Source: a virus (lineage: Duplodnaviria > Caudoviricetes). Taken from it: DNA of 31,185 nt. The stretch lies in the IMG/VR virus record IMGVR_UViG_3300030098_002072, positions 1-31,185 of that record. The stretch is one strand, 5' to 3'. The notes under the pieces were generated by a model. It did not search any database and was not told where the DNA came from. It worked only from the letters and a program-made list of their open reading frames with translations. Of the stretch, positions 1 to 31,185 are shown piece after piece (the stretch's first letter is position 1; each line of letters begins with the position of its first letter). Made by a program: the position numbers and the translations under genes.

Positions 1-86
1 CCTGCTACAAGACTATCTGTATTGCCGTTTAATTTTAATAGTGATGTATAGCTACTTGCTATACTTGCTCCTGTTAAACTTGCCAT
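1..86 (-). CDS. 5' part of a probable virion/tail-fibre-like protein (runs off window)
   Basis: ATG at 86 after GAAAGGAG RBS; reads MASLTGASIASSYTSLLKLNGNTDSLVAG, open to the window edge. Confidence 0.6.
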   Translation of the reverse strand, partial: MASLTGASIASSYTSLLKLNGNTDSLVA

Positions 87-137
87 AATTAACTCCTTTC
101 CATGAGTTAGTGTGCGTGGCCTACCACGCGGTTATTA

Positions 138-470
138 TTAATCTATTAACGAATACTTTCGATCTTCGTCCTCGAATTTTATTAAAATTTCATTCCACTT
201 TGATCCGCTTACATACTCAGACATCGTAGAAGTCATGCTAGTGGCCGACTCACCTACCATGTCTGAAAATGCAAGTTTAAGTGCGCCATTAATTGACACA
301 TCGCTACCACCTTGATCCACCGCCCATGCTTTCAACATTTTACCTAAACCACCAGAGTAACCTGCTGCGGTTAAACCTGCGCGCATAGCATCATTAAAAT
401 TCTTTGCATCTGTAGTACCGGCTATATCTAGCCAGTATTCTTTAAAAGAATCATTGATGCTTTTAGCCAT
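138..470 (-). CDS. hypothetical virion protein
   Basis: 110-aa ORF in the late operon, coupled by TAATG overlap to the upstream small ORF. Confidence 0.7.
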   Translation of the reverse strand: MAKSINDSFKEYWLDIAGTTDAKNFNDAMRAGLTAAGYSGGLGKMLKAWAVDQGGSDVSINGALKLAFSDMVGESATSMTSTMSEYVSGSKWNEILIKFEDEDRKYSLID

Positions 471-619
471 TACTTATCTTCTTTCTTCTTAGGTTTTGGT
501 TTCGGTTTTGGCTTACCATTTATATCACACTCAATAAAGCGTTCTTCAAAGCTATCAATGTCGTGTGTCTGGGGATCGTATGTAACGATCTTACCAGTTG
601 GTTTTTTAAAGTATCTCAT
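470..619 (-). CDS. small hypothetical protein (49 aa) after the capsid gene
   Basis: Read by hand: MRYFKKPTGKIVTYDPQTHDIDSFEERFIECDINGKPKPKPKPKKKEDK; GAGGAA RBS; TAATG overlap with next gene. Confidence 0.75.
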   Translation of the reverse strand: MRYFKKPTGKIVTYDPQTHDIDSFEERFIECDINGKPKPKPKPKKKEDK

Positions 620-634
620 TTGTTCCTCTAGGTA

Positions 635-659
635 CCTGGGGACCATAACGATCCCCAGG
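635..659 (-). promoter_or_regulatory. GC-rich stem-loop downstream of capsid gene (mRNA stabiliser or attenuator)
   Basis: CCTGGGGATC-gttat-GGTCCCCAGG; no U tract follows. Confidence 0.5.
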
Positions 660-676
660 ATAGTAGTGATGTTTCT

Positions 677-1546
677 TTAAGAAACGTCAGTTAACATGTA
701 AACACCAAAAGAGTCTTGCACTTCAATCACACCGCACTTGAGTGATACTACATACTCAGTGTGCTGATATGATGCGTCGCGCTCAGTCTCAACATTGATT
801 AAACCGGCAGATGATATTCCAAGTCCAAGAGCATTCTTGGAGAACATACCCGCAGGACAATCATTGTTGCCGTCTTCGGTGACTTCTTGACTAAAGTAAA
901 TATCTACTCCGGCCAACTTTCCAACGTATCCATTTGCAAGCATTTCACCAGAAACTGGATTATCTGCAAAGGTGCCACTAGAAGTAGCAATAAGAAGTCC
1001 TTGGATACCTTTTGCACCCCAAATTTGTTTTGAATTTCCGACGTAGCTAAATGGCATATTGGCCCCGCTCGCGTGGAGCTGTCTAGCAGCATCAAAGAAC
1101 ATATCAAGCGTAAGTGCGTTACCCGCTGAACCAGAAGTTTGAGAAAAGCCACTAAATAGATCTGTCAATAGATCATCAACTTTAAGCGATGCAGCGTGAC
1201 CAAGGTTGTCGGCAATATTGCCACTTAAGTCATATGGTGCTGCAAGCATTGCTAAATCGGTAATGTCAGAACGTACAACGTAATTATTGATTATACATTC
1301 GTGCGCACCGGTTGCAACGGCAATAGATGATCTTTCTGATCCTTCAGAAAGCGAGGTTACATCAGAACTTGCTTTAGCAGTCATGTCTACAAAAGTAACA
1401 GATGCAGCGCCTTGCGGAGCGATTGCACTGTTGACCAAGGGCGCCATGACATTTGCTTTAGTAAATGCCATTATGACATCTGGTAGAATGTGATCTGACG
1501 CGGTTACTTGATAATTGGCGAAAGATGATTTTTGTGTTACGGACAT
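677..1546 (-). CDS. major capsid protein (HK97 fold)
   Basis: 289 aa downstream of scaffold; capsid-like patterns (LSEG, A..A..VDD.L, G.VG.LAGVDIYFS, VETERDAS, G..EV). Confidence 0.85.
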   Translation of the reverse strand: MSVTQKSSFANYQVTASDHILPDVIMAFTKANVMAPLVNSAIAPQGAASVTFVDMTAKASSDVTSLSEGSERSSIAVATGAHECIINNYVVRSDITDLAMLAAPYDLSGNIADNLGHAASLKVDDLLTDLFSGFSQTSGSAGNALTLDMFFDAARQLHASGANMPFSYVGNSKQIWGAKGIQGLLIATSSGTFADNPVSGEMLANGYVGKLAGVDIYFSQEVTEDGNNDCPAGMFSKNALGLGISSAGLINVETERDASYQHTEYVVSLKCGVIEVQDSFGVYMLTDVS

Positions 1547-1548
1547 TT

Positions 1549-1860
1549 TTATTCCTTATATGGTTTTTTTAAAGTTCCAGGACCAAAGCCAGAGAAAACA
1601 CCAAGTGAACTTGGTTTTTTTCCTCGCGCAATACGTTCTACGTTTTCCTGCGTCTGGTCAACAAAGTCAACGGCACTAATAGGCTTACCATCGCGCGTCG
1701 CAATTGGATAACCTTCCTTGTCAGTCATCATCTTCAAGCGATCACTAGGATCGTGGTCTACACCAAAGACTTTATCTTTTTTACCGTTAACTGTCGCCAC
1801 GATTTGGACTAAATATGTTACCAAACTTTCCAAATGTGTTTGTCTTTTTAGACTTCTCAT
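1549..1860 (-). CDS. hypothetical head-region protein (true start probably further 3')
   Basis: ORF between scaffold and capsid; annotated N-terminus overlaps the scaffold gene. Confidence 0.6.
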   Translation of the reverse strand: MRSLKRQTHLESLVTYLVQIVATVNGKKDKVFGVDHDPSDRLKMMTDKEGYPIATRDGKPISAVDFVDQTQENVERIARGKKPSSLGVFSGFGPGTLKKPYKE

Positions 1861-2368
1861 AACCTTCTGGATCGTTCAATACAAAGTCTAACGCAGAACT
1901 ATAACCGCCATGTGAACTAGGCGATGAATTATCTACGGCTACCTTGGAACTATTATTAAATAATTTATCGCGAACTACTTTTAATTTTGGAAGTGATAAA
2001 TCACTAAAAGTAGCACGATCTTCTTCATCAAAGTCCTTTAAAAGCTCGGCACGCATAGCGTCCTCTTGCTCTTTTGCAGACACTACAATTGGCTCAAGCT
2101 CTGCAATTTTAGCTGCACGCTCTTCAGCGAGTTGCTGCCATTGATTTTGCTCTTCCATTTGCTTTTGACGAGTTTCCTCAACCTGCTTTTGCAGTTTGGC
2201 AAGCTCGGACTCTGCTCTTTGACTTCTCTGGCGATATTTCTTGCTTTCAGCAATCAGTTCTCCAACATCGCCTTGTGTTGGCTGATCCTGGCTATCAGTA
2301 GCCATCTCTTGAGCTTTTTGAGGTTGCTCTTCCTGCGGTGCGCCCTGCACCTTGTTTTGTTCATCCAT
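1787..2368 (-). CDS. capsid scaffolding protein
   Basis: Acidic Q/E-rich N-terminus, ESKKYR motif then coiled coil; AGGAG RBS; upstream of capsid gene. Confidence 0.8.
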   Translation of the reverse strand: MDEQNKVQGAPQEEQPQKAQEMATDSQDQPTQGDVGELIAESKKYRQRSQRAESELAKLQKQVEETRQKQMEEQNQWQQLAEERAAKIAELEPIVVSAKEQEDAMRAELLKDFDEEDRATFSDLSLPKLKVVRDKLFNNSSKVAVDNSSPSSHGGYSSALDFVLNDPEGYEKSKKTNTFGKFGNIFSPNRGDS

Positions 2369-2382
2369 GAACTGTCTCCTTT

Positions 2383-2889
2383 CTACACTCTGTAGACAAC
2401 GGTTCGTTTTTTCAAATGTTTTTGCAAGTTTTTAGCAACTTGCGATGCAAAAATGTGACCGACTGCTTCTTCAACATCCGGTCCTAGTTTATTACTAGAA
2501 GCGATGACACGTTTTGTTTTTTTGCCGTGTACTAATGCCGTCATGCGCGAATCATCATTCATTCCACGATCTTTAGCAATTCTGTCGCTTTGAAATCCAT
2601 ATTTAATTGATATTTCGCCTTTAACCGCACTGGATAAAAAACGAAAATGCTTTAAGAGTTTGCCAGTAAGAGTAAGATTTACTGGATTAATCTGTGTGCT
2701 GATCTGACCTTGATCTTTAAATGCTTTGTCTTTTTTCTGCTTACGATAGACCTTACTGTACTTTGTAAAAGACTCGCCATCTGCGTCAATGCCTTTAACA
2801 ATTTGTTTTTTATGTATTGCAGTAATTGACTTACCATATGACTTTAGGTCACTGCTTGTAAATTCTAATATTTTTCTAAAATTAAACAT
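2383..2889 (-). CDS. virion morphogenesis / neck protein (Mu gpG-like)
   Basis: Basic protein with G.D.DG..F..YS..Y and VNLTLTGKL patterns. Confidence 0.55.
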   Translation of the reverse strand: MFNFRKILEFTSSDLKSYGKSITAIHKKQIVKGIDADGESFTKYSKVYRKQKKDKAFKDQGQISTQINPVNLTLTGKLLKHFRFLSSAVKGEISIKYGFQSDRIAKDRGMNDDSRMTALVHGKKTKRVIASSNKLGPDVEEAVGHIFASQVAKNLQKHLKKRTVVYRV

Positions 2890-3553
2890 CAGTAGGCAAC
2901 CATAAATGTCTGCAATTCACACCGCCACGCGCTGAAAAACCATCGCTCTTGATCACTTTTATCTCATTCTTAGTTAGTGGCTGACTATCTAAATATTGAC
3001 GGCATACTGGACGATTTTTTTTATCTCTGGGGCCAGAATAATTATACTTTGTGTCATCTGGTAAGTCTGCTGCCATCGTTGCAATGACACTTTGCTGATA
3101 GTTTGCGAGCTGAGTACCAATGACATTATCTATTCTTGGCACTTGAGTGCGTAAATTTGCTTTAATTAAATCTTCCATTTCAAATCTATCTAAACGATTT
3201 GCAATGCCTTGTGCCATTGATGCACGCATACTACTTGCCACAGTTCTTGAAAGTCCTTCTATGTTTGAGCGTTGTATATTCTGGAGAGCCACAAGTTGTG
3301 TTTCTGTTGCAACCCCAAAAAACGGCAAATCAGCAAGAAGAGTTTCCGTTGTAGCCATGTAGGAGTTGATTCCGGCAGAGAGGCCCAACTCTTCAACAAA
3401 ATAGGACGTAAAGTCAATCGCAGCGAGAATAAGTAGTATCTCTTCCACTGATAAACCGTCATCTTCTAACTCCTTTGTATCTGATACAAATTGCGTAGTT
3501 GCATTATCCAGGCTACTTTGATAAGCATTGATGGCATCATCAATTTGTGCCAT
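2882..3553 (-). CDS. minor head morphogenesis protein (Mu gpF / SPP1 gp7-like)
   Basis: C-terminal YSGPRD..NRPVC...RGGVNCRH motif; follows portal. Confidence 0.75.
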   Translation of the reverse strand: MAQIDDAINAYQSSLDNATTQFVSDTKELEDDGLSVEEILLILAAIDFTSYFVEELGLSAGINSYMATTETLLADLPFFGVATETQLVALQNIQRSNIEGLSRTVASSMRASMAQGIANRLDRFEMEDLIKANLRTQVPRIDNVIGTQLANYQQSVIATMAADLPDDTKYNYSGPRDKKNRPVCRQYLDSQPLTKNEIKVIKSDGFSARGGVNCRHLWLPTDV

Positions 3554-4895
3554 TAGCTAAAATATTTAATAGTTTGTTTTTAGGCTTATCTTGTTCTGCA
3601 TTTTCTGCTTGCAGATTAGCAAATTTTTGTTTGTCTTCTTCACTGGCATCGGGATTATTATAATCAAACCAGTCTTGTGGTGATGCAAGACCTCTTGAAA
3701 AGCGCCAATCCCATAACATTACTTCACTTTCCGGTGTCATTGCGTAGTTTGGCTCTAAGAAATCAACACTATAGTCTTCACCAAGGTCGGTTCTAGCTTC
3801 TACTTGTATAATTTTACGATCAATCTCATATCTGCGATGTTCCCAAGGTCTCCAGGTATCTTCAGTCATTGCAGAGCGCTCGTCAATGTTTTCCATTTCA
3901 ATGATTGCAAGACTTGCAGCACTAGGTGCATTTCCAGAATCATTGCGAGCATACTTTGCTCTAATATGGTTGTTATTTAGTGTAGACTCTACTAAGAATC
4001 TTGTGCCTTCTATAATCTCGCTTAGTGAACCACCACTATTTGTCACACCGAAATTTGCACCATCTGGAAGATATAAGATTTTATCAGTTCCGATAGTAAT
4101 ACGACTTGCGTCATCAACGCCAGAAACAAACTTAATACCCATAGCACCATACTTGATTGCAATGCTGAGTTCAAGTAAGGCCACATTGACGGCTAAATCT
4201 GTTTGCGCAATATCTATTGCATTGCCAACATAAAAATCTCGTATTGGCGGGTAGCGATGAGTAAAAGTAAACGGCAAAATATCGTATGGATTTAGATTAG
4301 ATTCATTGGCTTGTATCATTCTGCCATTTTCATCTAATAAATAATGCTGACCTGGTTGTCCATCTCTCGCTTCAGTCCAAACGGCATGAACTGGATCTTG
4401 TATGCGCGCATTTGCTTGGTATTCTACTGGATAGCAGATACCGATTGGTTTATTTGCAGGATCACCTGCTAGAAAGATAGGTTCAAAATGCGAAATAATC
4501 TCATATTCAATCTTTTGCGTAAGATCGTTCCACTTACTGCGAAATGCCATAGTGCCTAATAAAAATGTTAAACGCTCAAGTAGTCTTCTCTGCGCGTTAA
4601 GTGAATACATATCGACATAATTAGTGTAGTTCTCATTTACTCGGAGTCTAGGCGGTTTCTTGTACGTCATCGCTCTAAGTGAGCATACGCGTCTTGTCAG
4701 ATTATTCACCGGAATCACTGCTTGACGTAAAGTTTCTGGTCCGAAATAATTACCTACATAATCTTCAATATTGATTCCTTCATAGAAATCCATAAGATAA
4801 TCACGCTCTTTAGTTCTTTCGTCCTCTATGTAACGTAATTTTCTTTTAAGTGCGGATGTAACCGCTTCTTGTGACAAGTCCGGAATAGTCAGCAT
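3540..4895 (-). CDS. portal protein
   Basis: 451 aa directly after TerL; DFYEG, NLTRRV, SAASL and VDF.EP patterns of SPP1-type portals. Confidence 0.8.
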   Translation of the reverse strand: MLTIPDLSQEAVTSALKRKLRYIEDERTKERDYLMDFYEGINIEDYVGNYFGPETLRQAVIPVNNLTRRVCSLRAMTYKKPPRLRVNENYTNYVDMYSLNAQRRLLERLTFLLGTMAFRSKWNDLTQKIEYEIISHFEPIFLAGDPANKPIGICYPVEYQANARIQDPVHAVWTEARDGQPGQHYLLDENGRMIQANESNLNPYDILPFTFTHRYPPIRDFYVGNAIDIAQTDLAVNVALLELSIAIKYGAMGIKFVSGVDDASRITIGTDKILYLPDGANFGVTNSGGSLSEIIEGTRFLVESTLNNNHIRAKYARNDSGNAPSAASLAIIEMENIDERSAMTEDTWRPWEHRRYEIDRKIIQVEARTDLGEDYSVDFLEPNYAMTPESEVMLWDWRFSRGLASPQDWFDYNNPDASEEDKQKFANLQAENAEQDKPKNKLLNILANGTN

Positions 4896-4916
4896 TCTAC
4901 ATAATGGTTAAATAGT

Positions 4917-5843
4917 TTACACATAGTCAATTACTCCCGCCATCCTAGAGCGCATTGGAAAGAGATTTACCAAGGCAAAACGCAAAGCATCATTTGCGTG
5001 ATCAAAGCGTCCATCTTTCAGTGGCATCTCTTTTAACTGCTGCTCATTTCTATGCTCTGGATAGCGATAATTTTCATATGCCTGGATACTTTCTACGCAT
5101 TTAGGTGACACAAATAGGTGCGGATCACCATTTGCATCTTCAAACCAACGTCTAACGTGACCTACACCCGCTACGACATTGCGCGTGGTAGCGTCCTTCT
5201 TATATTTAAGAATCATACCTTGCTGCTTAAAGACAAATATATCACTGACACCGCTTTGCAGTGACACGCCCGCACCTGCGGGATCGCAGAACATACCGTG
5301 AAAGTTGTAGCCTAAAGATTTGATCTTACGCGCAAAATCTTCAGTCTTGGTATTTTTCATCGCTACTTCGTCAATTTGATAGACATCTGCCATTCCGGAT
5401 GTGTTGTGTTTGATCTGGAATATTGAACAGTGTGATGCTCTGAAGCCGAAATCAATACCCGCGTATGTGGGTAGAGACGGATCGAATCTGAGGTCGTTTT
5501 TGATGTTTTGAAATCTATCAAACGGGTAAACGCGTCCTGCAAAGCTGACAAACTCCGCAAGAATTTCCTGGCGCACCGTTTCATCAGTGAGTGTTTTTCT
5601 AAGTTCATCTAAGTCATCCTTGAAAAATGGTGAAAGTGTTGATGGAAACTGCCATGATTCCCACTCTGGATATTTCTCATCTTGTCCTCTATCATATAAT
5701 CTTGAAAAGTAGTTAAATCCACGCGGTGTGGAGCAAAATAGCGCCCATCCACCACGATCTGACAGTGTAGGTCTGAGATACATCTCATAAGTATTCTTTG
5801 GTATTAAGGCCATCTCATCAATGACCAGATAATCAACTCCATC
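4917..5843 (-). CDS. terL: terminase large subunit, 3' segment (Walker B, motif C, RNase H-like nuclease)
   Basis: Frame is open from DGVDYLVIDE (5843), upstream of the ATG at 5813; STPRGFN, GIDFG, CDPAG, DHANDALRF motifs. Confidence 0.92.
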   Translation of the reverse strand, partial: DGVDYLVIDEMALIPKNTYEMYLRPTLSDRGGWALFCSTPRGFNYFSRLYDRGQDEKYPEWESWQFPSTLSPFFKDDLDELRKTLTDETVRQEILAEFVSFAGRVYPFDRFQNIKNDLRFDPSLPTYAGIDFGFRASHCSIFQIKHNTSGMADVYQIDEVAMKNTKTEDFARKIKSLGYNFHGMFCDPAGAGVSLQSGVSDIFVFKQQGMILKYKKDATTRNVVAGVGHVRRWFEDANGDPHLFVSPKCVESIQAYENYRYPEHRNEQQLKEMPLKDGRFDHANDALRFALVNLFPMRSRMAGVIDYV

Positions 5844-5895
5844 GCCAGTTTAAGTAAAGTGTTTCCCCCCCGGCATTACTGCCAGGGGGGAAACT
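5844..5895 (-). other. 52-nt coding gap in terL containing a 15-bp hairpin (candidate translational bypass element)
   Basis: GTTTCCCCCCTGGCA-GTAA-TGCCGGGGGGGAAAC at 5894..5861; removing 52 nt gives DSLIG-DGVDYLVIDE. Confidence 0.8.
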
Positions 5896-6297
5896 ACCTA
5901 TGAGTGAGTCTGGTGCGTCTGCACTTTTGACGGCTAGTTCACTGTTCAATCCTGCCATCTTCATGTAATACAAGTCTCCACTAATCTCTTTCTTGCTATC
6001 AATTGGTAGTTTGAGATCAGTCATTATAATGCGCTTGACTTCGCGAGCTATTTTCTGCGCTAAGTTGTAGTTTGGTCCCACGATCCAACCTCTGGTATTT
6101 GGTGTGAGTAACCAAGGTATGATTTCATAAGCTGCCATGTAGCTTTTACCGCTACGTCTACCCATGCAGACAACTCTGAAGCGCTTTTCGTCTTTGGTGA
6201 GTGGTCCTACGCTATGAATGGCCCACTGTTGTGGCGTTGGGTTGTACCCCAAGATCTTCCAGAGCTTTCTCCGGTTCACTATCTGCTTTACCTTCAA
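5896..6297 (-). CDS. terL: terminase large subunit, 5' segment (Q motif, Walker A)
   Basis: PTPQQ, Walker A MGRRSGKS, WIVGPNY, KSADAPDSLIG; zero-frame read-through would stop at 5833. Confidence 0.92.
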
Positions 6298-6604
6298 ATC
6301 CTGCTTCTTTTAAGACGTTCTCCAGGTTGCCGACTAAGTCTAGCTGATTCTTGTCAGTTTGACCTAAGTAATTTTTACCAAGAAAGATAAGTAGTGCATT
6401 AGATCCCATCTCCAATGCGTTCTTCCATTGTGCTTTGCGTAGGTTGAGAAGCATCTCAGATTTACCCGCTTCGTACTCTTTGGTGTAGCGCTTGCGGATC
6501 GTGGATTCATCCACCTGGAAGTATTTGCCTATTTCTACATGAGTGCAGCCGAAACTGGCAAGCATTCGTACTTTCTTTGGATCTATTAATTTTGGTTTAG
6601 CCAT
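6212..6604 (-). CDS. terS: terminase small subunit
   Basis: N-terminal HTH (CTHVEIGKYFQVDESTI), LRKAQW and LIFLGKNYLGQTD patterns; overlaps terL start. Confidence 0.8.
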   Translation of the reverse strand: MAKPKLIDPKKVRMLASFGCTHVEIGKYFQVDESTIRKRYTKEYEAGKSEMLLNLRKAQWKNALEMGSNALLIFLGKNYLGQTDKNQLDLVGNLENVLKEAGFEGKADSEPEKALEDLGVQPNATTVGHS

Positions 6605-6922
6605 CTATATAAAGTCAGTTAGTTGACAACACTTGTTTAGTGCGCGTCGCCAGTAAGTTTTAGCGCTTGATGCGCTGATGTCCAGTTTGGTAGCTATGGA
6701 TGGGAATGTGTGTTGGTTTGTGCGCATTTTAAATACAATTCTTTCGCGTTCTGACAACTGGTCATAAATGTGATGTGCGGAGAGCTGAAGCCACCGCATC
6801 TCGGTTGGAATTAAGCCGCTTTGGAAGATTGCCAGTTTCTCTTTGAACTCTGTGGACTGGTCTATTGCGTCTTCCAACAAGTCGGCATCCGCATCACTTA
6901 AGTTATGCCAAGCAGTTGTCAT
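6605..6922 (-). CDS. sigma70-region-4/LuxR-like HTH regulator (possible late-gene activator)
   Basis: LSERERIVF..R...TFPSIA..L.IS.SSAKTYW.RA; first gene of late operon; start taken as ATG at 6922 (MTTAWH). Confidence 0.7.
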   Translation of the reverse strand: MTTAWHNLSDADADLLEDAIDQSTEFKEKLAIFQSGLIPTEMRWLQLSAHHIYDQLSERERIVFKMRTNQHTFPSIATKLDISASSAKTYWRRALNKCCQLTDFI

Positions 6923-7174
6923 ATGCGACAGAATATACACAATTGTTAGTGTTCGCAAAATGGTAAAATTTTTCTGAGACGCACTACCTACCAATCCGAA
7001 ATACTGCCTTGGTGTACCCGGATTCCTGGAAGTTGTGGTTATTTATTCCACGGCCTACCGTCAAAGATTTTCGGATATGTCAACACAACGTCAACACATC
7101 GCGATAAAGTCCGCTATCTACATTTTTGATTCATCACACACTAGCAAGCTATTTATTAGGTGTTCGCTTTTTTG

Positions 7175-7203
7175 TAGCATATGAAACATTTTATTAGTAT
7201 TTT
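7175..7203 (+). promoter_or_regulatory. putative sigma70-type promoter of the early cassette
   Basis: TAGCAT-N17-TATTTT; shares GCATATG and ATGAAACA with the switch promoters near 16.87-16.92 kb. Confidence 0.5.
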
Positions 7204-7244
7204 CTGATAGTAAACAATTAACATATATAAAGGATAGACAACAC

Positions 7245-7943
7245 ATGAGTAATATTAAACAATTAATCTATGATAAACTTACTGAGAATACTGGAAAGCA
7301 TTTTTTAGATAGTGGCGGTAGTAATAATAGACATTGGCAACGCAATCAAAGTAAAACATTACAAGACTTTTTAAATGATGATGAGCAAAGTTTTGAAATA
7401 TGTTTTAATGATAAAAACGAAGCTGATGAAATATTAAGAACTGTAAGTGTATTTCATTTTTTAGCGGGTAACGGTTCTAATCTTGAATTAGATTATGTAT
7501 CACTAGAATTTAACAAATTAAACCAAAATTTTGATGAATTAGCAGACTGTGAGCCTTACGGTGTTGGCGTAGATGCTTGGGATTATTTGTATAATTTAAT
7601 AGATGATACTAGCGTTCGCACTTGGAACACTTACAACGGTGAAAGCGACTTGTCGCAAACATTACAAGGCGCAAACATTAGATTATTTATTGACGGTCAA
7701 TATGAAGACTATGTATTAATACAAATTCATGGCGGTTGTGATGTTCGCGGTGGTTATACCGACGCAATGCTTTTTAAATGTAAGGACGGCATTATCAATG
7801 AGTATTTAATGGAGTTTATGTATTTTGATGAAATACTTGAATATGAATTGGAATATATTGAGAAGGCGTGTGATTATAAAGGCAATGTGTACGAAGGCGA
7901 AAAACTTGAAAACATAAAAACGCAACTGATAAACAATTTGTAA
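7245..7943 (+). CDS. acidic hypothetical early protein
   Basis: 232 aa; AAAGGATAGACAACAC leader; motifs ENTG.HFLDSGG and QIHGGCDVRGGYT. Confidence 0.85.
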   Translation: MSNIKQLIYDKLTENTGKHFLDSGGSNNRHWQRNQSKTLQDFLNDDEQSFEICFNDKNEADEILRTVSVFHFLAGNGSNLELDYVSLEFNKLNQNFDELADCEPYGVGVDAWDYLYNLIDDTSVRTWNTYNGESDLSQTLQGANIRLFIDGQYEDYVLIQIHGGCDVRGGYTDAMLFKCKDGIINEYLMEFMYFDEILEYELEYIEKACDYKGNVYEGEKLENIKTQLINNL

Positions 7944-7948
7944 TAATA

Positions 7949-8044
7949 ATGAACATAATAATAAAATATATCATCTATTTAATTGTGAGCATTATATTAG
8001 TGTTCACAATTTTAGGTGATGAACTAAATAAAAAAAAAGGATAG
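7949..8044 (+). CDS. 31-aa single-TM peptide
   Basis: MNIIIKYIIYLIVSIILVFTILGDELNKKKG; fills the gap between two genes; no clear RBS. Confidence 0.4.
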   Translation: MNIIIKYIIYLIVSIILVFTILGDELNKKKG

Positions 8045-8051
8045 ACAACAA

Positions 8052-8222
8052 ATGAAAAAACGCTTTAAACATCTAAGTAATAAACAACTTGTAAAAGTAA
8101 TTAATAAAAGGTACTTAAGTGGCCTTAATGATGATGATTATGTCGCTGAATTATGTTACCGACGAGACACTGAAAATTTTAAAATTATTCCTAAGTGGGA
8201 CACTTACGAAATAGAAGAGTAA
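8052..8222 (+). CDS. hypothetical early protein (56 aa)
   Basis: MKKRFKHLSNKQLVKVINKRY...WDTYEIEE; AAAGGATAGACAACAA leader; terminator follows. Confidence 0.8.
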   Translation: MKKRFKHLSNKQLVKVINKRYLSGLNDDDYVAELCYRRDTENFKIIPKWDTYEIEE

Positions 8223-8238
8223 CTAACACAACACTAAA

Positions 8239-8271
8239 CCAAAAAACCTGCTCATATAGCGGGTTTTTTGG
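8239..8271. terminator. bidirectional intrinsic terminator, copy 1
   Basis: AAAAAACCTGCT-catat-AGCGGGTTTTTT. Confidence 0.8.
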
Positions 8272-8307
8272 GTAGAAACACTAACTAATTAAAGGATAGA
8301 CAACACT

Positions 8308-8679
8308 ATGAATAAAAATGATCGACAAGAATATTTAAATTATATGAAAATAAGATTTAAAGATTCAAAAGAATATGTAAATAACTATGATAAAAATAAT
8401 GAGATTTTTGAAAGTTTTGGATTTATAGATAGTTCATATAGCAACGATTGTTGCCCAACTTATCATATAATGTCTAAAGATGAACAAAAAAACATTACTG
8501 TTGCTTTTCCAAACTCAGAAAATGATAATGTAGACAATGAAGAGTTTAATACATATAGTATTTGGAATAGCTTTAATAGTGCTGATGACGGTTTAATGAT
8601 ATTTGTAGAAACTATAGATGAAATTTTCAGCATCATAAGATCAAATCAACGCGAGATTGAGTTATACTTGAATAGCTAA
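8308..8679 (+). CDS. acidic hypothetical early protein
   Basis: 123 aa; AAAGGATAGACAACACT leader; DSSYSNDCCP motif. Confidence 0.85.
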   Translation: MNKNDRQEYLNYMKIRFKDSKEYVNNYDKNNEIFESFGFIDSSYSNDCCPTYHIMSKDEQKNITVAFPNSENDNVDNEEFNTYSIWNSFNSADDGLMIFVETIDEIFSIIRSNQREIELYLNS

Positions 8680-8698
8680 ACTAACTTAACACTAAACC

Positions 8699-8730
8699 AA
8701 AAAACCTGCTCATATAGCAGGTTTTTTTTT
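8699..8730. terminator. bidirectional intrinsic terminator, copy 2
   Basis: AAAAAACCTGCT-catat-AGCAGGTTTTTTTTT between convergent units. Confidence 0.85.
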
Positions 8731-8930
8731 GCTCAATACCAATTTCACTTACACCACTTTTTACCGCGTTTTTTGGTCCTATTTTTACCAAGTTTCTAAC
8801 CTTGCTTCAATTATCAATTTTTACTCACTGTAATATTTTGAACATTTTTATTAACTAATTTTTTGCAAAATTTAGCGCGCAACTCCAAATTCTTTATATT
8901 ATATGCCACCGGGTATTTTTTTTATATATA

Positions 8931-9143
8931 TCACTGGCGGGTAAATTTTTTTTTCATTTTGTTTGTCCAGGCTAGTTTCTTTCGGATGTGCCAACGCATA
9001 AAACAACCATCTAAATTCTTAACTCTAAGATCATCAAACCAGTTCAAAATTGCGCCACATTCCAGCTCGTCATCATACTTTCTTGCGAACGCGCACAACT
9101 TATCAGCGTTTTTTGAGTATTTACAAAATTCACTCATAATCAC
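8931..9143 (-). CDS. small Cys-containing hypothetical protein
   Basis: 70-aa ORF co-oriented with the replication operon. Confidence 0.55.
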   Translation of the reverse strand: MIMSEFCKYSKNADKLCAFARKYDDELECGAILNWFDDLRVKNLDGCFMRWHIRKKLAWTNKMKKKFTRQ

Positions 9144-9154
9144 TGAAAGTGCGA

Positions 9155-9385
9155 GGAATGGGAATTTGGAGAATATGGAGAATTTGACTCTCTCTCTCCT
9201 CTATAAACTCACTGCGAACATATTCTCTTTTAGCATACCAATGAGAATTTGCACTGCCTAGTTTTGCGAACAAATTCCCCATATTCTCCATATTCTCCAT
9301 ATTCTCATCGTCCGCTATTTTGCAGTTTTGCGAACAAATTCTCCAAATTCCCCATATTCTCTTTTTGCGAACGTTCGCGCGAACA
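9155..9385. repeat. 9-bp repeat array, putative replication origin
   Basis: About 12 copies of CA(A/T)ATTC(T/C)C in both orientations plus repeated GCGAAC, directly 3' of primase-helicase. Confidence 0.7.
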
Positions 9386-9386
9386 C

Positions 9387-11228
9387 CTATAAAAAATCAT
9401 CAATTTCAGTGCGCTTAATAAAATATTCACCATGCCTTAACTTGCCAATCAAACCTTGATCTTCCAACTTATCGATCCAGTTTGAAACCGCATTATTACT
9501 ACTCAAATTCATTTCACTTTTAAGAGCTTCCGCAAACTGTGACCGCGAGAAATTATCTCCATCAGTTTCAATCGCATCTAGCAACCTGGTTTCCGGTGAC
9601 TCCTCACTATCCAAATACCAAAAACTCTCATTCTTCGGCAATGGCTTTATATATTTCAGCGCCAGTGTATCTTTAGTACCATCAAACTTAATCCCAAGCG
9701 CTACATCGTGATAGTCACTAGCCGTCCTTGTCTTAGTAATCTTAAACACTTTCAAATCTTTATGCTTACCAGTATTGGCCACCTGCACCAGATTATCTAG
9801 CCAATTAACGTAAGTGCTGCCACCATACACCATAAAATGATCCAGTGGTTGCTTCTCGGCCATCTTCTTATGATGCGATACCATAACCATAGCTATCTTA
9901 TAGCGTAACTTTAACTCTGTAATCCTGCTCAACAATTCTTGCAGCTTATCATTTTTATCCATAGCAATATCAGAACTTGTATATAAATTATCAATCACCA
10001 ACACATCATAATCACCAGTCATTAGATTCTTTTCAATAGTAACATAAGCATCGCTAAATAACTTATGCTCATCAAAACTAGCTATCTTAAAGTTTTTGTT
10101 TAAGTACTCGCGACACGTCGGATATTCTTCGATTAGGTAACGCATCTGCTTATCAAGTCTTTCTTGCATCATCTGGTCCAACATCTCAAACTGCACAAAC
10201 AAGACCTTCCTTGGCTTGTGTATCACAAACTGGCCCATGAACGGCACTCCCATTGCAATACTCACACCAAGCTGAAGCGCTAACACACTTTTACCTACAT
10301 TACTCATACCGCTAATTCCAGTGGTCCCACTTTCAAGCAGGATCTCATCGCATATATATTGTACTGGCGGTAAATCTCGTGCTAAGAAATCATCAGCAGT
10401 AAACACTTTCGCAGCGCCCAACTCATCTGCACCAAACACTTGAGCCGAATCCATTAGTGTCATAAGGTCACTCGCAATGTGGCCATCAGCAAAATAGTCT
10501 GTTAAATCATACTGATTCGGATATTCACTTCCCCACTTTATAATTTTAACCACACGGTCTTTTTTATAGAGCGCTTTGGCAACTTTCTCAGCTCCTTCTC
10601 TCCCCGCATTGTCATTATCAAAACAGATCACAATATCTTTATATTTATCTAGTACCGCTAAATTTTTAGGCAGTGCGCCTGCACCACTGGTGAAAGTGAT
10701 AGCAGGCACACCATGACAGTTTGCGGTTATAGCATCTTTTTCGCCTTCACAAAGCAGCAAGGTAGGTGTGTGTTGGGAGATGAGGATAGGAAACACCTTG
10801 CACTCTGCATCGCCAAACTGTATGCCTTTGTGATACTTGACGTGATCTTCAGTAATTTTAAATACCAGTTGCAACTTCTGATTCTTGTCGCGCCTAATGC
10901 CTATATCATAATCAAGCGCATTTTCATTCCAAGGTAGTCGCATCTCTTTAAATATTTGTTCGTAATGATCTAAAAAACGTACCCGCGCGTCATCGTAACC
11001 AGACTCATCCAGGCGCTCAAACATCTTAGTGCGTATTCGCAGCTTTACTTCATCGCTTACAATTTTGTTATCTTCTGTAAACCAATTCTTTTTGCACCGA
11101 TGGCAGTGAGCAAAGTCTGGATTAACTGATATGCAGTAATCGTTCTTCTCAGATTGTACACACTCCGCAGGCGGATCCGATGGACACTTTGCTCGCGTGC
11201 CATTACGGTTTAATTGATCAAAGTTCAT
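9387..11228 (-). CDS. primase-helicase (Zn finger, TOPRIM, RepA/AAA_25-like helicase, C-terminal wHTH)
   Basis: CP...CHRC, CEGEKDA, CFDND, Walker A GMSNVGKS, Walker B LVIDN, SHHKK, GGS. Confidence 0.9.
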   Translation of the reverse strand: MNFDQLNRNGTRAKCPSDPPAECVQSEKNDYCISVNPDFAHCHRCKKNWFTEDNKIVSDEVKLRIRTKMFERLDESGYDDARVRFLDHYEQIFKEMRLPWNENALDYDIGIRRDKNQKLQLVFKITEDHVKYHKGIQFGDAECKVFPILISQHTPTLLLCEGEKDAITANCHGVPAITFTSGAGALPKNLAVLDKYKDIVICFDNDNAGREGAEKVAKALYKKDRVVKIIKWGSEYPNQYDLTDYFADGHIASDLMTLMDSAQVFGADELGAAKVFTADDFLARDLPPVQYICDEILLESGTTGISGMSNVGKSVLALQLGVSIAMGVPFMGQFVIHKPRKVLFVQFEMLDQMMQERLDKQMRYLIEEYPTCREYLNKNFKIASFDEHKLFSDAYVTIEKNLMTGDYDVLVIDNLYTSSDIAMDKNDKLQELLSRITELKLRYKIAMVMVSHHKKMAEKQPLDHFMVYGGSTYVNWLDNLVQVANTGKHKDLKVFKITKTRTASDYHDVALGIKFDGTKDTLALKYIKPLPKNESFWYLDSEESPETRLLDAIETDGDNFSRSQFAEALKSEMNLSSNNAVSNWIDKLEDQGLIGKLRHGEYFIKRTEIDDFL

Positions 11229-11895
11229 CTTGCAAGCGGGAAAGATTTACAATATTGTCAAATGCTTTAATACCTGCTTCTATTTTTTCTCTTTTAATTA
11301 TATGCTGATGAAACTTTAATTCTTCTTTCTCAAATCTGAGTACCATACCATACATCGGCTTGAGTCCTTTTTTCTCGCGAGCTTCTTTACTGGCTTTTGG
11401 ATATTGATCTTCAAACATCTTTATATATGCACCTAACTGTATCTTATGCTCTTTATACAGATACTTACTTGTCTTCCAGTCTAGCATAATCAGATCATCA
11501 CCGATTGAGCCTATACAATCTGCCGTGCCACCAACGCGCCAGGCTTCATCTACCAGTTGCATTTCGCTCTTATGTGGCTTGAATTTGACTTTCTCTGACC
11601 ATTCTATATAACCACCAAACGCAATCATAGCTTGCTCAGTTTGATTGCGGCTAAAGTCGCGCGTATCAATGTCCAGTCCTTTCTGGTGTCCTTCAATGAG
11701 CAAATGAACTAGCGTGCCGATTTGACCTGCTTCTCTCAGCTCTTCTTTGTCGTCTATACCTTCAAGGCACATTCTCCTGGTCCAATTAAGCAGCGCTTGT
11801 TTATTCCAACCTAGTTGCGATCCAATGAGTGTAGTTACACTTTTTACTTTTGAGCCGTCTTTTAACTTATAAACTGGCCTTCTCTTTTTTGCCAT
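11218..11895 (-). CDS. PD-(D/E)XK exonuclease (Cas4/RecB-like)
   Basis: SVTT, GTLVH, E...GGTAD....LDWKTS, QL.AY. Confidence 0.85.
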   Translation of the reverse strand: MAKKRRPVYKLKDGSKVKSVTTLIGSQLGWNKQALLNWTRRMCLEGIDDKEELREAGQIGTLVHLLIEGHQKGLDIDTRDFSRNQTEQAMIAFGGYIEWSEKVKFKPHKSEMQLVDEAWRVGGTADCIGSIGDDLIMLDWKTSKYLYKEHKIQLGAYIKMFEDQYPKASKEAREKKGLKPMYGMVLRFEKEELKFHQHIIKREKIEAGIKAFDNIVNLSRLQDEL

Positions 11896-11989
11896 TATTC
11901 CTATCCTTTCTCATTTGAATTACCACACACAATAGCCAACCTATAAACAAGGCTATTATTACCAGGTATATTGTGATAAAACTTTTCAT
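11867..11989 (-). CDS. 40-aa membrane peptide
   Basis: MKSFITIYLVIIALFIGWLLCVVIQMRKDRNNGKKEKASL read by hand. Confidence 0.45.
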   Translation of the reverse strand: MKSFITIYLVIIALFIGWLLCVVIQMRKDRNNGKKEKASL

Positions 11990-12036
11990 TAATTAATTCT
12001 TACCCGCACGGCTGCTACCACCACCTTATTAACCAT

Positions 12037-12906
12037 TTAAGCATTTTTGCGGGTAATGTATTTAAATATTTCATACGCACACTGTGGCACTATTGCGTTT
12101 CCGAGTCCTTTAAGTCGGTCCACCCGATTGGGTATCCCATTAGCCACTCTACCCAGTTCGGGTTCAGTGTGCCAGTACCCGTGTTTCGGACTTCTTGGCA
12201 ATTGCCTAGCATTCTCTGCATTTTTCCAGTCGGTTTGCCTGCCGCGTCTTCGTTTGCGGTTGGAGTCGGAAACATTTTTGGTTCTTCCATTGCTTCTCGT
12301 AGCTTTACTTCGTCCGCTAGATATAATTGCTTTCCTTTTGCTTTGCGCTCTAATCTTGCTTTCATGTTGTTGTAGGTTCGCGTTCCTCTCTCCATATTCG
12401 CATCCGGAGTGCGCCACAATCCAGATACGTTTGCGGTTGTGCCACGCTCCAACATCGGCAGCCGATACAATAGTCCACGACGCATCATACCCGATTTCGG
12501 TAAGATCTGCAATGACTCTGACTCCTCCTCGAACAGTGAGCATTGGAACATTTTCAATGAGTGCGTATCTTGGTCGTACTTCGCTAATGACTCTAAGCAT
12601 TTCAAACCAAAGACCGGATCGTGTTGTTTCTCCAGTTTTTTCATTGATTAACGACTTCCCATGACCGGCAATAGAAATATCCTGGCAAGGAAATCCACCA
12701 GTAATGATGTCAATATTTTTGAACTGATTTCCATCCAGTGTCGTAATATCTTTATATATTGGTACACCGGGGAAATTTTTATTTAGCACTTTGTGGCAAT
12801 AGGTATCAATCTCACAAAAGCCAACGATGTCAAGCTCGTCGCCCCACACCCACGATGCTGCCAGTGAGAATCCACCAATACCGCTAAATAAATCAAGAAG
12901 TCGCAT
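12037..12906 (-). CDS. C5 cytosine DNA methyltransferase, alpha polypeptide (motifs I-VIII and X)
   Basis: LDLFSGIGG, GGFPCQDIS, ENV, H.RKRIWIVA, RLKGLGNAIVPQ; no motif IX in this frame. Confidence 0.9.
   Translation of the reverse strand: MRLLDLFSGIGGFSLAASWVWGDELDIVGFCEIDTYCHKVLNKNFPGVPIYKDITTLDGNQFKNIDIITGGFPCQDISIAGHGKSLINEKTGETTRSGLWFEMLRVISEVRPRYALIENVPMLTVRGGVRVIADLTEIGYDASWTIVSAADVGAWHNRKRIWIVAHSGCEYGERNANLQQHESKIRAQSKRKAIISSGRSKATRSNGRTKNVSDSNRKRRRGRQTDWKNAENARQLPRSPKHGYWHTEPELGRVANGIPNRVDRLKGLGNAIVPQCAYEIFKYITRKNA
12090..12644 (-). CDS. nested +1-frame methyltransferase beta polypeptide (motif IX)
   Basis: 184 aa inside alpha; WRTP, FPTP and LNPNWVEWLMGYPIGWT (motif IX-like). Confidence 0.8.
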   Translation of the reverse strand: MKKLEKQHDPVFGLKCLESLAKYDQDTHSLKMFQCSLFEEESESLQILPKSGMMRRGLLYRLPMLERGTTANVSGLWRTPDANMERGTRTYNNMKARLERKAKGKQLYLADEVKLREAMEEPKMFPTPTANEDAAGKPTGKMQRMLGNCQEVRNTGTGTLNPNWVEWLMGYPIGWTDLKDSETQ

Positions 12907-13324
12907 TGCGTTCTAAAATAATTAATTTGTGTATTTTTGTTATACCGCATTGTTTCCATCCCGCTCTTTTAAAACAGTATCCAGGATTATCTGATTTGAT
13001 TTTTTTTGCATTGACGTAGGTATAGTGCCTTTGATTAGGCCAGATTGCATCAGCAATTGCATCCGCTTCTTGAATAAGTTTGCTGCTTTGTGTCTTTGAT
13101 TCGTTTCTAAATACTGCACAATTCACACCATCTTGACCAGAGTCATTAATAAAATTTCTCCATACAAACATTGCATCTGCTTCCCACGTTCTAAGCACCA
13201 ATTTTTCACCTGGTCCAACAAATAATTTTTGCTCTCTGCCGTCAGCATATTGTTTATAAGAATAATGTTTCTTAAATAAATCCATGCAGTATTCATCACC
13301 GTCCTTTGTTAAGTACCAATGCAC
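12893..13324 (-). CDS. Mom-like GNAT-fold DNA modification protein (putative)
   Basis: HY near N-terminus and YTYV....S.NPGYCFKRAGW..G.T; overlaps the MTase start. Confidence 0.5.
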   Translation of the reverse strand: MHWYLTKDGDEYCMDLFKKHYSYKQYADGREQKLFVGPGEKLVLRTWEADAMFVWRNFINDSGQDGVNCAVFRNESKTQSSKLIQEADAIADAIWPNQRHYTYVNAKKIKSDNPGYCFKRAGWKQCGITKIHKLIILERNATS

Positions 13325-13524
13325 CTACTACACTGTTTTCTTTTTTTACCATAACTAACAAAGTTGCGGTAGTGCTTTTCTATGTACTTATTTTTCTTAT
13401 CTTTTATTTTTCTGTCATACACTATTGATTCCCAACAGTGACCACAACTTTTACAATAAAAGATCTTTTCATCAGCAGCTTTCGCATCATTAGACCACTG
13501 ATTTATTCTTTTTTCACAATGCAT
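13309..13524 (-). CDS. small zinc-ribbon protein
   Basis: CKSC...CSRC. Confidence 0.65.
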   Translation of the reverse strand: MHCEKRINQWSNDAKAADEKIFYCKSCGHCWESIVYDRKIKDKKNKYIEKHYRNFVSYGKKRKQCSRCIGT

Positions 13525-13723
13525 TTATTATTTCCTCGGTTATATCATGCTCTTTGCCATTTGTAATTCTGTTGGCAAAAAACACTTTACTGTTTCTTTT
13601 TAGTTTGATTAATTCTTTTATTTGAAACAAAAAACTTGAGTATGTTTCAGCTTCCACGATCTGATCGCACCACTCTCCATCGTAATTATCATATTCTACT
13701 GATCCTGCGTAGTTGACTTTCAC
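13514..13723 (-). CDS. hypothetical protein
   Basis: GTG start overlapping the upstream TGA (ORF track extends to 13756). Confidence 0.6.
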   Translation of the reverse strand: MKVNYAGSVEYDNYDGEWCDQIVEAETYSSFLFQIKELIKLKRNSKVFFANRITNGKEHDITEEIINAL

Positions 13724-14112
13724 GAAACTGGAAACTCCATGTATTGGTAGAACCACTTTCGCTTTTCATTTTGTGAATTTCTAGCGCGATGTATTGCTAG
13801 TGTAATATGGTTCTCATTATTGTATCTGACGTAGGCCACTTTCTCTAGTGGCGCAAAATACACTGCAATTACATCTATAGAGCGCTTATCTATATATTTG
13901 TGTAGTTTTATCTCAATACTGCTTTTGGTCTTATAAGTCAGAACAGTTTTAACCTGGACACGGTGCAACTTCCCATGACACTCAACCAACATATCTACAT
14001 TTGCGTCATCGCAGACTGGCACATATACATTTAAATCTTGATTTAACAGATCTTCAATCACTCGATTCTCACCAATAATGCCTTTACGCACCGTTGTCAG
14101 ATCTTCTCTCAT
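13720..14112 (-). CDS. PD-(D/E)XK endonuclease
   Basis: KG..GE, VDMLV, RVQVKT, D..AVY. Confidence 0.75.
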   Translation of the reverse strand: MREDLTTVRKGIIGENRVIEDLLNQDLNVYVPVCDDANVDMLVECHGKLHRVQVKTVLTYKTKSSIEIKLHKYIDKRSIDVIAVYFAPLEKVAYVRYNNENHITLAIHRARNSQNEKRKWFYQYMEFPVS

Positions 14113-14624
14113 TTTAATATTTCACCATCAAACAATCCGCCATGCTTCTTGTACTGAATAAATAAACTGTTTAGTGAGTGTAACTGAGATTGTTCTAATG
14201 TATAGTTGGGACCATAACCCATATCTTTAATGTTATAGTCTTGTAGAAATTCTGCTGCTCTGACACCGCCTAATATTGTAAAGGTTGGAAATGACGCATG
14301 AACCAGTATATACATATCAGCATCACTGACTTTCTTTTTTGTTTTGGCTTGTAAATATCCAGGATTAAATGTTGTGGTCTTTACATCGATCGTAGTGCCA
14401 TATACTGTTAGATCGTAACCGCGTCTATGTGGTCCAATAGATAAATCCGGATAAGTGTTAAAGTATTTGGCAACGGCTATTTCACCGCCAGTGCCAATTA
14501 TATCTGGATCAAGTTTTCGACGACCGTTGGAGTTGACTCCATTTGTCTGGTTCTGAACTAATCGGCCCATTCCATTCAGAGTTGCCATCTGCATCTCTGT
14601 CTGGTTTAGTGTTATTGTTATCAT
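14109..14624 (-). CDS. restriction-like PD-(D/E)XK fold protein
   Basis: G..GE.AVA, GYDL, IDVKTT, D.YILV. Confidence 0.65.
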   Translation of the reverse strand: MITITLNQTEMQMATLNGMGRLVQNQTNGVNSNGRRKLDPDIIGTGGEIAVAKYFNTYPDLSIGPHRRGYDLTVYGTTIDVKTTTFNPGYLQAKTKKKVSDADMYILVHASFPTFTILGGVRAAEFLQDYNIKDMGYGPNYTLEQSQLHSLNSLFIQYKKHGGLFDGEILK

Positions 14625-14952
14625 TAGTATCCTCGGTGTATGTGGTTTGTTGTTCGTGATCTAATGCTGCAGCAAGTATTGCATAGTTAAAACTGTCTAT
14701 ACATCTGCTATAAAAGTTTTCATCTGAATATTGTGTATTTGTTTTAGCGTGAGTACACATTGCATCATCGCCTTTACTTTTGTAGACCATCAATGCCTGC
14801 ATTGGTGTGACACCAACGCGCCTTGCAACTGACTTAAAATTTTTAAGTTTGTCATCGTTATTAGATGTGTATTCAATTGATTTAGCATCGCTGACTGCAA
14901 TTGCGTCTTGAATAAACTTTTCTCTGAATTTGTTAAATGCCTTATTTGACAT
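14509..14952 (-). CDS. MazG-like / DUF1599-type nucleotide-modification-associated helical protein
   Basis: K..EY....D.L.NF......G....D..NY..L pattern; start taken as MSNKAF. Confidence 0.5.
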   Translation of the reverse strand: MSNKAFNKFREKFIQDAIAVSDAKSIEYTSNNDDKLKNFKSVARRVGVTPMQALMVYKSKGDDAMCTHAKTNTQYSDENFYSRCIDSFNYAILAAALDHEQQTTYTEDTNDNNNTKPDRDADGNSEWNGPISSEPDKWSQLQRSSKT

Positions 14953-14978
14953 TGAGTATTGTTTTTTCAACATTAGCA

Positions 14979-15188
14979 TTAACACTCCATATCGTTTTGT
15001 ATTCCTTTTTTTGGCGCATCAATTTTTCTTAAAATTTTATCTGTAACTTGCTCTGCAATTGATAGCCGAGTCTCACTACTAGATAAATCAATACTTACCT
15101 TGGAATACTTTTTTAAAATGTCGTAGACTGCTTCACCTACGACTTCAACTAATTTTGAACGCGGAGTCAAGGCTGAACCCACCTGCAC
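14979..15188 (-). CDS. hypothetical protein
   Basis: 69-aa ORF in operon; start uncertain (GTG or TTG). Confidence 0.6.
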   Translation of the reverse strand: MQVGSALTPRSKLVEVVGEAVYDILKKYSKVSIDLSSSETRLSIAEQVTDKILRKIDAPKKGIQNDMEC

Positions 15189-15203
15189 GAACCTGGATTT
15201 TGA

Positions 15204-15533
15204 TTACTTGTCATTTCTGACTCCGCGTAATTTTTGAATAAGCTCTGTCATTAAATCTTCACTGAACACATATAGCCATTTCTTATGATCACCTCTAAGC
15301 GCAACCACATTGGCATTTTTAAAAAACTTGTATATTGAAAAGCGTTTGTATCGCTTTACTTGAATCAGCATTAATAATTCATCAATGCTTGCTTTTATAT
15401 CTATATCTGGACTTTCGCCCAACGCTCTGCCATCGCTACCAAATGCGCGCTGCACTTTGACTCCGAGGTCGCGCAAATAATGCACGACCTCATTTTCGCC
15501 CGAATATCCTTTACGGCCAGATTTACTTGGCAT
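15204..15533 (-). CDS. Holliday junction resolvase (archaeal Hjc-like)
   Basis: S.RKG..GENEV, R..GS, PDID, IQVKR. Confidence 0.75.
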   Translation of the reverse strand: MPSKSGRKGYSGENEVVHYLRDLGVKVQRAFGSDGRALGESPDIDIKASIDELLMLIQVKRYKRFSIYKFFKNANVVALRGDHKKWLYVFSEDLMTELIQKLRGVRNDK

Positions 15534-16072
15534 TAGAAAGGCAACTCAGTGTCTTCTACTGCGCCTTCTTCAGTTTTTAATATACTTCCACCTGCAATGT
15601 ATGCGTCAAAATCAATTTTAGGCTCAGTCTCTTCCCATGCCTTTTTGCATTCTGGTCTTTGAGGTTCTGGCTTGCAAGGTGTCACAGTATACAGTGTTCC
15701 ATCCTTGCCTTCGCCTTGCCTTTTCACCATAATGTCGTATTCAGTGCAAACACCCCAATCTTTACTATAGTTTAATTGATCAATCGTAGTCAAGATTGTT
15801 TTTTGATGTATGCTAATGAATTTAATTGCACCATCTACCCATATTGGAACTAAAGCAAAGTAGCGTGGCTTTTGATCACCTTTTTGCGCCAGTGCATTTT
15901 TAGATCTAAGTGGCGCACCGCTAGCTAATCTTAACTCCTTGCTCCAATCTTCATAGCCTTGCATCCAGTCTCCAACAATGCGAAATCTGTTGTCGCCAGG
16001 TTGGAATTTGTAATAAAGGCTAGAAGAGTCACTTTCGGGTATTGTAATGTTTGATAATGGATCTGATCCCAT
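15533..16072 (-). CDS. putative single-stranded DNA-binding protein
   Basis: Y.K...G.N.FRI, YDI.V.R.GEG..T.Y.V.P, acidic tail ending ELPF. Confidence 0.6.
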   Translation of the reverse strand: MGSDPLSNITIPESDSSSLYYKFQPGDNRFRIVGDWMQGYEDWSKELRLASGAPLRSKNALAQKGDQKPRYFALVPIWVDGAIKFISIHQKTILTTIDQLNYSKDWGVCTEYDIMVKRQGEGKDGTLYTVTPCKPEPQRPECKKAWEETEPKIDFDAYIAGGSILKTEEGAVEDTELPF

Positions 16073-16132
16073 TGTAATTTCTCCTGTTGTCTATCTTTAC
16101 AGAATGTGGTGTTCTGTTTAGGTACGAGGAGC

Positions 16133-16366
16133 CTAGTTCACGCTAGGCTTCTCACTTTTTATAACTTCATAACCACGTCTGTCAATTAACGCTTCAACGC
16201 GCGCCAACGTATCCATATCAACGACTGAACGTATACCAATATCACTTGTAATAAGTTTGTTGGTTCGTCCAGGAATGAATGTTTGTTTATTGTTTAATAA
16301 CTTTGCAACCTCACTTGCAAAGCGTATACGCTCTTGCCTATCCTTAATTCTTACGGTGTAAATCAC
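16133..16366 (-). CDS. hypothetical protein (77 aa, probable GTG start)
   Basis: GAGAGG RBS before GTG ATT TAC; the extension to ATG 16414 lies inside an RNA stem-loop. Confidence 0.6.
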   Translation of the reverse strand: MIYTVRIKDRQERIRFASEVAKLLNNKQTFIPGRTNKLITSDIGIRSVVDMDTLARVEALIDRRGYEVIKSEKPSVN

Positions 16367-16367
16367 C

Positions 16368-16443
16368 GAGCAGCACCTCTCGGCAGTAGTAGTGGTAAGT
16401 GGATAGACATACATAGAAACCGAGGTAAACGTAGGTGCTGCTC
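16368..16443 (-). ncRNA. candidate structured regulatory/antisense RNA element
   Basis: 11-bp stem GAGCAGCACCT/AGGTGCTGCTC, inner stem CTCGG/CCGAG, loop containing ATGTATGTCTATCC. Confidence 0.5.
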
Positions 16444-16456
16444 TTTTGCGGAGTTT

Positions 16457-16654
16457 TTATTTTGTTTCAATAGTCTCAATTTTGTCCAAACTTGAAATTT
16501 TAATTAATGTCCTATTACCGTAGCATTTTAGTATCAATTCTAAATTTTTTAAATTACGCTTTCTAAGTTCCAATGCGCTCATTAAACTGCGCTTTGAAAC
16601 ACCTAAGTAGTTAGCAGCTTCAGTTGTGTTTAACCAACCTTTCATTGTGGCCAC
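16457..16654 (-). CDS. excisionase-like HTH DNA-binding protein
   Basis: WLNTTEAANYLGVSKRSL...G.RTLI. Confidence 0.75.
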   Translation of the reverse strand: MATMKGWLNTTEAANYLGVSKRSLMSALELRKRNLKNLELILKCYGNRTLIKISSLDKIETIETK

Positions 16655-16845
16655 TCTATTTGATCTATTGTTCTATCTAAGACAAGCGCAATCTTACTTT
16701 TCCACTTCATAAGAAACGGTCTTCTACCGTTCATCATGTCAGATAAATAACCACCAGAAACGTGTATATATTTCGCCAGTTGATTTTGACTTAAATTGTT
16801 TTCCAACATTCTAAGGCCAAGTGGTTGTTTGTGAAAATGTTTCAT
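16642..16845 (-). CDS. Cro-like XRE HTH regulator
   Basis: LSQNQLAKYIHVSGGYLSDMMNGRR; divergent from repressor; start MKHFHK. Confidence 0.8.
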   Translation of the reverse strand: MKHFHKQPLGLRMLENNLSQNQLAKYIHVSGGYLSDMMNGRRPFLMKWKSKIALVLDRTIDQIEWPQ

Positions 16846-16858
16846 AATTGTCGCATTT

Positions 16859-16888
16859 AGTTTAATACATGAAACAATGCATATGCAA
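16859..16888 (-). promoter_or_regulatory. leftward (lytic early) promoter
   Basis: TTGCAT-N18-TAAACT. Confidence 0.65.
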
Positions 16889-16896
16889 GTATTTTG

Positions 16897-16925
16897 TTGC
16901 ATATGTTAGAATATTGTTTTAAACT
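16897..16925 (+). promoter_or_regulatory. rightward (repressor/integrase) promoter
   Basis: TTGCAT-N17-TAAACT. Confidence 0.7.
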
Positions 16926-16953
16926 ATGGTGTTATATAAATAAGGATAGACAT

Positions 16954-17793
16954 ATGACAAAGCAAAAATATGCGACATATAATGAAGCGGTAATGGCTTT
17001 GTTAGCAATTGCAAAAACAAAAAAACGATCTATAGAAAGTTTAGCGAAAGAGACTGGTATCAACCGCACGTCTATGTATAGATGGGGACCTAAAAGCAAC
17101 CATAAAGTGAGTATAAGCTCTGCTCACTCAATTGCTAAAGCAGTTGGCTATGACATAACAGAGCAAGGCAACCACGTCATCATTACACCACATACTATTG
17201 ATGGCACAATTCAAGGAGAGCAAATGGATACACTTACTAAAGTGCAATCTGAATTAATTGAAAATCAAAAAGTTGTTATTAATATGCAGAACGAACAGAT
17301 TGCAAAACTAAAAGAAGAGCGCACACAAGCATTGCCAGATGATCCTGCTAAATACAAATTATTTACTCAAGTAAAGGCAGATTGTCGCTCTACGATTGAA
17401 CTTAAAAATGTATTTTCATTCAGCAAACCAATAGAGCGTTGCATTACTAATATGAAAGGTTTTGAACAAGTTGCAGACACTCTTCAAATACCATATAAAA
17501 CTTTAAGAGATGAGTATTTTGCAGAAGGTCAGTGGTATCCGAATGGTTCTCATCCTGCTGAAACGCTATTTAGTAAACGTTCGGCTAAAGATGTTATAGA
17601 ATATACTAAAGGCGCAAGAGATATATTGCGCAATTTAAAATATAAATTTATGGGATATGATTATTTATCATTTTACGTTGACTATGAGTACAATAATCGT
17701 ATTGTTAAAACTGTAGTAGCAATTAGAATAGAATTTGGAATGAAAACGTGTATAGCTGAAGCAAAAACTACTATTTTAAATGACTTAAACTAA
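16954..17793 (+). CDS. CI-like repressor: XRE HTH, coiled coil, unknown C-terminal domain
   Basis: SIESLAKETGINRTSMYRW; AAGGA RBS before MTKQKY; between cro and integrase. Confidence 0.75.
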   Translation: MTKQKYATYNEAVMALLAIAKTKKRSIESLAKETGINRTSMYRWGPKSNHKVSISSAHSIAKAVGYDITEQGNHVIITPHTIDGTIQGEQMDTLTKVQSELIENQKVVINMQNEQIAKLKEERTQALPDDPAKYKLFTQVKADCRSTIELKNVFSFSKPIERCITNMKGFEQVADTLQIPYKTLRDEYFAEGQWYPNGSHPAETLFSKRSAKDVIEYTKGARDILRNLKYKFMGYDYLSFYVDYEYNNRIVKTVVAIRIEFGMKTCIAEAKTTILNDLN

Positions 17794-17826
17794 ACCTCAC
17801 CACACCACAACAAGGAGATAGACAAC

Positions 17827-18936
17827 ATGGCATCAACTTTCATAAGAAAGGACCGTAAAAAAAAGTTCGGTATTACTTTTTTTGATCCTGCAAAACAAAA
17901 GCGCGTACAAAAGCTATTTGCTAGTAAAGTAGAACAAAAGCATTGGCATACGCATTGGCAGATGATTGAAAATAAATACTATAATAATGATCCAACCTGG
18001 AAAGATAGTTACCAAGAACAAGGCGATCATATTACGCTTGCACAGTTATTTAATAAGTATAAATCTAACAAACTAAACAATATGTTAGATCCAACTACCA
18101 AGCGTAAGTATCTTGCATCAATTAACAGTTGCTTAGAAGTATTTGGTGACAACCAAATTGTGCATCAAATCCGCACTTTAGAGCGTAATGGCAAGTTAGG
18201 TTGGGAAATCTATAAAAGTGAGCGAGAAGCACTAGGAAGGACGCGTAACGGCATCAATAGTTATATGCAAGAGCTGAAAGTATTTTTTGAATGGGCAAAG
18301 AGACGCGAACTGATTGATAAAGACATTATTATTAAAGATGACTTTTTCCAGGAAAATGAAATTGCGCATAAAGAAATTAAAAAATGGACTGAAGACGAAA
18401 TACATACATTGCACACACATCCCGATGTAACTGAGTTTGAAAAAGATATGATGTTTTTGTACATCTATACTGGTTTTCGCGCTAATGCATTTTTAGGTAG
18501 CAACAAAGACAAACCTTGGCAAGAGTTTCACTGGCAACACGTTGATTTTGATAATAGCTATGTGTACATCGATTCTAATAAAAAGAAAAAGAAAATTGGT
18601 GAGCGTGAGCAACATCGTATTCATCCAAGCGCTTGGGCCATACTAAAGAAATGGAAAGAAAATGGCAATGTAAAGCCGATACCGATGACTTACAGTGGTC
18701 TTAAAAAGATCATTGCTAGGATCAGTAAAAAGACTAGAATACAGTTTACGCATCACGATCTTAGACGCTTGCATGGTCAGTTAGCTGAATTGTATTTTCA
18801 TAGTATGGATGCAGCGCAACAATCGCTAGGACATACAAATACCAGTGTTACTAGAAATCATTATGTAAAAACAAGCGATTCCACGCAAGATTATATTAAT
18901 GATGGAGTAGCCAAACAATTCCACCACAAACGGTAG
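17827..18936 (+). CDS. int: tyrosine integrase
   Basis: YTGFR, HDLRR, LGH, HY catalytic motifs; next to a tRNA-derived att core. Confidence 0.92.
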   Translation: MASTFIRKDRKKKFGITFFDPAKQKRVQKLFASKVEQKHWHTHWQMIENKYYNNDPTWKDSYQEQGDHITLAQLFNKYKSNKLNNMLDPTTKRKYLASINSCLEVFGDNQIVHQIRTLERNGKLGWEIYKSEREALGRTRNGINSYMQELKVFFEWAKRRELIDKDIIIKDDFFQENEIAHKEIKKWTEDEIHTLHTHPDVTEFEKDMMFLYIYTGFRANAFLGSNKDKPWQEFHWQHVDFDNSYVYIDSNKKKKKIGEREQHRIHPSAWAILKKWKENGNVKPIPMTYSGLKKIIARISKKTRIQFTHHDLRRLHGQLAELYFHSMDAAQQSLGHTNTSVTRNHYVKTSDSTQDYINDGVAKQFHHKR

Positions 18937-19095
18937 GCAACGTAAGGATTGTGACATTGGAGAGTTTTAAAAGTGTCAACATAATGTCAACAAATTGGTG
19001 CATTTTTATGCATATTTGTGCATTATTTACTATAAATTCGGTATTGACAAAACGATCTAATTTTAGGTGTTTTGTCGTCGAGCAAACATACATTT

Positions 19096-19139
19096 GGCGG
19101 AGTAGCTCAGCTGGTTAGAGCAGTGGAATCATAAACCAC
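19096..19139 (+). other. attP core: 5' half of a tRNA with CAT anticodon (Met-type)
   Basis: GGCGGAGTAGCTCAGCTGGTTAGAGCAGTGGAATCATAAACCAC = 5' acceptor strand, D arm, anticodon arm; no T arm or 3' acceptor strand. Confidence 0.85.
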
Positions 19140-19199
19140 TCGATACCGACGACAAAATTAGATTTTGTCACATAATGTCATAATCCTGTTATGGCACTT

Positions 19200-20243
19200 T
19201 TAAAACTCTTCTTCAATGCTAAGATTAATATTGTACTTATTAATCGCAACTTGATTCATCGTTAAACTGTTTTGCGCAAACCTGGCAAATATATATTCAC
19301 TTTCTGCATCAGCGCCGGTTGATGACTTATCTATGCAAAATATAAATGGTCTAGTGGGACCATCAGTAATATTCCAAACATCACCTACAAAAGAATCATC
19401 ATCGTAATCTACGCTATGATATTCATCTGGCATTACATCAGTAGAATCTAAATAACTAAAATTCATAGTATACGCTAAACGGCCACTATGTATAAATGCA
19501 GCACTGCTCTGCAAACTAAATGGACTTTTAGAAGTAGACGTTGCAGTGCGTCCATACGATGATGCAATACCGTAGCGCTGACCACCTGCCGATTCCTGGA
19601 CTTTGACTTTATCATAAATAATACTTCTTTGTAATTCTATATCTGGTGCGTGTGGCATCTCATACGCTTCACCGATCATTATGTTGCCAATAGACAACTT
19701 AGTTGAATTATCAAATGCAGAATCACCTTCAAACTGAATACCCCAGTATCGGTAGCCAGAAATATCTCCATTGGCCGTTATTTTAAATATGGTTGTACCA
19801 TCACTTGCAGGTGTAATTAATCCAGTAGGTGAAGATAAACTAATGGTATCTGCATTTACGACTTCAGTTATTGCAATGTTTGACACTGAAGCTGCACCAC
19901 TGCCATCTACGTCATCTACTGCGCCTGCTGAAGTGCCGACAAATACTCTAATTTTACCACTGCAAGAATTTAAATTGTGATTTAAGATTGCAACGTAGTT
20001 TTGTCTGAATTGAGTTGTGCCTAAATCATAATTTAAAAGCACATGATCAGCGCCACTATCTACGGTAGTGTCAAATGTCACTTGGTTTAGTGGCCTACCA
20101 TCATGCAAATCGCTAATTGTACCAGACTCAAAATTAATTAAGTTAGTGCCAGTAATAATTGATCCAGTTGATGTGCCATGCGCAGTGCGGTGACTGATTA
20201 AGTCAGTGTAAAATTTTGGTATTCCTATGTTCATGTTAGCCAT
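19200..20243 (-). CDS. minor tail protein (distal-tail-like)
   Basis: 347 aa, last gene of tail operon; beta-rich, RYW, PFIF, ends L.IEEEF. Confidence 0.6.
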   Translation of the reverse strand: MANMNIGIPKFYTDLISHRTAHGTSTGSIITGTNLINFESGTISDLHDGRPLNQVTFDTTVDSGADHVLLNYDLGTTQFRQNYVAILNHNLNSCSGKIRVFVGTSAGAVDDVDGSGAASVSNIAITEVVNADTISLSSPTGLITPASDGTTIFKITANGDISGYRYWGIQFEGDSAFDNSTKLSIGNIMIGEAYEMPHAPDIELQRSIIYDKVKVQESAGGQRYGIASSYGRTATSTSKSPFSLQSSAAFIHSGRLAYTMNFSYLDSTDVMPDEYHSVDYDDDSFVGDVWNITDGPTRPFIFCIDKSSTGADAESEYIFARFAQNSLTMNQVAINKYNINLSIEEEF

Positions 20244-23071
20244 TAGCCGACCTCTCTTGTCACTATGCTCACTTTACCTGGCGAGCGTTGTAAATTAATT
20301 ATCATAAAATATTGATTACTCCAAGATTCACCTCCAGGATCTACACCCATATCGCTATAGCTTACAATATCACCAGTTTCCATTTTAAAGCCTTTAGCGG
20401 GATTAACAACTTCACACGATACTATCTTTTTAACATCGCCTAAGATTCCAGTGTAATACGAAAAAAAATCTCTATTAATATCAGTGTTTGGTGTCGTAGG
20501 TATAGTACCAATATTCATATCTAATTTTATATCTTTTATATTTTCTTGACTATGAAAGTGATATTTATTTCTAGCGGTTGTGTTTTTTGCATTTACAACT
20601 GTCATATATCTACTTGTTTCGCCTGCGTGTTTTTCAGTAGATATATTCATTTCAGTTACAATATCTGATAGACTTGTATTTTTAATACGCAAATTAGATG
20701 TATCTTCTTTAGTCAGTGTATGATCTGCGCTTAATTCAGACTGTTGCAGTGGATAGATATATTTTAGTTTACCAGATGGTGAGTATTTAGCTATAAAGCC
20801 AAACTCATACTGTATTTTTTCTAGGATCGTTTTTAACGGTGCTTGTTCTAATAGCCAGTATCGTATTCTCCAATTATCTTTTGCGCGATCTACATTTAAA
20901 GCGGACCACCCATCTGGATCGTTGTTATCGTGACCTGCAAAACGTATTAATAAATCACGATGTGCATCGTGGCCATGTGTAATAGCATCTCCATCCCAAC
21001 TAGCAGTTAATCCATCTGCGCCACAATATACATATTTTAGATCTTTTCTTTCTCGTCCTGCACTATCTGGCTCATCTATAGCAACACCAGAAGTTGCAGT
21101 CATATAAACATTAGTCACTACTGCATCGTATGTGCCACTAGCAGTTTTAGCACCTACAGAAATAGTACCTGGAACTGCATCTTGATTATCTAAAAAAGAA
21201 TTAAAATTTGCTACTGAATATTCTGAGCCACTACTGTCAATATCGGTGCTGCCAGAAGTAGCCTGTAAACTTGGAGATCCATGAGATAGCGCAGTTACAT
21301 CTGTGCCATATACTTTAGCTGATAACTGTGCAGTGTTTGACGCATCTGGCGATAAGCTACCTTTAACAAATACTTTTAAATCACTTAAAGCTCCACTGAA
21401 ATCTGGCATTGCAATGTCTACATAATCATAAGCAGTATTAGTTTCATTAGAAATAGTTGCATCACCGCTTGGTGCTAATACGTTGGTATGATTGCTCCAG
21501 TCACTATTAATATCAATTGATGCGCTATCGCCATAGATTCTGAAACGTCTTGTAATATTGACATCAACACCAACCGTATTAATATCGTATTTAGATGACG
21601 TGTTGCTATCAGCCGTTAAAACTGGAAATAAATCAGATGATGAATCATAGTAATTAATAAGTAAACTGCTATCACTGATTGCCTTGTGCATTGCAAAATA
21701 AATTTTACCACCAGTTGCTTTTACGACTGGCAATGGAAATACTTTATTCTTTTTAGTTTCAGTAGTAGCGTTATTAGCATCGTAATCACCATATGCAATT
21801 GGTGTATATACATTATTACTGCTTTTATCTTGCGGGATACTAATCTTATCCCAAGGTCTCATTGAACTTAACGTCACATTAACATTCTCAATGTTATGAT
21901 TTATATCTGTAAGTCTACCGTGAAATATTTGGATACAGTTGTCAAGGTCTGTATCATCATTAATTTGAGAAAAGATTCTAACACCACGATTTAAATAAGT
22001 ATTGCTACCAAGTAATAATTCAGCGCTAAGTGAATCACCTTGATACTGATAGTTGGCAATATCAATAGATAGATTGTTGCTTGCTGCTTTACTGGTTGTT
22101 AGATCAATACTTTCTCTAAGTGTAGGATTTTGGCTAGTAATAGCGCCATTATAAAATACACTTTCGCAAGTAGTGTTATTTAAGGCGAGTGGTAAGAATC
22201 CACCATAGTTAGCGCCTGTCACTAACCCAGAAAAGTTGCCTTGTAAATCTCGCACAATCGGATCGCCATTATTAAACTCCCAATAACTAATTAAATTGGC
22301 AGAGCTTGCATAATTTCCACTATCTTCCATAAACGACAAGTAATTACCAGAGTTATATAACGCGGTGACTTCTGTGCTAGTTAGTTTTTCATTCCATATA
22401 CCAAATCTTTTAATTTTAAATTCACCAAAATGCGTACTCTCAGTGTCACCTCTACGACCAAAGTAAGCGCGACCAGATGTGTAAGTAGGTGTGCTGACAC
22501 CCGCATCACCTGCATTGGTCACTGCATTGATTGTAACGCTACCTGCTGACTCACTAGCAGTATAGATTGAAGTACCAGTAACTACACCGCTTGATTCTGT
22601 AAGTGCAAAATCTGTTGCAATGGCCACAAAGTACCAGGTGTTTAATGCAATAGATTGATTACCTACCATTGATTCACGATGGTCACTTCCACCACCAGTA
22701 TTATTACCCCAAGCAAAATTCATTTTTTCGTTATCATCTTTATAAACAAATAAACCTGCGTAATCATTATCTGACACCACATCGTTATGAAAGATCCACT
22801 CAAATGCACCGGCAGTAGTAAACTTTACCCAAAATGCAACCGTTGCGCCAGTAGAGCTTCCAAGTGATATTGCAGAGTTTGCATCTACCGCACCACAATC
22901 TACAAAATCATCAGTGCCGTCAAATGTTAAATACGAATCTTGATTGAAAAACTGAAAGAGCCAATTTTCACTGAGATTAGTTGCATTAAATTCAGCAATA
23001 CTATCCCAGGTGCGTGACTCTTCGCTATACTGGTTGTGTATAGATGAGAATGTACTTTTACCAAGTGCCAT
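20243..23071 (-). CDS. tail tip/hub protein with inserted LamG (ConA-like) domain
   Basis: 942 aa after TMP; FDGTDDFV, TVAFWVK, WYFVA, IWNEKLT..EV..LYN, then IFHG.L and PIAYGD hub-like motifs. Confidence 0.7.
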   Translation of the reverse strand: MALGKSTFSSIHNQYSEESRTWDSIAEFNATNLSENWLFQFFNQDSYLTFDGTDDFVDCGAVDANSAISLGSSTGATVAFWVKFTTAGAFEWIFHNDVVSDNDYAGLFVYKDDNEKMNFAWGNNTGGGSDHRESMVGNQSIALNTWYFVAIATDFALTESSGVVTGTSIYTASESAGSVTINAVTNAGDAGVSTPTYTSGRAYFGRRGDTESTHFGEFKIKRFGIWNEKLTSTEVTALYNSGNYLSFMEDSGNYASSANLISYWEFNNGDPIVRDLQGNFSGLVTGANYGGFLPLALNNTTCESVFYNGAITSQNPTLRESIDLTTSKAASNNLSIDIANYQYQGDSLSAELLLGSNTYLNRGVRIFSQINDDTDLDNCIQIFHGRLTDINHNIENVNVTLSSMRPWDKISIPQDKSSNNVYTPIAYGDYDANNATTETKKNKVFPLPVVKATGGKIYFAMHKAISDSSLLINYYDSSSDLFPVLTADSNTSSKYDINTVGVDVNITRRFRIYGDSASIDINSDWSNHTNVLAPSGDATISNETNTAYDYVDIAMPDFSGALSDLKVFVKGSLSPDASNTAQLSAKVYGTDVTALSHGSPSLQATSGSTDIDSSGSEYSVANFNSFLDNQDAVPGTISVGAKTASGTYDAVVTNVYMTATSGVAIDEPDSAGRERKDLKYVYCGADGLTASWDGDAITHGHDAHRDLLIRFAGHDNNDPDGWSALNVDRAKDNWRIRYWLLEQAPLKTILEKIQYEFGFIAKYSPSGKLKYIYPLQQSELSADHTLTKEDTSNLRIKNTSLSDIVTEMNISTEKHAGETSRYMTVVNAKNTTARNKYHFHSQENIKDIKLDMNIGTIPTTPNTDINRDFFSYYTGILGDVKKIVSCEVVNPAKGFKMETGDIVSYSDMGVDPGGESWSNQYFMIINLQRSPGKVSIVTREVG

Positions 23072-24964
23072 TTATGCTAAGTTTTGATTTGTAGCGCGAG
23101 CAATCTCTGGAATTAAGGTATCTCTGACAAATGATTCATTGCCTACCATATTACCTTGTATGTTTACGGTTACACCGCCACCAGATGCGCTACGATTCAT
23201 TTGCGCTAAATTACCAACACCAATATTTTGGACTGCTTCGCGTCTCATAATAAATTCACCTGCTTGCGCTAAAATTGGAACATTGTCTTGACCTTGCACC
23301 ATGCCACCTTGTGCGAATCGTTGTATGCCGTTATTTTTAATTAAACCACCAGTGTGTCCTATAAAGGCGCTTGCAAGATTTAATGCGCCACTTGCTGCTG
23401 CACCTTGGGGACCAGTAAGTGCTATCAGTTGCGCAGCAGTTCGTAGAAATACTTTTAAAGTTTGCGTGCTATCACCACTTGCATTTTTGAAACTAGTTAC
23501 TGCGCCTTCTAAAGTTCCAAAGGTACTTGCCATGTCTTTGTTAATATCTACTACTTCTTTGCCAGATTCTATTCGTTTTTTCTGCTCTTCTATTAATCGC
23601 TGAATTGTAAGAATAATGTCTTTTTCACTATCATTCATTTTTTCCATATTGACAATAAAGTCTCCATTAACCGCAATAGCTTCTTTGTCAATTTCAACTC
23701 TATTACCTAAAGCATTATTTAATAAATTAGCAGTGTTTAACATCATTTTTCTAATTTCTATTGATTTTTCATCTAAGCCATTATTTTCTGCAATTATTAA
23801 CCCAACGCTTGCACGCAAATCATTTAATTTTCGCTCCTGTTCAATAGTTCTAAAAGTGACGACCGTATCTTCTTTTAATTGTTTTGCTACCGCAGCTTTA
23901 GCATCTTTATAATGTTGCTCTTCTAAAGTCAATTCTTCAACTTCTTTTTTTAACTTAGCAAATGCATCTTGTTGTTGCAAAACATCGTCTGCAATTTTTA
24001 ATGCTCCTACTGTAACTCCAAGAGCAATTAATTTTTTAAAATTTCCAGTAACTAAAGCAACTGCTCCTCCTAATCCTATTGTGCCTTTTGTTGCTAAAAT
24101 TACTAATCCTTTATAGGTCACTAATGCAGTTGTTGCAACACCAATTGCCGTAGCTAATTGTGCTAATCTTTGCAAATCTATAGCTCTAAAAAATTCTTCA
24201 GTACCTTTTACAACCTCTGTCAGCGCAGGCAACATTAAATCACCAATCATAGCTTGAAATCTAGTAATGGCATCTTGCATATTAGAAACTGCGCCAGTAA
24301 AAGTTTCAGATAAGCGCTTACTACTACCTTGTATACCCGCAACTGGATCAACCATTGCACTTAATAATGCTGCTCTAAATTGTGGTAATGTAAGTTTGGA
24401 AAGGTCGTCAATGCCTTGCGACGCTCTAACTAATTCAAGGATTCCTCGCTCTCTAAGTATCTCGGCAGCACCTGCGCCACCTGCGAAAGCTCGACCAAGC
24501 GCACTCGCAGCTTCTGTTGCATTAGTACCCATAAATGCTGCTAAGTCTGTAACCGCTTTTAATGTATTCTGTGAATCTACACCAAATGCTTCTAATGTAG
24601 CACCTGCTTGGACTACATCTTGAAGTGCAAATGGTGTTGTAGCAGCAATTTTATTGAATGCGTCAAATGCATCTTTTGCAGCTTCGGTAGAACCAGTTAA
24701 GCCAACTAAGCGAGTTTGTACATCTTGAAAACCAGATGATGCTCGCACAAATCCACTAATAGATTTTGCAGCGCCTACAAAAGCAAATGATGCTAGTAAT
24801 AATGTATTTCTTAAACGCCCAATATTTCTACGCAATCCAGAAGTTGATCCGCGTAGCTTGTCATTTTCTTTTCTATAACTCTCAGCGCCTTTTTGCGCTT
24901 TCTCAAAATCACGCTTGGCAGTTTCAAAGCCTTTAGAACGTATTTCAATTATGAATTTGGCCAT
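23072..24964 (-). CDS. tail tape measure protein
   Basis: 630 aa, Ala-rich helical; TTPFALQDVVQAG, T..GAVSNMQD, C-terminal RFAQGG..VPIL...GEF. Confidence 0.9.
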   Translation of the reverse strand: MAKFIIEIRSKGFETAKRDFEKAQKGAESYRKENDKLRGSTSGLRRNIGRLRNTLLLASFAFVGAAKSISGFVRASSGFQDVQTRLVGLTGSTEAAKDAFDAFNKIAATTPFALQDVVQAGATLEAFGVDSQNTLKAVTDLAAFMGTNATEAASALGRAFAGGAGAAEILRERGILELVRASQGIDDLSKLTLPQFRAALLSAMVDPVAGIQGSSKRLSETFTGAVSNMQDAITRFQAMIGDLMLPALTEVVKGTEEFFRAIDLQRLAQLATAIGVATTALVTYKGLVILATKGTIGLGGAVALVTGNFKKLIALGVTVGALKIADDVLQQQDAFAKLKKEVEELTLEEQHYKDAKAAVAKQLKEDTVVTFRTIEQERKLNDLRASVGLIIAENNGLDEKSIEIRKMMLNTANLLNNALGNRVEIDKEAIAVNGDFIVNMEKMNDSEKDIILTIQRLIEEQKKRIESGKEVVDINKDMASTFGTLEGAVTSFKNASGDSTQTLKVFLRTAAQLIALTGPQGAAASGALNLASAFIGHTGGLIKNNGIQRFAQGGMVQGQDNVPILAQAGEFIMRREAVQNIGVGNLAQMNRSASGGGVTVNIQGNMVGNESFVRDTLIPEIARATNQNLA

Positions 24965-25352
24965 CTTGCTCTTCTTTAATTAATGCATTATACTCTTCAT
25001 CAATAGCTGAAAAGACTACTAATCTTTCGTAGTCTGCTTCATCTAAACTTTTGTATAGCGGAATATTAAATCGCTTAACTGCCATATACTCCTCGACTGC
25101 AATAGATGTTTCGTAGTCACAAAAATAGCTAGAATCTGCACAGTGGACGAGATTGTGGTATAAATTAGCACCTTGCGTAAACTTGCTCTCTGGATCTTCA
25201 GCAATAATTCTATCTACTTCATTCCAAAGCTCGTCCTCATCAAAAGTTATTTTTTTGCGTAGCGTTGGCGACAATGCGGTGTATGGAAACACCAAGTCTC
25301 TGGATGGTTGTTTTTTAAAATACATCCACATTGCTACACGGTGCTTAATTAC
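24945..25352 (-). CDS. tail assembly chaperone gpT-like extension (-1 frame)
   Basis: Frame is open from the slippery site: VIKHRVAMWMYF... Confidence 0.8.
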   Translation of the reverse strand, partial: VIKHRVAMWMYFKKQPSRDLVFPYTALSPTLRKKITFDEDELWNEVDRIIAEDPESKFTQGANLYHNLVHCADSSYFCDYETSIAVEEYMAVKRFNIPLYKSLDEADYERLVVFSAIDEEYNALIKEEQDGQIHN

Positions 25353-25612
25353 TTTTTTTTGTTTGGCTCTTTGTAATAATTATAAACTTCCATTAATACT
25401 TCATCTACCTGGTTGTCATCTAAGTGGCCAAGCGCTTTCTCTGCATCAGTAAATGCAAAGTCCATCACCCATTCGAGTACGATGTAGAACTTAGCAGTGT
25501 CTACTTCGCCACCGATGCCAACTGCTTGTATTTCTAGTTTATGAAGTTTGCGTCTATCTTTAAAAGTCAGTTTACGGCATTCAAATGTGCCGTGTTTTGT
25601 TTTGACGGTCAT
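25349..25612 (-). CDS. tail assembly chaperone (gpG-like)
   Basis: Between tail tube and TMP; ends AAC AAA AAA AAG TAA. Confidence 0.8.
   Translation of the reverse strand: MTVKTKHGTFECRKLTFKDRRKLHKLEIQAVGIGGEVDTAKFYIVLEWVMDFAFTDAEKALGHLDDNQVDEVLMEVYNYYKEPNKKK
25352..25358 (-). other. -1 ribosomal frameshift heptamer A_AAA_AAG
   Basis: Directly before the gpG stop; -1 frame joins the downstream ORF. Confidence 0.85.
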
Positions 25613-25642
25613 ACCTATCTCTCATGTATATGATCATCCAGG

Positions 25643-26626
25643 TTACGATATAGTAATACTTATAATGTTTGCACTTTCATCAGCTGCAAAAGCTCTAAAA
25701 GGAATATTTTGCATCATGTAATCGCCATTTTCTGGCTGAGAATTATCTATCATTGCATCGGGAATTGATATTGTAAAACCACTAGATTCTGCTATATCAA
25801 TTGCAATACCTGCGCTATCGCCTTTTAAATTAGTTGCCAAATCCTCGATAGTATCATCACGCTTTACCATTAAACTACCAGTGACTTCGTATGGTCCGGT
25901 TTGACAATATCCATATGGATTGTAATTAGTAGTATCAATGTAGCCAACTCTGGCAAGCGGTCTAGCAATCGTTATTTCCCAGGAATTACAAACTACTGGT
26001 TGTGAGTTAACATTTTGCGTAGATAGTGAAAAAATATTTTTAGGTGTTGCAGTATCTAAAGTTTCACTGCTTGCAGCTAATGTATTTTCTACTGGACGAT
26101 AGCCAGTGACAAATGTTGATTCTACAACCATTTCTCCACCATTAGTGCCAATGTCTTCACGCATTGTCATTGAGGTGCAAAAACATCCTACCATGACTGA
26201 ACTAATATTTGATGCATCTGAACCACCGTTTTTAAATAGTAAAGTAACGGCATTAACTGTATTAGTATTGTGCTTCATTGTACCAGTAGATGATGCAGGA
26301 GTCAATGCTGCAGCACTTGTACCATCACCAAATAAAGGTAAACAAGACTTTAAAACCGCAGTAGGTGTGCCGCGCATTGTCAAGGTCACTTCGTACATCA
26401 TCGTATCTGGCCTGTGGTGTCCTTGAGATTCCAACTGACCATAAATACCACTTTTGTTAGGCGCTACGTCTATAGTTGCACCCGCTTGTTGTATGTTAAA
26501 ATCTGTGACTTGTAAAAAATTCCAGGTATCACTCGAAGCGTGTGATGTACCTAAAGCGACATTACTACCACTACTACCAATAGCAACAGATATATCCGAT
26601 CTGGATTGAAAATTAGTTTCAGCCAT
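25643..26626 (-). CDS. major tail tube protein
   Basis: 327 aa S/T-rich beta protein upstream of the chaperone pair; EVTGSL, ISIP.A patterns. Confidence 0.8.
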   Translation of the reverse strand: MAETNFQSRSDISVAIGSSGSNVALGTSHASSDTWNFLQVTDFNIQQAGATIDVAPNKSGIYGQLESQGHHRPDTMMYEVTLTMRGTPTAVLKSCLPLFGDGTSAAALTPASSTGTMKHNTNTVNAVTLLFKNGGSDASNISSVMVGCFCTSMTMREDIGTNGGEMVVESTFVTGYRPVENTLAASSETLDTATPKNIFSLSTQNVNSQPVVCNSWEITIARPLARVGYIDTTNYNPYGYCQTGPYEVTGSLMVKRDDTIEDLATNLKGDSAGIAIDIAESSGFTISIPDAMIDNSQPENGDYMMQNIPFRAFAADESANIISITIS

Positions 26627-26802
26627 TATTTAGTTTCCTTTTTAATTATCGGTTCTAAATGCTTTTCTAAGTCTTTAGGCACTTCAGTTACCTCAACTGA
26701 CTCACCACTGAGCAAAATCTTATGTTTGTTTTTACTCCAGTATGCACAAAAATTTTTTTCATCTGAAAGTTTAAAATAACTTTCTTTTGCTTTATATTTC
26801 AC
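26626..26802 (-). CDS. small hypothetical protein (58 aa)
   Basis: GTG start overlapping upstream TGA; KYKAKESYFKLSDEKNFCAYW...; TAATG overlap with tail tube gene. Confidence 0.7.
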   Translation of the reverse strand: MKYKAKESYFKLSDEKNFCAYWSKNKHKILLSGESVEVTEVPKDLEKHLEPIIKKETK

Positions 26803-27236
26803 GATATGATCTCCATAACTTTAAAACTTGCTTCTATGTTTGCTTCAAGTAAGTTGCTATCGTCATCATTGCGTGAATATTCTATGTTGTTTACCATAGC
26901 ATTATGCCACTGGCGCTCACTTGAAACTGTATAATTTTCATTGTTTTTTATCAATCTTTTTATTCTTTCAGCAACTAAACTAACTTGCTTAATACTATTT
27001 TTTGTGTAGTTACCACCAAAATCAATTTGATAATTGATGTTGATTGTATACTCACGAACCGATCCAGTAGTCAGTTGACTATCTAATGAATCTGATACTG
27101 GAGTTACCAAAAAACTTTGGTTTGGCCTATCTGATGTGTCATCATAAAGAATCGCTATGTTAAACTCATCAGCAAGTATCGTATGCAAATTGTCAATAAC
27201 TTTTTCGTAGATGACATTAGTATAAGTAATAGCCAT
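26799..27236 (-). CDS. tail terminator / completion protein
   Basis: 145 aa acidic protein upstream of tail tube; call from size and position. Confidence 0.6.
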   Translation of the reverse strand: MAITYTNVIYEKVIDNLHTILADEFNIAILYDDTSDRPNQSFLVTPVSDSLDSQLTTGSVREYTININYQIDFGGNYTKNSIKQVSLVAERIKRLIKNNENYTVSSERQWHNAMVNNIEYSRNDDDSNLLEANIEASFKVMEIIS

Positions 27237-27260
27237 CTACTTACACCTTAACAGATGACA

Positions 27261-28241
27261 TCATCGGTATACCTGACCAGACTTAACGCTACCTATTGGT
27301 ATGGTGTCAGATTGAAAGATCACTGACCATTCATCATTGAGTGTATACACTCCCGCCTGGAATCTGATTTCAGCTCCATAAGCTAGTTCTTGGTAGTCTC
27401 CATTAATAACTTCACCATCAATACTCTTATTCATGCGCAAGCCATCTTCATTCTTAATAAATACATCATACTTAACTGTACTTGTGGTCCCAGGCGAAAA
27501 TGTGCCTGCATTGCTGATAACGACTCGCACTTCATCGTATGATACGCTAGGCGGTTGATTTATCATTATATCTTCTATGTAACCAGTAGTAGATCCATTA
27601 ATAGAAATCTCTGATATAATACCAGATTCTGATCTAAAAGAAGTTTCATTGGCCATCACATATTCTTTGCGCTTCAGCTTATCTAATAGTCCGGTGCCTT
27701 CCTCATTAGTTGCCATTGCTTCTATTTCTGCTGCGCGCTCTGGATCTTGACTGCGCACCAGGTCAGCGCAGGCAAGTATTGCATTAATTCTTATTACGAT
27801 AAAATCATATTCGCGATCAGCAGCGCCTTGATAATTGGAATTACCACGCTTGTATATTGGTCTATTAAGATAGCTACGCATCCGATCTGCTTGTTCTTTG
27901 CACACTGTAGTCTTTAAACTATCCCAATCTTGACCGGCTTCAAAAACTTTTGCATTTAATGCACTTACGCTTGATGATGCTAAAAAGTATTGTACAGAAT
28001 CAGTGCTAGAACTGTAATTTGCTTCGTTATCTGCGTTAGGAGTATCTGTCACCATACTTGCTTCAATTTGGTCAACAAACAACTGGGAAATGCTTCCAGT
28101 GCCATTTAGCTGATACAAATTTGACGCGTCTGTTGTAGACCAACTAGATGGTAAAATGCGCTTACGATCATAGCGATCTATGTCACTTACAATTGCTTGT
28201 AAGTCAGTAGTGTTGTTACAAAATGCAGTATAATAACTCAT
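27261..28241 (-). CDS. head-tail adaptor-like protein with extra domains
   Basis: FC...DL N-terminus, A....SYL, I...LA helical adaptor pattern; position before tail terminator. Confidence 0.5.
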   Translation of the reverse strand: MSYYTAFCNNTTDLQAIVSDIDRYDRKRILPSSWSTTDASNLYQLNGTGSISQLFVDQIEASMVTDTPNADNEANYSSSTDSVQYFLASSSVSALNAKVFEAGQDWDSLKTTVCKEQADRMRSYLNRPIYKRGNSNYQGAADREYDFIVIRINAILACADLVRSQDPERAAEIEAMATNEEGTGLLDKLKRKEYVMANETSFRSESGIISEISINGSTTGYIEDIMINQPPSVSYDEVRVVISNAGTFSPGTTSTVKYDVFIKNEDGLRMNKSIDGEVINGDYQELAYGAEIRFQAGVYTLNDEWSVIFQSDTIPIGSVKSGQVYR

Positions 28242-28438
28242 GCGAATGCTAACTCTCTATTATTAGGTAAAATGGTGACATCGGGTATCGGTGTTGACAT
28301 AATAATTTCCATCATAATGTATAGTGTCAGTTTGTGATTTATCTTACTATTATCTAACTCTTGACACATCAGTTGTAATGTTTCCATAACGCGTATAAGA
28401 TTATCTATTTTTTGACTATCATCCATATTTAGATACAA
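28238..28438 (-). CDS. hypothetical protein
   Basis: 66-aa ORF with ATGA overlap to the next gene. Confidence 0.55.
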   Translation of the reverse strand: MYLNMDDSQKIDNLIRVMETLQLMCQELDNSKINHKLTLYIMMEIIMSTPIPDVTILPNNRELAFA

Positions 28439-28907
28439 TCTCCATAAAATGCTTTTCAGTTCCTGCGCCCTTGGCAGTGTTATAAAACTTCTTCCATTGA
28501 CGTGCTTGCTCTTCTATAGTTTTTGGCAGTTTCTCTGGAACGCGTCGCCAGTGCATCCGACACATAAGAATTTGTGCTGCAATGTTTGTCGTGAGAATAA
28601 ACTTCCAGTCTTCATCTTTTGGATCGGTAAAATACTTAAGGTCAACATTACTGGCGCGACTTACATCCTTCATAAGCTCTGGTCTGTAGAATAAATAATT
28701 CTTAATACAATCAACGCTTGTCCAAGGTTCGATTTGGAAAAAACCACGCGCAATATTTGAGCCACCTTTTTGCATAAGATACACATACTTTGACTCAACT
28801 AAGCCAGTGTTGTAAACCAAATCAATTGCATCTGGTGTTGCGTATTTGTCACCTAGTTTTTGTAAAACCTCAGTGATGATGCGCTTCATTTGTTTTTTAT
28901 CTACCAT
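28419..28907 (-). CDS. endolysin, lysozyme/transglycosylase-like fold (putative)
   Basis: T..VES, ARGFFQIEP, P..LP, WKKFYNT..G.GT; start MVDKKQ; downstream of holin-like genes. Confidence 0.65.
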   Translation of the reverse strand: MVDKKQMKRIITEVLQKLGDKYATPDAIDLVYNTGLVESKYVYLMQKGGSNIARGFFQIEPWTSVDCIKNYLFYRPELMKDVSRASNVDLKYFTDPKDEDWKFILTTNIAAQILMCRMHWRRVPEKLPKTIEEQARQWKKFYNTAKGAGTEKHFMEIVSKYG

Positions 28908-28911
28908 TTTT

Positions 28912-29157
28912 TTACCATGCTTTACATGACCAATAGCGAGCTGTAAGTCGATTTTTTGCTGTTGAACATTTATGTCTTGCTCGAAATGATCTACGTCTTT
29001 CCGGGTTGTTTTTGCGTATACGCATATTAGGATCGCCAAAACGCACCAAACGCACAGTGCCATTTTGCTTTGCCAGTACCGCAAACTTTTTGGATTTACC
29101 TGGTGTGCGCTTTGGTTTATTGTATTTTGAAAAACGCTCTCCTCTATAGGTGATCAT
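28912..29157 (-). CDS. conserved basic phage protein
   Basis: KKFAV.....VRFGDP....RRRSFRARHKC....ARYWSC; start MITYRG. Confidence 0.75.
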   Translation of the reverse strand: MITYRGERFSKYNKPKRTPGKSKKFAVLAKQNGTVRLVRFGDPNMRIRKNNPERRRSFRARHKCSTAKNRLTARYWSCKAW

Positions 29158-29159
29158 TT

Positions 29160-29393
29160 TTAGAACTTCCAGACCAATCGTACGCAAGCCATAACAACAT
29201 CCATACATTCTTTGGCAATTGCTTCGCGCTCTTTCTCGGTGATTTTGCCATCTTTACTGGCTCTATGATATGTTCTTGCTACGTCTTTCAGCTCTTTAAT
29301 TACTAAACGATACTTAGTAGCTACCATTGTACCCATTACTGTAAATAATAACACTAACATATATGCAAAATTGGTTGCGTTTATCCAATCCAT
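29160..29393 (-). CDS. holin-like membrane protein
   Basis: N-terminal TM, DGKITEKE motif. Confidence 0.55.
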   Translation of the reverse strand: MDWINATNFAYMLVLLFTVMGTMVATKYRLVIKELKDVARTYHRASKDGKITEKEREAIAKECMDVVMACVRLVWKF

Positions 29394-29394
29394 T

Positions 29395-29487
29395 CTATTT
29401 TCTCCTAATTGACTTTTTAGTCATTTTCTTTTTCTTTTTCTTCGGACGGCCACGCTTAGTGCCGTACGTTCCAGGTCCTTTTGGCAT
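29395..29487 (-). CDS. 30-aa highly basic peptide with AT-hook-like KRGRPK
   Basis: MPKGPGTYGTKRGRPKKKKKKMTKKSIRRK; AGGAG RBS, TAATG overlap. Confidence 0.7.
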   Translation of the reverse strand: MPKGPGTYGTKRGRPKKKKKKMTKKSIRRK

Positions 29488-29618
29488 TACTTGCTCCTTT
29501 TTCTGATTTTCTTAATTTTTCCGCTTGCAGTCCTAGCGTATCTAAATTTTTTAGTTTCTCTAATTAATGTACCGTAGTAGCGCTTACCTCCAAACATCCA
29601 ACTCACTCTTTTAGCCAT
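29487..29618 (-). CDS. 43-aa basic protein
   Basis: MAKRVSWMFGGKRYYGTLIRETKKFRYARTASGKIKKIRKRSK; AGGAG RBS, TAATG overlap. Confidence 0.75.
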   Translation of the reverse strand: MAKRVSWMFGGKRYYGTLIRETKKFRYARTASGKIKKIRKRSK

Positions 29619-29833
29619 TACTGTTGCTCCTTCAATATTTGTTTAATTTCGTTAAGATCTCTTTTGATGTACTCAAACTGAACATCAACTACTTTTTGAT
29701 CAGCTTTATATTCTAAATCTTGCTCTAGCTGCGCAGTCTTTTCATTCATAGTACCCCAACCTAGCGCCAGTGAGAAACCTAGCATAGCAATTGTAATGAT
29801 ATTACCGATACTTATACCGCCTTGAATTTTCAT
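29618..29833 (-). CDS. TM + coiled-coil small protein (holin-like)
   Basis: Hydrophobic N-terminus followed by heptads. Confidence 0.6.
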   Translation of the reverse strand: MKIQGGISIGNIITIAMLGFSLALGWGTMNEKTAQLEQDLEYKADQKVVDVQFEYIKRDLNEIKQILKEQQ

Positions 29834-30108
29834 TTTCTTATCCGATCTAATTCTTTTTCTAAATACATAATGCGTTGATTTTGTTTGATATCAGCAGGAA
29901 TTTCAGCGTTTTGATTTGCTTCTGCATCTTCTTCAAGTCGTGTTATATGTTCTTCATTCATAGCGACCTGGTACTCTAGAAATGATATTCTAGTATTAAG
30001 TTGACCATAACCCCATACCATTGCGCCAATTAATCCAACTGCTTGAATTAACATTGGCAGTGAAATATTTAAACTGCTTGAATCTGATATTGGTTTAGTG
30101 TCTGCCAT
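29830..30108 (-). CDS. TM + coiled-coil small protein
   Basis: LPMLIQAVGLIGAMVWGY then heptads. Confidence 0.65.
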   Translation of the reverse strand: MADTKPISDSSSLNISLPMLIQAVGLIGAMVWGYGQLNTRISFLEYQVAMNEEHITRLEEDAEANQNAEIPADIKQNQRIMYLEKELDRIRK

Positions 30109-30415
30109 TTATCCGACTCACAGAACCTTTAACTTCAGCAATGTCTTGGCTCAGTTCATTTAATTCTTTTGTAATTGCTTCTCGGTGTGATTGACTAGTA
30201 CGGTCACTCACATTAAATCTATCTACTACTTTGATGGTCATTCCTTGAGTGTTACTCATTTCAGTAGATAACTTCATTAAATCTTGTTTGATGCGCTCTA
30301 GGTCTTCATTTTGAGCAGCTTGGCTTCTAATTAGGTTTACTATCATATAACCAAAAAAGATAGCCGTTAAGCCCGCAAATCCGAGTTCAGTGTATTGTGA
30401 CGCAAGAGATTCCAT
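30095..30415 (-). CDS. TM + coiled-coil protein (holin-like)
   Basis: LGFAGLTAIFFGYMIV then heptads, ends SRINGRH. Confidence 0.6.
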   Translation of the reverse strand: MESLASQYTELGFAGLTAIFFGYMIVNLIRSQAAQNEDLERIKQDLMKLSTEMSNTQGMTIKVVDRFNVSDRTSQSHREAITKELNELSQDIAEVKGSVSRINGRH

Positions 30416-30696
30416 TACTTCTTGCGCTTAAATGGATTTAATGAAAATTCTTGATACCATTTCTTTAGCTCCTCTACTTCTTGATCGTGTAAACTCTGTA
30501 ATTCATCAATACGCTCATCAAACTGTTGTGCCTGCGCTTCCAAATGATCAATTCTTGTCACTAAGGTGTGATATGTGTACACAATCGCACCCACAACCGC
30601 AATTACATTGACAAGAAAACGTATATTGATTGTTATATTCATTTGATCCGACCAGGTTGTCGCTGAAATTGAACGTGCATCTTTTATATCTCTCAT
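30415..30696 (-). CDS. TM + coiled-coil small protein
   Basis: FLVNVIAVVGAIVYTY then heptads. Confidence 0.65.
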   Translation of the reverse strand: MRDIKDARSISATTWSDQMNITINIRFLVNVIAVVGAIVYTYHTLVTRIDHLEAQAQQFDERIDELQSLHDQEVEELKKWYQEFSLNPFKRKK

Positions 30697-30983
30697 TGTA
30701 CACTTTTTAGGTCCTCATACCTATGATGATAATAACACCAGTGAGTGCCTTTGTATAAAGTGGTATACCAATGCACTGTGCTATCTTGATCAATAATCTC
30801 TTTAAAAATTGTAGAATAATGAGTTGAGTCTGGATGAATTGAATGACCAGTTATTGATAATGCTTGGCATCCAATTAACACGCGTAAAGCGATAATGCAG
30901 ACAATATTTAAAAATATTGCTTCTACATAGCTATTTTGTATCAGACTTCTGATCTTTTTCTTTAATTGCATTCTCATATCCAT
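30693..30983 (-). CDS. possible exported/lipoprotein-like protein (start uncertain)
   Basis: Hydrophobic stretch ending LIGC; ATGA overlap with next gene. Confidence 0.45.
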   Translation of the reverse strand: MDMRMQLKKKIRSLIQNSYVEAIFLNIVCIIALRVLIGCQALSITGHSIHPDSTHYSTIFKEIIDQDSTVHWYTTLYKGTHWCYYHHRYEDLKSVQ

Positions 30984-31068
30984 TAATAAGAAATTGAACT
31001 TCAGCTAGCTCTCTTTGAAGTAAAGCAAGTCTTGATTTAAGCTCTTTTATTCTATCTTGTTCGTTCAT
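30931..31068 (-). CDS. 45-aa coiled-coil protein
   Basis: MNEQDRIKELKSRLALLQRELAEVQFLINGYENAIKEKDQKSDTK. Confidence 0.6.
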   Translation of the reverse strand: MNEQDRIKELKSRLALLQRELAEVQFLINGYENAIKEKDQKSDTK

Positions 31069-31091
31069 TATTAATTATTTATTATTTGCCT

Positions 31092-31184
31092 CTACTCGCT
31101 AGGATCTTTTTCTTCTGTACTATTGCTTGATTCTTGTACTTTTAAAGGTTCAACTATTACCTTTCCATTGTCATCCGTCCAACT
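31092..31184 (-). CDS. 3' end of a probable tail-fibre-like gene (truncated by window)
   Basis: ...SWTDDNGKVIVEPLKVQESSNSTEEKDPSE*. Confidence 0.5.
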   Translation of the reverse strand, partial: SWTDDNGKVIVEPLKVQESSNSTEEKDPSE

Positions 31185-31185
31185 T

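Follow-up and report, generated by a model that had tools for sequence, protein, structure and literature searches.

The window, by which we mean the whole stretch of DNA analysed, is a linear virus record of 31,185 bases that is 91% complete and was found in marine metagenome runs. It carries head, tail, primase-helicase, methyltransferase and integrase genes, and therefore looks like a temperate tailed phage; no tRNA genes were found in the window. On the minus strand, a gene with a sigma-70 region 4 / LuxR-type helix-turn-helix (HTH; 6605-6994) lies directly upstream of the terminase small subunit gene terS (6212..6604; phrog_309, E 5e-5), which overlaps the start of the large subunit gene, terL. 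An open reading frame (ORF) of similar size to the HTH gene is found upstream of terS in most of the loci listed. Directly after terL is a gene of 451 amino acids (3540..4895, minus strand) that probably encodes the portal protein, as judged from its position and size, with no family match.

The terL gene of the window is encoded in two parts, both on the minus strand. The upstream part (5896..6297) has 134 codons, begins with TTG, contains Walker A (GRRSGKS) and ends with a GGT Gly codon (5898-5896), the putative take-off codon. The downstream part (4917..5843) has 308 codons, and contains Walker B (YLVIDE), the remaining ATPase and an RNase H-like nuclease domain. Between them lies a coding gap of 52 nt (5844-5895), a putatively mobile insert, whose last triplet is GGC (5846-5844), the putative landing codon; the first codon after landing is an Asp codon (5843-5841). 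A preliminary description of this DNA had placed a 52-nt gap between GGT and GGC codons on the minus strand, which was confirmed base for base, and had claimed that skipping it would give a TerL of 442 amino acids. This is borne out by the 134 and 308 residues of the two parts, which add up to 442, the length of the unbroken ORF in the insert-free loci L002 and L004. The parts match positions 264-360 and 362-599 of phrog_2, a single terminase profile, end to end. When compared with a solved terminase ATPase (PDB 4znj), the break falls directly after the Gly of the motif preceding Walker B, within the ATPase domain. A second terL was not found in the 91%-complete record. At the residue just before the take-off Gly (5899-5901), that structure has the Arg of an LRG motif, which we take to be a trans-acting arginine finger; all 73 insert-free genes examined encode Ile or Val at this position.

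Most of the gap is occupied by a hairpin (5861..5894, minus strand) that starts 1 nt after GGT and has, as previously described, a 15-bp stem with one G-U pair (arms 5894-5880 and 5875-5861) and a GNRA loop, GUAA (GTAA in the DNA). It is followed by an AU-rich spacer (5847..5857, 0.82 A+U) without a decoy landing triplet. The 111-nt region around the gap had a folding z-score of -4.8, with 0 of 200 shuffles equally stable, and the 52-nt gap itself folded at -33.0 kcal/mol, compared to a mean of -9.0 for terL coding windows, none of 150 of which was as low. In the predicted fold, GGT pairs with ACU (5860-5858) beneath a bulged A. A further pairing that had been suggested, between AGTTT and AAACT at the gap ends, is not kept in L005, L006 or L185, a weak point of the earlier account.

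If the gap is left in place, the upstream frame continues for 20 codons past the take-off codon to a TGA (5833..5835; ORF 6297-5833), giving a non-hopping product of 154 amino acids of which the last 20 are aberrant. The frame in which terL resumes is closed by a TAA (5852-5850) inside the AU-rich spacer, and no ATG, GTG or TTG lies in this frame between the TAA and Walker B, as had been noted before; to this can be added a CTG with GGAG 8 nt upstream, which is located inside the Walker B strand. Judged from these frames, no frameshift or standard restart would be able to rescue the terL of the window.

The 52-nt insert is real DNA and a present/absent polymorphism. In run X1, a possible source of the record, the insert is carried by one contig at 59x, and no contig with the deletion was found, although contigs drop rare variants. 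Run X13, from an independent study, bridges the insert with five flanking differences, and the terL of L003 contains the identical 52 nt in spite of 36 synonymous and 10 non-synonymous changes relative to the window. The insert is absent from L001, L002, L004 and L223, and contigs of runs X8, X10 and X16 skip exactly the 52 nt; X16 contains both forms. In a whole-record comparison with two insert-free relatives that are 94-97% identical to the window in this part, the insert is the sole indel of at least 7 nt within the first 7.2 kb, and the upstream terL part is 99-100% identical to that of insert-free relatives. A sequencing or assembly error was rejected because of the independent bridging, the identical copy in the diverged L003 and the exact absence in near-identical relatives.

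Related terL genes were collected from 287 loci, many of them repeats of one contig, and 224 loci had both halves of the gene at usable identity. Of the 63 dropped loci, 59 were missing a half and 4 were distant; all were rechecked, and those with greater than 45% identity proved to be distant hits or genes truncated at a contig end, none of them with a long insertion. The 224 loci represent 124 distinct terL genes, 47 with an insert and 77 without, which is not a population frequency since the pattern searches were biased toward insert-bearing genes. The same-site inserts sought in relatives are present, with covarying stems and matched flanking codons. In total there are 35 different hairpin inserts of 24-52 nt (33 distinct elements from the main loci and two from later pattern scans), in all three frames and at three neighbouring codons, although the elements are related and counts of them overstate independence. 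Seven elements, including that of the window, are located after the first Gly (site A), 25 after the second Gly (site B) and three after the Ile next to it (site C). The G-[ED]-G-[VILC]-D residues of this stretch are kept in 73/73 insert-free genes, in none of which does the stretch contain an indel. Two size classes can be recognized: short elements (24-34 nt; 23 elements) start with a TGA inside a small hairpin, while long elements (44-52 nt; 12 elements) have a 14- to 19-bp C-run/G-run stem, whose core is shared by the hairpin of the window, and have no immediate stop.

The fold was stronger than 98% of terL coding windows in 27 of 33 elements, and in 25 of 33 the take-off codon is predicted to be paired at the stem base. 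When the long stem was aligned in a register that follows the window's own fold, 95.5% of positions were paired, with three two-sided and three one-sided (C-G/U-G) changes; none of 500 shuffles scored as high. The U-G pairs assign the stem to the mRNA strand. The window hairpin also scores as terminator-like on the coding strand (two found versus 1.3 expected), as might be expected of a transcription attenuator or RNA-processing signal that lowers expression of terL and the genes downstream. That this is the main role of the hairpin is very improbable, as sister elements (L005, L034 and L185) have tails rich in A and not in U, and restoration of the frame would be left unexplained; attenuation would be a side effect at most. 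Specific insert patterns matched terL only (6/6, 18/18 and 4/4 matches), and 10 of 71 matches to a loose hairpin pattern were terL. Several non-terL matches to the loose pattern (L341, L343, L304, L310 and L352) have long open frames on both sides and may be ordinary coding sequence. A second such insert was not found in the window when compared with the related records G001 and G002.

The codons at both ends of the gap, as far as their sequences indicate, follow the tRNA and not the DNA. Take-off and landing pairs in the 33 elements were GGT-GGC (10), GGC-GGC (6), GGT-GGT (3), GGA-GGA (2), ATT-ATC (3), GGY-AGC (5), GGT-CGC (3) and GGT-TGC (1); all six site-A elements are GGT to GGC, and the later-found L361 adds another such pair. 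Flanking codons of the 35 elements match fully in 25, differ only at position 1 in nine and differ at position 3 in one. GC is retained as second and third base in all nine codons that mismatch at the first position, and 73 of 73 insert-free genes encode Gly there. After a GGY take-off codon, none of 29 elements has a landing codon ending in a purine, whereas the Gly codon is purine-ended in 26/73 (site B) and 31/73 (site A) insert-free genes, including direct sisters of insert-bearing genes such as L049 beside L045. The third base changes from T to C in 18 of 21 GGT cases and three of three ATT cases, and from C to T in none of eight, a bias that is not predicted by plain duplication of the target. 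The lone exception to codon matching is one 52-nt long-class element found in L314, L349 and L359 (about 696-747 in L314), which has GGG at take-off, GGT at landing and an open resume frame.

The codon directly after take-off is TGA in 23 and AGG in four of the 35 elements, and where the take-off moves to the Ile codon the in-frame TGA shifts one codon later. The window has AGT at this position, a common codon in the phage (22 per 1000 codons), although host tRNA levels may differ; TTA is never the first gap codon in any element. The absence of a stop after take-off that was stated in the preliminary description therefore holds for the subtype of the window, but does not extend to the family. 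Two other take-off points were considered and rejected: an in-frame GGC near the hairpin top is not shared (L034 and L185 have AGT, L121 has GAC), and a Pro-Pro pair has no conserved Pro landing codon. Element tails are 0.5-1.0 A+U by inspection; in the window, likewise by inspection, the spacer contains no G and no G-rich triplet occurs 5-7 nt before the landing codon. GGA or GGG precedes the take-off codon in 29 of 31 site-B genes versus 31 of 73 insert-free genes; the association of AGGAG with site B was not significant on independent pairs (median p 0.125). At site-B loci (e.g., L042:2461-2475) the take-off codon is preceded by AGGAG at a distance of 2 nt and followed by TGA-C, a layout that recalls the prfB frameshift arrangement.

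Alternatively, the insert might be a minimal intron, excised from the RNA before translation by cutting and ligation in trans. For every Gly-site insert the boundaries can be placed within the Gly codon so that the insert ends in G (e.g., GG/U...G/C), insert-free sisters read GGC, which is the product of such a cut, and removal would be independent of frame. Nevertheless this appears improbable: the three Ile-site elements cannot end in G, 24-52 nt is too small for a ribozyme core, and removal gives no reason for a codon-tracking in-frame TGA or for third-base matching. No group I or group II catalytic core was encountered, the window having no Rfam match and the 52 nt forming a single hairpin. 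An archaeal-type intron is recognized by a bulge-helix-bulge, in which a 4-bp helix at the junctions is flanked by two bulges of 3 nt; none was seen in the minimum-energy or centroid fold, as judged by eye only.

Gap lengths were distributed over the three frames as 15, 9 and 9 among the 33 elements. In 18 of them, including all six at site A, the resume frame is closed by a stop in the gap with no ATG, GTG or TTG before Walker B; in nine, all of the short class, one of these codons opens the frame, and in six further elements it is open without a start; the two later-found elements also have an open resume frame. Reading of TGA as an amino acid was rejected as a general account because 18 of the 33 elements have an out-of-frame gap and because, among the short and Ile classes, other stops close 8 of the 15 gaps that keep the frame, whether these have a TGA or not. 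TerL could instead be made as two pieces, by stop and restart, or by a frameshift leaving extra residues, and the open frames speak for this: several of the nine standard starts overlap the TGA close to an AGGAG, the window itself has its CTG behind GGAG, and T4 genes 39 and 60 provide an example of a working split enzyme. In some site-B genes it is an ATG or TTG that overlaps the TGA and opens the downstream frame. We consider two pieces or a frameshift quite unlikely as the general explanation, since this route is closed for 18 of 33 elements including that of the window, other site-A genes do not conserve the CTG of the window, at which a start would split the Walker B strand, and the ATPase domain is broken within a stretch that has no indel in 73 of 73 insert-free genes. 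Restart may serve as a back-up in some short elements. Owing to the open resume frames, eight of the nine first-position-mismatched landings could have another route, L132 being the single closed case among them.

Pairwise comparison of terL genes gave median dN/dS values of 0.074 between insert-bearing genes (37 pairs), 0.10 between insert-free genes (107 pairs) and 0.083 for mixed pairs (63 pairs), although pairs share history and some divergence predates insertion. Both halves of terL were constrained, and most pairs from all-insert clades with diverged elements had a dN/dS below about 0.1. None of the 224 loci showed a second stop or a truncation. By these measures both halves of the gene remain under purifying selection, and the insert reads as a hairpin cassette that does not code, set in a terL that is otherwise intact and selected. 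The relaxed selection on an insert unique to this genome, which the preliminary description had named as the mark of a pseudogene, is not what was observed, as there are many insert-bearing relatives with the low dN/dS given above. It might still be that insert-bearing genomes are terminase-defective and are packaged by insert-free co-infecting kin, or recover by exact DNA deletion between GG repeats. Both alleles do coexist in nature and within run X16, the deletion is exact, and many insertions look recent. Against this, the 47 insert-bearing genes (of 124) show no second lesion, diverged all-insert clades retain their low dN/dS, X1 yielded one allele only (with the proviso on contigs given above), and tRNA-matched codons and compensated stems would not persist in defective genes, which together make such an explanation unlikely.

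Two features go beyond the earlier description: the insert is polymorphic, and it seems to pass from one terL gene to another. On a terL tree from a quick search (118 rows), insert class changed 27 times, and at least 20 of these changes are forced by well-supported branches. An identical 51-nt element is present in TerLs that are no more than 62% alike and have a saturated dS, and one hairpin is shared by L361 (site A) and L123 (site B), which points to lateral transfer. In two comparisons, 11 of 18 and 14 of 20 codons near the site were identical (background mean 0.39, 95th percentile 0.61), a shared-flank signal that offers modest support for transfer. Taken as sequence comparisons, these observations suggest lateral spread of the inserts by recombination. 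No endonuclease gene was found beside terL in the 26 loci listed (22 with insert), where the order is HTH-terS-terL-next gene with no extra ORF, and there was no HNH or GIY-YIG match among the window proteins. A free-standing PD-(D/E)XK_5 endonuclease gene (PF11645, E 8e-15) is located at 13720-14112 on the minus strand of the window, 7.8 kb from the terL insert. This family includes an intron-encoded homing enzyme; the gene lies in DNA that is shared with insert-free G001, and is therefore not tied to the insert.

Translational bypass between Gly codons of one tRNA, as first proposed in the preliminary description, is probably the best explanation of the window insert, and the comparative tests (inserts in relatives, covarying stems and matched codons) came out in its favour. 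The peptidyl-tRNA-Gly would likely release GGU, the ribosome would be carried past the hairpin, the peptidyl-tRNA-Gly would re-pair at GGC, and decoding would resume at the Asp codon to yield a normal 442-amino acid terminase. In the stop-less subtype the trigger may be a strong stem competing with A-site decoding. This is the weakest link, as the window copy has no stop, rare codon, mini Shine-Dalgarno or special peptide; the peptide upstream of its take-off codon is that of an ordinary TerL. A broader reading, in which these are self-sufficient mobile hop cassettes that can enter a conserved ATPase motif at three adjacent codons and pass between marine phages with no linked endonuclease, and in which the G/C-rich hairpin of the long subtype is enough to start a hop of 44-52 nt, unaided by a stop codon, a rare codon, a nascent peptide of its own or a Shine-Dalgarno, is put forward tentatively and stands somewhat short of an even chance.

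Bench dissection of long-range bypass has centred on T4 gene 60, where several signals have to act together. In the available text of the preprint by Manning and Atkins on the T4 gene 60/MobA bypass (bioRxiv 10.1101/2022.08.31.505936), the gap is about 50 nt, take-off and landing codons of gene 60 homologues are read by one tRNA, including GGU/GGC, the take-off codon lies in the 5' arm of a stem-loop, and the spacer is AU-rich without decoy codons, features that the terL inserts share. The same source gives a stop (or AGG) after take-off in most members of the family, compared to 23 TGA and four AGG among 35 here, and a site that varies by a codon and is patchy among near-identical phages, as in terL. 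The tRNA-matched codons, tracking TGA and closed frames thus agree with the rules of the gene 60 homologues, which would support bypass. As described in that text, however, the MobA cassette is found exclusively in Topo2L, as a homing-endonuclease element that splits the gene, whereas the host gene here is terL, with no adjacent endonuclease and no split gene. T4 has an element-encoded nascent peptide and, before the landing codon, a mini Shine-Dalgarno; the terL inserts encode no such peptide, the upstream part being nearly or fully identical to that of insert-free relatives and three sets of identical proteins spanning the insert-bearing and insert-free groups, and, by inspection, they have no mini Shine-Dalgarno. 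All 23 stops of the terL inserts are TGA, and Ile take-off and first-position-mismatched landings occur, unlike T4; the subtype of the window differs further in that it lacks both a stop and a rare codon and has a longer stem of G/C runs. By analogy, then, the terL inserts would work like the T4 gene 60 bypass while standing outside the MobA cassette in host gene, endonuclease, peptide and mini Shine-Dalgarno, the likeness being one of design rules. According to the same preprint the T4 gap protects against nicking by MobA, and we borrow from this the idea that the terL insert might shield against a nuclease targeting the conserved site.

Inserts of 10 nt in the terminase of Streptomyces phage phiHau3 were reportedly described by Smith et al. 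in 2013. In the accessible part of a later account (PMC10732093) they are in the same gene, the large terminase, with bypass proposed but not proven, and are 7-10 nt long, have a rare UUA as trigger and occur in 3 of 100 genes. From the printed g7/g8 sequences, our own comparison places the second phiHau3 insert in the same run-in to Walker B as here. The terL inserts differ in length (24-52 nt), in having a hairpin within the gap and no UUA, and in their presence in 47 of 124 genes. The byps of Magnusiomyces mitochondria also involve hairpins. As summarized in the introduction of the T4 preprint (10.1101/2022.08.31.505936), byps are 27-55 nt long, spread like miniature mobile elements, have a sense codon after take-off and tolerate imperfect landing codons, and in these respects the terL inserts resemble them. 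Byps, by the same summary, are read by mitochondrial ribosomes, interrupt many genes and have an A-site codon without a tRNA, whereas the terL inserts are found in bacterial-type phage, at one site of one gene, with a common Ser codon in the window. For a hairpin that alone blocks A-site tRNA binding, precedent is given by the A-site-docking stem-loops of dnaX and HIV (PMC8861025); as described in the available text, these have 11-12 bp, lie 11-12 nt after the P-site codon and cause -1 frameshifts, while the stem of the window starts 1 nt after the codon. In the same text, docking in the A site failed in vitro with an 18-bp hairpin, which limits docking as a trigger for 14- to 19-bp stems. No report of hairpin coding gaps in marine phage terminases was found in the literature covered, outside which lay most subscription journals; the preprint tables could hold cases.

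The family comprises 35 natural variants, all in the same unchanged protein context, and its insert-free sisters can serve as controls, so that stop or no stop, stem length, Gly or Ile tRNA and landing match can be separated in reporters. Should the stop-less form work, a hairpin alone can start a hop. Under standard annotation 47 of the 124 sampled marine-phage terL genes would be called broken or split although they are under selection.

No cultured phage had greater than 60% identity, the best being about 31%. The best host lead is a Ca. Marinimicrobia genome record (L185) containing a close terL with a site-A insert; no other close match was found in 401 genomes of that phylum, two of which contain 33-40% matches to the window integrase. 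Two close insert-free terL genes were from bins labelled Pirellulaceae and Schleiferiaceae. Elsewhere in the window, a cluster of direct and inverted repeats at 9135-9376 adjoins the primase-helicase gene and is possibly a replication origin, and at 30697, where two small genes meet, the G001 sequence is longer by 83 AT-rich bases.

Follow-up and report, generated by a model that had tools for sequence, protein, structure and literature searches.

The window analysed here, a whole virus record of 31,185 bases with 38% G+C, is that of a temperate phage. Family scans identified a terminase, a primase-helicase, an exonuclease, an SSB-like gene, a cro-like HTH gene, an HTH_17 gene, a cI-like HTH gene and a tyrosine integrase (int). 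The majority of genes are directed leftward, and the rightward genes are cI, int and a cassette of three genes flanked by the primase region and a sigma-like gene. The hairpin described below lies on the cro-led leftward transcript and its 76 nt stop one base short of orfX, a small conserved gene for which no Pfam match was found (Table 1). A repressor role was assigned to the cI-like gene from its position, and the HTH_17 gene was missing from several relatives that retain the hairpin. Two GCATATG palindromes in the cI-cro control region (16858-16905) were candidate operators, and a related word occurred near 7176 before the cassette. Elsewhere in the window, the large terminase is present as two ORFs (5833-6297 and 4917-5813) that both match phrog_2, and the C5 methyltransferase gene (12037-12906, minus strand) holds an overlapping ORF of 184 aa (12090-12644) in another frame of the same strand, an arrangement with similar cases in L012.

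Table 1. Coordinates of the hairpin, its neighbouring genes and its predicted targets in the window
Feature	Position	Strand	Basis
Conserved RNA hairpin of the cro-led transcript, predicted to be an antisense sRNA	16368..16443	-	Fold z, 38/38 loci, compensatory changes, G·U bias
Loop seed, complement of the GGATAGACA leader motif	16401..16414	-	In relatives, changes along with the cognate repressor leader
HTH_17 (excisionase-like) gene, directly upstream of the hairpin	16457..16654	-	Pfam E=5.8e-5
cro-like HTH gene, head of the hairpin-carrying operon	16642..16845	-	HTH_3 E=3e-6, phrog_1468
orfX, conserved 77-aa gene	16133..16366	-	Start abuts the hairpin 3' arm, which covers GAGAGG here
G·U-compatible motif copy GGATAGGCA inside orfX	16335..16343	-	Absent from the original prediction; exact copy in L001
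Repressor leader and start codon, best predicted target	16944..16956	+	Rank 1/51, -15.9 kcal/mol, 12 bp including one G·U
cI-like HTH repressor gene, 279 aa	16954..17793	+	Pfam HTH_26 E=1.8e-4; phrog_4268 repressor E=7.8e-5
Leader of cassette gene 1 (7245-7943), predicted target	7232..7247	+	Rank 2/51; loop and cassette leaders change together
Leader of cassette gene 2 (8052-8222), predicted target	8039..8054	+	Rank 4/51
Leader of cassette gene 3 (8308-8679), predicted target	8294..8310	+	Rank 5/51
Leader of the integrase gene (17827-18936), plausible as a target in this lineage, weak family-wide	17817..17829	+	Rank 3/51
Motif copy before the Shine-Dalgarno of the SSB-like gene, without support as a conserved target	16088..16095	-	-12.5 kcal/mol, this phage only

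Related contigs were gathered with alignments of the repressor, SSB, exonuclease, resolvase and primase (80 of 83 kept in the last scan) and their genes were placed by profile searches. Sixteen duplicate loci were dropped and 39 loci had an orfX match, one of them without upstream sequence, leaving 38 that could be checked. Twenty-four representatives were chosen by hand, with nine clusters at 65% protein identity. The lysogeny module was lost stepwise among these loci, as L021, L054, L055 and L068 were without cI but retained int, while L093, L100 and L117 were without both.

The phage family is apparently marine, judging by the Tara labels on homologous proteins. Scans of GTDB genomes with the repressor and primase alignments confirmed no relative and gave no cultured relative or host, and primase identity to annotated phages was merely 21-27% among the best 15 matches listed. 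Exact DNA-pattern and single-protein scans found near-identical phages only. Two members of one repressor cluster carried a Flavobacteriaceae MAG label, which was too weak for a host assignment.

Structure and conservation of the hairpin

Refolding of the minus strand gave an outer stem of 11 bp and an inner stem of 5-6 bp at -26.9 kcal/mol (z=-4.3; 0 of 200 shuffles), in agreement with the 11-bp and 5-bp stems of the original prediction. The plus strand of the region folded as well (z=-3.4), with the motif shown in its loop. The loop had been described as displaying the complement of a motif shared by ribosome-binding regions; it is complementary, but was not fully open in the folding model, where the 9-nt seed had an unpaired probability of 0.09 and a calculated opening cost of about 1.5 kcal/mol. 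As proposed, the 3' arm covers a GAGAGG (16376-16381), which stands 9 nt before the GTG of orfX at 16366. In most relatives this arm ended at the orfX start or a few bases off, and several had no Shine-Dalgarno within it. The orfX frame of the window is open across the hairpin with an ATG in the loop; a coding extension of orfX through the hairpin was rejected, the frame being open in 6 of the 24 representatives and interrupted in 18.

An inverted repeat was located between the cro or HTH_17 gene and the orfX start in all 38 checkable loci, which together included 30 distinct hairpins and 22 distinct outer stems. A threshold of 7 pairs is weak alone, being met by 40% of random windows, and a score of at least 9 was reached by 20 of the 24 representatives versus 8% of random windows. 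Stem covariation was assessed in a sequence-only alignment of 24 hairpins in which four misregistered rows counted against the result. Pairing was found in 88.8% of cells compared with 35-56% in slid controls, and compensatory changes occurred at 8 of 9 pairs with 37 double changes. The paired fraction, double-change count and covariation score were reached by none of 500 stem shuffles, the pair count by 14 and the number of pair types by 156.

Strand-neutral scoring of the 22 distinct stems gave 224 pairs, comprising 216 Watson-Crick, eight G·U, zero A·C and zero other pairs. All eight of the G·U pairs, contributed by six stems, were G·U on the cro strand. Folding energy gave no choice of strand, the sense strand being more stable in 15 of 30 hairpins. 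The hairpin is, on this comparative evidence, an RNA structure on the cro strand. The window and most relatives have one closing stem and one targeting loop, and a second interior loop was present in L050, L070 and L082. Many stems start with GG, which is merely suggestive for RNase P processing.

Other elements were noted around the hairpin. The word CTCCGC, at about 16449-16454 on the minus strand, was located just 5' of or within the hairpin in 10 of the 24 representatives. In the distant relatives L024 (7720-7812), L113 and L118, two tandem hairpins follow cro and the second abuts the next start codon; the L024 loop had no match to any leader tested.

The Rfam search envisaged with the original prediction gave no match at the gathering score in the window or eight relatives, and none at E up to 5 for 15900-17000. 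A model of the hairpin, R1, recovered 23 of its 24 training loci and eight held-out close relatives, a weak and partly circular recovery. No R1 match was obtained in L013-L016, which are repressor homologues in a different gene order, or in L024, L111, L113, L118 and L025-L030.

Motif copies and loop-leader covariation

The motif GATAGACA occurred 8 times in the window compared with 0.81 expected, a count reached by 0 of 100 shuffles. Each of the five rightward genes has a copy between its Shine-Dalgarno and its start codon (7233, 8040, 8295, 16945 and 17817). Another (16088-16095, minus strand) lies before the SSB-like gene, one is the hairpin copy (16402) and the eighth (5378) is inside the terminase gene with no start there. 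The coordinates and motif sites of the original prediction were all correct and seven of the eight copies were those it listed, although the copy given at 16095 as an SSB ribosome-binding site lies upstream of the Shine-Dalgarno of that gene, a placement that differs from the other five leader copies. The 11-nt pairing proposed at the repressor (16944-16954) was borne out with GGATAGACATA, which takes in the A of the repressor ATG. The additional copy inside orfX was degenerate in L006 and absent from the L039 motif scan.

Fifty-one hand-listed starts in the window were ranked as targets with the cost of loop opening included. The five rightward genes were the best and SSB was seventh, and none of 300 loop shuffles bound the five rightward leaders as well. 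A raw genome-wide scan had one site in a tail gene (near 20749) that outpaired every leader, so energy alone is no proof of targeting.

The original prediction looked to related phages for loops and leaders that change together, and such covariation was found for the repressor, or first divergent gene, and the cassette. When every RNA was scored against every leader, cI leaders gave -13.8 kcal/mol with the cognate loop versus -8.6 kcal/mol with loops of other lineages and were better in 14 of 15 loci, the sole miss being a mis-picked repressor start (L080). Cassette leaders gave -10.6 versus -8.1 kcal/mol, with the cognate better in 16 of 18. The control leaders of cro, the sigma-like gene and terS had no cognate preference (p=0.72-0.88), and the hjc control leader reached p=0.048. 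One random member per 65%-identity cluster was then drawn and the median p taken, statistics which rest on merely 6-7 independent clusters; this was 0.0002 for the first divergent gene (7 clusters), 0.0014 for cI (6) and 0.0056 for the cassette (6), with no preference for SSB (0.20), cro (0.36) or terS (0.52).

At least 8 identical bases were shared with the reverse copy of the hairpin by 18 of 20 first-gene leaders (median 11; SSB median 6). The match between loop and repressor leader was exact over 11 bases in the window, 16 in L047, 12 in L050, 12 in L083 and 11 in L039, and covered 14 of 15 in L012. Single-base changes in the cI leader were followed by the loop, as AACCTCTC loops occurred with GAGAGGTT leaders and ATCCTCTC loops with GAGGATAG leaders. 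In loci without cI whose first gene is int, the loop matched int in L021, L054 and L055, and the poor first-gene matches were L024 (3 bases) and L068 (7 bases), both int-first without cI. Loci with neither cI nor int, in which a tail gene borders the cro promoter (L093, L098, L100, L108, L114 and L117), kept the hairpin with a CU-repeat loop. These CU-repeat loops matched AG-rich cassette leaders wherever the contig included the cassette.

In the two-loop hairpins, one loop fitted cI in L050, L070 and L082 and the other fitted the cassette leaders in L070 and L082. The loops of L062 and L064 sided with cI at a position where the cassette differs, and cI therefore looks to be the primary constraint on the loop when present. 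The cassettes of L047 and L050 scored below non-cognate, and the first gene in the L047 cassette has a TTG start missed by an ATG-only caller. Mismatches between loop and target were without G·U bias, with 2 G·U versus 3 A·C in first genes and 2 versus 14 in cassettes, counts in which many mismatches are one edge position in a single lineage. This lack of bias counts against a naive pairing signature. The closest relatives include an A-to-G change in the cI leader opposite a loop U.

The cassette itself is highly variable (210 proteins in 85 clusters) with functions mostly unassigned. It is often preceded by a TTGACA-type promoter and adjoined by the sigma-like and terminase genes, a setting which would fit a block of first-expressed genes near a putative genome end. 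In 48 of 49 loci a CCTTGG-type motif (window 7007-7013) stands 55-130 bases before the sigma-like gene; it is possibly a packaging site or promoter element.

The six-site regulon of the original prediction was narrowed by these comparisons. The SSB leader had no cognate preference (p=0.12 over 23 loci) and was rejected as a conserved target, wider leader windows included, as it does not track the loop. The integrase leader behind cI had a weak, lineage-dependent preference (median p 0.013, 90th percentile 0.084). Because SSB was untracked and integrase weakly tracked, the conserved regulon would consist of the repressor and cassette rather than all six sites. Separately, the SSB and integrase leaders (16088-16110 and 17800-17826) have a CACCACA then AGACAA element in most relatives, independent of the loop, that is perhaps the site of a second regulator; this leader motif resembles the loop seed in the lineage of the window.

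Predicted antisense control and its alternatives

The hairpin in the cro-led operon, with a loop that co-varies with the repressor and cassette ribosome-binding sites, is likely (a probability of roughly 70%) to be a trans antisense RNA that blocks their translation once lytic transcription begins. This draws on features read from sequence, namely its position, stem covariation, strand bias, loop-leader covariation and persistence without repressor or integrase. The RNA would be made with cro at the onset of lytic growth and either excised by a host nuclease or active within the transcript. Pairing of the loop over the Shine-Dalgarno, and often the AUG, of the cI and cassette mRNAs would exclude the ribosome. 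In the lysogen the repressor would keep the RNA off, and repressor and RNA would form a double-negative loop locking in lysis. The cassette would contain first-expressed genes needing later shut-off, which would explain why the RNA is kept in relatives without a repressor, and the hairpin stem may also tune orfX translation in cis. Activation instead of repression is unlikely because of where the pairing falls.

The reverse polarity, an immunity RNA like c4 or CI that comes from the lysogen or from early premature termination, silences the cassette with its own downstream orfX and SSB and favours lysogeny, would suit the size and early-operon place of the hairpin, which resemble those of c4 (about 77 nt in the part of PMC5320573 concerned with it), and the two downstream same-strand motif copies of this phage (16335-16343 and 16088-16095). 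It is unlikely given that the best co-varying target is the repressor itself, that the SSB copy does not track the loop, that the hairpin persists without integrase or repressor and that Rfam had no match. The hairpin could instead be a cis element only, serving as a nuclease site or an orfX translation gate, with the loop match a by-product of copied ribosome-binding sequence. The position of the 3' arm at the orfX start in most relatives, over the Shine-Dalgarno in the window, is as such an element would have it, but several relatives have no Shine-Dalgarno in that arm, and neither the loop following single-base cI leader changes nor its shift to int after cI loss would be explained, leaving this improbable.

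Other explanations place the signal in DNA or protein. With three HTH genes nearby, the motif could be an asymmetric DNA operator, like the L5 stoperators, for the cI, Cro or HTH_17 protein, the 16401 copy being one more and its stem incidental; loop-leader identity is strand-neutral and the mismatches have no G·U bias, as an operator would allow. This is just as improbable as a purely cis role. Relative to transcription, six copies point the same way and the hairpin copy alone is reversed; it is invariably enclosed by a co-varying stem in which G·U pairs occur on a single strand, and loci without cI and the HTH_17 gene keep the match. A shared-operator comparison of the cro region with the cassette promoter gave p=0.011, a value contaminated by the leader motif itself. 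Slightly more doubtful still is a repressor protein that acts on translation by binding the leaders, with the opposite-strand hairpin as a decoy, or a small antirepressor peptide encoded by the region. In favour, the plus strand folds about equally well and its loop shows the motif, no stop interrupts the orfX frame across the window hairpin, in which the loop contains an ATG, and in arbitrium the antisense effect on the repressor proposed for aimX turned out to be that of a small protein, as given in the portion of bioRxiv 10.1101/2025.11.23.689978 that deals with it. Against this, the stem wobbles fit the cro-sense strand only, just 6 of 24 representatives have the orfX frame open through the hairpin and no conserved start codon was seen by eye behind the motif on the opposite strand. 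Antisense control by the loop is the preferred reading.

Features of trans-acting antisense sRNAs were found in the conserved structure on the transcribed strand and in the seed co-varying with the cI and cassette initiation regions, and G·U tolerance was not found in seed-target pairs. The comparisons point to a real RNA family, previously uncatalogued in Rfam, and supply strong comparative evidence for the predicted antisense control of the repressor and early cassette.

Relation to known phage RNAs and significance

The targets of c4 flank the RNA in its own operon and control an antirepressor, and RNase P cuts c4 at the 5' base of its closing stem. The CI RNA of satellite phage P4 works like c4 and has the same likenesses to the hairpin. 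As described in the c4 portion of PMC5320573, c4 of P1/P7 is a structured early-operon RNA of about 70-90 nt in which loops pair with ribosome-binding regions and loop and target change together between phages. The original comparison with c4 and CI holds for this way of working but not for family membership or polarity. The c4 RNA has three stem-loops with a' and b' loops, whereas the hairpin has one long closing stem and a variable interior without an Rfam match. The co-varying targets of the hairpin, cI and the cassette, are oppositely transcribed, and the same-strand SSB site does not co-vary. The hairpin targets include the repressor, giving a predicted pro-lytic effect, and it is kept in phages without repressor and integrase.

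The OOP, aQ and sar RNAs are encoded in cis to their targets. They are base-pairing RNAs of lambda (OOP, aQ) and P22 (sar) that act on lysis-lysogeny regulators, OOP being pro-lytic, according to the section of PMC12197685 on them. Unlike these RNAs, each antisense to one overlapping target, the hairpin is encoded separately from its targets, of which there are several with a common leader signature.

The stoperators of L5 and cluster A phages are short asymmetric repeats near gene starts that are oriented with transcription. In contrast, the hairpin family has a single reversed copy within a co-varying RNA stem-loop and the system persists in loci without a repressor. These stoperators are named in PMC3203893, which in its account of cluster K mycobacteriophages also describes SAS, a repeated extended ribosome-binding motif before non-structural genes that is left unexplained there. 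In four K1 phages one SAS copy is reversed and lies away from any gene start.

A side observation in cluster K spans L129 (Anaya), L132 and L140. The reversed SAS copy of Anaya (JF704106, L129:29848-29910, genes 96/97) occupies the apical loop of a predicted hairpin (z=-2.2); the surrounding intergenic region is structured and matches 186 phage records. Peanam keeps this anti-SAS loop with stem changes; it was not found in Pixie, TM4, Hurricane and Yuna, and of six anchored genomes two have the exact loop. The loop is CU-rich and different in Amgine, Tierra and Bryler; the leaders of Bryler keep the SAS consensus, and no covariation was found in that phage. The cluster K phages are unrelated to the family of the window, and the parallel is a lead only.

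Known phage RNAs target antirepressors, cII, Q, host genes or an overlapping gene, as far as the relevant parts of PMC12197685 and PMC5320573 extend. Searches of an open-access library returned no trans RNA aimed at a repressor ribosome-binding site plus a whole early cassette, and no report of the hairpin family.

A broader interpretation, which is tentative and somewhat short of even odds, is that a lineage-specific ribosome-binding-site address on the repressor and first-expressed cassette, read by one RNA, would be a master switch that commits to lysis, ends the first infection stage and has been repeatedly re-addressed in evolution. The family offers natural, mutually distinct RNA-leader pairs that can be tested without culturing the phage. 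A design of this kind could also account for repeated start-associated motifs of other phages in which a single copy is reversed, e.g. the K1 SAS, and suggests a search rule for such systems: numerous leader copies, and one more in reverse inside a hairpin loop. If true, antisense control would give the lysis-lysogeny switch an RNA arm and provide a shut-off mechanism for first-expressed genes.
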